Positions 1 through 48,832 of a stretch of DNA of 48,832 nt are shown piece by piece. The position numbers and the translations under genes are program-made. The stretch comes from an uncultured bacterium (lineage in GTDB: Bacteria > Electryoneota > Electryoneia > Electryoneales > Electryoneaceae): positions 1-48,832 of the forward strand of contig CAZYOC010000003.1 in NCBI GenBank assembly GCA_964648415.1, given 5' to 3'. The notes under the pieces are model-generated. The model was not told the origin of the DNA, made no database searches, and worked only from the letters and a program-made list of their open reading frames with translations. The number at the start of each line of letters is the position of its first letter. Positions within the stretch are counted from its first letter, which is position 1.

Positions 1-55
1 GTGTTTCCATAGTTAACATGTTGTAGTATATAGACATGTCTGGATTCCAGCCTTC

Positions 56-257
56 CAGACTGTATCACAATAGAAACAGCTCTCATTCCAGCGAAGGCTG
101 GAATCCAGGCAAGGTGCAAGAATATAATAAGTTAGCGCCTCAGAACCAGAGTAGTTTCGATGATGGGTTTTCATAGCTAACATCTTGTAGTATATAGACA
201 TGTCTGGATTCCAGCCTTCGCTGGAATGAGATTCCTCTCGCATTCTGCGACAGTCTG
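56..257. mobile_element. Complete 202-bp MITE-like element nested in the hairpin of another copy (outer copy truncated by the window start, 1-55 and 258-272)
   Basis: Termini CAGACTGT...ACAGTCTG. Flanked by CTTC at 52-55 and 258-261. Perfect 27-bp internal inverted repeats at 82-108 and 204-230. Closely similar copy at 36574-36776. Confidence 0.8.
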
Positions 258-273
258 CTTCGTGGGGATGAGA

Positions 274-296
274 GTAGCACGGGCGTCCCGTTCGTG
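274..296 (+). repeat. GTAG-type REP palindrome
   Basis: GTAGCACGGGCGTCCCGTTCGTG, differing at 2 positions from the reverse complement of 33335-33357. Confidence 0.6.
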
Positions 297-476
297 AATT
301 GAGTATGTATTCTACAGTCCGTGATTTTCCCCGGACGGCGAGTATCTCTTTGTTGAAGCACCATCAAGTAGATTTCATTGTTGGAATCAGAGCAGAGTCA
401 TGCTTTTCACACCAAGCTGCCCGGGGCAAAGCCGCTCAATATAGGCAAGACGCGCCACCAGAAGCATTCCTGCGGT

Positions 477-1298
477 TCACTGCCTCACCAGCCGCAGGAA
501 TTTCTGCGCCGCGCGGCCATCGGTGTAGAAATAATCCACCTGTTTGACCGCTTCGAGGTAATACAGCCGAGCCTGGTAGAGCTTGGCTTCCCGGTAGCGA
601 ATCATGGTCGGCAGGCTGAAGACTGAAATGTCTACCTTCATGTCGCTTTCATGGTCAGCAGGTTTGATCAACTCGCTGTCGGTGATGATGTCCCCCGCCT
701 CCGACACAGCCTTCACACCCGGATCCTCGAAATCCAGCCAGGTGTAATCCATGTACACTTCGCCCGGACAACGCCGCAGCTCCTCATAGAGTTTCGTCCG
801 CATCTCCATGTCGTCCTGCTCGAAATCCACCAGCAGGAACAGGTCGATGTCCGATTCCGGAGTGCAGTAGCGCCGGGGATGCACCCAGTCTCCGCGTTTC
901 AGGACCGCCAGCAGCCAGGGCTGCGCCGTCAGGTCGTCGAGGTACTTGCGGACGTTAAGCTCGAACCACGCTTGCAGCTGTTGCCTCCGCGCCGCTGCTT
1001 TTTCCAGTTCCTCCTTGTAGACACGCGCGGTCGTCTCCTCCCCCAGGCCCAGCACCACAATATCCACGATCCGGTCATCCTCCCGCTCCGGGTACCACAT
1101 GGGCGGAGTCCGGTAGAGCTGGAACACGGGCGGTTTGCCCTTCATCCTCAGCAGTGCGCGGATATCCTCGGCGAGGGCGGGCCGCTCCGCCTCCGGCGCG
1201 TCCGTCAGTTGCGCTTCCACGTAGCCGGAAGTCCGTTCCATCACCCGGTACAACACCAGCGGCTGTTGGCGATCCCGTATGTACTCGAACAGTTCCAT
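477..1298 (-). CDS. Nucleotidyltransferase-fold (Pol-beta superfamily) protein, function unknown
   Basis: 273 aa ORF with GC3-rich codons. Motif LKRGDWVH...ESDIDLFLLVD resembles hG[GS]x9-13DhDh, with a likely third Asp in KVDIS. Confidence 0.6.
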   Translation of the reverse strand: MELFEYIRDRQQPLVLYRVMERTSGYVEAQLTDAPEAERPALAEDIRALLRMKGKPPVFQLYRTPPMWYPEREDDRIVDIVVLGLGEETTARVYKEELEKAAARRQQLQAWFELNVRKYLDDLTAQPWLLAVLKRGDWVHPRRYCTPESDIDLFLLVDFEQDDMEMRTKLYEELRRCPGEVYMDYTWLDFEDPGVKAVSEAGDIITDSELIKPADHESDMKVDISVFSLPTMIRYREAKLYQARLYYLEAVKQVDYFYTDGRAAQKFLRLVRQ

Positions 1299-1424
1299 CC
1301 TGTCCCCTTATGCAACCTGTCACCCCTCCCGGGGTAATAGCATTTCGCATCGGAATGGCGTACATTCCCCGCTGAAAGAACGGGAGAAAGAGACGGCAAC
1401 GCAACCGCCCCAGGGAGAGGAACC

Positions 1425-2600
1425 ATGGAGAATCTGATCTATCTCGACAACGCCGCTACGGCGTGGCCGAAACCACCGGAAATGTATGATTTCATGACGG
1501 AATTTTACCGCAACAACGGCGTCAATCCCGGACGCAGCGGGTTCGACATGGCCATCGGCGCCGGCGACCTGGTGGAGAATACCCGCAAGAAGATGGTCGA
1601 GTTCTTCCATGGCGATTCGCCGGAGCGCGCGATATTCACGTACAACGCCACCGACGGGCTGAACCTGGTCATCCAGGGCATCGTGGAAAATGGCGATCAC
1701 GTCATCTCCACCAACCTGGAGCATAACAGCGTCCTGCGCCCCCTGAACGTGTTACAGCGGAACGGTGTCTGCGAGGTGACCTACCTCCCCTTCAACGAGA
1801 AGGGCTTCATCGAACCGGAGCAGGTAAAGGCTGCGCTGCGTCCCAACACGAAGCTGGTAATCATCAACCACGGTTCCAACGTGATCGGCACGATCCAGGA
1901 CCTGGAGGCCATCGGCGAGGTGGTGGCGGACCACAAGTGTCTGTTCGTGGCGGATGTCAGCCAGACCGCGGGCGTGATCCCCATCGACATGCACGAGATG
2001 CAGCTCGACGTCATCGCCTTCACCGGCCACAAGGCGATGATGGGCCCGACCGGGATTGGCGGCGTGATTGTACGCGATCATGTCCACATCAACCAGACCC
2101 GCGCCGGCGGCACCGGGGTGCGTTCCGCTTACCCCTACCATCTGGATGAGTATCCGTATCGCCTGGAATACGGGACCGTGAACCTGATCGGCATCGCCGG
2201 CCTGTTCGCCGGGCAGGAATGGATCGCCAGGACCGGCCTGGCCACTATCTACCAGCACGAGCGCAAGCTGCTGAGCAAGTTCGTGGAAGGGATCCGTGGG
2301 ATTGATGGCCTGGTCGCCTATGTTTGCGAAGACCTGACCGATCATCTGTCCACGGTGTCGATCAACATCGAGAATATCGAAGCGATGAACGTGGGAATCA
2401 TGCTGGATGTGGACCACGACATCGCCACACGAACCGGGCTGCAATGCGCGCCGAAAGTTCACGAGCAGATCGGTACGCTGGATCTTCACGGCACGGTGCG
2501 TTTTTCCATCGGTGCGTTCAATACGGAAGAGCACATCGACAAGGCGATCGAAGCTCTGAAGGACATCTCGGAGACCGCGCCGCGTATGCCGCAGCACTGA
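1425..2600 (+). CDS. Cysteine desulfurase family protein (class V PLP aminotransferase)
   Basis: YLDNAAT, EHNSVLRP, HGSNVIG, PLP lysine FTGHK, and catalytic Cys in RTGLQCAP. RBS GGAGAGG upstream. Confidence 0.92.
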   Translation: MENLIYLDNAATAWPKPPEMYDFMTEFYRNNGVNPGRSGFDMAIGAGDLVENTRKKMVEFFHGDSPERAIFTYNATDGLNLVIQGIVENGDHVISTNLEHNSVLRPLNVLQRNGVCEVTYLPFNEKGFIEPEQVKAALRPNTKLVIINHGSNVIGTIQDLEAIGEVVADHKCLFVADVSQTAGVIPIDMHEMQLDVIAFTGHKAMMGPTGIGGVIVRDHVHINQTRAGGTGVRSAYPYHLDEYPYRLEYGTVNLIGIAGLFAGQEWIARTGLATIYQHERKLLSKFVEGIRGIDGLVAYVCEDLTDHLSTVSINIENIEAMNVGIMLDVDHDIATRTGLQCAPKVHEQIGTLDLHGTVRFSIGAFNTEEHIDKAIEALKDISETAPRMPQH

Positions 2601-2649
2601 TCGGTTATACGGGTATTACTGAAGTTGAGTGTTCGAGCGAAACGATTCG

Positions 2650-3198
2650 CTAATGGATCGGCTTTGGCATACCTGGTGTTTTTGCGGGTAGTGAATCGGG
2701 CGGCATTTCCGTGACCACGAAGGCCAGCTTTTCAACCTCCAGGCCGTAGTACAGGTCAACCGCAACCGACTCAGGAGTTACCATCACCAGAGTATTGTCC
2801 GGGGAGAAACGGACGACATGGTATCCCGGCGGGAGCTGACGAATCAACTTGTGTGAACGCCCCACCAGCTCGTCGTCCACCCAGACATCGCCCGGAACGC
2901 CGCCGGTCTGCACGATGATTTTTGGAGCGGTGAAGCGGATCACAAAGAACACCACAACCGCGACCCCGAAGAACAGGAAGTTAATCACCATCATCCGTTT
3001 CCGGACACGATTCATCTTCTCGGGATCACGCTGCCAGGCGGTCGCCATCCGGCTGCGACGCTGTTCGCGACTCGAGGCGCCCTGCTGCTCGTCTCGTCGC
3101 TGCGCCTGAATCCGGCTCGTCTCACGGGTGAATGGATCCCCAGGCGGGACATCGATTCGTGTACGCTTTCGGTCCGGTTCTTTCCTGGATTCAGTCAC
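2650..3198 (-). CDS. Single-pass membrane protein with PEGA-like domain
   Basis: Hydrophobic segment INFLFFGVAVVVFFVI followed by PGDVWVDDELVG...LPPGYHVVRF. Start placed at GTG 3198 after GGAGGGGAG; the start is uncertain. Confidence 0.65.
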   Translation of the reverse strand: MTESRKEPDRKRTRIDVPPGDPFTRETSRIQAQRRDEQQGASSREQRRSRMATAWQRDPEKMNRVRKRMMVINFLFFGVAVVVFFVIRFTAPKIIVQTGGVPGDVWVDDELVGRSHKLIRQLPPGYHVVRFSPDNTLVMVTPESVAVDLYYGLEVEKLAFVVTEMPPDSLPAKTPGMPKPIH

Positions 3199-3280
3199 CT
3201 CTCCCCTCCGCAGCAAAGCCTGTGAGCGTAATGGTACGCGCTGATCCCGCCTTCCGCAAGGCTTTCACCGGCTTCCAATC

Positions 3281-3296
3281 AGGCACGGTGCTTGCA
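3281..3296 (+). promoter_or_regulatory. Putative sigma54 (-24/-12) promoter
   Basis: AGGCAC-GGTGC-TTGCA matches GGCAC-N5-TTGC. It lies about 240 bp upstream of the 3539 CDS. Confidence 0.55.
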
Positions 3297-3538
3297 AATA
3301 CTTCAGGCAGAGTTCTTTGGCAAGCGGCCCGCAGAATCGACAAAGGCTTGTTTTTTCAAACAATGAGATCGATACATGCTGTGGTATATCAACCACACTG
3401 TCACGGGGGAGGCGTCAGGTGGACGGGAGTTCAAGTTTACTTCCCCTCCCTATTGGAGCTGAGCGGGCGGCGGGATATTTTGCAACAACAGCGATACGAC
3501 GTAAAACCAAACAGCATAGAAACCCAGGAGGGGCCATC

Positions 3539-4738
3539 ATGGGCGCAACCTTCAGACAATTGCTGACCGGCATTCTCGCAGCGAGCCTCGTGGTAAGCTT
3601 CGCGAGCGGCCTGTTTGCGCAGATCACTCCCATCGACGAGAACACGGTTTGGGTGCAGGCGCAGGGCCGAGCCGAGAAGGACGGCGACAGCCACAAGCGT
3701 GAAAAAGAGGCGCGTGACAACGCCAAGCGCAACGCCATCAACCTGCTGGTCAACGCCATCCTGACAGATCAGCAGGAACGTGAAGCCTACCGCGCCATCG
3801 AGGACCAGTTCCTCGCCGACTTCGAGCAGTACATCCTCGACGTGATCCCGGAGCGGAAGTACATCGACGCCAGGCGCCTGGTGATGGGCCTCAAGCTCAA
3901 GGTTAACAAGGATCTGGTGCGCCAAAGACTGGTCGACTTCGGCGTGATTACCAGCGCGAAAGAGAGCCGGATCGCTCTGGACCGCTTCACCATCATGCCC
4001 TACCTGGATGAAGAAGCCTCTTCTTCTGAAGCGCTGCAATGGAAGGATCTGTTCTATACCCGTTTCCGCGCCTTCTTCGAGGACCAGGGCATCCCCACCA
4101 TCGGCTACGATGAAGTCATGGCGACGGAAGGCGACGAGGAGATCCTCGCCAAAGCCAAATCCAGCACCGCCGACAGCGACGAGGAAGACCTGGCGCTGCA
4201 GATCGCACGGAATACCCCCGCCGACATCTATGTCAAGATCGTGGCCCGCATCGAGCACGGCCAGTACCGCGGCAATAATGTGGATAAAGTGATCCTGACC
4301 GTGGGCGCCTACAATGTGATGACCGGCGAATTTATCGGCAGCGGCGAAGGCTTCAGCGAACCCATGTCTTTGTCGAGCTCGGGCACTACCATCGCTGCGG
4401 GCATCGACCAGGCCATGAACGCCGCCATGAATTCCGTAATGGACCGCATCACCAGTTTCTGGCGGGACTTCGTGCGCCACGGCCGCCCGGTCAAACTCAT
4501 CTTCACCGACTTCAGCTTTGGTGAACGCGGCCAGATCAAGCAGATGCTCGAACGGATCACCAACGACCAGAAGCTGATGAAGCAGGCCGGCAACGTTACC
4601 GAATACATGGTCTGGTACGACGGCGACGTGCAGGACCTGATGTACAAGGTCTACGAGGAAGGTCAGTTCGAGGGCAAACTCGCGGAAGACCCGTCGCTGA
4701 TTTCCAACACCATCCGCTTCTATCGGAAAACGGAATAG
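3539..4738 (+). CDS. Secreted protein with FlgT_N/LPP20-like N-terminal domain
   Basis: ATG 3539 after AGGAGG. Signal peptide ends GLFA|Q. VQAQGRA...EARDNAKRNAI is the FlgT_N/LPP20-type pattern. Confidence 0.6.
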   Translation: MGATFRQLLTGILAASLVVSFASGLFAQITPIDENTVWVQAQGRAEKDGDSHKREKEARDNAKRNAINLLVNAILTDQQEREAYRAIEDQFLADFEQYILDVIPERKYIDARRLVMGLKLKVNKDLVRQRLVDFGVITSAKESRIALDRFTIMPYLDEEASSSEALQWKDLFYTRFRAFFEDQGIPTIGYDEVMATEGDEEILAKAKSSTADSDEEDLALQIARNTPADIYVKIVARIEHGQYRGNNVDKVILTVGAYNVMTGEFIGSGEGFSEPMSLSSSGTTIAAGIDQAMNAAMNSVMDRITSFWRDFVRHGRPVKLIFTDFSFGERGQIKQMLERITNDQKLMKQAGNVTEYMVWYDGDVQDLMYKVYEEGQFEGKLAEDPSLISNTIRFYRKTE

Positions 4739-4753
4739 CGTCTGATAAAGCTG

Positions 4754-4882
4754 TGTCGTGTCGGATCCTTAGCGCAGTCTGCGGAGATCTGACACCGGAG
4801 CAAGAAGAACCAAAGCAGACCTGTCGTGTCGGATCCTTAGCGTCGTCTGCGGAGATCTGACACCGGAGCAAGAAGAACCAAA
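4754..4882. repeat. Two 61-bp direct repeats (68-bp period), each an imperfect hairpin
   Basis: 4754-4814 and 4822-4882 differ only at 2 central bases. Stem GTGTCGGATC...GATCTGACAC. Confidence 0.85.
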
Positions 4883-4908
4883 CGAGTGTCGACATAAAGG
4901 AGCGCAAC

Positions 4909-6051
4909 ATGAACGGGAAAACAGTTATCCTAACTGCGCTTGTCATAACGGCGCTGATCGCCCTGGTGAGCGTCTCGCTGGCGCAGGCGACCATTGTGGA
5001 AGTAGACGGCTACGGGCAGACGTACGACGACGCCCTGCTGGACGCCAAGCGCACCGCAGTGTCGGTCGTCATGGGGCAATACGTGGACAGCAAGACCCTG
5101 GTGCAGAACTTCGCGCTGCTGTCCGACCGTATCCTGACCAGCAGCAGCGGGTATGTGAAAAGCTACGAAGTACTTGAAGAGGGCCAGGTTGGCGGCAGCT
5201 ACCGGCTGAGGATCCGCGCCGAGGTGGCCTCTACGACCATCCGGGACAACATCGACGCCATCGCGGTGTTGCAGGCGCACCAGGGCAACCCCCGCTTCGT
5301 GGTCGTGCCCGATCCCAACCCGTTGGCCGACTATTTCCGCCCCAACAACGAAGCGGTCCTCGAAAGCCAGCGCGCCATCGAGAGCTACCTGGCTCAGCGG
5401 CAGATGAACGTGGTTCAGGCCCCGATGGGGTACAGCGGCGGCGCGGTGAGCGGCAGCGCGGATATGCTGCGCGACCTTTCGCAATACGCCGCCGGCCTTG
5501 GCGCCGAATACGCGGTGTACTTCTCGGTAAAAGGAACCGCCAAGGGCAAGAGCCGGACTTTTAAAACCGCCACGACGATTGTAAACGTGACCATCGTAAA
5601 CACCGGCACATACCGGATCTACGCGCAGGAAGACGGCCGGGCGGAGGCGGGGGACGATACCGCCATCAGCTTCGCGTACCAGAAGTCCGCACGCGAGGCC
5701 GCCACTAAAGCCACGGCGGATGCGCTCGACAAAGTCCTCGCCGACTGGAGCCGCACCGGCACCACTGCGGGGAGTGCTTATAGCTTGATCATCGAGGGCG
5801 TAAACGGCGAAGACCTGGTAGCTTTCGAGGGCGCACTGGACCATAGCGGAGCTGTCAAACAGGTGACGCGCCGAAGCTACTCGGACAATGAAGCTTTTCT
5901 TGAGGTGACAGTAGACGGTTCCATCCAGGAACTTGGCGCAGCGGTAGGAATCGCTCTTGAGGAACAGGAATTCGACTGGGCGCTGGTGGCCTTCGACGGA
6001 ACCACGCTGACCTATCGCGTACCCATCATGTTCAAGGCGCAAAAAGAATAG
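4909..6051 (+). CDS. Secreted protein with flagellar assembly protein T N-terminal (FlgT_N)-like domain
   Basis: RBS AAGGAG. Signal peptide VSLA|Q. VEVDGYG...ALLDAKRTAV...SKTLVQNF...SSGYVKSYEVL is the FlgT_N/LPP20 pattern. Confidence 0.7.
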   Translation: MNGKTVILTALVITALIALVSVSLAQATIVEVDGYGQTYDDALLDAKRTAVSVVMGQYVDSKTLVQNFALLSDRILTSSSGYVKSYEVLEEGQVGGSYRLRIRAEVASTTIRDNIDAIAVLQAHQGNPRFVVVPDPNPLADYFRPNNEAVLESQRAIESYLAQRQMNVVQAPMGYSGGAVSGSADMLRDLSQYAAGLGAEYAVYFSVKGTAKGKSRTFKTATTIVNVTIVNTGTYRIYAQEDGRAEAGDDTAISFAYQKSAREAATKATADALDKVLADWSRTGTTAGSAYSLIIEGVNGEDLVAFEGALDHSGAVKQVTRRSYSDNEAFLEVTVDGSIQELGAAVGIALEEQEFDWALVAFDGTTLTYRVPIMFKAQKE

Positions 6052-6075
6052 CTGGTTAAGCAGGCTGGACATGAT

Positions 6076-6110
6076 TGACGGCTTTCCGAAAGGGAGCCGT
6101 CATTTTTTTT
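6076..6110 (+). terminator. Intrinsic terminator between convergent genes
   Basis: TGACGGCTTTCC-GAAA-GGGAGCCGTCA followed by T8. Confidence 0.8.
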
Positions 6111-7230
6111 CGGCTATCAAACGCAGGTAAAGGGCCTCGTGTTCATCGAGGAAACGATCACGGTGAAAGTATGTTTCAGCTCGTTTACGAGATTCATGCG
6201 CCATCTCGATACGCTTTTCGCGCGGCATGGTCAGCATTCTCCTCATGGCCTCCGCGATGTCATCCGGATCCTTGGGGGCAATGAAGAATCCATTTACATC
6301 TTCATCAATCATGAGCTTCAGGTCCGAAACGTCGCTGACCAAAAGCGGCAGGCCGCTGGCCATGGCTTCACAGACCACGTTGGGATACCCCTCGCCATTC
6401 GAAGCAAGGACAAACACATCGCTCTCACGCAGCAATTCCGGAATATCGGATCGTTCGCCCAACAACAGAAACTGATCCTCAATGCCGTGTTCACGGATAA
6501 TCGCATTCACGTCATCAAACGTAGGATTGGGCTGCCCATGGAGAAGATCACGCACCGTCCTGCCAGCCCAGCGGAACTTCATATTGGTATTACCTTCCTG
6601 CTTCAGTTTCGCCACCGCTTTCGCAATGCTCACTGGATTCTTGTACGGATGCAGTGTGGCGACACAGATGAAGCGTACATGATCCGATTCGCCACGCATA
6701 CCCTCTGCCGGATAGAAACGCTCCAGATCAACCGTATTCCAGATCGTGGAGACTCGATCCCGCAGATGGGGGCGCTGGGCTTGCATGATTGCCATGCTGT
6801 TGCGTGAATTATGCACAATCCAGTCGCTACGCGATTCCATCAGATGATAGAGCTTCTGCCTTGTCTTCGATATGCCATCCGGAGACCAACCGTAGGTGCT
6901 GCGTTCAGAAACCACCGTGACATACCGGTGTGGCAGCAGGGACAACAGTTGCGCCATGAGCGCCGAACCACGCAGATAGGCATGAAGCACATCGGGCTGT
7001 ACCTGTTTCAACCAGAAGTAAGTATTTCGAATGCGAGCGAAGTAATTCGGGCTCGCCAGATACGTCACCTCAACACCGGCCTCGATCAATTGCGCCTTGA
7101 AAAAATCACCGGGCAGATGCACGGCGATCTTAACCTCGTGTCCGCGCCGGCTCAACCCGCAGGCCAACTCGGTGATTTGACGCTCCGCCCCACCGGATGT
7201 AAGAGACTGTATCAACAAGGCAATTTTCAC
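6100..7230 (-). CDS. Glycosyltransferase family 4 (GT-B, retaining)
   Basis: SLTSGGAERQ at the N-terminus. EGYPNVVCEAMASGLP provides the EX7E motif. Confidence 0.92.
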   Translation of the reverse strand: MKIALLIQSLTSGGAERQITELACGLSRRGHEVKIAVHLPGDFFKAQLIEAGVEVTYLASPNYFARIRNTYFWLKQVQPDVLHAYLRGSALMAQLLSLLPHRYVTVVSERSTYGWSPDGISKTRQKLYHLMESRSDWIVHNSRNSMAIMQAQRPHLRDRVSTIWNTVDLERFYPAEGMRGESDHVRFICVATLHPYKNPVSIAKAVAKLKQEGNTNMKFRWAGRTVRDLLHGQPNPTFDDVNAIIREHGIEDQFLLLGERSDIPELLRESDVFVLASNGEGYPNVVCEAMASGLPLLVSDVSDLKLMIDEDVNGFFIAPKDPDDIAEAMRRMLTMPREKRIEMAHESRKRAETYFHRDRFLDEHEALYLRLIAEKK

Positions 7231-7352
7231 AGCCCAGCTTTCCCGACGTTTTCACCGTTTTCACTCTCAAGCAGCTCTCTGGATCATCGCCGCCATGCCC
7301 TCTTTCAAACGATGCAGGGCGTCGTCAAGATACGACATCCAATTCCGCTCGG

Positions 7353-7385
7353 AAAGAAAAAACCGATGTTCCTGATGAACACCGG
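7353..7385 (-). terminator. Intrinsic terminator after the flgM-like gene
   Basis: Minus strand CCGGTGTTC-ATCAG-GAACATCGG followed by TTTTTTCTTT. Confidence 0.7.
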
Positions 7386-7416
7386 CGGTTGCCTGCATTG
7401 GATAATCCGCGCTGAC

Positions 7417-7896
7417 CTATTCTTCCGGCGGAGCCTGGTTAGGTAAGACCGCCCTGGTGACTCTGTCTGCTGTCTTGTCAACAACATCCGGCCGGTCATA
7501 GTACGCTTCGTTTACACGACGATTGACCACGTCCAGATTCTCCGCCGGGCCGGTTTCTTCCACGGTGTTGCGCACCAGGGAATCGGTCAAGGCGTCCATG
7601 ACCTCAGGGCGGTCGTAATAGCCGTCCTGGACACGCTGCTTGATGCGGGCCAGTTTGTCTTCACGGGAGGCCTCTTCGACATCGGCGTACGCCTCCATAT
7701 GGAGCTGAGCGAGCTCCTGGTAGCGTGCGATCTCGGCGGCGTCCACCGAAATCCGGCTCTCATCCGCATGGGGCGATGAAGCAGGCTTTGTATGCTGAGC
7801 GTCCGGTGGTTGCGCCTTCGAGGATTCTTCCGACCGTGTCACATGGCCGGGACGAATCTTCATGGGCTGCGACCCCTCCGGTATTCGGTCTACCAT
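7417..7896 (-). CDS. flgM: FlgM-like anti-sigma28 factor with duplicated C-terminal motif
   Basis: ISVDA motif and REDKLARIKQRVQDGYY...ALTDSL, followed by a second similar motif. RBS GGAGG. Lies downstream of fliS. Confidence 0.6.
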   Translation of the reverse strand: MVDRIPEGSQPMKIRPGHVTRSEESSKAQPPDAQHTKPASSPHADESRISVDAAEIARYQELAQLHMEAYADVEEASREDKLARIKQRVQDGYYDRPEVMDALTDSLVRNTVEETGPAENLDVVNRRVNEAYYDRPDVVDKTADRVTRAVLPNQAPPEE

Positions 7897-7950
7897 AGTC
7901 TCACCTCCGGTCTGAGGCGTATATCAACATCCGACAGGCCTGGGGAAAGG

Positions 7951-8340
7951 TTATGCGGATGCTGACTTCTCTTGCTTACGCACCTCGTTCCATGCCGAGC
8001 GCAAGTCACGGAGCATTCGGGCGACGGGCTCGAGCCGGTCCGCATCGCCGTTCGCGTTCGCCATCAGCAGCTCGCTTGTGAAGAACCCGTATAACCGATC
8101 CAGGTTCTCGGCGATTTCGCCACCCGCCTTTTTGTTCAGGGAGTTGCGAAGCTCGCTGATCAGATCGAACGCCAGGTCGAAATGCCGCACCCGGTTCTGA
8201 TAATCCTTCGTGCGGATGGCGTGAGCAGCGCCTTCCACCGAACGGATCGCCGCATCGTAGACCGAAACCACGAGCGACCCCGGGTCCGCCGATTCTGCCT
8301 GAGTGTTCTCGTACTGCGCGTAGGGATTAAAGCGCGCCAT
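7951..8340 (-). CDS. fliS: Flagellin export chaperone FliS
   Basis: ADPGSLVVSVYDAA...ELRNSLN...GGEIAENLDRLYGF...LRSAW. Confidence 0.95.
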   Translation of the reverse strand: MARFNPYAQYENTQAESADPGSLVVSVYDAAIRSVEGAAHAIRTKDYQNRVRHFDLAFDLISELRNSLNKKAGGEIAENLDRLYGFFTSELLMANANGDADRLEPVARMLRDLRSAWNEVRKQEKSASA

Positions 8341-8395
8341 GTTGAGCCTCACTGTATAACGTACAAGAAAGCAAACGTTTCTTCAAGTATCTCCA

Positions 8396-10021
8396 CTACA
8401 TCGTATTGAGCCACTGGCCCTGGGCCTGGGCTTGCGATACCGCGGATTCCATCGCCAGGAATTGACGCTCCAGCCTCTCGCGAATCGTCTCCAGGCGACG
8501 CTCCCAGCCCAGCAAGTCGTCATCAATACTATCGATCTGGTCTTCATAGGCATCCTTGACAACCTTGATCAACCCGTCAATCGAATCGGTCCATTGATCG
8601 ATCTGGTTGGCGGATTGCGTTGTCACCGGGTCACCGATTCGCACGGTAGCCGTTTCGCTGCCGGCGCCTCCGCCCGGATAATTAAAGAGTATTCTCAATC
8701 CTTCAACATCTGTGTCATTCTTTCCTACCAGCAGATTGCCGTTTTCGACGCGAGCCGTATAGCCGCCAATCGTACCGGAAGTCAGTTTCCCGGAGGCGTC
8801 CCAGTTCGCTGTTACTTTATATTCCCCGCCCCGAGTGGCAATCGTGCTGGCAAAATATTCATACGTTCCCGAAGTGGACCCGTTATCCCGGACGAACAGG
8901 TTGACCACCGCGTACAGTTCCTCTTCCATTGCCTCTTGCAGTTTCGTCTTGTTCAGAGCCAACTGCCCGCCGGCGCCAACCTTGACTCCCACAGAGGACA
9001 GGTTGTTATACCTGGCCCCATCCTCAAGACCGGGAACCTCATCCGACGCGATCCGCATCAGGGCCGCTTTGACAGAAGATGCGCGTCCGTCCCCCATCAG
9101 AATACCCTGGATCTCATTCTCTTCGTCATACCGGGTTTTTGCGGATATTTCCAGCATCACTGCGTTATACGCCTCCACCCACGCCTCGATATCCGCTTTC
9201 ATGGAGGTATAGTCTTCATTGATGTTGATGGTCTCGGTCAAGCCGGTGTTCGTCGCTTTCAAAGTCAGCGTCACACCCTGGATGATATCATCAATCATAT
9301 TCGATTCACGGGTGATCCAGGATCCCGCCGGATACCCATCCACCCGCAGCTCGGCGTCCTGCGCCGTCTGTGTTGTCACCCAGTTTGCCGAATCAAACGC
9401 ATTCGACGCGATCGTCGTACTCACATCGTTGATGGAAATGGTATTCCCGGAGCCGGTTTCATCAGAGGACAGCACCAGGTGAATCGGATTTGTCGCGCTG
9501 CCATCATCGATGGTGGACGCGGTCACACCCGGATTGTCACTGGCCCGGTTGATTTTGGACACGAGATCCGCCAAGGTCGCCCCGGAGCCGAGTGTTATAG
9601 AATAGTCCGTACCGCCAAACGCATAGGTGAACGTATTCCCGGATCCCGTCAAGGATGTCGAGTTTACATCCGCCCAGCCGGTATCATGCACAAAGATGTG
9701 GGCCTGGGCGAGCGCGTTCACCTCGATGGTATGCGACGACGCCACGGCATCTGCGGTTGCCGTAGCGGTTACGATGGACGTGTCGGTGCTGGTCGCTCGC
9801 ATCTGCAGCAACTCGTCACGCGCATCCATCGTCTTGGATTTCGCCGCCAACGCCTCAAGCTTGCCCTGGATCGCGGTCCAGGCGTCACGCTTGGCCTTGA
9901 GATTATCCTGCTTGTTCAGCAGCCGTTCTACCGGTTGACTTTCGATGATCATCATCTGGTCAACGGTGTCGGCCCACTGAATGCCGGAGGACAACCCTGT
10001 GATGGTGGTGCTTGACGCCAT
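8396..10021 (-). CDS. fliD: Flagellar filament cap protein FliD
   Basis: ITGLSSGI N-terminus, VNALAQA, AQDA..VDG, SN...IIQGVTLTL, and C-terminal QFLAMESAVSQ. Confidence 0.95.
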   Translation of the reverse strand: MASSTTITGLSSGIQWADTVDQMMIIESQPVERLLNKQDNLKAKRDAWTAIQGKLEALAAKSKTMDARDELLQMRATSTDTSIVTATATADAVASSHTIEVNALAQAHIFVHDTGWADVNSTSLTGSGNTFTYAFGGTDYSITLGSGATLADLVSKINRASDNPGVTASTIDDGSATNPIHLVLSSDETGSGNTISINDVSTTIASNAFDSANWVTTQTAQDAELRVDGYPAGSWITRESNMIDDIIQGVTLTLKATNTGLTETININEDYTSMKADIEAWVEAYNAVMLEISAKTRYDEENEIQGILMGDGRASSVKAALMRIASDEVPGLEDGARYNNLSSVGVKVGAGGQLALNKTKLQEAMEEELYAVVNLFVRDNGSTSGTYEYFASTIATRGGEYKVTANWDASGKLTSGTIGGYTARVENGNLLVGKNDTDVEGLRILFNYPGGGAGSETATVRIGDPVTTQSANQIDQWTDSIDGLIKVVKDAYEDQIDSIDDDLLGWERRLETIRERLERQFLAMESAVSQAQAQGQWLNTM

Positions 10022-10088
10022 GCCCAACCTCGCTCAGGAGGCGGGACCAAACGACTAAACCACTGATTTTCTTTGACAAAGAGCGCAC

Positions 10089-10145
10089 AAAAAACACCCG
10101 TGGATGCGCTGTTCCCCAGCCTGGAACCTGCGCTTTCCACGGGTG
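10089..10145 (-). terminator. Long-stem intrinsic terminator after fliC
   Basis: Minus strand CACCCGTGGA...TCCACGGGTG (perfect 10-bp base with extended inner pairing) followed by T6. Confidence 0.75.
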
Positions 10146-10226
10146 GTAATCTCGAATGGCAAATCTGTTGTCAAGCCCTGCGACGGTTTTTAAGGAACCG
10201 CCCTAACCGTCCTCTGCAAGTCTGGG

Positions 10227-11066
10227 TTACCCGATCAGGCCCGCTACCATTTGCGGAACCATGTTCGCTTGCGCCAACATCGAGATACCCGAATTGAAGA
10301 GGATCTGCGAGCGGACGAAGTTACTCATTTCGGCCGCAATGTCGGCGTCACGAATCATGGACTCGGAAGCGACTGCGTTCTCCTTCGAGATCTTCAGGTT
10401 CAGGAGGGTATTCTGCAGACGCTCCACGTACGAACCAACCTTGGTGCGTTCCGTGTCCTTGTTGTCAATCGCGGTGTCCAGCGAGTCGATCGTGCTCTGG
10501 GCCGAAACGGTGTTCAACAGGTTCGTTCCGGACAGCCCCAGGGCGCTCGACCGCAGGTCGCCGATGTTGACGTAGTAGTAGTCCTGATTGTTCGTGTTGT
10601 ACGTACCGATGTGGAACTTGAGTCCGGTCGTTCCTTCGGAGTACTCGCCGTTAATCAGGTACAACCCGTTGTAGTTGGTGGTGTTGGCAATCCGATCGAT
10701 TTCCGATTTCAACTGTTGGAACTCAACGTTGAGGTAGGTACGATCGAGACTCGTCAGAGCACCGTTCGAAGCTTCGATGGCCAGCGCGCGCATCCGGATC
10801 AACTTCTCGTCGATCACCGACATGGCGCCTTCTGCGGTGGCCAAAAGGTTAATGTTGTAGTTTGTGTTGCGCTCCGCTTCATCCATCGAAGCGATCTGCG
10901 CACGCATCCGTTCACTCACCGCCAATCCGGCGGGGTCGTCCCACGCATAGTTTACCCGGAGACCAGACGACAGCCGCGTCACCGCGCTGTCCAAATCGTT
11001 CTGGCTCATCCAGACATTCCTTTGCGCAGTCAGGGAGAGTACGTTGTGGTTAATGCGCGTACTCAT
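10227..11066 (-). CDS. fliC: Flagellin (short, essentially D0/D1 only)
   Basis: RINHN, RLSSGLR, DDPAGLAVSE, and C-terminal ESMIRDADIAAEM...MLAQAN. RBS AAGGAGG. Confidence 0.97.
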   Translation of the reverse strand: MSTRINHNVLSLTAQRNVWMSQNDLDSAVTRLSSGLRVNYAWDDPAGLAVSERMRAQIASMDEAERNTNYNINLLATAEGAMSVIDEKLIRMRALAIEASNGALTSLDRTYLNVEFQQLKSEIDRIANTTNYNGLYLINGEYSEGTTGLKFHIGTYNTNNQDYYYVNIGDLRSSALGLSGTNLLNTVSAQSTIDSLDTAIDNKDTERTKVGSYVERLQNTLLNLKISKENAVASESMIRDADIAAEMSNFVRSQILFNSGISMLAQANMVPQMVAGLIG

Positions 11067-11117
11067 AGGAACACCTCCTTGCCTATGACTGAGTTTTGGA
11101 ACCCCTTGCTGATCCTA

Positions 11118-11144
11118 TTATCGGAACCAGCAGGAAAACCTTTA
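11118..11144 (-). promoter_or_regulatory. Sigma28 (FliA) promoter of fliC
   Basis: Minus strand TAAA-N15-TCCGATAA, against the consensus TAAA-N15-GCCGATAA. Confidence 0.9.
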
Positions 11145-11243
11145 CTTCAGCAAGGCCCGAAGCGCTCCTTGAAGTTCATGCTAACCAGCGCAAACACAAA
11201 AAACACGAAGAGCGTCTGCAGCTTGTCAAAGAGCATCAGGCGA

Positions 11244-11639
11244 TCAGCCGATACGGTCCAGCCGTTTGCCCGTCCTTCTTAGCACAGTTTCGCCTACCGA
11301 ATGCCGCAACCGGTTCTCCCGACGGAGACCGTTGCCACGCTCTCGGAGACGGTCCATGCGAGCCGCAAGCGCAGCCTGGAGATCCTTCTCACTCTCCCGG
11401 ATACGCGCGACCATGTGTCGATGGTTCTTGGATAACTTGCGTTTACGTGTCTTCGCCTGCCTGCCGTCAAACGCCGGAAGCGGTTGCCCGGAATCGAACC
11501 CGAACCATTCGCACAGGTTTTCTCCCCTGCGCCGGAGAGCGTCCTGCACCTTCTGGTCGAAGTCGATCTTTGCGCCCCGGGTCGCGTCTTCCGTCGCCTC
11601 CAGGATCGCAGCCAGCAATTCTTCCGTACGCTGCTTCAT
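11244..11639 (-). CDS. Small helical protein, possibly FliT-like
   Basis: 131 aa, helical and charged, last gene before fliC. The family assignment is positional only. Confidence 0.5.
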   Translation of the reverse strand: MKQRTEELLAAILEATEDATRGAKIDFDQKVQDALRRRGENLCEWFGFDSGQPLPAFDGRQAKTRKRKLSKNHRHMVARIRESEKDLQAALAARMDRLRERGNGLRRENRLRHSVGETVLRRTGKRLDRIG

Positions 11640-11642
11640 GGA

Positions 11643-12260
11643 TCAGGCGGCTCCCTTGCCGCTCCGCGCCACGAGCTGATGCAGCATCTTACCCCAGGTT
11701 TCCATCACCGGAGTCAGCTCGTACTCGATCAGGTCGGCGATCAAGATGTTGTCGCCCTGGTTCTGAGCTTCCAGGATCTCATCGAGCATTCCGCTGATCT
11801 GCTGCATCGCCTCGTCCATGTGAGTCCCGTCCTCGATCACGGTGTCGCCTTTCAGCTTCAACAGGTTGGCCACCGAGTAGCTGGTGCGCAGCACGATCTG
11901 CAGCCCATCGAGACACTGGGCGAAGATCTGGTTGGACTTCTCCACATCGCCCATCCGGTATTCTTCCGCCGCCTTGCTCAACGCCGTCATCAGGGAGCCG
12001 TGAAAATCCTCCAGGCTTTTCGCCGTATCGCCGGCCAGGTTCCGCGTGTCGCCGGTCGTCACTTCCAGCCGGCTGTGACTTTGAGCCATCGCTTCCTGCT
12101 GGTCAAAGCGCCCGGTGACATCCTCGCCGTCCAGGTTCACCTTGACTATGCTCTTTTCGTCGGGAATGCCCTTGGACACCGCCTTGACCACATCCGCCAC
12201 GGTTTCCGTACCCGCCAGCGGCTGGTCCACCGGTTTCCCGTCCACAACAATACTTACCAT
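11643..12260 (-). CDS. Conserved hypothetical protein of flagellin-modification loci
   Basis: RBS GGAGG. Begins IVVDG and ends with DNILIADLIEYEL, a motif I recall from Maf-associated proteins. Confidence 0.75.
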   Translation of the reverse strand: MVSIVVDGKPVDQPLAGTETVADVVKAVSKGIPDEKSIVKVNLDGEDVTGRFDQQEAMAQSHSRLEVTTGDTRNLAGDTAKSLEDFHGSLMTALSKAAEEYRMGDVEKSNQIFAQCLDGLQIVLRTSYSVANLLKLKGDTVIEDGTHMDEAMQQISGMLDEILEAQNQGDNILIADLIEYELTPVMETWGKMLHQLVARSGKGAA

Positions 12261-15256
12261 GCTTCACCTCCTTGCAGGCTGACCACTGAACGGCCGACAA
12301 CCCGTCGTACTCGTTCGAGAATCGTCTTCGCCCTGCGGTCGTATGTATGTGCTTTCTGTATGCGTTCTCGCGCTTTCGCCGTCACTCTCCTGCCAAATTC
12401 CGGGTGATCCTTCAGGTATTGAAGCTTGTTCGCCGCCTCTTCCGGATGATCAAACGTCAGGCATTCCCGGTCGTGATCAAACAATTCACCCAGGTCCTCC
12501 TGGTCGTCGGTCAGCAGTACGCCGCCGCACGCCGGGATGTCGAAGACCCGCTGGTTCACCGCGGTCGGCATCTGGAAACTGGTCACATTCAAGTGAATCC
12601 CGCCCCGGTACACCGCCGGTAACCCATCCGGATACGATACCGGTCCTTCCCAGGTGATATTGGGCGCCAGCAACCTCCACCCTTCATCCCCGTAAAGCAC
12701 CAGATCCGAACGGCGGCATTCCATCGCCAGTCTGCGCCGCATCTGCAACGTCGCCCCCAGCGCCACAGCGGAAGCGTAGGTCCACCGCTGTAAACCATCC
12801 CAATGGGACAGGTCAGCGTCCAACGCCGTAGCTGCGATTTCCAATGCCACTGTGGATTCCACACGCCCGGCGAGCTGGATCTCAATCGCTTTTTCATAGA
12901 GCGGATCGTGCCCGCCGTTCAAACCGGCTTTTTTCTTCCACTCCTGCGTGGGCGACAGCATGGAGTTAACGATCCAACGCACCTCTCCCCTGCCGCCATC
13001 GTTCCCCGGGGTAAACCGCGCCGGATCCGTCGCCAGCGGCAGGAACTCCACATGCTCGAACCCGTACGCCTCGATTTCCGCCAGCGTCGCCCGCTCCCAG
13101 GTGAACAGGAAAGCGCGCTCGGTCGGCCCCACCTCATGGTTCAACAGGATGAAGCCCGGCCGGTCCACGTACCAGGACGCATACGGCAGCTCGATCTGGT
13201 CCAGCAGATTCGCCAGCTCACCCTCGCTGTCGAAGCCCAGGTGATTGATGGTCACCAGCAGGTCGGCGGACAAGCTCGCCTCAAGCAGCTCCCTGATGAA
13301 GTTCGGGTTATTCTCGTAACGCAGCTCCGTCACCTTGTGCCCCAGCCGACGGAAGGCGTCGATCAATTCCTGCTGAATGAAATAGGTTTCACGCGGGAAC
13401 AGGATGTGCAGCCGCTCTCCCCGCATACGAGGCCGCTTCAAGGCGCTCGCGCCGGTCAGTGATGCTTCTGCCTTGGGTACGGGACGCGTTTCCGGCTCGA
13501 CAGGCGGCATCGCGGATTCAGAGATCGTTCCCGCCTCCAGCTCCCGCCAGGCGGGCAGCAGTTGCTCGAGCAGATCCGCCGCCCCATCGGCGTTCAATGC
13601 CAGGTTCCGGTAAATCTGTTCCGTCTCTCTGGATTGCACCGCCAGATCGTTCGGTGTCAGGTTGCCCGCCTCGAAATGGAACAGCAGCATCAGGGGCCGC
13701 CAGAGATCATTCGCCAGCAGCGTATCTTCCAATTGACGATCCAGGTCCGCAATGGCCCTGCCGACCTGCTGCATCCGCGCATGGTTCCGCTGTACATCTG
13801 TGGATAATTCTTCCAGTTCAACGGCGAGGCTCTGCCCGATCCGGCCCTTCTCCGCAATGCCGCGCACGGCGGGTATGTCCCGATTCAGAAAACGTTGCAG
13901 CAAATCAGGCGGACAGGGACCGTACGCCTCAAACAGGGTGCGCGCCAAGTGATTGACGTGGAACCCGTCGGGACGGATGCCCGGTTCAAAACGAGTCTTC
14001 CACAGCTCCCGGAAGGTCTCCCGCACTACACGGTCCCGGCTGACAGGAATGCGTGTCAACGGCTGCTTCTTCCACCAGTTGTCCTCGTCAAAACCGCTCC
14101 GCCACAGCACCACGCCTAGGGTCAACTCGCCCGGCTCGTAGCGCTCCTTCACTCGGTCGTGCAGCATATCCAGCGACAACGTCGTGATGTCGTCCACCGT
14201 AATCGCCTTGTGGCAATCGAGATGCGGACAGGTGACATGGAAACTGCACGGGAAACAGGACACATTGGGCTCAACAATCAGGTTGCCATCGCCGTAAGGG
14301 CCGGTTTCATCGGACAAGGCCGAGCAGAGGGTGATCACCAGGCTGCGTGAACCCACCGCCTGCGCCAGGTGCATGGTTCCGGTGTCGTTCGTGACCAGCA
14401 GATCGGCGCTCTTCAACCAGGCCGCCAGGACCGGGATATTCGTTTGTCCGGCGAGCAGCGTCGAGCCCTCCCCCATCGCTTCCATGGCCTCTTCTGCCAA
14501 CGGGATTTCAGACCTGGTCCCGACGAACAGCACATGCGCGCCGGTCTGTTCACGAAGCCTGCGTCCGACCTCGCCGAACTTCTCCGGCTCCCAGCGTTTG
14601 TTGTGTTCCGACGCTCCGCACTGCATGACGATTCGAGGGCCGGTCGTGTTTTGGAGCCCCATCTCAGCTTCCAAGGCCCGGAAGCACGCCGTCGCTTCGT
14701 CGGGTACGGCATAGCGCATCACGCTACGCTTCGTCCGGCCGCCCAGCCCGTCGCCGGTTCCCACCATCACATCCACGAGATGGAAGGGGTTCAAGTGGCG
14801 GTTCAGGTTGCCCGCGAAGAAATACCGCGCCCAGGTATTGGGAATGGCCCGGTAGCCCTGTTTGTCCAGGGTCAACCCGCCCAGCACCGGCCCCTTCATC
14901 AGCCAGCTTAATACGGACGTGACATCTGTATGGCTGACGTTATAGATCGCCTCGTAGGATACCTCAAGCAGCGGTTGAAGGGTCTTCCGAAAGTCTCTCA
15001 GGATGGAAACCATCGGCAACCGGTCCGCCTTCTTCGCGGCTTCCACCGCCAGTGTCGTCAGGACGTTGTAATCCACCGGAACCACCCGGTCCCAGCCCAT
15101 GCCCTCCGCGACCGGAGCATAGCCGCTGGTGGCAAGCAGATGGATCTCCCGGCCGGGATACATCTCCCGCAACCGGTCCAGCAGCGGCCCGGTCATCAGC
15201 ACGTCACCCATACGGGTCAGGTTGATGACGGCGATCTTGTTGACTGTACCGCTCAT
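12254..15256 (-). CDS. Fusion of GT9 (heptosyltransferase-like), helical linker and DUF3880/CgeB-like glycosyltransferase
   Basis: N-terminal LTRMGDVLM and VTNDTGTMHLA (GT9). C-terminal WYVDRP, LPLATD, VNQRVFDIPACGG and HTYDRRA (CgeB/Glyco_trans_1_2). Confidence 0.88.
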   Translation of the reverse strand: MSGTVNKIAVINLTRMGDVLMTGPLLDRLREMYPGREIHLLATSGYAPVAEGMGWDRVVPVDYNVLTTLAVEAAKKADRLPMVSILRDFRKTLQPLLEVSYEAIYNVSHTDVTSVLSWLMKGPVLGGLTLDKQGYRAIPNTWARYFFAGNLNRHLNPFHLVDVMVGTGDGLGGRTKRSVMRYAVPDEATACFRALEAEMGLQNTTGPRIVMQCGASEHNKRWEPEKFGEVGRRLREQTGAHVLFVGTRSEIPLAEEAMEAMGEGSTLLAGQTNIPVLAAWLKSADLLVTNDTGTMHLAQAVGSRSLVITLCSALSDETGPYGDGNLIVEPNVSCFPCSFHVTCPHLDCHKAITVDDITTLSLDMLHDRVKERYEPGELTLGVVLWRSGFDEDNWWKKQPLTRIPVSRDRVVRETFRELWKTRFEPGIRPDGFHVNHLARTLFEAYGPCPPDLLQRFLNRDIPAVRGIAEKGRIGQSLAVELEELSTDVQRNHARMQQVGRAIADLDRQLEDTLLANDLWRPLMLLFHFEAGNLTPNDLAVQSRETEQIYRNLALNADGAADLLEQLLPAWRELEAGTISESAMPPVEPETRPVPKAEASLTGASALKRPRMRGERLHILFPRETYFIQQELIDAFRRLGHKVTELRYENNPNFIRELLEASLSADLLVTINHLGFDSEGELANLLDQIELPYASWYVDRPGFILLNHEVGPTERAFLFTWERATLAEIEAYGFEHVEFLPLATDPARFTPGNDGGRGEVRWIVNSMLSPTQEWKKKAGLNGGHDPLYEKAIEIQLAGRVESTVALEIAATALDADLSHWDGLQRWTYASAVALGATLQMRRRLAMECRRSDLVLYGDEGWRLLAPNITWEGPVSYPDGLPAVYRGGIHLNVTSFQMPTAVNQRVFDIPACGGVLLTDDQEDLGELFDHDRECLTFDHPEEAANKLQYLKDHPEFGRRVTAKARERIQKAHTYDRRAKTILERVRRVVGRSVVSLQGGEAW

Positions 15257-16830
15257 GCCGCCGCCTCCGCCGCTTTGTCACCCGCCAGGACACGCAATGC
15301 GTGAGCCCAACGCCGGAGACGCTCGGTCCCTTTCCCCCGAAGCGCGTCACGCCCCCCGGCATACAGAGTTTCGCGCTCCAGCCGGCAGGTCAGCAACATT
15401 CCACGCACCCATTGCGCCTGTTCTTCGATCTCCTGAAGCAGCTTCTCCACCTGCGCCAGTAATTCCGCCACGGGTTCATCATCCGCGGACTCGAACAGCC
15501 TGGTTATCTCGTCCAGCAGCAGGGCCGTTTTCAGCAGAAACAGCCGCTCCGCCGGGGGCAATCCGGCAAGTGGGATCATCGTACGAAACGCTTCGTCGTT
15601 GTCGTCGAGAACGCCGCGCCAAAACGTTCTCACGGCATCCATATCAAATTGCTGGTGCGGTTCCGCCTTGCCGCTGTATAGCGTTCGCACCACCTGGTCG
15701 CCGTTGGGATCGATATCTGTAATGCGCAACCGGTAACGCCCTCCGGCATTCTGTAATGCCTCCAGCCGTGGAGGCCGTTTTTCCAATACAGCCATCGCGG
15801 TTTCATAAACAGCGTCCACCGGTATCAGCTCCCCGCAGGTACAGACGGGGCAGGGATTGGCTTCCGGGCAGGGATGGTTCGGGTGCAGCGTTTCCAGCAC
15901 ATAGTTCCCCGGCCTGAGCGGTGCGGTTCCTTCCGGGCGCACCATGGCCAGGGAGATGGACACCACCGGGGTTCCCAGCGCCGCGGCCACATGCGACGGC
16001 CCGGAATCGTTGGTGATCGCCAGATCCGCTTCGGCCAGCACCCCGGCAAAGGTGAACAGGTCTGTTTTCCCCGCCAGGTTGAGCACTTGATCCTCCGCCC
16101 CCTCGGCCACCTGCATGCACAGCTCCTCTTCGCTGGAAGACCCCAGCAGGATGGGTAAAATTCCATTGCGGGACAGAGCGTTGATAAGCTGAGAAAAGTG
16201 TTCCGCCGGCCAGCGGCGTTGCCGCACACTCGCACCGGGTGAAACCACGATCCGGGGACGCGGCAGGTGTTTCAGCAATTCACGCGCACTTTCTCGCGCT
16301 TCCGGGGCCACGCGGTCGAGATGGTATTCCATGGGGCCGGCCGGCTGCGTGACACCGCAGGAACGCCGATGGATATCCGCCAGGTTGAACGCATTCAACC
16401 GTCGAGAGGTCACCGCCGCGTAGAAATAGCGCATCCATGCGCCTCGCACGTTCTGGCCGTCACGTCTGGAGGCGATGCGACCCAGCTTCCGCTCGCCGCG
16501 AAGCTGATACGTAAGGATGGCCGAGAACAGAGTATGAGTCAGATTGCAGATCAGGTCGTACTCTGTACGCCGAAGCGTTTCCACCTGCCCGGCCAGCGCC
16601 TGGTACTGTTGGGTCAGGGTGGCGTCGTGATCGCGAAACGATTCCACCAGTGGTTCTTCATCCAGCGTGAGCACATGGTCCACCCCCGCCAGCCCGCGCG
16701 CGAACTCCGCCAGGTTGGCGTACACCAGCACAGACACCTCCGCCCCGAGCTGCTCTTTCAGCCCTTTCGCGGCGGGTGTCATCTGCACCAGGTCTCCCAT
16801 GCGGGAGAGGTTGACCAACAGCACTCTCAT
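15253..16830 (-). CDS. Glycosyltransferase family 9 with C-terminal extension
   Basis: LSRMGDLVQ, PGAS..RRWP and ITNDSGPSHVA. ATGA overlaps at both ends. Confidence 0.9.
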   Translation of the reverse strand: MRVLLVNLSRMGDLVQMTPAAKGLKEQLGAEVSVLVYANLAEFARGLAGVDHVLTLDEEPLVESFRDHDATLTQQYQALAGQVETLRRTEYDLICNLTHTLFSAILTYQLRGERKLGRIASRRDGQNVRGAWMRYFYAAVTSRRLNAFNLADIHRRSCGVTQPAGPMEYHLDRVAPEARESARELLKHLPRPRIVVSPGASVRQRRWPAEHFSQLINALSRNGILPILLGSSSEEELCMQVAEGAEDQVLNLAGKTDLFTFAGVLAEADLAITNDSGPSHVAAALGTPVVSISLAMVRPEGTAPLRPGNYVLETLHPNHPCPEANPCPVCTCGELIPVDAVYETAMAVLEKRPPRLEALQNAGGRYRLRITDIDPNGDQVVRTLYSGKAEPHQQFDMDAVRTFWRGVLDDNDEAFRTMIPLAGLPPAERLFLLKTALLLDEITRLFESADDEPVAELLAQVEKLLQEIEEQAQWVRGMLLTCRLERETLYAGGRDALRGKGTERLRRWAHALRVLAGDKAAEAAA

Positions 16831-18650
16831 GCGACGCCCTTCTCCTTGGCCCACTGGTAAAACTCGTTCATCAGCAGGAATACGGCTTCCGTTTCATCCA
16901 AATCGCCCTCGCCGTGCTTGACTTTTTCCGCAATGTCTTCCAGAGTCAGCTCGTCATCGGGCTCCCCCATTCTCCGGAAGAACTCAACCAGCTCGGGGTC
17001 GTCGCCCGCTTCCTCGGCCAGGGAATCCACCGTGTTCATCGGTGTTTCAGCAAACGCCGGTTCATGGCGCTCCAGGATGACTTCCAGCGCCTCCTGCATG
17101 CGGTGGACGTAGGTATGCTCTGCGAGCACCCTCTTCCGCCCCGCTTCGGCGATCTGAGCCGCTTCCTCAGGATGAGCGAGATAGTAGTCGATAGCGTCCC
17201 GGCAGGTGGTCAAATCGGTAAACGTCACCAGTTCCTTTCCCGGCTCGAACAGTTCCGGCAGCAGGGAGCGCTCGTCGACAAGCTGAAACGAGCCACTGGC
17301 GGCCAGTTCAAACGTCCTCGGGTTCACAAAATCGCCGTTGGGGTTCACGCCCTGCGTGTAGGTCGAGGAGTGCAGGTTGACATTGATCTTCGTGGCGTTG
17401 AAGATCTTGACCACTTCCTCAGTGCTGACCCTGCGGCCCTCATCCTGCAGCACCCGCGCCAGTCCCCCGCTGCCCTGCCAGTCGTTGCCCCAGAGCTTGA
17501 AATGGTAGTCCAGCAGCCCCAGGAAGAAGTGCCGGCGGTTGTAATAGCCCGCGCCCATGTGGCTGATGTCGCTGCCGTAGCGGATGCGGTCTTCTTCCGA
17601 CAACTCCACCGATCGATGCACCTCGGGGTCTGCCGCCATGGGCAGGTAATGCGTGTCCCGAGCTCCGGCGCGCTTCAGATCCTCCTCGAACTCGCCCTTC
17701 TGGATGTGGAAGAAGACATCGTACAGCGGCGCAACCCGCAGGCCGTATTCCATCAGGCGGCCGTCCTCCACGAACCAGAAGGCTGTGGGAATGCCGAACC
17801 GCCGCAGTTCCTGCAACACCTCCGGTGTGGCCGGGGCCTGCGCCATGAAGAGCACAATCTGCGCCTTCATGTCCACCGCCTTCGCGGTGACCGACTCCGC
17901 CATCAACGTGCTGAACAGGCCCTGGAGCTGGTTCTGGTGCTCCAGGTTGCGGGTGATGGTTTCCAGTTGCACCCGTGCGGCGTCATAGATGCTGTTGTCG
18001 AGGAGTTCGACCTTGTGGCCGAGCTGACGGAGCGCGCGCACGACATGGTGCGTCACCGGCAGGCTGCCGCCATACAACGGCCCCACCACCAGCAGCCGCA
18101 GCTTGCGTCCCTGCAAGCGCGAGGCGCGGTTCAGCTCACGCGCCAGCTCATCGACGATCGCCGGCGCATACATCCTCGCCGAGGGGCTGACGATCACCTT
18201 CGCTCCGGCAGCCAGACCCTTCACGTGTTGCTTTAACTCTTCCGGATTATTATAGCAATATATCTTCACTTTACTCAACGAATCCGACAGGTCTCGCGCC
18301 TGCATCGCGGCGGCGAACACCTGGGCTTCAGGCTCGAATACGGTCAGTTCGAGATTCGGATGCAACGCGAGCAGCGCGTCGGGCAGATAGCCCAGGCCCA
18401 TCCCGATCAGCACCACTTTCTTCAGAGGCCGGCCTTCACCCGATAGCTTCTTTGCCAGCCCTTCGGCTTCACGCCGGGGATTGTAGCGGCTATGCACCGT
18501 CTGCCCGCGCACCAGCAGGGTCGGGTCGCCGTTGCGGGCATCCTGCACCGCACAGTCCGGGTGCGGACGACTCGCCAGAGCCGCCAACCGCTCGCCGTCA
18601 TCCTGCCCGGCGAGCGCGCTGATGTTTCGCTGCAAGACCTCAGGGTTCAT
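16827..18650 (-). CDS. Maf-like N-terminal domain fused to a CgeB/DUF3880-like glycosyltransferase
   Basis: HSRYNPRREA and IGMGLGY..VFEP (Maf N-terminal type). FWFVED, LPMAAD, NPRTFELAA and EHTYVHR. Start 18650 inferred from an ATGA overlap. Confidence 0.85.
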   Translation of the reverse strand: MNPEVLQRNISALAGQDDGERLAALASRPHPDCAVQDARNGDPTLLVRGQTVHSRYNPRREAEGLAKKLSGEGRPLKKVVLIGMGLGYLPDALLALHPNLELTVFEPEAQVFAAAMQARDLSDSLSKVKIYCYNNPEELKQHVKGLAAGAKVIVSPSARMYAPAIVDELARELNRASRLQGRKLRLLVVGPLYGGSLPVTHHVVRALRQLGHKVELLDNSIYDAARVQLETITRNLEHQNQLQGLFSTLMAESVTAKAVDMKAQIVLFMAQAPATPEVLQELRRFGIPTAFWFVEDGRLMEYGLRVAPLYDVFFHIQKGEFEEDLKRAGARDTHYLPMAADPEVHRSVELSEEDRIRYGSDISHMGAGYYNRRHFFLGLLDYHFKLWGNDWQGSGGLARVLQDEGRRVSTEEVVKIFNATKINVNLHSSTYTQGVNPNGDFVNPRTFELAASGSFQLVDERSLLPELFEPGKELVTFTDLTTCRDAIDYYLAHPEEAAQIAEAGRKRVLAEHTYVHRMQEALEVILERHEPAFAETPMNTVDSLAEEAGDDPELVEFFRRMGEPDDELTLEDIAEKVKHGEGDLDETEAVFLLMNEFYQWAKEKGVA

Positions 18651-20260
18651 CCCGCCGCCCTTTCGGTTTGTGACGCAGGTACGCTCCACCGGGCCACTCG
18701 TGGATCCCTGCGGACATTCGCAGGGATCTCCTGCTGCTTTTTTGCGCACATCAGGAAGCCTTCGCAGGCCCGCGCCCGCAGGATGTCCTGTACGTTCTGC
18801 TCCATGGGGTGCCGGGCGTGGTAGCGCTGCCACATCTTCCAGGTGAATTCCGGAGCTTTCTGCGTAGAGAGGATCCGGTCCAGGCCTTCCAGAGCCGGAC
18901 GATGATCCTCATTCAGGCTCCAGGCGCGGTGATAATGCTCAAAGGCCGACCAGCCGGTGATGGGCGACGCCTGCCGGTTGAACCCGGGTGTGAAATACTC
19001 CCCCGCCTCTTCCAGCAGCTTTCCGATCAGCGTGTGCAGCTCAGCCGCGTCCGCGTCCGCATCGGCGCTCAGGATTTTGCGTACGGTCTTCAGATCATTG
19101 ACGGACAACGCCAGCGCCGCCAGCGCCGCAATCGCCCTGCGGTTGTTCGGGTAGATCTCGATGGTTTCAAGCAAAGACTTGACCGCTTCTTCACGATTAC
19201 CCAATGCTTCCTGGAAGGCCGCACGCTCCATGCCGTACAGCAGCTCCGCCTCGTCCAGCAGCCGTTTGCCGATGCGCTGGCGAAGCTGCGGCCAGTTCTC
19301 CGGCCATTTCCACATGGCCTGCCAGAGGCCCCAGTCCATTTTCCGGCGATTGGCGTCTGTCGTGCGCTCCGTACGGATCTGCAAAACGGACAGTTCACTC
19401 AGCACCTGCTTGAAACGGTGCATCAGCGTGTGTTTGTCACGAATCCGTTGAGCGCCCTGCTCCCCGATCCGGCGTAATTTCTCCGGGTTGGCCAGCAGGT
19501 CGGTGACCACATCTTCCAGGTTTTCCGTGGTGTAGCTGACGAGATGCGCACTTTCCTTGAAGAGCCGGTCCTGTCCTCGCCCGGCTTCGGTCAGCACCAC
19601 GGCTCCGCTGGCCATGGCCTCGAAAGTCCGCAGGTTGATCCCGTCGAACAGGTTCTCGTTGAGGATGATCTTCGCGCGGCGATACAGGTTGGCCACGTTG
19701 CCGGCCACCTCGCTGCGTGTCCCGCCCCCGTCCACCAGGTGTACCTTCGCCACCATCATGAGACGGTGCAGGATCGCGGAACGCTTGGGGCGCAGTTCGC
19801 CGTCCAATGTGCCCACGAACACCACATCCAGATCCCGCTCTGCGCCGGCGTCGCCCTGATGATACAGGGTCATGTCCGCCGCGAGGGGCAGCCACCGCGC
19901 CCAGGTGATTCCCTGCTCCCGCCAGCGGCGCCATTCCTCATGCTGATCGACGAAGACCCGGTCGAACCCGTGAGCGTACCAGGTCTGCCAGAACGCGTTG
20001 ATGGGCGCGTCAATGGCATAAAACGCTGTGGGAACCCGCAACTCTTCCAGGCCGGGCGCAAAGAAACGGCCGTCGATGCTGTCCACCTGCAGCACGGCGT
20101 CCGGCGTAAAATCAGCCTTTACAAGAACATCCACCAGATTGTCGGTTTCGGGATTGAACGGGATATCCTGGTCGTCGCCCGCACCGATCCTGAGCACGTC
20201 AACCCCCGAGACCGGAGGCAGCGTGTTGAAGTAATGGTCGTTCAGGAGCAGGAGTTTCAT
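18647..20260 (-). CDS. CgeB-like glycosyltransferase with TPR-like C-terminus
   Basis: LPLAAD, VVFVG, INLRTFEAMASG and HTLMHR, followed by a helical C-terminal half. Confidence 0.85.
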   Translation of the reverse strand: MKLLLLNDHYFNTLPPVSGVDVLRIGAGDDQDIPFNPETDNLVDVLVKADFTPDAVLQVDSIDGRFFAPGLEELRVPTAFYAIDAPINAFWQTWYAHGFDRVFVDQHEEWRRWREQGITWARWLPLAADMTLYHQGDAGAERDLDVVFVGTLDGELRPKRSAILHRLMMVAKVHLVDGGGTRSEVAGNVANLYRRAKIILNENLFDGINLRTFEAMASGAVVLTEAGRGQDRLFKESAHLVSYTTENLEDVVTDLLANPEKLRRIGEQGAQRIRDKHTLMHRFKQVLSELSVLQIRTERTTDANRRKMDWGLWQAMWKWPENWPQLRQRIGKRLLDEAELLYGMERAAFQEALGNREEAVKSLLETIEIYPNNRRAIAALAALALSVNDLKTVRKILSADADADAAELHTLIGKLLEEAGEYFTPGFNRQASPITGWSAFEHYHRAWSLNEDHRPALEGLDRILSTQKAPEFTWKMWQRYHARHPMEQNVQDILRARACEGFLMCAKKQQEIPANVRRDPRVARWSVPASQTERAAG

Positions 20261-20610
20261 AAGCGGTTGTTCTCCTCTTGGTCGGCGGTCTTTTCCTGAT
20301 TCTCCCTCCGGTAGCGCCGGCTCCAGCGCTCGTTGGCGAAGGGGTAGCCGTCGGGGCGATACGGCAGCAGCCGTTTCCGTCGCGGCATGGCCCGCCTGGT
20401 GGGGCGTCCCAGGCGCGTCGCCTCGATCCGGCAGGTGCGGTAGATGGGAGAATTGTGCACGAAGATGGCGTAGGGCGAGGTCAGCACGATCCGCGTGGAT
20501 TCGTGCATCTCCTTGCGGGGCGCGGAGTCGGTCCAGCGATGGCCGCCGATGGCCGCACGTGAAATGCCCTGCCGCCTGGATATATCGTGTCCTGTCTTGC
20601 CTTCCGTCAT
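20257..20610 (-). CDS. Small Arg-rich hypothetical protein
   Basis: RBS GGAGAG, GC3-biased codons, and an ATGA overlap with the next gene. Confidence 0.55.
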   Translation of the reverse strand: MTEGKTGHDISRRQGISRAAIGGHRWTDSAPRKEMHESTRIVLTSPYAIFVHNSPIYRTCRIEATRLGRPTRRAMPRRKRLLPYRPDGYPFANERWSRRYRRENQEKTADQEENNRL

Positions 20611-20625
20611 GGTGCTCTCCTTCTG

Positions 20626-21930
20626 CTACCGTGTCATCCTTGTGGACCCGCTGATCAATGGACGGCTTACGCCGTCGTCTGCCGGAATTCGGGGATCCCG
20701 TGAATTTGAGCCGGACGTCCCCGCCGTTTCCTCGAGCCCCCAGAGGAGCCGCCGGTCAGCAGCGCGACGTCGTTGCAGAGCGGCCTGCGCTGCTGGGGTT
20801 GTGACTGCGGGAATGTACTCTGGACCCACAGATGAAGATCTGGCCACCAGTAGACTGCCGAATGTGTCATGTTCGATCCCGTTGGGTTGCCACGTTTCGT
20901 CCGCGATCCGGTGCGCCAGCCGGGCGATGCTGCGGAAATCCAGCGCCTCCGCGCCTGCGCCCCGTGTGGAGCCGCTGACCTGCTTCGCCACCGCGCCCGC
21001 TCGGTACGCCCCGGTTTCCACCGGATTCGCGCCGCCGAAGAACAAACCGACGGTATGGATGTCAAGCGCCGATGCGAGCTGCAGGGTGCCGGTGTCACTG
21101 GAAATCAACAACCTGCAAGCGTTCAGTACGCCCGGCAGGTCCTCGATCCGGGTTCTCCCGGTGAGATCCAGCAGGCGCGCCCGTACGTCCGGGCTTGCGC
21201 CCTCGCGCAGTTCTCGCGCCGTTTCCCGGTCCTGCTCGAGTCCCAGCAGCACCACCTGCTCGGCTCCGCTCCGCGCCAGTTCGTTCACCAGCGCGGCAAG
21301 CTTTGCCGCGGGTAGCACTCTTTCCTTCCCGCCTGCGCCCAGGTTGACCGCGAAACGTGTTGTTTTCAAAGAATCTGCCTGTCGTTCACCCCCCAATAAT
21401 GCAACCCCTGTGCCCAAGGCCGACGCCCTCAAACGCGGCGCTCGCAGCGGCAGGATCCGGGGACCGTACGCCGCCCAGACTTCCGCCAGATGCAGAGTCG
21501 CCTGCTCGCGTTTCTGGACAGCCTGGTTCAGGTAGGCATGGGGCAGGGGCAATGGACGACGCAGGAAGGGACCTTCCTTGGTCTTCGCAGGAATCAGGGT
21601 GGCGACCGCCGAGGTGAACTCGCCCTGGTTGAGCAGGATCAAGCGGTCGGCCGGTTCATACGGCAACCAGCCTCGCGCCCAGTCCCGCAGTTCGTTCCAG
21701 GCGTGAATCCCTCTGGCGGCGACACGGTTGGCGGCGTCGGACAGGTCGAGTTCAACCACGCCGTCGACTCCGTCGAGCAGACGCGCCGCAGGAGCGGCGC
21801 GACGGTCTACGGCAAGCGTTACCTCGCGCTCCACCCCCCCCTCCCGCTTCAGGTTCTGAATCAACGGCGAGGTCTGGATGATGTCGCCGAAGCGGGCGAG
21901 CTGGACGATGGTAACGCGTTCGCGGCGCAT
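20626..21930 (-). CDS. Glycosyltransferase family 9
   Basis: LARFGDIIQ, LTGRT and ISSDTGTLQLA. Confidence 0.88.
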   Translation of the reverse strand: MRRERVTIVQLARFGDIIQTSPLIQNLKREGGVEREVTLAVDRRAAPAARLLDGVDGVVELDLSDAANRVAARGIHAWNELRDWARGWLPYEPADRLILLNQGEFTSAVATLIPAKTKEGPFLRRPLPLPHAYLNQAVQKREQATLHLAEVWAAYGPRILPLRAPRLRASALGTGVALLGGERQADSLKTTRFAVNLGAGGKERVLPAAKLAALVNELARSGAEQVVLLGLEQDRETARELREGASPDVRARLLDLTGRTRIEDLPGVLNACRLLISSDTGTLQLASALDIHTVGLFFGGANPVETGAYRAGAVAKQVSGSTRGAGAEALDFRSIARLAHRIADETWQPNGIEHDTFGSLLVARSSSVGPEYIPAVTTPAAQAALQRRRAADRRLLWGLEETAGTSGSNSRDPRIPADDGVSRPLISGSTRMTR

Positions 21931-21947
21931 GGCGTGCAGTCCCGGGC

Positions 21948-24900
21948 CTACGTCAACGCGCCCAGATGGGTCAGCATCTGCTTCGCGCCGCTGTGGTTCG
22001 GGTTCAGTTCGAGCACCTTCTCCGCCTGGGTCCGCGCGTTGTGCACGTCCTTCTCGCTGAAGAGGATCGCCGCGAAATGGAACCGGGTCTCGATGTCGTC
22101 CGGGTGTGCTTTCAGATAGTGCTCGATGGGGCTGCGCGCATCTTGCAGACGGTTGGCCTGCAAGGCCGCGGCGACCATCCCCACAATCGCGGGCCGGTGA
22201 TCCGGGGCAAGACGCGAGGCTTTCAGGAAATTGTCCAGGGCGCCGTCGTATTGCTTCCGCCGCAGCAGCACATTGCCGAGCCCCATGTAGCCGCGGTCGA
22301 ATTCCGGCGCCAGCTCGACCACCTTGCTGAAGATGTCTTCAGCCCGGTCCAGGTCGTTGGTGACGAGGTGGTACGTGGCGATGCCCACCCAGGCGCGCTG
22401 GGCGCTGGGATCGTCATCCACGGCTTTCTTGTAGCAATCCAGGGCCTCGTCGGTGCGCTCCAGCCGGAAGCGGGCGTCGCCCAGCAGCGTCCAGTACATG
22501 GCGCGGCGTTTCACGTTGCCGTTGACCTTGTGCGCCCCGCCTTTCAGCGTCTCTTCCGCCTCCTCGAAGTTGCCTTCCTTGATCATCAGGTCGGCCTGGG
22601 CCAGCAGGTTGGACAGGTTCTCCGCATCGCTCTTCTGCGGCTCCGCGGGTTTTACCTTCTCCTGTGGCTCCTCCTGCTCAGGCGGTTCCACCTTTGCGGA
22701 AGTTGCTGAGGCTTGTTCACGCTCCCGCTGCTGCTGGTCCCGCAGCATCTGCTGAGCTTTTTCGGTCGGTTCGAGAACGCGCTTGCCGTCTTTCATCACC
22801 ACCTCGAACCCGTCCGCCACGGCGTATCGTTCGAAATCCGGCTCCACCCGGCCCTTCCACATGGCCAGGTAGCGGTGGGTGTTCTCGTCTTCGTGGTTCT
22901 TACGGCCTTCCGTCTGTTCGGAATAATGGACGATGATGGCGTTGGGTTCGTAAACGATCTTGACACCCATCTGCCGCGCCCGCAGGCAGAAATCCACATC
23001 TTCCCAGCCGTTACGGAAGCCTTCATCCATCCCGCCCAGCCGCAGGAAGACATCCCGTCGGACCAGCATGCAGGCCGCGGTGACCGCCTGGAAGAAGCGC
23101 CGGATGCGAACCATCGGCAGCTCGTTGGGGCCTTTGCCGTAGATGTGGGACGGAACGCTGTCCTCATCGAACGTGATGCCGGCGTGCTGAATCGTGCCGT
23201 CCGGGAACTGCAACCGTGCGCCGACAATGTCCGCGCCGGTTTCCAGGTGCGCTCCCAGCATGGCCTGCATCCAGCCCGGCTTGACTTCGGTATCGTTGTT
23301 CAGCAGCAGGACAAACTCGCCCCGCGCCTCACGCACTCCCCGGTTGATCGCCCTGGCAAAGCCCTCGTTGCGCTTGTTGCGCAGGTACAGGATGCCGTAC
23401 TGCTGCAACTGGTCGATCAACTCTTCGGTCGTGTTGTCGCTGCCGTTGTCAATGACGATCACCTCAAACGGGATGGCGTCGGTGTTGTCGATAATGCTCT
23501 CGATGCAGCGCTGGAGCATCTCCGGCAGGTTGTAATGCGGGATGACAATGCTGACCAGCGGCTTGCTCTCACGGCGGCAGGCTTCGTAGACCACACGACG
23601 GTTCAGCCTGGCCTTATCCCGGCGATCCTTCTTGATGAGGTCGTCTTCTTCCAGCAGCTCGTTCAAACGATACGCATCGTGAATCCGGTTCAGTTCGTTG
23701 CGCAGCGTATCTTTGCGTTCGCCCTCGAAGCCGATCTCCGGCCCCTGTTTCGTGTCCGCCCATTCGAGGCTCGCGTATTTCGACAGCAGCAATCCCCAGA
23801 GCGGATCGGCGCGCAGCGCGGGCTCGAACCCCTCCTCGACCAGGCTGCGCCGAAGCATCACATTTTCCGAACTCAATACTGACTCGGCGACCAGCGAGGT
23901 GAGGATCTCTTCACGTTGATCCTCATCGGTCTGAATGAAGACCGCGTTGATGGAGTCGGTAACTTCCTGCAACGCCGCCTGGATGGTCAGGCTCGCCGGC
24001 GCACGTCCGCCGGGAAGCACCCACACCCAGTCGCCCCGTCCCAGGGCCAGCGCACGGTTGTACGCGTCTCCCTCGGTATCCAGCTTGTCGAGTATCAAGT
24101 GACGCATCTCGAAACGGTTAAACGCGCCGGGGTCCATGCGGAAATCGCCGCGATGGACCACAGTCACATCCACCGGCAGAATTGATTGACGGTTCAATGC
24201 GTCCAGCGTATTCAGCGTGGCGCGGTTCTGCCCCTTGTGCAGGACGATGACCGATACGCCCCGGTAATAGTCGTCCGGCAGATCCTGATAGGCAGGAAAA
24301 CCGGAGAAGTCTTCCTGCACCGGAATCGTTGACGCCTTCTGAGGTGCGGTTTCTTTCACAGGTTGCGGGTCTTGCACAGGTTTTTCAGGTTGCGGCGGGG
24401 CGGGCCTCGTTTCAGCGACCGGCGGCGGTTGCGGAGCGGTGGTTTGTTCGCTTCCAGTTTCCGCTTCTACAGCCGCCTCCGGCTCTTCCTTCGGCTCCTC
24501 GGCGGGTTTGAAGACATTGGGACGGGCTTCCTCTACCGGCGGCGCTTCCACCTTCGGCAACATTTCCCCGTACAGCCGAGCGCCCAGTTCGACACGGTGC
24601 TTCAGGCCGTGGGATTCCAATTCGGCCAGCGGTGTTTCCGCGGCCATGTCGTAATACTGCTGCGCCAACTCCTTGTTCTGCAGTTTTTCAGCGATTACGC
24701 CCGCGCGCGCCAGCACTTCCGCGCTCTCTTCGGTCCACTGCTGCGGATCCTCGAGCTGCATGTGCTGGACACGACGGTCGACCAGTTCCTTCGTGGCGGA
24801 ATCGGTGGTGACCAGGTAGAGATCGGCCAGCGACAGCAGGCCGTGCAGCGATTCGGATTTCGGCGCATCGAAGTTCAACCCCTCCTCGACGGCCGCACGG

Positions 24901-25337
24901 GCTCGGATGAGGCCGGAATCGATCCGGCGGGCGTCCTTGCGCGACAGGCCGTCAAGCACCAGCACACGCGCCAGGCGGAGCTCACGGTCTGTGCTCTCCA
25001 TGGCGCCGTAGCCCTTCAGTACCTTGACACCCTGGTCGATGATCGGGACAAGAGCCGCGAACTCAATACCGCGCAGCTTCAGGCCGACGAAGGCTTCTGT
25101 CGCCAATAGCGTGGTCCAGGGCTCATCCCAGCCGCCTTCCGCATCCCGGCGCGTCTGGAGCGCCTCGACCAGCCGGTTGACGATACTCGCCTGACCTCGT
25201 TCGGCCAATGTGGGAATCGCCATTGCGGTGCAAAGGACATCTCCGTCCTGACCGGTTCCGCTCCGCACCAACCCCTCGGGCGTTACCCGAGCCAACAGTT
25301 CGTCAAGATCCTGCTTCAATTCACGATGATCCGCCAT
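21948..25337 (-). CDS. Large multidomain GT2 glycosyltransferase with TPR repeats
   Basis: VSIVIP, VIDNGS, GFARAIN, LLNNDT and EDVDFC (GT2). Degenerate GT2 upstream, Pro/Glu linkers and a C-terminal TPR array. Confidence 0.88.
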   Translation of the reverse strand: MADHRELKQDLDELLARVTPEGLVRSGTGQDGDVLCTAMAIPTLAERGQASIVNRLVEALQTRRDAEGGWDEPWTTLLATEAFVGLKLRGIEFAALVPIIDQGVKVLKGYGAMESTDRELRLARVLVLDGLSRKDARRIDSGLIRARAAVEEGLNFDAPKSESLHGLLSLADLYLVTTDSATKELVDRRVQHMQLEDPQQWTEESAEVLARAGVIAEKLQNKELAQQYYDMAAETPLAELESHGLKHRVELGARLYGEMLPKVEAPPVEEARPNVFKPAEEPKEEPEAAVEAETGSEQTTAPQPPPVAETRPAPPQPEKPVQDPQPVKETAPQKASTIPVQEDFSGFPAYQDLPDDYYRGVSVIVLHKGQNRATLNTLDALNRQSILPVDVTVVHRGDFRMDPGAFNRFEMRHLILDKLDTEGDAYNRALALGRGDWVWVLPGGRAPASLTIQAALQEVTDSINAVFIQTDEDQREEILTSLVAESVLSSENVMLRRSLVEEGFEPALRADPLWGLLLSKYASLEWADTKQGPEIGFEGERKDTLRNELNRIHDAYRLNELLEEDDLIKKDRRDKARLNRRVVYEACRRESKPLVSIVIPHYNLPEMLQRCIESIIDNTDAIPFEVIVIDNGSDNTTEELIDQLQQYGILYLRNKRNEGFARAINRGVREARGEFVLLLNNDTEVKPGWMQAMLGAHLETGADIVGARLQFPDGTIQHAGITFDEDSVPSHIYGKGPNELPMVRIRRFFQAVTAACMLVRRDVFLRLGGMDEGFRNGWEDVDFCLRARQMGVKIVYEPNAIIVHYSEQTEGRKNHEDENTHRYLAMWKGRVEPDFERYAVADGFEVVMKDGKRVLEPTEKAQQMLRDQQQREREQASATSAKVEPPEQEEPQEKVKPAEPQKSDAENLSNLLAQADLMIKEGNFEEAEETLKGGAHKVNGNVKRRAMYWTLLGDARFRLERTDEALDCYKKAVDDDPSAQRAWVGIATYHLVTNDLDRAEDIFSKVVELAPEFDRGYMGLGNVLLRRKQYDGALDNFLKASRLAPDHRPAIVGMVAAALQANRLQDARSPIEHYLKAHPDDIETRFHFAAILFSEKDVHNARTQAEKVLELNPNHSGAKQMLTHLGALT

Positions 25338-25363
25338 GATCTTTTTCTCCGCCCTCTATCGTG

Positions 25364-26293
25364 TCACTTTCCGAGAAAACTCAGCAGGGAGTTATCCAGG
25401 GACCGTATGCCGGCCTGCATGGCCATTTCCATGGCCACCTTCTGCAACTCGAATTTCTGGATCCACTCCGCGATATCCGCATCCTGCGTATCTTCCAGCA
25501 CGGCGGTCTTGCTCACCTTGTTGTCGCCGTGACGGTTTTCCATGTTTTCCAACCGGTTGACGATGCCGCCCAGCCTGGCGCGGGCGATGGCGACCCGGTC
25601 CATGCCATCATCGAAACGGGTAATCGTGTTCTGGATCGTCGCCGAATCATCGTTCCTCAGTCCGTCCCGCAGGTCGATCAGCACGTCGAACATGTCGCCC
25701 GCAGCCCCCGGCGCGCCGGTCTGGAAGACTTCCGTACCCGGGATGTTCATCTGCACCCGTTCCTTGTCCCCGATCTCGCTGTAGATTACGCCGTCCATCC
25801 CGCCGGGCAGATCCTGCACCTGGATTACATCGCCGGTCACCGGGTCGGTATTCGTATCGTATGGGGACTCCTGCGTATTGAAGCCGCCGAAGAGGTAACG
25901 GTCGCCGTGACGGGCATTGGCGACCGACACCAGCTCATGCAGGATCTGGTCAACCCGTTCCGCACTGGCCGCGCGTTCGGAGGCGCTCATGGTCTCGTTG
26001 GCTCCCTGAATCGCCAGCGAACGGGCTTCGATCAACAACTCATCGGCGTTCTGCAGCTCGTTTTCGGTGAAGCTCAGATAGGTCAACGCGCTGGAAATGT
26101 TGCGGCTGAACTGGTCGTTACGGCCCAGTTCATCGTTGAGCTGCAGAATTTTCCGGGCGGCCATGGGGTCGTCGGAAGGTTTGTCAACTTCCCTCTGCGA
26201 GGTCATCACCTGCTGCGTGCGGTACATGTCCGCACGATGCCGGTTGAGATCCTGCATGAAGCTGTCGATCTTCTGTTGGTACGATACCCTCAT
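25364..26293 (-). CDS. flgL: Flagellar hook-associated protein FlgL
   Basis: MRVS, KPSDDP, YLFGG and C-terminal SLLSFL. Follows flgK. Confidence 0.95.
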   Translation of the reverse strand: MRVSYQQKIDSFMQDLNRHRADMYRTQQVMTSQREVDKPSDDPMAARKILQLNDELGRNDQFSRNISSALTYLSFTENELQNADELLIEARSLAIQGANETMSASERAASAERVDQILHELVSVANARHGDRYLFGGFNTQESPYDTNTDPVTGDVIQVQDLPGGMDGVIYSEIGDKERVQMNIPGTEVFQTGAPGAAGDMFDVLIDLRDGLRNDDSATIQNTITRFDDGMDRVAIARARLGGIVNRLENMENRHGDNKVSKTAVLEDTQDADIAEWIQKFELQKVAMEMAMQAGIRSLDNSLLSFLGK

Positions 26294-26305
26294 AGTCGTT
26301 CCTCA

Positions 26306-27715
26306 CTACGCCCCGATGCTGATCGCCATGGCCAGCATCTCGTCGATCTTGTTGAACACGCGCGCCGCCGCTCCATACGCCTTCTGGATCGTGATCATGT
26401 TGGTCAATTCTTCATCCATGCTGACACCGGAAATACTCTGCTGATAGTTCTTCGCCTGCTCCAATGCGGCTTCCGACGCTTCCAGCCGTGTATTTGCCAG
26501 CTCCACCTCGTTGCCCAGACCGGTAACGATGCTCTGGTAGTACTCGCCGTAGTCCATCTTCCCGCTCAGGAACGCATTCTCGTACTGCACCTCGAACAGG
26601 TCATGGGCCAGCTCGTTGTCACCGGTCGAATTGGTGTAGGAGGCTGCGAGCTTCTGCGGTTGATCCTGTACGGTCAGGTGCAGGGCGATATCCTGCGCGC
26701 CTTCGGTATCGGTCCGGAAGAAGGCGTTGCCGGTGCTACCGTCACGCGCCACGCCGGCCATGTGCAGCTCGTTGACCCGGTCTCGGAGCGAATTCGCCAA
26801 CTCGTCCAGCTTATTCAAAACATCGGGAATGACTTCGTCGCGCACATTCAGTTTTCCGAGCGCCTCGCCGCCGTCAAAGGTCAGCGCGGTCCTCATGTCC
26901 GCCCAGGCCAGGTCGCCGCCGTGCTTGCCCTTGGTGTCGTCGTTGATCCAGACAACTTCGCGCGCCACCTCGCGGTGAACGATCGCCTCCTGGCCGATGT
27001 ACACCGTGACCGAATTCTGACCGCCTTCTTCGGTGGTCACGCCGGCAAGGTCGGCCATATCGAGGATCAGCTTGTCGCGTTTGTCCATCAAGTCATTGGG
27101 ATTCTGCCCGCGAGCAGTGACTTCCATGATTTCCTGGTTGTAGACCGCCACCTGCGAAGCCAGCGTGTTGATCTGCTCGCCGATCTCCTGCAAGTCCAGG
27201 TTCAACGCTCGCTGAGTGTTCAGCATGCCGTTGGCGGTCCCATGGAACGCCAGCGCCATGTTCTCGCCCTTTTGCAGCACATTCATGCGGGAGGAGAGCC
27301 CGTCGGGATCGTTGGCCAGGTCCTCCCACGCCCGCCAGAACTGCTCCATGGAGCCGGACAGCGAATGGTCCTGAATCTCGGTGAAGGTGTTCTCGACAAC
27401 GGTGAGCGCCTGCTGCTCGGCTTCCCAGCGCTGCTGAGCGCCGCGTTCATAGAGAACCTGCGCCTCGGCGTAGCGGTCAATGATGCGGGCGATTTCCGCC
27501 ACGCGTACGCCGCTACCGATGCTGCCGGGGTTGGTCTCTAAAGGAATCCCGGTTTCCAGCTCGGCGCGCTGCCGGTGGTAGCCCTCGGTGTCGATATTGG
27601 CCAGGTTGTTGCCCACCACGGCCTGCGCCTGCTGGTGAGCCAGCAGCGTATCCTTGGTCTGCTTCAACAACCCCTGCAAGGGCAGATAACTGTGGTATCC
27701 CGACACCTGGGGCAT
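26306..27715 (-). CDS. flgK: Flagellar hook-associated protein FlgK
   Basis: NNLANIDTEGYHRQR, GSGV, NDLMDKRD, and SGVSMDEE...QKAYGAAAR. Confidence 0.95.
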   Translation of the reverse strand: MPQVSGYHSYLPLQGLLKQTKDTLLAHQQAQAVVGNNLANIDTEGYHRQRAELETGIPLETNPGSIGSGVRVAEIARIIDRYAEAQVLYERGAQQRWEAEQQALTVVENTFTEIQDHSLSGSMEQFWRAWEDLANDPDGLSSRMNVLQKGENMALAFHGTANGMLNTQRALNLDLQEIGEQINTLASQVAVYNQEIMEVTARGQNPNDLMDKRDKLILDMADLAGVTTEEGGQNSVTVYIGQEAIVHREVAREVVWINDDTKGKHGGDLAWADMRTALTFDGGEALGKLNVRDEVIPDVLNKLDELANSLRDRVNELHMAGVARDGSTGNAFFRTDTEGAQDIALHLTVQDQPQKLAASYTNSTGDNELAHDLFEVQYENAFLSGKMDYGEYYQSIVTGLGNEVELANTRLEASEAALEQAKNYQQSISGVSMDEELTNMITIQKAYGAAARVFNKIDEMLAMAISIGA

Positions 27716-27721
27716 AACGCC

Positions 27722-28225
27722 TCACATGGTCCGGTTGATCAGCACCGGACGCAGTTTCTTGTCTTTCAGTTTTCCGTTGGACAGGTAGGTGACTTCGCTC
27801 TCCCCACCGTCGATCAGCCAGTCGATGCTGCGCTGCGCCACGTTCAGCGAACGCTTGACCAGGTACTGATTCACCCGACTGACCCGCTGGATGCGGTTCA
27901 CCAGTGTGCTCATGTTTTTCTTGGCCTCTGCCAGTTCATCGGACACCTGCCCCAGGCTGAGCTCCACCAGGCGGGTCATGGTGATATCCGATACCGGTTC
28001 GCCCAGTCCATGCGCCAGTTGCTTCACCTGCTCCACACGTGCTTCTTCCAGCTGACGGATCTGCACGATCAGAGCTTCCTGGCGCTCCACCGTTTCTTCA
28101 AAGCCTTCCACGTCATTGCGGACCAGAACCTTCTTCTGCTCTTCCAGCAGTTCGGCGAACTGGCTGAGCAGGTCCTCTTCCTGCTTGATGGCGTTGATGA
28201 GGTTGCGAATCAGATCATCGTTCAT
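27722..28225 (-). CDS. flgN: Flagellar export chaperone FlgN
   Basis: Coiled-coil with [13 protein letters not shown]...N..L...TY...G, immediately upstream of flgK. Confidence 0.85.
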
Positions 28226-29051
28226 CCTCAACCTCCGTCCGCTCTGCCGTGTCGCCGCCCCGCTGCGTCATCTCATCGGGACGCGGGACCGGTTTCAAAT
28301 CCGCTTCCTTGTAGTTCTGGTACATCGCCATGACATTGGCCACGTAGTTCTGAGTTTCCGGGTACGGCGGGACGCCGTTGAAGCGGTCCACTGCGGCGGG
28401 TCCGGCGTTGTACGCCGCCAGCGCCAGCGACACGTCGTCGAACTTGTCCAGCATGCGCCGCAGGTAAGTCGCGCCGCCCTCGATGTTCTGCGCCGGGTTG
28501 TAGGCGTCACGGACGCCCAGTTCACGCGCAGTGCCGTCCATAAGCTGCATCAGCCCTTTTGCGCCCTTGTGCGACACCGCCCAGGGATTGCCCGCCGATT
28601 CCTGCCGCATCACCGCCCGCAGCAGCTCCGGATCCAGATTGTGCTTGCGTGCGGATGTGCGCATCAGCCAGTCAAACGAATCCAGCTTCTGCTCCACCGC
28701 GCTGCCCGGCATGTATTCCGCATTTTTCGGCTTGATCATGCCGACCTTGCCGGCGAGCTGTTTGTACATCATGTCCGCGATACCGAGCTGACCGCGCTGG
28801 GCCATCTCCCCCGCCAGCGTTTCGTCGAACATCTCCTGGTACATCTTGGAGGCGTGGTCCTTGCCGCCGAACATGGTCATATCCCCGCGCATCTCTTTCA
28901 TCATGTAGCGCAGGAAGTATTCCTCGAAGCCCTGGCACGCTTCATACAGCTCCTTGCCCTCAAGACCGTCAAGAGGAGCCTTGGGCGTTTTCGTGGGGAT
29001 TTCCGGCATGTTCAGCTTGCCGAAATCGCCTATGCCGAGTTCGCTCGTCAT
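28215..29051 (-). CDS. flgJ: FlgJ rod-binding domain fused to a lytic transglycosylase (SLT/GH23)
   Basis: [10 protein letters not shown]...MMKEMR...[11 protein letters not shown] (rod-binding), then QES, GLMQLM and AAYNAG (SLT motifs). Confidence 0.88.
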
Positions 29052-30148
29052 CAGATGATCACCAGTTCAGCTTGCAGTGCGCCCGCCTGCTTGAGCGCCT
29101 GGAAAATGGCGATGATATCCAGCGGCATGACCCCCAGCGAATTGAGGGCCTGCGCCACATCTCCCACGTTGGTCGATTCCTCGAGAACAGTCAGTTCCCT
29201 GCCTTCCTGCTGCACCTGGATCTGAGTCTGGGTCTGCTGCACGGTCTGGCCGCCGGCGAACGCGCCCGGCTGGCTTACGGTCGGCGTGGCGGCGATGGTA
29301 ATGGATAGCGGGCCGTGCGTCACCGCCACACTGGAAAGCTGCACATTCGCGCCGATGACCACGGTTCCGGTGCGTTCGTTGATCACCACCTTCGCCAGCA
29401 CATCCGGCTGCACGGCGAGCTGCTCGGTCTGCGCAATCATGGCCATGGCCCCGCCGGGATAGCCTTCCGGGATCTCAACCGTCACACTGACCGGATCCTC
29501 CGCTGTGGCCAGATTCTGCCCCAACGTCACGTTGATCGCCTCTGCGATCCGCATGGCCGTGGTGACATCCGGCTCGCGCAGGGTATAGCGCACGTTCACC
29601 ATGGCGTCCATGGTGAATTCCGGCTCCTTTTCAACCAGCAGGCCGTTGGGCACGCGCCCCACAGATATCGCATTCTGCTTCACGCTGGATTCACCGGCGA
29701 ACACCGCGAATCCGCCCACGCTGACCGGTCCCTGCGCCACACCGTAAACCTGGCCGTCCGGCGCGATCAGCGGCGAAAGCAGCAACGTTCCCCCGGCGAT
29801 GCTCTTCGCGTCGCCAATCGAGGACACACTGACATCGATGTTCTGCCCGGGACGGGTAAACGCCGGAAGACTGGCGGTGATCATCACACCGGCCACGTTG
29901 CGCGTACGCACCCGGTCGCTTTCCACCGAAATGCCGAACCGGTCCAGCATGTTGCGCATGGTCTGGTTGGTGAACAGCGCCTGGCGACTGTCGCCGCTGC
30001 CGTCCAGGCCGACCACCAGGCCGTACCCGATCAGGGGAATCTCGCTGATGCCTTCGACGTCGGCGAGGTCCTTGATCCTGGGCTGTGAGGCCGCAAACGT
30101 GGTAAGCAGCAGGATCGCCAGCAGGCTGTAAGCAAGTTTTGTCTTCAT
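29051..30148 (-). CDS. flgI: Flagellar P-ring protein FlgI
   Basis: [32 protein letters not shown] and QALKQAGAL. Confidence 0.97.
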
Positions 30149-30741
30149 CAGAACACCCAATTCCACACTCGGGTCAGGATGCCCGGTTTGCCCGCGTCGG
30201 TCGCCAGACCGCTGCCACTGTAGCTGATCTGGGCTTCGGCGACCTGGTAACTGTAGACTGTGTTGTCCGGCCGTACATCTTCCGGCCGAATCACGCCGGT
30301 AATGGTGGTCTCCTGCTTTTCGCCATTGACATTGACTATCCGCGTCCCCTGGATCGCCAGCAGCCCCGTGTCCTGCACCTCGGTAACGATTGCGGTGATC
30401 TTGCCGACCAGCTTGCCCTGGGTAGAGGTTGCGCCTTCACTGTCGTTGCGGTTGCGCAGGGTGCTCCGTGCGCTGAAAGGACTCAGCATGTCATCGAGCA
30501 AACCGCCGGTACCGAGATCGGCGTCCATTTCGTTGTCGGACAACGTCCTCGTCTCGGTGCTGTTCTTGCCCTGGGTGACCTCGTACAGCAGAATGGTGAC
30601 GATGTCGCCTTCGTGGAACGCCTGTTTGTCGCAGTACAGCGACCGGTCGACGATATTGTTGAAACGCTGAGCGCTCGCCATCGAGGCGAGCAGCAATACC
30701 GTCAGGCCGACAGTGAGTAACTTGGTAGCGGGGTTCTTCAT
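30148..30741 (-). CDS. flgH: Flagellar L-ring protein FlgH (no lipobox)
   Basis: SLY.D..A...GDIVTI, GVIRPEDV..DNTV.S..VAEA.I.Y.G.G, and G.LTR. Sits between flgA and flgI. Confidence 0.93.
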   Translation of the reverse strand: MKNPATKLLTVGLTVLLLASMASAQRFNNIVDRSLYCDKQAFHEGDIVTILLYEVTQGKNSTETRTLSDNEMDADLGTGGLLDDMLSPFSARSTLRNRNDSEGATSTQGKLVGKITAIVTEVQDTGLLAIQGTRIVNVNGEKQETTITGVIRPEDVRPDNTVYSYQVAEAQISYSGSGLATDAGKPGILTRVWNWVF

Positions 30742-31472
30742 GGCGACTGCCTCCCACTTCGAGTACGAATGACACCCTGTACCTGCACTTTGCCCTCGCC
30801 CTCGACGTAGCCGTAGAGCTGAGTGCCGGATTCGGGATTCTGCACACGGACGCGGTCCCCGGTGCTGCCGTCCTCCAGCGCCAGGCCGCTGGTCTCGACA
30901 AAGACCCCGGCGACATTGGCGACGAGCGACACCTGCTGGCCGCGCAGGACCTGCGGTTTCTCTTCAATCCGGTCCAGCGTCAGTACGTCGCCCCGGCGGA
31001 CCCGTCGGTTGGTGCGCCAGACCGACCCGGAGAATTCATCCGGATCGTCGAACCAGCGCCCGCGGACGGTGGTGATTTCGCGCCGTTCCCAGCGCACGTT
31101 GTCGGCGTTGAGCACATCGTGGCGGTCGAGGTTGCGTGACGCGGTGGGCACCCAGGCGAAGGCCAGCACACGGCAGCTCACCGGCACCCGTTTCCAGATC
31201 CGCCCGCGCCGGTTCATGTTCACAGTGAGAATGGTGTTGCCGCGCGGCAGACCGGTGTCCACCACCCGGCACTCCACATCGCCGGGCACTTCGGTGATGT
31301 TGCGCCGCGAGGTAGGCGACCAGGCCACCAGATCCTCGCCGTAGATGCCGGTCAGGTAGGAGTCCACCGCTTCCGTGATCGGTTCGGGTAGTTGATCCGC
31401 ATCCTGTGCGAATACAGCGCCCACGGCCAACAGTGCGAAAAACAATGCGATTGCCGGGATTACAGCTTTCAT
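30738..31472 (-). CDS. flgA: P-ring formation chaperone FlgA
   Basis: SAF-like region and G.ALEDG..GD.VRV.N..SG. Confidence 0.92.
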   Translation of the reverse strand: MKAVIPAIALFFALLAVGAVFAQDADQLPEPITEAVDSYLTGIYGEDLVAWSPTSRRNITEVPGDVECRVVDTGLPRGNTILTVNMNRRGRIWKRVPVSCRVLAFAWVPTASRNLDRHDVLNADNVRWERREITTVRGRWFDDPDEFSGSVWRTNRRVRRGDVLTLDRIEEKPQVLRGQQVSLVANVAGVFVETSGLALEDGSTGDRVRVQNPESGTQLYGYVEGEGKVQVQGVIRTRSGRQSP

Positions 31473-31481
31473 GGCGACCTG

Positions 31482-32270
31482 TTAATGCTTAAGGTTGTTG
31501 GCGGTCTGGAGCATGTTGTCCGCGGTGCGGATCGCCTTTGAATTGACTTCGTAGGCGCGCTGCGCGGAAATCATCTGCACCATCTCCTCCACCACCTGCA
31601 CGTTCGACGCTTCGATGAAGCCCTGTTCCAGGCTGCCGAACTCTTCGATGGTCGGCTGCCCCTCCATGGGCGGCCCGGAGGCGGCGGTTTCCTGGTACAG
31701 GTTCTTTCCGATAGGCTTCAAGCCCGAGGGGTTCGTGAAACGAGCCAGGTCGATCTGCCCGATCTCTTCGAAGTCCACCTCGTTGACCAGCCGCGCCAGC
31801 ACCGCACCGTCTTCGGTGATCGTGATATCCAGGGCGTCGTCGGGGATAAACACCGGCGGGTCCATGCTGTAGCCGTCGGCGGTAACCATTTCCCCGTCGG
31901 AACTGCGTTTGAAGTTGCCGTCACGGGTGTACGCCAGGCTGTTGTCGCCTTTCGTCACCTTGAAAAAGCCTTCGCCCGCGATGCAGACGTCCAGCGGGTT
32001 GCCGGTCTGTGTCGGCGCGCCCTGGCTGTGGACCTTCTCGATAGCCACCGGCTTGACGCCATGTCCCATCCGCAGCTCTGTCGGCACGACCACGCCCAGG
32101 TTCCGGTGCGAGTTCGAGGCCTGGATCGTCTGGTAGATCAGGTCCTGAAACTCGATCTGGGTTTTCTTGTAGGCGGTCGTGTTCACGTTCGCCAGATTCT
32201 GGGCGATCGAGTCGAGATAGGTCTGCTCGGCGTACATCCCGCTGGCAGCCGTGTAAAGCGATCGCATCAT
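31482..32270 (-). CDS. flgG: Distal rod protein FlgG
   Basis: LYTAASGM, NLANVNT, FQDL.YQ, YTRDGNF, and SNV.VVEEMV.MI.AQRAYE.NSK. Confidence 0.97.
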   Translation of the reverse strand: MMRSLYTAASGMYAEQTYLDSIAQNLANVNTTAYKKTQIEFQDLIYQTIQASNSHRNLGVVVPTELRMGHGVKPVAIEKVHSQGAPTQTGNPLDVCIAGEGFFKVTKGDNSLAYTRDGNFKRSSDGEMVTADGYSMDPPVFIPDDALDITITEDGAVLARLVNEVDFEEIGQIDLARFTNPSGLKPIGKNLYQETAASGPPMEGQPTIEEFGSLEQGFIEASNVQVVEEMVQMISAQRAYEVNSKAIRTADNMLQTANNLKH

Positions 32271-32298
32271 GGATCTATTCCTCCGTCACACTGCTTGG

Positions 32299-33045
32299 TT
32301 ACTGGTAGCGTCCCACCTGATTGACCGCCTTGGACAGGGTTTGATCCTGCGCGGTCAGCACTCTTGAAGAGGCTTCATAGAGGCGGTTTAACTCAATCAT
32401 CTCAACCATTTCTCGAACCACGGTCACGTTGGATTTCTCCAGCGCGCCCTGGTGGATTTCCGTCTCACTGGCCGGCGAGGGAGGCATGTCGGCGTTGAAG
32501 TTGTACCACACGCTGTTGCCCTCCTTCTCCAGCATACTGAGGTCCTCGAACTCCACCACGCTGATCTTGCCGGTCTTGACCCCATCCTGCCAGATGCCGC
32601 CGTCCTCGGACACGATGAAATCCTTGCCGTAGATCTGCACGGGTTTGCCTCGATCATCGAGCAGTTGCATGCCGGCGGAGGTGACGATATGGCCGTCGGT
32701 GGTCATGTGGAACTGGCCGTTGCGGGTGTATTTGATCTGGTCCGCATCCTGATCGTACACCTGGAAGAAGCCCGGGCCGTTAAGCGCGAATTGATGCGGC
32801 ACGTTGGTCACTTCGATAGGGCCACCCTCCCAGTCCATGTAACGGCCTCTTTCGAGTTCGTGAACCCGTGTGGGATCGCCCCAGGGGCCGGACTGGACCA
32901 TCTCGTTGTTGACCGTAGCCCGGAACGCCCGGCGGTCGGCCTTGTAGCCGGTGGTGTTGGCGTTGGCGAGGTTGTTGGATACCGCGCGGAGCTTGTATTC
33001 GCGCGAGATCATGCCTGCCGCGGAGTGGTAAATGCCCTTGATCAT
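32299..33045 (-). CDS. flgF: Proximal rod protein FlgF
   Basis: MIKGIY..AAGM, NNLANANTTGYK, YTRNG.F and QGALEKSNV. Confidence 0.9.
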   Translation of the reverse strand: MIKGIYHSAAGMISREYKLRAVSNNLANANTTGYKADRRAFRATVNNEMVQSGPWGDPTRVHELERGRYMDWEGGPIEVTNVPHQFALNGPGFFQVYDQDADQIKYTRNGQFHMTTDGHIVTSAGMQLLDDRGKPVQIYGKDFIVSEDGGIWQDGVKTGKISVVEFEDLSMLEKEGNSVWYNFNADMPPSPASETEIHQGALEKSNVTVVREMVEMIELNRLYEASSRVLTAQDQTLSKAVNQVGRYQ

Positions 33046-33103
33046 ACTGCCGGCCTTTCCGTCGAGAACCAGAGGCGGACCGCCTCGTGTCACTTCGCGG
33101 AAA

Positions 33104-33119
33104 TGCAAAGGGTGTGCCC
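33104..33119 (-). promoter_or_regulatory. Sigma54 promoter of the flgF operon
   Basis: Minus strand GGGCAC-ACCCT-TTGCA, about 60 bp upstream of the flgF ATG. Confidence 0.8.
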
Positions 33120-33239
33120 GGGGCTCAGGGGTATGCAGATGCTTGTTTTACAAGGAATTTGAGAGGTTGTTTTTCGTCAAATCGACAAACTCGGGGGAAG
33201 GGCTCTCCGGGGCGGGGAAAGAAGTGCCGCTCGATGCGA

Positions 33240-33357
33240 GTTGCATGGGCGGCCCGCCCGTGAGTTGGCTGAATTCAATTCTGAATCAGGACGGTCAGGG
33301 TGGGCTGGTGTTCATTGTATATCGTGCTTGAATACACGGGCGGGACGCCCGTGCTAC
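33240..33357. repeat. Inverted pair of GTAG-type REP palindromes (REPIN-like)
   Basis: GTTGCATGGGCGGCCCGCCCGTG (33240-33262) faces CACGGGCGGGACGCCCGTGCTAC (33335-33357). Confidence 0.65.
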
Positions 33358-33385
33358 AAGATAGCCGGCACAACGTATTTACGAT

Positions 33386-35020
33386 CTACGCATTCACCGT
33401 TTCGCCGGCGATGTTCAGAATTGTCTTCACCTCATCCTGTCCCATCCGGAGCTGCTCGGCGATCTCGCGCACACTCACCCCGTCACGGTGCAGCTCGACG
33501 ATCCGTTCACGAGTGTTTTCCTGCGGCAACCCCGCATCGGCATCGTCTTCCAGGTCCCAGGACGCCATGGTGGGATCCGGTTCCGGCTGTTTCGGTTTGG
33601 GCTTGGGCGCCGGTTCAGGTTCATCCTCGAAGAACTCATCGGCGGGTTCTTCGCCCCGAGGCGACTCGTCCTCGAAGATGTCGTCCTGCATCTTCGGGGT
33701 GGCGGCCTGCTGCTTCCCGGGCGGCGGGACGGCTTCCTCCTTGCTGAAATCGTGGGAGATCTCATCGAGTGGCATCTCCCCCGCCCCGGTCTTCCAGGTG
33801 AACTGGGGCTTCTCTTTCGGTTCCGACCCCTGGTTCCACATCTCCAGTTCGCTGGCCAGATGATCATCCTGCTCCTGATACAGGTCGGCCACGCGTTTGC
33901 CCGCGCCCACGCTGTCGTCTTCCATTTCCACGTCCGGCTCATCATCGAACTGCACCATGTCATCGGCAAAATCGTCCACGATCTCGCCTTCCTTGAAGCC
34001 GGTCTGCGTGGGTTCCTCTGAGGCGTACAGGCCCTCCTCCTCGTCCAGCAGCGCCATCATTTTCTTCATCTTGCGGTCTTGCAGGTAGCGCACCAGGAAG
34101 AATCCGCCCGCCAGCAAGCCCAGCACACCCGCGATGATGATCACAGTCATCCAGGGGAATCCACCGCCCCCTCCGGCCTTCTCCACCTCGTCCGGTTCGG
34201 ATGTGGCCTCCGCCGGGAGGCTGTCCCGCATCGCGATATAGGCGAGCGCCTTTTCCCACATCACGCCGGCCAGCGAATCGTTTTCCAGCAACTGATACAC
34301 CATCGCCATCTTGATGGAAGCGATCTCCTGCGTCCGGTGGAAGCCGAGCGCTTCGCCATACGGGGTCAGTGACTGGGCGAACTTCCGGTTGAACACCAGC
34401 AGATCGCCCCAGAGCACACGGCTCCAGCCGTAAAGGCTGTCGTCCACCGGAAACGACAGCAGGGAGTCGAACGCCTGGTCCTTGTAACCCTGCTCGTACA
34501 AGTCTCGAATGGCTTCAATGCGTGGCGGGAACTGCTTGGTATAGAACATGGACAGTGACGTGTCCAGCTCGACCGGCACCGGTTCGGGCTTCGGTTTCGC
34601 CTTGGGCCTGGAACGCTGAACCACCCTCTTGGCGGGCGCGTTGGGATCGGGAATCAGACCGGGACGGACTTCGAGGACGATGACACCGGCTCCGGCCGGG
34701 AAACGAACCGCATGCACGGTTTTCGTCGCCCGGATGGTGATGGTCGTATCGGCGACAACGATGCTCTTGATCAGGCCGCCGCTTTCCGGTTGATATGCCG
34801 GAAAACGCAGGCTGTCCACGGCGAGCACCAGCGAACGCCCTTCCTCGGTGATCATGCGTGACTGGATGGGAGCGTCGAAGGTGAACACGAGCAGAGTGGC
34901 GCCGTCGGCCTGAGGAACCGCCCGGTTGGACAGCAGCTCCACCGCCGGGGCCGACGAGACGAGGACCATCAGGGCGAGCAACACCGCTACAACGGTGCAA
35001 TGTCTACCCGTCCCGGCCAT
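33386..35020 (-). CDS. Membrane protein with periplasmic TPR-like domain, TM helix, acidic linker and C-terminal HTH-like (SwrB/DUF6115-like) domain
   Basis: Signal peptide, TM WMTVIIIAGVLGLLAGGFFLV, and C-terminal IVELHRDGVSVREIAEQLRMGQDEVKTIL. Start at 35020 or 35026. Confidence 0.7.
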   Translation of the reverse strand: MAGTGRHCTVVAVLLALMVLVSSAPAVELLSNRAVPQADGATLLVFTFDAPIQSRMITEEGRSLVLAVDSLRFPAYQPESGGLIKSIVVADTTITIRATKTVHAVRFPAGAGVIVLEVRPGLIPDPNAPAKRVVQRSRPKAKPKPEPVPVELDTSLSMFYTKQFPPRIEAIRDLYEQGYKDQAFDSLLSFPVDDSLYGWSRVLWGDLLVFNRKFAQSLTPYGEALGFHRTQEIASIKMAMVYQLLENDSLAGVMWEKALAYIAMRDSLPAEATSEPDEVEKAGGGGGFPWMTVIIIAGVLGLLAGGFFLVRYLQDRKMKKMMALLDEEEGLYASEEPTQTGFKEGEIVDDFADDMVQFDDEPDVEMEDDSVGAGKRVADLYQEQDDHLASELEMWNQGSEPKEKPQFTWKTGAGEMPLDEISHDFSKEEAVPPPGKQQAATPKMQDDIFEDESPRGEEPADEFFEDEPEPAPKPKPKQPEPDPTMASWDLEDDADAGLPQENTRERIVELHRDGVSVREIAEQLRMGQDEVKTILNIAGETVNA

Positions 35021-36218
35021 CCTCATCGCTTCCTGTCGATTTCTGCCCGGAATCTTCGTCCTCCTCACCACTCAGGTAGTTATTCAGGTTCAGCATGCGA
35101 ATCTCGCCGTGATAATCGGTCGTTTCAATCGCTTCGATGTTGTCGAATCTCTTCACCACCTCGGCAAGACGCTCCGTGTGCTTGGTAAGCGTATTGATCA
35201 CTGTTTTCATGTCCGGGTTTTCATCAAGCGGCAGCAAGTTGGCCAGCAGGTAGAGGTTGCCCTTGATGACGGTCAGTGGATTGTTGAACTCGTGGCGGAT
35301 GCTGATGGCGGCTTCGGTCAGCGCCTCCAGTCGTTTTCCCCGCGCCAGTTCCTGCTCCAGCAGACGGCGTGCGGTGATGTCGCGCATGATTCCCAGGCAC
35401 CCGGTGATTTCACGGTCTGAACCGCGAAGCGGCACCTGGTGAACGGAGAACCAGGCTGTAACGCCGTCCGGCAGCTCGAACTCCGATTCATATTCAAAGG
35501 ACTGCCCTTTTTGCAGCACATCCACCGTACGGCCCTCATCCAGATCCACCGGGATGATGGCGTAGATGGCCTTTCCGGTCAACTGCTTGGGATGATAGCC
35601 GAACCGCTCCACCTCGTCGTTTATGAAGGTGATCATTCCGGCGGTGTCGGTGGAAAAGATGATATCGTCTACGGTTTGCAGGATGCGGTCGAGGTACGTC
35701 TTGTTCTTTTCCGTCTCCTGGTAGTCCTGGGCATGTTTGATGGCTACGGCGGCCTGGCTGGCGGCCATGAAGATCAGGGTCTGACGGAAGGGGCTGACCT
35801 CGTCGCCTGCCGGCTGCACTTCCGCGAAGAGCATCCCCACCCGCTTGTCGCCCACCATCAAGGGCACCAGCAGCAGGGTGTCGGTCTTCAGGGGTTGAGC
35901 GATGCTGAAGCTCGAGGTGGTGTCTGAAAAAACAGGCCGCTCCTGCTGGAACACCCAGTCCACGACACCGTCCTCGTTCAACGACACTGCCAGGTCCAGC
36001 AGGTTCAGCGATTCTGTTCCAACAGGGACAAATGCGGAAGGGCGTTCCTGGAAGATGTACAGGCCGACGCCTTCGATATCGATCAAACGACGCATCAGGT
36101 CAAACAGCGAATTGGCCACCTCGTCCGGATCCAGATTCACGCGAATCTGTTCGGAGAGTTGCTGAAACGCAATCAGCTCCTGCAAGTTCTGTTTGTCGTC
36201 CACCTGTGCTCCGTGCAT
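35004..36218 (-). CDS. GAF-PAS-HisKA sensor protein lacking an HATPase domain
   Basis: LLVPLMVG (GAF), G.ITFIN...GY....L.G (PAS), RDIT (PAC) and HEFNNPL (H-box). No N, G1, F or G2 boxes. Confidence 0.8.
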   Translation of the reverse strand: MHGAQVDDKQNLQELIAFQQLSEQIRVNLDPDEVANSLFDLMRRLIDIEGVGLYIFQERPSAFVPVGTESLNLLDLAVSLNEDGVVDWVFQQERPVFSDTTSSFSIAQPLKTDTLLLVPLMVGDKRVGMLFAEVQPAGDEVSPFRQTLIFMAASQAAVAIKHAQDYQETEKNKTYLDRILQTVDDIIFSTDTAGMITFINDEVERFGYHPKQLTGKAIYAIIPVDLDEGRTVDVLQKGQSFEYESEFELPDGVTAWFSVHQVPLRGSDREITGCLGIMRDITARRLLEQELARGKRLEALTEAAISIRHEFNNPLTVIKGNLYLLANLLPLDENPDMKTVINTLTKHTERLAEVVKRFDNIEAIETTDYHGEIRMLNLNNYLSGEEDEDSGQKSTGSDEDGRDG

Positions 36219-36236
36219 TGTCCTGCACCTGTTTAA

Positions 36237-36859
36237 CAGACTGTCACAGCATAGAACCTACTCTCATTCGCCCCTTCCAGACTCTCACGGCATAGAACCT
36301 ACTCTCATTCGCCCCTTCCAGACTCTCGCAGCATAGAACCCACTCTCATTCGCCCCTTCCAGACTCTCGCAGCATAGAACCCACTCTCATTCCCGCGAAG
36401 GCGGGAATCCAGGCAAGGTTCAAGAATATAAGATGTTAGCGTTCCAATACAGAATCGATTTCACCTTTCGGTTTTCATAGTTAACATATTGTCGTATAAA
36501 GACATGTCTGGATTCACGGCTGTCCCAAACTGCGGGACACCGCAAGCTACGCTACGCTTCGGTTCCCGCCTTCCAGACTGTATCACAATAAGAACTACTC
36601 TCATCCCAGCGTAGGCTGGGATCCAGGCAAGGTGCAAGAATATAACATGTTAGCAATTCAGAACCACTGTAGTGTTCAATAGGGTCTTTTCATAGTTAAC
36701 ATGTTGTAGTATATAGACATGTCTGGATTCCAGCCTTCGCTGGAATGAGATTCCTCTCGCATTCTGCGACAGTCTGCTTCGCGGGAATGAGATCCATTGG
36801 ACATTTTGATACAGTCTTCTTCGCGAGAACGAGACTCCATGCCATTGTGATACAGTCTG
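36237..36859. mobile_element. Nested MITE array (623 bp) flanked by a TTAA duplication
   Basis: TTAA|CAGACTGT...ACAGTCTG|TTAA. Contains three 41-bp left-end units, an interrupted copy starting at 36360, a complete inner copy at 36574-36776 flanked by CTTC, and two right ends. Confidence 0.85.
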
Positions 36860-37720
36860 TTAATCGGGCATCTTCGCGGTAATCATGTCCAGCATTTCAA
36901 TAGCTTTGCGATAGAGATCGGTCATTTCATGGCGTACGGCCATTTCGTCGAAGCCGGGCAAGGCCTTGATAATGGGCTGGGGTGTCGGCGGCATGGAGCC
37001 GTCCACACCATGATTGTATCCCGCACGGTGGGCCATCCAGTTGGCGAGGATGACAGTCTGCGTCAGGCTCTCTTCGAACTCTTCCACCGGATCGTGATGG
37101 CCGCTGGCGGCCTTATGAATCTGCTCGGGGAACTGCCACCGCTCCATCAGCCAGCCTACGACTTCCGCATGGTCGGTGTCGAACTTCGTCCGTTCCGCCT
37201 CAAAGGTATACTGTTCCTCAAACTGGGCGTTATGGACCACGTTGGCGTATTCTTCCGGGTAGGAAGCCGCCAGCAGCAACCGGCCGATATCATGCAGCAA
37301 GCCGGCAACGAAGGCTTCTCCCGGCAGGCCGGTGCGCCATTTCTGTGCGATAATCCTCGCCGCGACGCCGGTCGCCAGGCTGTGCGACCAGAACTTGCGC
37401 GACTCGATCAACGACTGATCAAACGCGTTGGTCGTGATGTCCAGAACGCTGGTACCCACAACGATTTCCCGGACCGCGTCAAAACCCAGCACCACGACCG
37501 CCAGGGGGACGGTGCCGATGGCCTTCGGGAAACCGTAAAACGATGAGTTGGCGTGTTTCAGCAGGCGCGCCGTCAACGTGGAATCCGAAGAGATCACCGT
37601 CGCCAACTCGCGAGCGGTAATGTTCGGATCATCAATCAACGCCTGCACCTGCATGGCCGCTTCGGGCAACGGTGGAATCTCCTCGCCGCCCTGAATGTAC
37701 TCCCTGATCTCGTCCCGCAC
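36860..37720 (-). CDS. HDOD domain protein
   Basis: IPPLP, LTARLLKHANSSFYG, FWSHSLA and AFVAGLLHDIGRL. Confidence 0.93.
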   Translation of the reverse strand: MRDEIREYIQGGEEIPPLPEAAMQVQALIDDPNITARELATVISSDSTLTARLLKHANSSFYGFPKAIGTVPLAVVVLGFDAVREIVVGTSVLDITTNAFDQSLIESRKFWSHSLATGVAARIIAQKWRTGLPGEAFVAGLLHDIGRLLLAASYPEEYANVVHNAQFEEQYTFEAERTKFDTDHAEVVGWLMERWQFPEQIHKAASGHHDPVEEFEESLTQTVILANWMAHRAGYNHGVDGSMPPTPQPIIKALPGFDEMAVRHEMTDLYRKAIEMLDMITAKMPD

Positions 37721-37735
37721 GTGTCTCTCCCGGGA

Positions 37736-38083
37736 TTACCCCTTGATATCCAATCCCTGCCCTTTGCCCTCGTCATCTTCCGGCCTTCGGAGACGTAATT
37801 CCTGCCAGCGCTCCTCCACCTCCTCCTGGCCGCGATGTTTCTTCCGTTTGCGTTTTTTCTGATCCTGTCGCCGCTCTTTCGCCTGTTCGTCACGGATCGC
37901 GCTCGCCCCGGCTTTCTCTTCCAGGATCGACGCCATATTCCGCTGGCGCTCTTCCATCAGGCGCCGCATCAGGACCAATTCCTGATCACGCATCTGACGC
38001 CCGCCCTCGTACATCCGGTCATACGCCTCCTGCGCCAGCATGGTCTTGCTGAAGTTATCCTGAAGGTAAAGCGGGCGTACCAT
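37736..38083 (-). CDS. Small charged hypothetical flagellar-locus protein
   Basis: RBS GGAGGG. MVRPLYLQ...GKGQGLDIKG. Lies downstream of fliA. Confidence 0.7.
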   Translation of the reverse strand: MVRPLYLQDNFSKTMLAQEAYDRMYEGGRQMRDQELVLMRRLMEERQRNMASILEEKAGASAIRDEQAKERRQDQKKRKRKKHRGQEEVEERWQELRLRRPEDDEGKGQGLDIKG

Positions 38084-38185
38084 GAACCCCTCCAGAAGGC
38101 GAAGCCTCCAAAAACGAAATATGGGCAGAAAACTCCGCCCAATCAATTATTCCGACTAAGGTTTATCGTTTCTCCATGTTGATTG

Positions 38186-38980
38186 TCAGGCCGATTTTCC
38201 TTTCGCCACCAAGCGCTGCATCAGTTTCCCTTTCAGCGTGATCATGATCTTGCTGTGGATCTGGGATACACGTGATTCACTGATGCCCAGCACCTCGCCC
38301 ACTTCGCGCAGGGTAAGATCCTCATAATAATACAAAGCGATCACCAACCGTTCCTGCTGGTTGAGAGTCTCGATCATCTTTTTTGCCAGAGCCTTGGCTT
38401 CAGCCCATTCGATCTCCCCGTCCATATCCGGCGCGTCTTCATCTTCCAGCAACTCGCCCATGGTGCTCTTCTCGCCCTCGGGCGACATGAACGGCTGATC
38501 CAGCGAAAGAATGCTGGCGACTTTTACCTCGTCGAGCATATGGTAATAGCTGTCCAGGTCGACATCCAGCTCCTTGCAGATTTCCTCGTCGGAGGGTACG
38601 CGCCCCAGATCGCCCTCGAGCTTGACCAGGGCCGCTTCCAGAGTTTTCACCTTGGTGCGGATGGAACGGGGCATCCAGTCATAATCGCGCAGGGAGTCCA
38701 GGATGCTGCCTCGGATCCGCGCCCCGGCGAAGGTCTCGAACTTGAAGCCGCGTTCCGGTTCAAAGTTGTCAATAGAGGCAATCAGCCCGATGATGCCGGA
38801 ATTGACCAGCTCGTTGATCTCCACCGACTGGGGCAATCCGATCTTGAGCCTGCCCGCGACCTGCTGCACCAACGGGAGATAGCGAATCACCAGCTCGTCT
38901 TTGACAAGCTGAGTCCTCTCGTTGGCGTACAACTCCCAAAGCTTGTCGATATCCATCTTGGCAAGCTCGGACACGGTCAT
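38186..38980 (-). CDS. fliA: Flagellar sigma factor sigma28
   Basis: FETFA..RIRGSILD.LR..DW.PRS.R and LYYYEDLTLREVGEVLGISESRVSQIH. Confidence 0.97.
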   Translation of the reverse strand: MTVSELAKMDIDKLWELYANERTQLVKDELVIRYLPLVQQVAGRLKIGLPQSVEINELVNSGIIGLIASIDNFEPERGFKFETFAGARIRGSILDSLRDYDWMPRSIRTKVKTLEAALVKLEGDLGRVPSDEEICKELDVDLDSYYHMLDEVKVASILSLDQPFMSPEGEKSTMGELLEDEDAPDMDGEIEWAEAKALAKKMIETLNQQERLVIALYYYEDLTLREVGEVLGISESRVSQIHSKIMITLKGKLMQRLVAKGKSA

Positions 38981-39297
38981 GACTCACCGGCCTTCGACTG
39001 TTCAGGCTGACGTGATTCCTCGTGGGCGCGCAAAGCTTCTTCCTCCTCCTCTTCCTCCAGGGCGGACGCTTCCTCCGTCTCCCGTTGCAAACGCTGAACT
39101 TCATATTCATGCAGCAAACGTGCGATGATACTCGACGTCACGATACTGATAATATGATACACAAAATAGACCACGACTCCCCAGAACAGGGACATGAAGA
39201 TGGGTTTTTGCAGATAGAGGTTCCAGGCGGTCACCCCGAAGAGCAGGGCGAACGCGATGGCCTGGCTGACGTAGCTCCATCCGCTTTGCTTCTTCAA
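38977..39297 (-). CDS. Small two-TM membrane protein with acidic tail
   Basis: Two hydrophobic segments and a poly-Glu tail. Overlaps flhG and fliA by 4 nt each. Confidence 0.7.
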   Translation of the reverse strand: MKKQSGWSYVSQAIAFALLFGVTAWNLYLQKPIFMSLFWGVVVYFVYHIISIVTSSIIARLLHEYEVQRLQRETEEASALEEEEEEEALRAHEESRQPEQSKAGES

Positions 39298-40184
39298 TCC
39301 TCACTCCTGCTGGTAAAAATGCGCTGGAGGAAATTGGCTCGATCTTCGCTCGACACCGGCATTTTCAGGTATTTCCGCGCCATCATCATCAACGCAGTTG
39401 TGGCGGGGCTGCGGGGGAAAAGAGTCGCAAACGGCTCCCGTTTGGCCACCGCCACGGGCACATTCGGGTCCACCGGCAGATAGCCCAGCAGGTCCAGGTC
39501 CACATGCAGGAAATTCCTCACCGCCAGTTGCAGCTTCTCAAACGTATCCATGGCGTCACGCTGACGCTGCGCCAGGTTGATCAACACCATGATTTTCAGC
39601 ATCGGATTGCGTGTGATCGCCACCTTCACCATGGCGTAAGCGTCGGTGATGGACGTCGGCTCGGAATTGGTCACCAGGATGACGTCATCCGCGCCGACCA
39701 CAAATTGCATCACATTTTCCGACAAACCCGCCCCGGTGTCGATCAGGATGATATCATACAGCCGTTCAAACTCTTCAAACGCGGAGATCATCTTATTGCG
39801 GACTTCGCTGTCGCGTTCCAGCATCTCCACCACGCCGCTGCTGCCGGGCAGGATCTTGATGCCCGCCGGGCCGTTGGTCAGCACCTCGCTGAAATACGCG
39901 TCCCCCGTGATCACGTCGTACAAAGTAGCCCGCATCTTCAGGCCCAGCAGGATATCCAGATTGGCGAGGTTGGTGTCGGCGTCCACCAGCAGCACACGTT
40001 GGCCCAGCTTTCCGAACGTGATCGCCAGGTTCAGGCTGATATTGGATTTTCCCACCCCCCCCTTGCCGGAGGTGACCGCAATCCGGCGCGCACGTTTCTT
40101 GCCGCCCTCCTCGCGCGACTGCCGGCGCGGGGATCCCATTCTGCGACTCTGTTTGCGAAGTGGTTCCGCCTGATCTGAAGGCAT
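39294..40184 (-). CDS. flhG: MinD-like ATPase FlhG/FleN
   Basis: DQA N-terminal motif, SGKGGVGKS, DTGAG and EPTSITDAYA. Confidence 0.95.
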   Translation of the reverse strand: MPSDQAEPLRKQSRRMGSPRRQSREEGGKKRARRIAVTSGKGGVGKSNISLNLAITFGKLGQRVLLVDADTNLANLDILLGLKMRATLYDVITGDAYFSEVLTNGPAGIKILPGSSGVVEMLERDSEVRNKMISAFEEFERLYDIILIDTGAGLSENVMQFVVGADDVILVTNSEPTSITDAYAMVKVAITRNPMLKIMVLINLAQRQRDAMDTFEKLQLAVRNFLHVDLDLLGYLPVDPNVPVAVAKREPFATLFPRSPATTALMMMARKYLKMPVSSEDRANFLQRIFTSRSED

Positions 40185-40316
40185 CGAATCGTCCTTTATC
40201 CTGGCATCTGGTTTACACGCCTGTCCACCGGGGCGTCACTCTGGTCAAATATGCAACATTGAAGCAGCCTGCGCTGCCATAATCCATAAGAAGATGCAGT
40301 TTTCCGAGGGACCCGT

Positions 40317-41624
40317 TCAGGCCTCGACACGGAAATTATCCCGGCGCATCTCCTCAAATACAGCTCTACTGGTCATCATCTCGGCCAGCATCTCGGGGTC
40401 CGCCGGCAGGATGTCATCGGGAACATTTTGTCCCGTCGTCAGGAAAACCCATTGCCGTTTCAACAGATCGGCGACATCCAGCAGATGCCCGGGCGTGGCG
40501 ATCTCATCCAGTTTGGTCAACACCACCCGCGAGCAGGGTACAATCCCGAAGCGCCGGATGATCTCCTTCTGGTCCTCCACGCGCGTACCCGCCGAGAGCA
40601 CCAGTACAACCTCGTCCGCCTGGGCCTCGTCCATGAATTCTTTCAGTTCCAGCAGCGCGCCGGAATCGTTCTGGCTGCGGCCTGCGGTGTCGATCAGCAC
40701 CACGTCCTTGCCCTGCTGCCGTCGAATCGCCTTTGGCAACTCTTCCGGACGATACACGACATCCATGGACACGCCCGCGATGCCGGCGAAGGTCTGCAAC
40801 TGCTCCACCGCCGCGACACGGTAGGTGTCTGTGGAAACAAGGGCCACCGATTTCCCGCCGTAGATCAACCGGTTGGTGGCCATCTTCGCCAGGGTGGTGG
40901 TTTTGCCAACCCCCGTCGGGCCGATCAACGCCACCACCAGCGGCCGATTTTCATGCCGATGAGATGAGAGCCTTCCAGTCGAGAATCGCGCCGCGATCAT
41001 CTCATGGAACGCCGGATCGATGACCGTGTCATCTTCCAGCTCATCACCCTTCAACTCGATATACAGTTTCTGACAAATATCATGCGCAATGCGTTCACCG
41101 ACACCGTTTTCCACAAGGTTCATCCAGCGCTGCTTCAGTTTGTCCGGCAGGCTGGGAGCGTTCTTGTACTTCAGATGCGTGGCCAGATCCTTGACCGTAT
41201 CCCGCAGCTCGCTCAATTCGCTCTGTACAGACTGCATGGAACTGTCATCGCCGGCAGTCGCTTTCCCGGGTTTCTTTGCTTCCACCCAGGATTCGGCCTG
41301 TTGGGCCAGTTTTTCCGCCGGACCGGGCTTTTGCGCCGGGGAGGTCCAGCCGCCATCGTCCGCGGGTTTCCCGGGTTTTGGACTGCTGCTGCGTTCCAGC
41401 GTTTTCCGCTTCTCGTCGCTCAATTTCATCGAGCGGATGGATTCCGGCACATGCTCATCCGGGGTGGCGGCGGTCACCTCGATCACCTGCTTGCCCATGA
41501 AGCTGAGCAGTCCTCCCTTGTCCACCTTCCGGGACTGAAGGATGACTGCATCTTCACCCAGCTCCTGCTTCACCATTCGCAGGGCTTCGGGCATGGTTTC
41601 CGCCGTGAATTTCTTGATGATCAT
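40317..41624 (-). CDS. flhF: SRP-type GTPase FlhF
   Basis: MIIKKF.A..M.EAL..VK.ELG.DAVIL, GPTGVGKTTT, DTYR, DTAGR, TKLDE and GQNVPDD. Confidence 0.96.
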   Translation of the reverse strand: MIIKKFTAETMPEALRMVKQELGEDAVILQSRKVDKGGLLSFMGKQVIEVTAATPDEHVPESIRSMKLSDEKRKTLERSSSPKPGKPADDGGWTSPAQKPGPAEKLAQQAESWVEAKKPGKATAGDDSSMQSVQSELSELRDTVKDLATHLKYKNAPSLPDKLKQRWMNLVENGVGERIAHDICQKLYIELKGDELEDDTVIDPAFHEMIAARFSTGRLSSHRHENRPLVVALIGPTGVGKTTTLAKMATNRLIYGGKSVALVSTDTYRVAAVEQLQTFAGIAGVSMDVVYRPEELPKAIRRQQGKDVVLIDTAGRSQNDSGALLELKEFMDEAQADEVVLVLSAGTRVEDQKEIIRRFGIVPCSRVVLTKLDEIATPGHLLDVADLLKRQWVFLTTGQNVPDDILPADPEMLAEMMTSRAVFEEMRRDNFRVEA

Positions 41625-41684
41625 GAGACTCTTCCGCTGACACGCGCATCGCCGTCAAGAACCGCCTCTGCCAAGACGCATTCT

Positions 41685-43937
41685 TCAGGGCCGCGGGTTT
41701 GGATTCTGCTGCTTCCGCTTCCCCTGTTGCGGTCTTTGTCCAGCCGGTTTGGGCGCATCATTTTGCGGCGGGCGCTGTTGCGCGCCGGCGGGACGGCCCT
41801 GCTCCGGTTGCTGCGGCGGCGCCAGGGAAACCGTACCCACAGACTCCACCTGAACGTTGACCAGCAATTCTCCGTAAGATAAGACAACGATTTGCGGCAT
41901 AACAGGCTCAATCAGCTTGCGCAACACCTGGCGCACCGCCGGCGAGGTCACCACCATCGGCTGCCGTCCGCTTGCGGTCATCCTGTCCACCAACTGCGAC
42001 AAGCTGGTATAAACAGCGTTGATAATCTGCGGCGGCAGGTCGACCACTCCCAGTTGCAACCCCCGTCCCTGCGACCGTTGCGCAGCATCGCTCAGAGCGT
42101 TTTCCACCTCCGGGTCGAGCGTCAGCGCGTAGATCTTGCCGTCATCCTCAATAAAGCGCTGAGTAATCGTCGAGGACATGGCATAGCGGACGTATTCCAC
42201 CAGGATGTCCGTATCCTTCGTCATGGGCGCGTAATCCGCAAGCGTCTCCATGATGGAACCCAGGTCACGGATCGGAATCGACTCCTTCAGCAGCTTCTGC
42301 AGCACCTTATGTACGCCGCCGATGGTCATCAGGTTCGGGATCAGCTCCTCAACCACGGTCGGGTTGTCTTCCTTCAGATTGTCAATCAGGTTGCTGACGT
42401 CCTTCCGGCTGAGCAGCTTGTGGGCGTTTGCTTTGATGACCTCCACCAGGTGGGTGGCGAGCACCGCGGTCGGCTCTACGACCGTGTAGCCGGCGGCCTC
42501 GGCTCGGTCACGGGATTTCTGATTGATCCACAGCGCCGGCAGGCCGTAGGTCGGCTCCCGTGTCTCGATCCCTTCCATCTTTTCGCTGGCCGTTCCGGGA
42601 TTCAACGCCAGCAGAGAACCCATTTTCAGTTCGCCGCGCGCCTGTTCATTCCCGCGAATCTTGATGATGTATTCCGTAGGCTTGAGCTGGATGTTATCCC
42701 GGATACGGATGGGCGGCACGACAATGCCCAGCTGGATTGCCTGTTGTTTCCGGATCATGGTGATTCGGCTCAGCAGGTCGCCCTCCTGCTCGCTGTCAAT
42801 CAGGGGAATCAGAGAGTACCCGATTTCCAGCTCCATGGGATCGATGTAGAGATAGTCCTCGATTTTGTCCGGTTCTTTAACTTTCGGTTTCTCTTCCGCT
42901 TCGATTTGCTCCAGCTTCGAGGCCGTCTGTTTCTGGGATCGATACGTTCTCCAGGCAACGACACCCGTGCCGACAGACAACAGTAAGAACGGAAGCGTGG
43001 GCAAACCTGGCACCATGGCGAAGAAGGCCAGCACACCGGTCACGATAGCCAGCGGTTTGGGCCTGACCAGCAATTGCCCGGTGAACTCACGACCGAGGTT
43101 CATTTCCGAGGCTGCGCGGGCGACGATGATACCGGCTGAGGTTGAAATCACCAGCGACGGGATCTGGCTGACGAGCCCGTCACCTACGGTGAGGATGGTG
43201 TAGGTGTTCAGCGCTTCCCGGAAGGGCATTTGCATCTGCCACATGCCAATAGCGATCCCGCCGATAATGTTGATGGCGGTGATGATCAAACCTGCGCTGG
43301 CGTCTCCTCGAACGAACTTCGCCGCACCGTCCATGGCGCCGTAGAAGTCCGCTTCCCGGCGGATGTCGTCACGGCGTGTCCGGGCTTCCGCCTCCGAGAG
43401 AATGCCGTTATTCATGTCGGCGTCTACGGCGAGCTGCTTGCCGGGCATGGCGTCCAGGGTAAACCGCGCCGCAACTTCCGCGATTCGGCCCGACCCCTTG
43501 GTGATTACCGTCAGGTTGATCAACACAAGGATCAGGAAGATCACGATACCGACGATGTAATTGCCCCCGATGACAAACCCACCGAACGCCTCGATGATGT
43601 TGCCGGCGTAGCCCTTACCGAGGATCATCCTTGTGGAGGCGACGTTGATGCCCAACCGCAGCAGCGTTGTGAGCAGCAGCAATCCGGGGAAAACACTGAA
43701 GTCCAGCGATCTTTCGGTATACATCGCGACCATCAGCACGATTAGCGCGATGCAGATGTTGAGTGCGATCAAGAGGTCGAGGATCATCGGCGGCACCGGG
43801 AGCACCATCAAGACGATGACTCCGACGACACCGATGGCCAGTGTAATATCGCTGCGCTCCAGGAGTTTGTTCAGCCAGGGAGCCTGGTTGAGCCGTTCTT
43901 CTGTGGAAAGGTGCGCAGTGGATTGAGCTTCGGCCAT
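41685..43937 (-). CDS. flhA: Flagellar export gate protein FlhA
   Basis: EVAARFTLDAMPGKQ, FYGAMDGAAKFVRGD and GDGLVSQIP. Confidence 0.98.
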   Translation of the reverse strand: MAEAQSTAHLSTEERLNQAPWLNKLLERSDITLAIGVVGVIVLMVLPVPPMILDLLIALNICIALIVLMVAMYTERSLDFSVFPGLLLLTTLLRLGINVASTRMILGKGYAGNIIEAFGGFVIGGNYIVGIVIFLILVLINLTVITKGSGRIAEVAARFTLDAMPGKQLAVDADMNNGILSEAEARTRRDDIRREADFYGAMDGAAKFVRGDASAGLIITAINIIGGIAIGMWQMQMPFREALNTYTILTVGDGLVSQIPSLVISTSAGIIVARAASEMNLGREFTGQLLVRPKPLAIVTGVLAFFAMVPGLPTLPFLLLSVGTGVVAWRTYRSQKQTASKLEQIEAEEKPKVKEPDKIEDYLYIDPMELEIGYSLIPLIDSEQEGDLLSRITMIRKQQAIQLGIVVPPIRIRDNIQLKPTEYIIKIRGNEQARGELKMGSLLALNPGTASEKMEGIETREPTYGLPALWINQKSRDRAEAAGYTVVEPTAVLATHLVEVIKANAHKLLSRKDVSNLIDNLKEDNPTVVEELIPNLMTIGGVHKVLQKLLKESIPIRDLGSIMETLADYAPMTKDTDILVEYVRYAMSSTITQRFIEDDGKIYALTLDPEVENALSDAAQRSQGRGLQLGVVDLPPQIINAVYTSLSQLVDRMTASGRQPMVVTSPAVRQVLRKLIEPVMPQIVVLSYGELLVNVQVESVGTVSLAPPQQPEQGRPAGAQQRPPQNDAPKPAGQRPQQGKRKQQNPNPRP

Positions 43938-43974
43938 CTTCTATCCCAAGGTTGGTGGTTGCCATCCTTGGAAA

Positions 43975-43990
43975 AGCAAGCGGTGTGCCC
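43975..43990 (-). promoter_or_regulatory. Sigma54 promoter of the flhA operon
   Basis: Minus strand GGGCAC-ACCGC-TTGCT in the flhB-flhA gap. Confidence 0.8.
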
Positions 43991-44005
43991 AAAGCTAAGG
44001 TACTG

Positions 44006-45097
44006 TTAAGCGGGGACTTCCTCATCACGGAGTTCGTAGATGTAGGCGATGATTTCCGCCACATCCTGATAGAATTGCCCCGGTATCTCCTCGCCGATTT
44101 CGCAGGACTTGTACAGGGCGCGTGCGAGAGGCGGGTTTTCGAGGATGGGAATGTCGTGTTCGCGGGCGACTTCCTTGATGCGTTCCGCCAGCAGGCGCAG
44201 GCCTTTGCCGACCAGCACCGGCGCTTTCATGGTTTCCGGATCGTACTTGAGCGCCACCGCCACATGCACCGGGTTGGTGACGACCACATCCGCTTCCGGT
44301 AATTCCTTGATCATCTTGTTGAAGGCGAACTGCATGCCCATTTCCCGGATCTTCCGTTTGATTTTCGGATCGCCGTCCATCATTTTCCGCTCTTCCTTCA
44401 CCTCTGTTTTCGTCATTTTGAGATCCTGATGATGGTTCCATTTCTGCCAGATGAAGTCAATGATCGCCAGCACAAAGAGCAATGACAGCGTCCATATGGC
44501 GACTTCCAGGATGGTGTGAATGAGGAACAGGAAAATGGCTCCGACATTGGAATCCATCAGCGGCACGAACTGGGGCCAGGCGCGCCGGACGACCGTATAG
44601 GCCGTATAGCCGATAATCAGCAGCTTGATGATATTCACCCCAAGCTGCATAATCGCTTTCTTGTTGACGAGCTTTTTGAATCCCTTCATCCCGTCGGAGA
44701 AGGGATTCATTTTGCCCCACTTTGGTTTCAGGGCTTTCTTGGACCAGAGGAAGCCGAACTGGAGATAGTTGATAACAATGGCCATAATGGCGACTACAAT
44801 CAGGATAGGCGCCAGCGTGATCAACAACCATACACTTGCTGCAGTCATAAATCCATTGAAATTATACGCGTCAATCTGGAAGAGGGACAAGTCGCCGTAA
44901 ATGCCCTTGGTGAGCCCCATCATGCGGTCCATCATCCACCCGCCCCAGATGGTCAGGGTGGCCAGACCGCCGAAGATCACCGCGAAGCTGTTCAGCTCCT
45001 GGGATTTGGCGACATTACCATCGCTGCGAGCGTCACGTTGCCGCTTGCCGGATGGTTTTTCGGATTTTTCCTGGCCGTCTTTGTTTTCGCGCGGCAT
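44006..45097 (-). CDS. flhB: Flagellar export protein FlhB
   Basis: EKSEKPS, KMTK.EVKEE....GDP, autocleavage site NPVH, and ENPPLARALY. Confidence 0.97.
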   Translation of the reverse strand: MPRENKDGQEKSEKPSGKRQRDARSDGNVAKSQELNSFAVIFGGLATLTIWGGWMMDRMMGLTKGIYGDLSLFQIDAYNFNGFMTAASVWLLITLAPILIVVAIMAIVINYLQFGFLWSKKALKPKWGKMNPFSDGMKGFKKLVNKKAIMQLGVNIIKLLIIGYTAYTVVRRAWPQFVPLMDSNVGAIFLFLIHTILEVAIWTLSLLFVLAIIDFIWQKWNHHQDLKMTKTEVKEERKMMDGDPKIKRKIREMGMQFAFNKMIKELPEADVVVTNPVHVAVALKYDPETMKAPVLVGKGLRLLAERIKEVAREHDIPILENPPLARALYKSCEIGEEIPGQFYQDVAEIIAYIYELRDEEVPA

Positions 45098-45100
45098 ACT

Positions 45101-45886
45101 CTACCCAGCCATGGTGCGGATGAAGTCGATCATGTTCCCTTGCCAGTTGGCGAAAGTCTTCCCGAACACGAAAACAAAAAAGGGCAGTGACAGGGCGATG
45201 GTAAAAATCCCTATGCCGATTTTCAACGGGAAGCCGACCAACCAGACATTCATCTGGGGAACCGTCCTCGCCAGGATGCCCAATGCAAACTCCGTGACGA
45301 GAATCGCAACCAGCACCGGGGCGCAGAATTTCACCCCCAGGATAAAGATATCCGCACTCAACCGGGCAAAGCCTTCCACCATCAACGGGGAAAAAGTGCC
45401 GCTTCCGACCGGGATACGAAGGAACGCTTCGTCAATAGCCAACAGGAGGAAATGGTGGCCGCCCATCAGCAGAAACAGCATGATCGACAGCATGTTCCAG
45501 ATCTGGGCGATGATGGGCATCTGGATGTCCACCAGCGGGTCGACCGTGTTGATAATGCCAAAACCGATCTGCCTGCCGATGATAAAGCCCGCGAGTTGTA
45601 CGCCATAGAACATGAAATGCCCCACGATGGCGGCGGCGATGCCAATCAGAATCTCTTTCAGCACATACCCGAAAAAGGCGATCACACCCGGAATGTAGGT
45701 GAGCGTCATCTCCGGATGCAAAGGAAACAGGATGGCGGTCACCATGACGGCGAGTCCAACCTTGAACTGGTTGGGGAAGGCGGTGAGGCCGAAGAAAGGC
45801 ATCGCCATGAACATGGCGGCGATCCGGAAGAACATCAGCAGCCACCGTTCAACTTCATCGAGGTTGAACTGCAGCACCTCCATCAT
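45101..45886 (-). CDS. fliR: Flagellar export protein FliR
   Basis: Multi-TM with MPFF, KEILIG, QIGF and LARTVPQMNV...GFPLKI. Confidence 0.95.
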   Translation of the reverse strand: MMEVLQFNLDEVERWLLMFFRIAAMFMAMPFFGLTAFPNQFKVGLAVMVTAILFPLHPEMTLTYIPGVIAFFGYVLKEILIGIAAAIVGHFMFYGVQLAGFIIGRQIGFGIINTVDPLVDIQMPIIAQIWNMLSIMLFLLMGGHHFLLLAIDEAFLRIPVGSGTFSPLMVEGFARLSADIFILGVKFCAPVLVAILVTEFALGILARTVPQMNVWLVGFPLKIGIGIFTIALSLPFFVFVFGKTFANWQGNMIDFIRTMAG

Positions 45887-47190
45887 GATTCAGTATCCCC
45901 GTCGGTAATCACCACTCGGATAGAACCGGGAATGGGGTCCACTTTCTGAATTTCACGGATGGAGGTGATATTCTTCTCTTCCAGTTTTTGTCCCTTGGGA
46001 AGCAGGAAGATGCCGTTTTCGGTGAACAGATCGTTGACCAGCACCATCCCCGGCATCAGTTCCGAGGCCAGGACATCCACCTGCCGGCGCATGGAGTGCT
46101 TGGTCTTGGACTGGGCCTGGACAAAACTGAGCAGCGCCTTGGACATGTCGGCGTCAAAACGTGTGCCCGCGTTGGTCTTGAAGAACTTGATGATGAAGGC
46201 TTCGCTCTTGCCACCTATCGCGGACAGCTCATCATACTGATTGCAGACCGCCAGGAGACGGGATTCGAGGGGGATATCCTCGCCCGCCAGGTTGTCCGGG
46301 TGGCCTCGGCCGTCCCACCGTTCATTGATATGGCGGACGATCTTGCCGGCACGGTCAAACCACTCGATTTCCTTCAAGTAACTCTGGGCGACCTGCGGCA
46401 GGCTCATCACCAACTGCCGGTCCTTCTCCTGCAACGTCTCCATAGGACTATCAAGCAGTTTCTTCGGCAGCCCGAGTTTGCCGATGTCATGCAACAACGC
46501 GGCGATTTCCAGGTCGGATATCTCCTGCTCACTGAACTCCAGCATCGCCGCGATGGATGTGGCGAGATAAGCGATACGGCGAGAATGTGCGGTCAAGGTC
46601 GGATCCATGCTTTCCATCAACTTGAGGAAAACCTTCACCGTATTGACAATCGACTTCTCCAGCACCTTGGTGACTTTGGCGAGTTCCAGATTTCGGCTGG
46701 CGATCAGGGCGGTCCGCTCCTTCACCTTCTGGTTGAGAGTCTGATTCCACTCTTCCAGCTCAGCATTCTTTTCCTTGAGTTCTCCCAGCAGCCGCTTGTT
46801 TTGCTGTTCGAGGTCATAGAACTCCAGCGCCCGCTGTACCGTAATCCGGATATCATCGTCGTTCCAGGGCTTGAAGATGAAGCGATAGACCTTGGCGCGG
46901 TTGATGGCGTCCACCGCAGCTTCCAGATCAGCGTACCCGGTCAGGATGATGCGCACCGGTGCGGGATCCAGCTCGACCGACTTCGCCAGGAACTCCGTCC
47001 CCTCCATGATCGGCATGCGCTGATCGCTGATGATCAGATGCACCTTGTTCGACTCAATGAATTCAAGCGCTTTACGAGGATCGGTAAACGTCTCGATCTC
47101 GTAATCCTCGTCAAAAAAACTGCGCTTCAACGCACTCAGGATGTTCGGTTCGTCGTCCACGAACACCAGCGTCCGATCCTGCTCATCCAT
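45883..47190 (-). CDS. Response regulator with degenerate HD-GYP-type output domain
   Basis: REC motifs VDDE, SDQRMP and KPW, then HSRR, LLHDIGK and ERWDGRGHP. ATG 47190 after AAGGAG. Confidence 0.88.
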   Translation of the reverse strand: MDEQDRTLVFVDDEPNILSALKRSFFDEDYEIETFTDPRKALEFIESNKVHLIISDQRMPIMEGTEFLAKSVELDPAPVRIILTGYADLEAAVDAINRAKVYRFIFKPWNDDDIRITVQRALEFYDLEQQNKRLLGELKEKNAELEEWNQTLNQKVKERTALIASRNLELAKVTKVLEKSIVNTVKVFLKLMESMDPTLTAHSRRIAYLATSIAAMLEFSEQEISDLEIAALLHDIGKLGLPKKLLDSPMETLQEKDRQLVMSLPQVAQSYLKEIEWFDRAGKIVRHINERWDGRGHPDNLAGEDIPLESRLLAVCNQYDELSAIGGKSEAFIIKFFKTNAGTRFDADMSKALLSFVQAQSKTKHSMRRQVDVLASELMPGMVLVNDLFTENGIFLLPKGQKLEEKNITSIREIQKVDPIPGSIRVVITDGDTES

Positions 47191-47220
47191 CGCTTTGCGT
47201 CTCCTTGTTCCCACCTCGCC

Positions 47221-47381
47221 CGGACTTAATCAGAATGCCAAAGGGATCTCATTCCCGCGAAAGCGGGAATGAAAGTCGGTTTGATTCTGCGACACTCTGC
47301 TTCGCGGGAATGAAAGTCGGTTTGATTCTGTGACAGTCTGCTTCGCAGGAATGAAAGTCGGTTTTATTCTGCGACATCCTG
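47221..47381. mobile_element. Short form of the same MITE family with three 41-bp tandem end units
   Basis: Hairpin CATTCCCGCGAAAGCGGGAATG, then GCRGGAATGAAAGTCGGTTTKATTCTGYGACA..CTG three times, joined by CTTC. Flanked by a TCGCC(CGG) direct repeat. Confidence 0.8.
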
Positions 47382-48674
47382 TCGCCCGGCAATGGGAAGG
47401 GTTATGGTGAACAGGGTTCCCTTGCCGGAGATGCTGTCCACCTCAATTGACCCCTGGTGATTCTGAATGATGCGATAGCTGATGGACAAGCCCAGCCCTG
47501 TGCCTTCACCGACCGGCTTTGTCGTGAAGAAGGGATCGAAGATTTTCTCCACGACCTCCGGCGGCATACCCATGCCGTTGTCTTCCACCTCGATTTTGAC
47601 GCTGCCGCCATCCTTCCGCGACCGGATCCATACTTTGCCCGGCGGTTCTTCAATCGCCTGGGTGGCGTTGACAATCAGGTTCATCACCACCTGGTTGATC
47701 TGCTGCATGTTGCATTGAACCTTGGGAAGATCCTCATCCAGCTCGAGGATCACTTCAGCAACCTTTTTCGCCTTCCCTTTAACGATATTGAGTGTGCTGC
47801 GAATACCTTTGTTGATATCCGCTGCTCGCTCTCCTTCGGAATCATTGCGGCTGAACTGCCCCAGATCTTTGACAATCTGCTGGACACGCGATGTGCCCTC
47901 CAGGGACTCGTTCAATACCAGCTCGAAATCACCCAGGATACGGTCCACCTTCTCCTTTTTCAGCTTGTCCCGGATATCATCCGCAAGTGCGCCATCCGCA
48001 TCATTATCGCCAACCTGCTCCGAGATATAGCTCAGCGCATTGACCACTTTGCCGGCGTATTTCTGCATCGTCTGCAAGTTGGCGCGGACATAGCCGATGG
48101 GATTGTTGATCTCATGGGCCACCCCCGCCGCCATCTGCCCCAAAGAACTGAGCTTTTCCGATTGGAGAAGTTGCACCTGGGTCTCGTGCAGTTCCTTCAG
48201 CGCACTTTCCAGGTCCTTGTTTCGTTTGTCAAGCTGTTCTACCAACTTACGAAGCTGCTCGGCGCTGCGTTTCTGTTCGTCATAAAGATGCCGGCGTTCC
48301 AGCGCACGTTCCACCGTCAGACTGATCTCTTCCATGCTGACGGGTTTCTGGAGGTAATCGTACGCACCTTTTTTGATGGCCTCGAGCGCCGTGTCGATAC
48401 TGCCATGCCCGGTCAGGAAGATCACTTCTACGAGCGGGTCTTTCTGTTTCACTGTTTCCAGCAGTTCGAGGCCGTTCATTTTCGGCATCATCAGGTCGGT
48501 GACGATGACCTCGATGTGCGGGTTCTCATTGAAAAGCTCGAGGCCGCGTTCGCCGTCCTCGGCTGTGAAGACTTCCATCCCGAAGTGGACGAGGGCTTCC
48601 TCGACCACCTCACGGAGCCATTCCTCGTCGTCGATCACCAGCACCCGGGTCTTGCCGTCGTATGGCTCGATCAC
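47364..48674 (-). CDS. Hybrid histidine kinase (REC-HisKA-HATPase)
   Basis: [41 protein letters not shown] and GTGLGL. GTG 48674 after AGGAG. Confidence 0.93.
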
Positions 48675-48832
48675 AGCGCGGCTCCTAGTGTTCCGTTGCG
48701 CCAGGTATGAACGTTTCTGCTTGTTTCTTGATGAGTCAAGTTCAAGGCGATTTCGCGCCGGCATAGTGGTGCTACGGTAAGCGAAATCAACGTAGAAATT
48801 GACCATCAGAAACAAGCCCTTCGGGAGCGCGT

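What the first reader, a model, noticed from the sequence alone, without database searches (positions are those of the whole stretch)
36233..36863. Self-targeting Russian-doll MITE: copies insert into the CTTC loop of their own hairpin
Seen: the 623-bp block is bounded by TTAA|CAGACTGT...ACAGTCTG|TTAA. A complete 203-bp unit (36574-36776) sits between two CTTC tetramers (36570-73, 36777-80). Removing it restores the host copy's hairpin CCCGC-CTTC-GCGGG. Nearly every internal junction here, at 52-55/258-261 and at 47300/47341 is CTTC abutting an element terminus. The 41-bp period of the tandem units (36237, 36278, 36319, 36360) equals the terminus-to-loop distance. Inference: a non-autonomous element carries its own preferred target and builds nests, with surplus single ends from adjacent deletion or slippage. 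The termini recall IS1182/IS5-type ends, and IS1182 elements are known to target palindromes. No transposase is in this window. Removing the block leaves the HDOD stop (part of the TTAA) about 15 bp from the next ATG, so it split an operon junction.
Basis: partly seen in the sequence, partly recalled or inferred. Interest (0 to 1): 0.85.

Follow-up and report, generated by a model that had tools for sequence, protein, structure and literature searches.

The report
Self-nesting hairpin-loop MITE family
A family of tiny non-coding jumping elements in this bacterium carries a small DNA hairpin near each end and inserts new copies exactly into the four-base loop of that hairpin, so copies pile up inside one another like Russian dolls.

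Summary
The 623-bp block (36237-36859) lies between two TTAA. It holds a complete 203-bp unit between two CTTC inside a split hairpin, plus four left ends and three right ends at 41/42-bp spacing.

The pattern is genome-wide. The assembly has about 800 element ends. Of 641 termini, 381 abut "hairpin half-stem + 4 nt" (1.2% expected). Of 305 same-strand neighbouring termini, 198 are 41/42 bp apart, which equals arm length plus the 4-nt loop. The flanking 4-mers are identical in 21 of 43 hairpin insertions (5 expected).

A single-contig genome of the same genus shows the same dolls and arrays. It has an uninterrupted 52-bp spacer at the orthologous HDOD/kinase junction.

Best reading: a superfamily of terminal-inverted-repeat MITEs whose unidentified transposase makes a 4-bp staggered cut across the loop of the family's own hairpin.

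Three qualifications apply. The hairpin is shared with sister families. One end subfamily uses TATA sites instead of loops. The surplus ends in this particular block carry private variants and are local duplications, not separate insertions.

No transposase with matching ends was found, so the IS1182 link remains an analogy. Contigs from public runs do not bridge the block, so its unit count is unverified.

The parts
36233..36236 (.). left copy of the TTAA duplication that bounds the whole block
   Evidence: read directly; same 4-mer at 36860-36863
36237..36359 (+). three tandem 41-bp modules, each a 37-nt left arm plus CTTC (starts 36237, 36278, 36319); surplus left ends
   Evidence: TRF period 41, 95% matches. 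The junction variant TCATTCGCCCCTTC occurs 3 of 3 times in the genome only here, which indicates local duplication.
36360..36573 (+). left part of the host element (253-bp type): left arm 36360-36396, intact left hairpin with GAAG loop (36391-36406), core, extra 54-bp module (36516-36569), 5' half of the right hairpin and the first CTTC (36570-36573)
   Evidence: parse; intact hairpin listed; pairs of termini 252 bp apart (253-bp elements) recur 8 times
36574..36776 (+). complete 203-bp element inserted in the loop of the host's right hairpin
   Evidence: 24 full-length copies in the genome at 77-100% identity to this unit; folds as one long foldback, z = -7.75; sub-threshold match to Rfam RF02625 on both strands
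36777..36818 (+). second CTTC (loop duplication) plus the 3' half of the host hairpin and the host's 38-nt right arm
   Evidence: GCGGGAA at 36781 complements TTCCCGC at 36563-36569 (I3/I4).
36819..36859 (+). CTTC plus the outermost right arm, ending ACAGTCTG
   Evidence: A 1196-base Logan contig of run X1 covers 36788-37100 without a difference.
36860..36863 (.). right copy of TTAA; its first three bases are the stop codon of the HDOD gene on the minus strand
36860..37720 (-). HDOD-domain gene upstream of the block
   Evidence: Pfam HDOD E=9.6e-59; ortholog in G001 at 76% DNA identity
35004..36218 (-). GAF-PAS-HisKA gene downstream of the block (same strand)
   Evidence: Pfam; ortholog in G001 at 74% DNA identity, 52 bp after the HDOD gene
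1..275 (+). second nest, cut by the contig start: right part of a host element (1-51), CTTC 52-55, 202-bp element 56-257, CTTC 258-261, then the 3' half-stem of the host
47221..47381 (+). third locus: one truncated left arm, an intact hairpin (GAAA loop, 47253) and three tandem right-arm modules of 41 bp separated by CTTC
   Evidence: The variant GAAAGTCGGTTT occurs 3 of 3 times only here.

Best explanation

**Anatomy.** Each element ends in a 37/38-nt arm. The arm has a conserved outer 16 nt starting CAGACTGT, then a variable stretch, then TCTCAT or GTCAT. The arm runs straight into a 6-12-bp-stem hairpin with a 4-nt loop (TCCNGC-N4-GCNGGA).

**Mechanism (inferred).** A transposase acting in trans, not yet identified, joins the two element ends to the two strands of a target hairpin. 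The joins are staggered by 4 bp across the loop, most plausibly on an extruded cruciform. Repair of the gaps then duplicates the loop. The insertion destroys the host hairpin, but the newcomer brings one or two intact hairpins. Later insertions therefore go inward and build Russian dolls.

**Forms.** The smallest form is 78-79 bp: two arms and one hairpin. Nests of this form give runs of left arms followed by runs of right arms, with a period of arm + 4 = 41 or 42 bp.

**History of this block (inferred).** An element landed in a TTAA between the HDOD gene and the next gene. A 253-bp-type element occupies its loop, and a 203-bp element occupies the right-hand loop of that one. Two to three extra left modules arose by local 41-bp duplication. 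The duplication could be slippage, or a copy inserting into its sister copy followed by collapse of the long direct repeat.

**Shown:** the anatomy, the site precision, the loop duplication, the periodicity, recurrence in a second genome, and the insertion status of the block.

**Inferred:** the DDE-type chemistry, the cruciform target, the order of events, and the way surplus ends arise.
For: 1. **Discrete mobile unit.** There are 24 full-length copies of the 203-bp unit at different loci with the same boundaries. Ten exact 37-nt arm variants occur 10-39 times each.
2. **Site precision.** Of 641 termini, 381 abut a half-stem plus exactly 4 nt, against a background of 1.2%. Of these, 278 follow the outer arm of another end and 60 follow the inner arm of a right hairpin.
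3. **Loop duplication.** The 4-mers on the two sides are identical in 21 of 43 hairpin-context elements. Permutation gives 5.0 +/- 2.0, with 0 of 20000 permutations reaching 21. The duplicated 4-mers vary (GAAG, CTTC, TTTC, CTAC, GCAG, also TATA, TTAA, AGAG, TCTG). Variable duplicates fit a staggered cut rather than a fixed recombination core.
4. **Period = arm + loop.** Of 305 same-strand neighbouring termini, 198 are 41/42 bp apart. A 41-bp spacing goes with the 37-nt arm (111 pairs) and 42 bp with the 38-nt arm (64 pairs), out of 212.
5. **Array units are mostly unrelated to each other.** Neighbouring units average 78% identity, while each unit has a 94% match elsewhere in the genome. The neighbour is the closest relative in only 22 of 208 pairs. 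Most arrays therefore come from separate insertions.
6. **Clean dolls with matching stems.** Examples are G000 C24 3685-3845 and C7 35231-35598, and G001 2197649-2197931.
7. **Same features in a second genome.** G001, a single-contig genome of the same genus, has 65 end matches against 1 in the control, including runs at 41-bp spacing.
8. **Orthologous junction without the block.** In G001 the HDOD and kinase genes are 52 bp apart, with no such element between them.
9. **Precedent.** The IS1182-family element IS1272 targets stem-loops. The authors' model includes a pathway that duplicates only the loop. A form with a tandem duplication of the terminal 25 bp is also described (PMC5678879, sections 21, 22, 29 read).
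Against: - **No transposase with these ends was found.** I screened PF01609, PF05598, PF13751, PF13546, PF13340, PF13358, PF13359, PF00665, PF01797 and PF01548 in G000 and G001. The elements I could delimit have other ends and 3-, 8- or 9-bp or TA duplications. In G001, no pair of inverted ends 0.7-3 kb apart encloses a gene, apart from one MITE that an unrelated IS has entered.
- **Non-identical flanks.** In 22 of 43 hairpin-context elements the two flanking 4-mers differ. Several are reverse complements of each other (GAAG on the left, CTTC on the right). These need secondary events.
- **Unbalanced clusters.** Only 4 of 46 internal clusters with more than two ends have equal numbers of left and right ends. 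Part of this is missed detection by my profile. It found 4 of the 5 left ends in this block.
- **A loop-avoiding subfamily.** The TG subfamily has the same outer 8 nt but avoids loops and uses TATA. One enzyme with one rule does not explain that.
- **Sequence versus structure.** All target hairpins share TCCNGC, so sequence recognition and structure recognition cannot be separated.
- **Local duplicates in this block.** The surplus units here are local duplicates, not insertions.
Confidence: 0.75

Rival explanations
1. REP/BIME-like system. The hairpins are repetitive extragenic palindromes that a single-copy Y1 (RAYT-type) transposase spreads as single-stranded DNA. The arrays are BIME-like clusters.
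For: The hairpins are short, GC-rich, extremely numerous (766 intact) and often clustered. The loops are G-N-A-R-like (GAAG, GAAA, GTAG). Both genomes carry Y1_Tnp genes (3 in G000, 10 in G001).
Against: - The elements have terminal inverted repeats 37/38 nt outside the hairpin.
- They are flanked by a duplicated 4-mer of variable sequence. HUH/Y1 single-strand transposition does not make such a duplication (established knowledge, recalled).
- None of the 10 fetched Y1 loci has this hairpin within about 1.5 kb. One of them is flanked by a different palindrome.
- Units within arrays are in the same orientation. In BIMEs the orientation alternates (PMC2817692, abstract as listed).
Confidence: 0.06
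2. Site-specific recombination (IS110-type, guided by a bridge RNA, or an integrase). The 4-nt loop is the shared crossover core, so the flanking repeats are core copies rather than target duplications.
For: IS110-family elements are known to target REP sequences (PMC1525189 and PMC3184786, passages read). G001 has 15 and G000 has 1 IS110-type gene. One hairpin lies about 500 bp from the G000 gene.
Against: - The duplicated 4-mer varies freely between insertions of the same element type (GAAG, CTTC, TTTC, CTAC, GCAG, TATA, TTAA, AGAG, TCTG). A crossover core would have to match the donor.
- The elements have long terminal inverted repeats.
- In 3 of the 10 fetched IS110-type loci, a different palindrome lies within the flank and none has this hairpin, apart from the G000 locus noted above.
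Confidence: 0.04
3. No targeting. The arrays are minisatellites of a hairpin-containing 41/42-bp unit that expand by replication slippage and unequal exchange. The nests are an appearance created by palindromic repeats.
For: - The arrays in this window carry private variants shared by all their units.
- G001 has six near-identical units in a row.
- 49 of 208 neighbouring units are at least 90% identical.
- Cluster strings are mostly unbalanced.
Against: - In 186 of 208 neighbouring pairs, the closest relative of a unit lies elsewhere in the genome.
- The 203-bp unit occurs with fixed boundaries in hairpins of different host families.
- Dolls with matched outer stems and unrelated inner units exist.
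- Flank identity is four times the permutation mean.
Confidence: 0.08
4. The architecture of this particular block, especially the number of 41-bp units, is a short-read assembly artefact of a repeat that breaks the assembly everywhere.
For: - The genome is a 392-contig assembly.
- 347 of 784 contig ends lie within 300 bp of an element end or hairpin.
- None of the Logan contigs of 4 runs spans the block. Some show alternative joints (goes back 40 or 42, skips 208).
Against: - Exact contigs in run X1 cover 36000-36278 (flank into the second unit), 36301-36371 (units 2-4) and 36788-37100 (last two right arms into the flank). That run may be the window's own source, so this is not independent.
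- The units differ by point changes that anchor them.
- The same kinds of arrays exist in the single-contig genome G001.
Confidence: 0.1

Closest known systems
IS1272 and other IS1182-family insertion sequences that target palindromes (PMC5678879; abstract and sections 21, 22, 29 read)
   Same: The target is an inverted-repeat or stem-loop structure of variable sequence. The authors' model has a pathway in which joining at the loop duplicates only the loop. A longer form with a tandem duplication of the terminal 25 bp, including the inverted repeat, is described.
   Different: IS1272 replaces the stem-loop and leaves no duplication. It is autonomous (1.9 kb, 548-aa transposase). It does not carry its own target and is not reported to nest. 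Here no IS1182-type transposase with matching ends exists in either genome. The two IS1182-type copies in G001 have other ends.
IS1397 / ISKpn1 (IS3 family) and other insertion sequences that insert into REP sequences (PMC1525189, passages read; that IS1397 inserts in the loop of the palindromic unit with a 3-4-bp duplication is recalled, not seen in a call)
   Same: Insertion is directed to a small, abundant chromosomal palindrome. The specificity is attributed to the transposase.
   Different: Those are autonomous elements that target a host repeat unrelated to themselves. Here the target is part of the mobile element itself, so insertion is recursive. The ends here do not start with TG as IS3-family ends do (recalled). 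The IS3-type element of G001 is not in hairpins.
REPINs / BIMEs with RAYT transposases (PMC2817692 and PMC3333891, abstracts as listed)
   Same: Hundreds of short GC-rich hairpins, paired in inverted orientation and clustered, with no coding capacity and vertical persistence within a lineage.
   Different: BIME units alternate in orientation, and no target duplication is made. Here the elements have terminal inverted repeats 37/38 nt outside the hairpin, a variable 4-bp duplication and same-orientation arrays. No Y1 gene is associated.
Nested plant MITEs and SaTar microsatellite-targeting elements (PMC5907723, abstract read)
   Same: Non-autonomous elements that carry the sequence they target and therefore assemble into multimeric arrays.
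   Different: SaTar arrays are described as uniformly non-nested and are eukaryotic Mu-like elements that target microsatellites. Here the arrays are nested, bacterial and directed at a hairpin loop.
Rfam RF02625 (WsnRNA46, Wolbachia sRNA 46)
   Same: The 203-bp unit matches the whole model on both strands (37 and 33 bits). Two 11-nt stretches are identical to the consensus (CTGGGATCCAG and CTGGATTCCAG). The layout is the same: GTCAT/TCTCAT, hairpin, ATCCAG on each side of a foldback.
   Different: The best score in either genome is 52 bits, below the gathering score of 65.3. The hairpin sequence differs. Nothing I read says that the Wolbachia locus is a mobile repeat. I saw only listings of papers that mention WsnRNA-46.

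Membership tests
MITE (miniature inverted-repeat transposable element) | short (under about 500 bp), with no coding capacity | tested here: met
   Units are 78-79, 202-204 and 253 bp. The block has no ORF of 60 aa or more apart from overlaps of flanking frames.
MITE (miniature inverted-repeat transposable element) | terminal inverted repeats | tested here: met
   Left arms and reverse-complemented right arms align over 37/38 nt, with the outer 16 nt conserved.
MITE (miniature inverted-repeat transposable element) | target-site duplication | tested here: met
   The duplication is 4 bp. Flanks are identical in 31 of 82 elements against 6.7 expected, and in 21 of 43 in hairpins against 5.0 expected. 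The remaining elements have differing flanks.
MITE (miniature inverted-repeat transposable element) | high copy number with filled and empty sites | tested here: met
   There are 807 end hits. Intact and occupied hairpins of the same host type exist (C134 against C24). The orthologous junction in G001 has no such element.
MITE (miniature inverted-repeat transposable element) | an autonomous element with the same ends | tested here: not met
   None was found in G000 or G001 among ten transposase families. G000 is 92% complete by marker genes and its repeats are under-assembled, so absence is not shown.
IS1182-family derivative | ends matching those of a transposase gene with DUF772 + DDE_Tnp_1 + DDE_Tnp_1_6 | tested here: not met
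   G000 has no DUF772 or DDE_Tnp_1_6 match. The two such copies in G001 have unrelated termini and no hairpin flanks.
IS1182-family derivative | insertion into palindromes | tested here: met
   This is a functional likeness only.
REP/REPIN-RAYT | a Y1 (RAYT) gene flanked by the repeat | tested here: not met
   None of the 10 fetched Y1 loci (3 in G000, 7 of 10 in G001) has the hairpin or an element end in the flank, apart from one marginal profile match (E = 0.22) at the G000 C44 locus.
REP/REPIN-RAYT | no target duplication; single-strand cleavage at a conserved tetranucleotide beside the hairpin | tested here: not met
   A variable 4-mer is duplicated on both sides. Cleavage chemistry is not testable here.
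IS110-type (bridge-RNA) mobile element | no terminal inverted repeats; a fixed crossover core shared by donor and target | tested here: not met
   Inverted repeats are present. The flanking 4-mers vary.
Rfam RF02625 WsnRNA46 | score at or above the gathering threshold of 65.3 bits | tested here: not met
   The window unit scores 37.3 bits. The best copy scores 52 bits in G001 and 47.4 bits in G000.

The most novel reading that the evidence does not exclude
A structure-directed transposition system in which one small module (GTCAT/TCTCAT, hairpin, ATCCAG) is both the end-proximal recognition site and the integration target. An unidentified transposase, possibly single-copy, unbinned or of an undescribed family, joins element ends across the 4-nt loop of the extruded hairpin. 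The elements therefore home into their own kind and build recursive nests.

The same module layout occurs in sister families with other termini. It also occurs in 8 of 79 genomes of the phylum, and at sub-threshold level in the Wolbachia WsnRNA46 model. This would make it a widespread, undescribed superfamily of self-nesting bacterial MITEs.
Probability: 0.3. Interest if true: 0.8.

Novelty: new variant of a known kind. Interest (0 to 1): 0.62.

Why it matters
Hairpin-directed insertion is known for a few autonomous insertion sequences, but its rules are poorly understood. This genome holds hundreds of natural insertion events into one defined 4-nt loop. Intact, occupied and multiply nested versions of the same site are all present, which gives a ready data set for working out how a transposase reads DNA structure.

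Self-targeting also gives a simple account of how a mobile element can reach about 800 ends in 4.4 Mb with little damage to genes: most new copies land inside old copies.

In practice, these elements lie within 300 bp of 44% of this assembly's contig ends (347 of 784). They create 41/42-bp arrays that short reads cannot count.

In four literature searches I found no description of nested or self-targeting MITEs in bacteria. A 2011 review (PMC3184786) and a 2024 review (PMC10969869, count in the listing) of prokaryotic MITEs do not contain the word "nested". The searched library lacks most subscription journals, and supplements were not seen.

Tried and rejected
**Search for the parent transposase**
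- Ten Pfam families were searched in G000 and G001.
- I delimited five multi-copy elements in G001 by comparing copies:
  - a DDE_5 type of about 1466 bp, one copy of which sits inside a MITE;
  - two DDE_Tnp_1 types with 8-9-bp duplications, whose ends begin CAGAACTGTCC or CACTGCTGTCC;
  - an IS1182-type;
  - a DDE_3 type with a TA/CTAG target;
  - an rve type with TGAAGAGG ends.
- None shares the MITE ends.
- In G000, the only pair of inverted ends 0.8-3 kb apart that encloses a long ORF (C21) encloses an ordinary 734-aa frame. The other such pair (C308, 783 bp) holds a repeat array.
- For 99 ends with no partner within 900 bp, I listed the longest inward ORFs. By eye none looks like a transposase, but they were not run against Pfam.
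- The degenerate DDE fragment on C183 lies in a patch of unrelated IS debris.

**Reads.** Logan contigs of four runs do not bridge the block. This says nothing for or against the unit count.

**Wider DNA searches**
The two on other organisms (L040, L043) lack the hairpin on reading, and I treated them as chance.
- Plasmid collection: no match.
- Promoter and terminator scans of 36100-37000 found nothing.

**Steps that failed or were wasted**
- One literature search was wasted by a loose setting.
- My regular expression for complete TG-type elements found only 3 (first part), so their TATA/TATA flanks rest on few complete cases: 4, 3, and the cases read.

**Idea considered and dropped.** TA-dinucleotide (IS630-type) targeting for the TATA-flanked ends. 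The loop insertions have no TA, and the IS630-type ends differ.
Full report
**What is in the sequence**

The window is a whole contig (C3) of a 392-contig, 4.42-Mb assembly with 57.8% G+C. Reading 35900-37200 and parsing it gives this order:

- TTAA (36233-36236).
- Three 41-bp modules, each a 37-nt arm starting CAGACT followed by CTTC (36237, 36278, 36319).
- A fourth arm (36360-36396) that runs into an intact hairpin, TCCCGC-GAAG-GCGGGA.
- A core, then a 54-bp extra module.
- The 5' half of a second hairpin (..TTCCCGC), then CTTC (36570-36573).
- A complete 203-bp unit (36574-36776).
- CTTC (36777-36780), then the 3' half of the split hairpin with a 38-nt right arm (36781-36818).
- CTTC (36819-36822), then another right arm (36823-36859).
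- TTAA (36860-36863).

Tandem Repeats Finder reports the left array (period 41, 3.8 copies, 95% matches), the right array (period 42, 3.0 copies, 78%) and a third array at 47263-47376 (period 41, 2.8 copies, 93%). Every coordinate in the finding is correct.

**The unit is a repeated, bounded element**

BLAST of the 203-bp unit against the genome gives 537 alignments and 24 full-length copies at 77-100% identity to the unit. Their mean pairwise identity is 84%.

Their alignment shows a symmetric layout:

- an outer arm whose first 16 nt are conserved;
- about nine variable nt;
- TCTCAT;
- a hairpin with a 4-nt loop (GAAG on the left, CTTC on the right);
- ATCCAG, then a core.

As a single strand the unit folds into one long foldback (-39.6 kcal/mol; z = -7.75 against 200 shuffles).

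A profile of the 46 arms finds 807 arm matches in the genome. Pairs of facing termini with nothing between them are 201-203 bp apart in 45 cases, 77-78 bp apart in 16 and 252 bp apart in 8. The family therefore includes elements of about 203 bp and 253 bp, and a minimal 78-79-bp form made of two arms around a single hairpin.

**Where the termini lie**

- Of 641 termini with enough flank, 381 (59%) abut a half-stem followed by exactly four bases. With the strict motif TCCNGC the count is 308. At random positions the loose motif occurs in 2382 of 200000.
- In 278 cases the half-stem belongs to the outer arm of another end. In 60 it is the inner arm of a right-hand hairpin, as at 36570 and at 52.
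- Among 82 simple elements with readable flanks, 43 lie between complementary half-stems.
- The 4-mers on the two sides are identical in 21 of those 43. Permutation gives 5.0 +/- 2.0, and 0 of 20000 permutations reach 21. For all 82 the figures are 31 against 6.7 +/- 2.3.
- The duplicated 4-mers differ from case to case (GAAG, CTTC, TTTC, CTAC, GCAG and others).
- The same 203-bp unit sits in hairpins of different host types.

Against the simple picture, 22 of the 43 have different 4-mers on the two sides. Several of these pairs are reverse complements of each other.

**Periodicity and arrays**

Of 305 neighbouring termini on the same strand, 198 are 41 or 42 bp apart. The spacing follows the arm. 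It is 41 bp where the arm is 37 nt (111 pairs) and 42 bp where it is 38 nt (64 pairs), out of 212 pairs at 39-43 bp.

There are 150 runs of two to five such units. Neighbouring units average 78% identity (random pairs 69%). Each unit's best match elsewhere averages 94%. The neighbour is the closest relative in only 22 of 208 pairs. Most arrays are therefore built from unrelated units, which points to separate insertions rather than local copying.

The arrays in this window are the exception. The junction variant of the three surplus left modules occurs three times in the genome, all here. The variant of the 47263 array occurs three times, all there.

**Dolls**

Clean nests with matching outer stems and unrelated inner units exist.

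- On contig C24, a TATA-flanked minimal element with a GAAG loop holds a 79-bp element between two GAAG.
- On contig C7, three levels are stacked.

Cluster strings nearly always read left ends first and right ends second, but they are rarely balanced. Of 176 clusters away from contig ends, 83 are single ends and 37 are simple pairs. Of the 46 with more than two ends, 4 are balanced. Part of this comes from my profile missing diverged ends and sister-family ends. It found 4 of the 5 left ends in this block, and many "single" ends have a partner of another subfamily.

I infer the rest reflects loss of units from one side. A nest of palindromic units is a long near-palindrome, and such structures are unstable in bacteria (established knowledge, recalled). 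Direct repeats offset by 41/42 bp also invite deletion.

In the C7 nest, the middle pair of arms is nearly identical to the arms of the innermost element. The two 4-mers flanking the innermost element are reverse complements of each other (GAAG on the left, CTTC on the right). I read this as a copy inserting into its sister copy, followed by collapse of the long direct repeat. That would add one terminal module per event. This is inference.

**A second genome**

A pattern for the arm finds 327 matches in G000, 18 in G001 (same genus, one contig of 5,447,365 bases) and none in 39 other relatives. The reversed-pattern control gives none.

With one mismatch allowed on the outer 16 nt, G001 has 65 matches against 1 in the control. 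They include:

- a balanced doll at 2197649/2197690/2197891/2197931, with further right arms outside it;
- six near-identical right modules at 1462497-1462717;
- four left modules at 2778924-2779047.

The architecture is therefore not peculiar to this fragmented assembly.

At the orthologous place in G001 the two genes match at 76% and 74% DNA identity. They are 52 bp apart, with no such element between them. In the window, removing the block and one TTAA would leave 14 nt between the genes. The block is an insertion into a short junction between co-directional genes. Whether the two genes are co-transcribed is not shown.

**This block in read data**

Two runs of one study hold 79% and 61% of the sampled words. 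They are kept as contigs built from short words, and either may be the window's own source. Their contigs match exactly at 36000-36278, 36301-36371 and 36788-37100. Nothing bridges the whole block, and several alternative joints appear, as expected where hundreds of copies share words. The outer junctions are thus supported, and the unit count is open.

**The target is shared, and one subfamily behaves differently**

The genome has 766 intact hairpins of the type TCCNGC-N4-GCNGGA, against 2 for the reversed pattern. The commonest loops are CTTC 204, GAAG 196, GAAA 129 and TTTC 112. Of these, 371 lie next to a detected arm and 395 do not. Many of the 395 belong to a sister family. Its inner arm is similar, but its outer terminus is different and is flanked by TATA.

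Within the CAGACTGT group, the bases at positions 9-10 separate two behaviours:

- Arms with CG, AT or CC at positions 9-10 are in loops. The counts are 119 of 149, 73 of 84, 61 of 74 and 20 of 21 for the four commonest types.
- Arms with TG are flanked by TATA in 104 of 129 cases and lie in loops in 3 of 129.

TG-type minimal elements are typically the outermost shell of a nest. I read them as the form that enters new DNA at TATA and then serves as a landing pad. Why the same outer 8 nt go with two target rules is unexplained. The block studied here entered at TTAA.

**The enzyme**

I searched both genomes for ten transposase families. The hits were:

| Family | G000 | G001 |
|---|---|---|
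| DDE_Tnp_1 | 4 | 12 |
| DUF772 | 0 | 2 |
| DDE_Tnp_1_6 | 0 | 2 |
| DDE_5 | 0 | 7 |
| DUF4096 | 0 | 0 |
| DDE_3 | 3 | 5 |
| DDE_Tnp_4 | 0 | 0 |
| rve | 1 weak | 5 (plus 5 weak) |
| Y1_Tnp | 3 | 10 |
| IS110-type | 1 | 15 |

None of the elements I could delimit has these ends or a 4-bp duplication. One DDE_5 element lies between MITE arms only because it entered the core of a MITE. Its six other copies lack the arms. No hit lies on contig C3. G000 is 92% complete by marker genes and breaks at repeats, so a multi-copy parent could be unassembled or unbinned. Several arm variants occur 20-39 times without a change, which suggests recent activity.

**Comparison with what is known**

Hairpin-directed insertion is documented. 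IS1272 of the IS1182 family inserts at inverted-repeat structures of varied sequence. The authors propose joining at the foot or at the loop of an extruded stem-loop. One pathway in their model duplicates only the loop. They also describe a form with a tandem duplication of the terminal 25 bp (PMC5678879, abstract and sections 21, 22, 29). Insertion sequences of five families target REP sequences (PMC1525189, passages).

What differs here is that the target is part of the mobile element, so insertion is recursive. The elements are also non-autonomous, and the loop is duplicated rather than the stem-loop replaced.

I found no report of nested or self-targeting MITEs in bacteria. The phrase "nested MITE" together with "bacteria" returned three papers, all on plants or fungi. 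A 2011 review contains no "nested", and the 2024 review shows zero occurrences in its listing. Plant elements that carry their own microsatellite target form arrays, described as non-nested (PMC5907723, abstract).

**An unexpected likeness**

The 203-bp unit matches Rfam RF02625 (WsnRNA46 of Wolbachia) over the whole model on both strands, at 37 and 33 bits. The gathering score is 65.3. Two 11-nt stretches are identical to the consensus. Copies score up to 47 bits in G000 (7 matches) and 52 bits in G001 (5 matches), with none in 14 control genomes. With stricter filters, 8 of 79 genomes of the phylum have matches. On reading, a genome of another genus in the same family shows a right arm abutting TTTC plus a half-stem (L099). 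Another genome shows a TATA-flanked element of the sister type (L096). The module layout is therefore older than this genus. Whether the Wolbachia locus is a relative is a lead, not a finding.

**Verdict**

The central reading, a non-autonomous element that homes into the loop of its own hairpin and nests, is well supported. It needs four amendments:

- The target is common to a superfamily.
- The loop sequence varies.
- One subfamily uses TATA instead of loops.
- The surplus ends in this block are local duplicates.

The IS1182 link is an analogy of mechanism, not a shown membership. I rate it a new variant of a known kind and of clear interest to people who study transposition.

Noticed in passing
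G000 contigs C4 40916, C88 2295, C266 393, C146 78, C196 3681, C29 15393 (and others): In many hairpins a conserved 28-bp stretch sits between the 4-nt loop and one half-stem, in either orientation, without duplication of the loop. It looks like a second, tiny insert or a footprint specific to the same loop.
   Followed up: partly
G000 genome-wide; e.g. C15 16575, C24 3482, C8 25077: A sister MITE family has the same hairpin and a similar inner arm, but a different outer terminus flanked by TATA. It often shares its TATA with an adjacent TG-type element.
   Followed up: partly
window 47205-47395: The array at 47221-47381 is bracketed by an 8-bp direct repeat (TCGCCCGG, left copy about 7 nt outside the truncated left arm). 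Its left arm resembles the sister family's terminus rather than CAGACTGT (read).
   Followed up: no
window 4754-4882: A 68-bp tandem repeat, 1.9 copies, 96% matches. It is unrelated to the element.
   Followed up: no
G001: L057 (Y1 gene) and L067, L068, L070 (IS110-type genes): A different palindrome (CACCCGGC-N4-GCCGGGTG type) flanks one Y1 transposase gene on both sides in inverted orientation. It also lies beside three of the fetched copies of a multi-copy (13 matches) IS110-type element. This looks like a classical REP/RAYT pair with an IS that targets it.
   Followed up: no
G001 C1 2779151-2780617 (L034 1318-2784): A 1466-bp DDE_5-type insertion sequence (7 copies in G001) has entered the core of one MITE. 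That MITE itself follows three tandem left modules.
   Followed up: yes
G000 C308 2889-3671: An array of repeats about 97 bp long, each holding the hairpin with a GGAA loop, lies between two element arms.
   Followed up: no
G000, all contigs: 347 of 784 contig ends lie within 300 bp of an element arm or hairpin. Runs of N abut some hairpins. These repeats are a main cause of the fragmented assembly.
   Followed up: yes
window 36579-36764 and copies in G000, G001 and 6 other genomes of the phylum: Sub-threshold likeness of the 203-bp unit to Rfam RF02625 (Wolbachia sRNA 46), on both strands.
   Followed up: partly

Follow-up and report, generated by a model that had tools for sequence, protein, structure and literature searches.

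Organization of the kinase-regulator junction

The locus is a flagellar export operon in which the genes fliQ, kinase, regulator, fliR, flhB, and flhA are found together. In the window (the whole 48,832-nt stretch of DNA that was analyzed), the kinase gene occupies positions 47364 to 48674 of the minus strand and, according to Pfam, encodes a hybrid sensor kinase of REC-HisKA-HATPase_c architecture; the 436-aa form (P0001) begins at a GTG codon at 48674 and has the N terminus MIEPYDGK. The regulator gene (45883 to 47190, minus strand) encodes a 435-aa response regulator with REC and HD-GYP (HD_5) domains, also assigned with Pfam, and its stop codon overlaps the start of fliR (45886). The ATG start codon of the regulator, at 47190 to 47188 on the minus strand, lies 173 nt downstream of the kinase stop codon, and a palindromic repeat element, apparently inserted, is found between the two at about 47221 to 47381 (minus strand; ends extrapolated from the unit profile).

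A sequence-only reading of this DNA had claimed that the end of the kinase is encoded by the terminus of the element and that the element is flanked by repeats, and both statements proved correct. The last five residues of the kinase and its stop (QDVAE-stop) are repeat derived, the codons CAG GAT GTC GCA GAA TAA (47381 to 47364, minus strand) falling within the first 41-nt repeat unit. In Pfam the HATPase_c domain ends 8 residues ahead of the stop; because the catalytic domain is thus untouched by the insertion, the kinase should still work. A repeat search placed the 8-bp flank repeat TCGCCCGG at 47382 to 47389 on the kinase side, where it encodes part of ..AGR, and at 47216 to 47223 on the regulator side, so that the element counted as the DNA between these repeats spans 47224 to 47381. 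Since profile extrapolation puts the end of the element at 47221, the last three bases of the regulator-side TCGCCCGG may belong instead to the inverted unit, as its diverged terminus; the flank repeat, 8 bp as it stands, is 5 bp long at the profile-extrapolated ends and would be 4 bp long if the element were one base longer.

Read in the kinase sense, the element comprises three 41-nt units in forward orientation, a dRS3-type hairpin at its center, and a single partial unit that is inverted. There are 2.8 tandem 41-bp units at 47263 to 47376 (93% matches), and the central hairpin at 47249 to 47272 is a perfect 10+10 palindrome. The window contains 9 copies of the core 13-mer of the element, where 0.18 would be expected, and the element as a whole (~160 bp) has 63 BLAST matches in the genome, the similarity dropping to zero beyond ~47229 to 47381. 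The element is therefore repeat DNA and not a chance resemblance. The three forward units have a private core in common, which within the window is seen at the junction locus only (3 copies of the C form and 2 of the A form in the whole genome, both strands), and this private core points to a local tandem duplication of units.

No ORF lies inside the element besides the kinase run-in, and a pattern search within it found neither a sigma-70 promoter nor an intrinsic terminator. A candidate sigma-54 −24/−12 promoter in the inverted unit was rejected by eye, the −12 GC being absent, and no IHF site was found at the junction copy. An Rfam match to a Wolbachia small RNA was under the family threshold and was treated as an echo of the repeat similarity.

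The junction is also seen in assembled reads. One contig from run X1, the likely source of the assembly, covers the whole stretch, and in a second sample a 258-nt contig bridges the kinase-element junction without differences; support for the regulator-side junction comes only from run X1, the probable assembly source. None of the contigs compared skips the element.

The junction in related genomes and its possible bearing on expression

Our one close relative for comparison, at ~70% protein identity, was a same-genus genome (G001) whose kinase and regulator are 70% and 77% identical to those of the window. In this genome the kinase ends in ..INGRSKEAEKENDG, with its TGA inside the regulator's ATGGATGA, such that the two genes overlap by 8 nt. 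The sequence-only reading had deduced just such an ancestral junction by deleting the element in silico, and the kinase tail length in G001 is the same as the tail length reconstructed in that way for the window. (An open frame after in silico deletion is, by itself, weak evidence; we estimate that it would arise by chance in roughly one case in five.) Alignment of 701 bases of the window with 501 bases of G001 gave a single internal gap of exactly 166 columns, making the insertion exactly 166 nt relative to G001, and the former kinase tail aligned codon for codon with its G001 counterpart. In the window the stretch that used to close the kinase ORF, at 47183 to 47215 on the minus strand, can be aligned gap-free with the kinase tail and regulator start of G001 and now forms the 5′ leader of the regulator: ATGGATGA is retained at 47190 to 47183, with the TGA at 47185 to 47183, and the Shine-Dalgarno sequence of the regulator (AAGGAG) lies at 47206 to 47201. 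Ten ancestral kinase tail codons, containing this Shine-Dalgarno sequence, are thus untranslated leader now.

The wider set of relatives shows the same arrangement. Among 18 relatives in which both genes are adjacent, the kinase-regulator gap was −8 nt in one, −4 nt in six, +1 to +5 nt in seven, +14 nt in one, and +25 nt in another; the remaining two, both distant genomes of the same phylum, had gaps of 71 and 113 nt. The gap is therefore between −8 and +25 nt in 16 of the 18, compared with 173 nt in the window. Because 14 of the 18 have gaps of −8 to +5 nt, the overlap or abutment of the kinase stop and regulator start was ancestral, and as gene geometry it is lost in the window. The QDVAE ending was likewise confined to the window's own protein among the best 60 of 120 homologue C termini. 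Both comparisons that the sequence-only reading had proposed against itself, on kinase endings and on overlap with the regulator, thus left its main inference standing. A search of 5.8 billion proteins returned nothing between 71% identity and the 100% of the window's own protein, and a scan of genome contigs with the regulator as the query found distant loci only, at 26 to 37% identity. These distant regulator-homologue loci carry Nitrospirota-type names.

Taken together, these comparisons suggest that, very probably, a non-autonomous palindromic repeat entered the kinase gene at its final codons in the lineage of the source genome and split an overlapped kinase-regulator junction.

The claim that the insertion broke translational coupling is borne out as a matter of gene geometry, the genes overlapping in G001 and standing 173 nt apart in the window, and from this geometry we infer that the coupling itself has been lost. 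Translation of the regulator would then probably depend on independent initiation at the retained ribosome-binding site, replacing termination-reinitiation. The element would behave as a self-contained folding module and, like REP and Correia elements, may serve as a site of mRNA processing or stability.

It is possible, but rather unlikely, that the insertion was functionally neutral and that coupling persists, the last codons of the kinase pairing across the self-folded element with the ribosome-binding region of the regulator such that ribosomes finishing the kinase would open the stem. The RNA fold predicted for the whole stretch (−76.7 kcal/mol, z −2.9) does contain a pairing of the kinase 3′ codons with the Shine-Dalgarno region, with the element forming a closed module within the loop, and removing the element leaves predicted accessibility unchanged (the Shine-Dalgarno sequence plus ATG has an unpaired probability of 0.55 when the element is present and 0.56 when it is absent). 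However, thermodynamic prediction is the sole basis of this proposal, and termination-reinitiation requires the stop and start to be near each other, whereas here they are now 173 nt apart.

If coupling was indeed lost, the locus would show, in a natural setting, a small mobile repeat re-tailing a protein and uncoupling an overlapped two-component pair in a flagellar export operon, and it could be used to test how much overlapped stops and starts weigh in kinase-to-regulator stoichiometry. The event is clean but ordinary in kind for a repeat-ridden genome.

The repeat family and related systems

The family to which the element belongs is large, with 1,121 unit-profile hits, 401 units matched by regular expression, and ~660 hairpins genome-wide. 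Canonical copies are 79 bp long, carry inverted CAGACTGT-type units at both ends, and have 4-bp target duplications, often within the hairpin loop of another copy. With repeat boundaries taken from the unit profile, an exact 4-bp flank duplication was found at 19 of 32 bounded copies and at none of 192 shifted controls; we rest the 4-bp claim on this strict test alone, as a search for duplications with flexible shifts has a high chance background. Removal of the copy restored an intact hairpin in 7 of the 19 cases with a 4-bp duplication. Of 423 termini of the type seen in the junction copy, 319 are preceded by half a hairpin and a further 4 nt. These footprints indicate that the repeat family behaves as mobile DNA, and since it has terminal inverted units and a 4-bp duplication (19/32 versus 0/192), the name MITE, used in the sequence-only reading, seems reasonable at the family level; the junction copy itself, however, is atypical. 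In this assembly, fragmented into 392 contigs, a search for an autonomous partner yielded 12 inverted-terminus pairs 600 to 3,500 bp apart, none of which encloses an ORF of >180 aa.

The hairpins are of a type known from pathogenic Neisseria. The central hairpin of the junction copy (47249 to 47272) fits the dRS3 pattern ATTCCC-N8-GGGAAT exactly, and this pattern has 266 strand hits in the genome, equal to 133 loci, and none in a reversed control. Relaxing the stem of the longer NTS motif gives 215 oriented copies in the genome, only 1 of which has the exact consensus; on the test for oriented NTS flanks (CGTCATTCC...GGAATCYRG), the junction copy matches neither the NTS nor the SRM pattern. 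Small GIY-YIG genes flanked on both sides by hairpins are also present, namely, a 106-aa ORF on contig C283, with a Pfam GIY-YIG score of 54.4 bits and weak NCBIfam and PDB matches, and a second match on contig C176. GIY-YIG homologues are present in G001 and in two further relatives (G002 and G003), and the hairpin pattern itself matches 68 times in G003, 9 times in G002, 6 times in G007, and 2 times in G001.

According to passages of the Ssn paper, the Ssn GIY-YIG gene is flanked by hairpins and similar repeats occur in several phyla (PMC11893778); the source genome has the same architecture of a hairpin-flanked small GIY-YIG gene. SsnA was considered as the inserting enzyme and set aside, since those passages map its cut in single-stranded DNA upstream of the hairpin and not in the loop (PMC11893778). 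In NIMEs, as portions of two papers describe them, RS elements of 50 to 150 bp lie between whole dRS3 copies, whereas here units of 41 to 42 nt carry half a hairpin each (PMC1797815, PMC11893778). For dRS3, NTS, or NIMEs, the same portions of these papers do not describe hairpin-loop insertion that duplicates 4 bp, as seen in the source-genome family (PMC1797815, PMC11893778).

Correia elements and other MITEs are unrelated to the source-genome family in sequence. Correia elements duplicate TA; unlike them, the source-genome family targets hairpin loops or TATA, with a 4-bp duplication. The sections drawn on here present Correia elements and bacterial MITEs as, likewise, small, noncoding, palindromic, multicopy mobile repeats at gene ends, fused to ORFs or next to them, and report that Correia elements and other MITEs, among them the Coxiella QMITEs, provide coding sequence or stop codons and alter intergenic spacing (PMC2229807, PMC5896051). 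IS1397, ISKpn1, and IS621 are also mobile DNA that chooses palindromic repeats as landing sites, although these are autonomous and have a transposase, by the account given in part of the source, whereas the source-genome element is 79 bp long, noncoding, and lands in hairpin loops of its own family (PMC1525189).

A link to RAYTs was sought: no full hairpin and no unit lies closer than 1.5 kb to any of the 3 Y1_Tnp matches in the genome. To our knowledge, target duplications have not been reported for REPINs. REP, BIME, and REPIN sequences are, in the excerpts used, likewise abundant intergenic hairpin repeats that form inverted pairs and arrays, and their mobilization is due to RAYT tyrosine transposases (PMC3116915, PMC3333891).

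The wider value of the locus would lie in this repeat family, as it places hundreds of hairpins of the pathogenic-Neisseria type, together with Ssn-like nuclease genes, in an environmental genome, and the clear footprints of insertion into hairpin loops bear on the origin of such arrays.

History of the junction copy

The junction copy is atypical in its 8-bp flank repeat, its diverged ends, and its two extra local unit duplications. Both of its ends are unit starts, with 14/16 and 13/16 matches by eye to the commonest terminus, so that they agree with the family terminus only in part. The original insert was probably an ~80-bp element made up of a unit, a hairpin, and an inverted unit, belonging to the subtype that usually enters hairpin loops and duplicates 4 bp. 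Here it would have landed on a look-alike site, in which TTCCCA (47398 to 47393) and TGGGAA (47213 to 47208) of the minus strand would have formed a stem around the insertion point. The junction target is neither a canonical hairpin nor TATA. The computed empty site reads TTCCC-N15-GGGAA around the insertion point, a pattern defined after looking; loops of this type cover only 0.8 to 1.4 of every 10,000 positions in a reversed or shuffled genome, and a looser arm-match test of target resemblance (match counting against an empirical null) gave a p value of ~0.03. Two more 41-nt units would then have been added by local tandem duplication. The new tail would be held to 5 residues instead of ~50 by the early TAA, where the other two units have C; the kinase frame stays open for 45 codons beyond this TAA, and at the same position the C form is found 56 times in the genome and the A form 2 times.

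More tentatively, and with somewhat less than even confidence, we suggest that the 79-bp elements are a self-targeting mobile family. They would insert into the 4-nt loop of Ssn-associated dRS3/NTS-type hairpins in other copies and duplicate the loop, mosaic arrays would arise from nested insertion and local duplication, and the junction copy would have gone off target, into a coding sequence with a chance likeness to the hairpin stem. If true, this would explain in concrete terms how NIME-like arrays grow.

The irregular features of the junction copy could be explained differently if the insert had arrived by illegitimate or microhomology-mediated recombination (template switching) that copied part of a repeat array from elsewhere and left the 8-bp TCGCCCGG as a microhomology footprint. 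An 8-bp flank repeat is unique to this copy among 98 composites, the family norm being 4 bp, and the copy is without canonical termini and has three forward units to one inverted unit. Against this, both ends are unit starts, the terminal motif of the family (as extrapolated from the profile); the private core of the three units is better explained by a small insertion that was then duplicated locally than by the import of an array; and no donor array with the private core was found. We therefore regard such recombination as improbable. Least credible of all is the converse history, in which the element was ancestral and the short overlapped junction arose by its precise excision in the same-genus relative: the presence of the hairpin motif across related genomes (G003, G002, G007, and G001) does mean that the repeat system is old, but tight junctions without the element are seen in 16 of 18 relatives, which span several genera and families, excision would have to recreate an open frame that is equally long and closes with an overlapped stop, and the former tail is still in codon-for-codon alignment with that of G001.

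Insertion at the kinase-regulator junction, our preferred history, may not be the only such event in this operon. Part of a second, unrelated repeat element, with 41 matches in the genome, lies upstream of the kinase start at 48689 to 48832 (minus strand) and runs off the contig end, with a CTAG beside it at 48688 to 48685. In G001 only 9 nt lie between fliQ and the kinase gene, which in the window appear to be kept apart by this second element.

Repeat DNA at the kinase-regulator junction

All genes in the region are encoded on the minus strand. A hybrid kinase (REC, HisKA, and HATPase_c by domain matches; 436-aa form P0001) runs from a GTG at 48674 to a stop codon at 47366-47364, and a response regulator (REC, HD-GYP) runs from an ATG at 47190 to 45883, its stop codon overlapping the start of fliR; flhB and then flhA lie downstream of fliR. 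The kinase and regulator genes are 173 nt apart, and the spacer between them contains 2.8 tandem copies of a 41-bp unit (47263-47376, 93% matches), a perfect hairpin (47249-47272), and one inverted partial unit. After ..TITLPIAGR, the kinase frame continues into the first unit, where QDVAE and the stop codon are encoded at 47381-47364, and the repeat TCGCCCGG lies on both sides of the repeat DNA (47216-47223 and 47382-47389). The sequence-only reading had proposed that a MITE insertion rewrote the kinase C terminus and broke translational coupling with the regulator; every one of its coordinates proved right when we reread the sequence.

A 5,170-nt contig from run X1, which may be the assembly's source, covers the whole stretch with zero differences. 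From the same study, another sample yielded a 258-nt contig that matches 47315-47572, also with zero differences, and bridges the kinase-element junction. None of the DNA contigs compared skipped the element by joining its flanks directly.

Junctions in related genomes and consequences for the two genes

The gene order fliP, fliQ, kinase, regulator, fliR is common to the window's genome and that of G001, a member of the same genus. The G001 kinase ends in ..INGRSKEAEKENDG, and its TGA sits within the regulator's ATGGATGA. When 701 window bases were aligned with 501 G001 bases, there was a single internal gap of exactly 166 columns, past which the bases matched the G001 kinase tail and regulator start codon for codon. 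We measured the junction by tblastn in all 18 relatives in which both genes are adjacent and found gaps of −8 nt (one genome), −4 nt (six), +1 to +5 nt (seven), +14 nt, +25 nt, and, in two distant genomes of the same phylum, 71 and 113 nt. Insertion in the lineage of the window's genome is the parsimonious reading because of the G001 gap, the relatives' junctions, and the QDVAE C terminus, which among the best 60 of the 120 homologues listed is found in the window's own protein only. The proposed insertion into an overlapped junction is thus supported by the G001 junction, the 166-nt gap, and the outgroup spacing. The argument relies on the exact gap and the outgroups rather than on the open frame left by deletion of the element, which by our estimate has a chance of ~1 in 5 and is weak evidence alone.

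The kinase is probably functional after its retailing, because the HATPase_c match stops 8 residues short of the C terminus and ortholog tails differ in both length and sequence. Coupling is lost as gene geometry. The regulator retains an AAGGAG 10 nt 5' of its ATG. A pattern search found no sigma-70-like promoter or intrinsic terminator within the element, and the sole terminator-like site (47134-47121) lies within the regulator gene. RNA folding gave −76.7 kcal/mol (z, −2.9); in the predicted fold, the element is a closed module in a stem that exists with or without it, and the Shine-Dalgarno sequence is predicted to be unpaired with a probability of 0.55 with the element versus 0.56 without it, the values for the ATG being identical.

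The hairpin repeat family and its copy at the kinase

The window's genome (392 contigs, 4.42 Mb, 57.8% G+C) contains 63 matches to the element, many of them at contig ends, and 330 occurrences of the 10-mer TCATTCCCGC. Full hairpins (ATTCCNGC-N4-GCNGGAAT) gave 1,322 strand hits, or ~661 loci, versus 0 in the reversed control. Stem variation among the copies is compensatory; genome-wide, CCCGC occurs with GCGGG, CCAGC with GCTGG, and CCTGC with GCAGG, and the loops are mostly GAAG/CTTC and GAAA/TTTC. This variation suggests that hairpin structure is under selection or that recognition is subfamily specific.

When 198 distinct 41/42-nt units, each carrying half a hairpin, were combined into a profile, it matched the genome 1,121 times. 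Where two outward-facing units bound a copy, its typical length is 79 bp (unit, 4-nt loop, inverted unit), and an exact 4-bp direct repeat flanked 19 of 32 such copies but 0 of 192 shifted controls. Eleven of these 19 repeats were TATA and one was TTTA; in 7 of the 19, removal of the element would restore the intact hairpin of another copy, the 4-nt loop of which had been duplicated. (Examples of 79-bp elements with a 4-bp duplication are at G000:C6:1145-1223 and C77:17299-17405, on two contigs of the window's genome.) Which target is used, TATA or a hairpin loop, can be predicted from the terminus type: of 122 TGCA-type ends, 104 come after (T)ATA, and of 423 CGCA/ATCA-type ends, 319 come after a half hairpin and 4 additional nt. 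Given these footprints of loop insertion and the terminus-target pattern, much of what looks like tandem repetition in the arrays is explained by nested insertion of elements into hairpin loops.

Although it has loop-targeting termini, the copy at the kinase is atypical. Its profile-extrapolated ends are 47221 and 47381, where the flanking repeat is 5 bp; it is 8 bp by the count of the sequence-only reading, the sole such case among 98 composites, and 4 bp if the element is 1 base longer. We read the copy as what would be an ~80-bp element plus two local 41-nt duplications, because a private core common to the three forward units is confined, within the window, to this locus (whole genome, both strands: C form, 3; A form, 2). 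At the position of the kinase stop codon, the other two units have C, and genome counts there are 56 for the C form and 2 for the A form. Without the TAA, the kinase frame would extend by 45 codons. A substitution likely, if not provably, shortened the kinase tail; a rarer unit subtype also has A there. On the minus strand, TTCCCA (47398-47393) and TGGGAA (47213-47208) lie on either side of the insertion point, and they become TTCCC-N15-GGGAA in the computed empty site, with the stem core of the family hairpin. Loops of the TTCCC/GGGAA type, a pattern defined post hoc, take up 0.8 to 1.4 of every 10,000 positions in the reversed or shuffled genome, and a looser, prespecified arm-match test of the target gave a P value of ~0.03, which is only suggestive of a pseudo-hairpin target.

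Known systems and other repeats

In Neisseria, the element's hairpin is known as the dRS3 palindrome, and the commoner oriented form in this genome fits the 28-nt NTS motif when its stem is relaxed (PMC11893778 and PMC1797815). The former paper links small GIY-YIG nuclease genes to flanking hairpins of the dRS3/NTS type and reports such hairpins in several phyla. Hairpins lie on both sides of a 106-aa GIY-YIG gene on contig C283 (G000:C283:4921-5238; L068:1492-1812) and of a second GIY-YIG match on contig C176 (G000:C176:8978-9202), the architecture described for Neisseria ssnA. GIY-YIG homologues are present in three relatives (G001, G002, and G003). The Y1 transposase genes of the window's genome lack flanking hairpins. 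MITEs fused to gene ends (PMC2229807, PMC5896051) and insertion sequences targeting REP palindromes (PMC1525189) are well documented. The kinase-regulator event is a fresh instance of an already known kind; its repeat family is of greater interest as a lead. In the passages covered by a nonexhaustive literature search, no noncoding element is described as inserting into loops and duplicating 4 bp; we make no claim that this is unpublished.

A second, unrelated repeat of ~263 bp apparently separates the end of fliQ from the kinase start (48689-48832 in the window and, on contig C140, L070:45-163), with ~17-nt inverted ends, CTAG at both flanks, and 41 genome matches; the same junction in G001 is only 9 nt. 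The window contig and C140 overlap by 44 nt, and their adjacency rests mainly on synteny because this overlap falls inside the repeat. A 645-bp intergenic composite of the hairpin repeat system (36229-36873), apparently with TTAA at both ends, contains variant 41-bp units (3.8 copies), hairpins, and longer inserts; Rfam matched Wolbachia sRNA 46 at 36579-36764 with 37.3 bits, below the threshold of 65.3. The family member G007 is without any regulator gene, and between its kinase and fliR, in place of the HD-GYP regulator, is a 357-nt AT-rich spacer (L033:2833-3189) in which the same hairpin occurs twice, in inverted orientation. A 68-bp tandem repeat (1.9 copies, 96% matches) lies at window positions 4754-4882.
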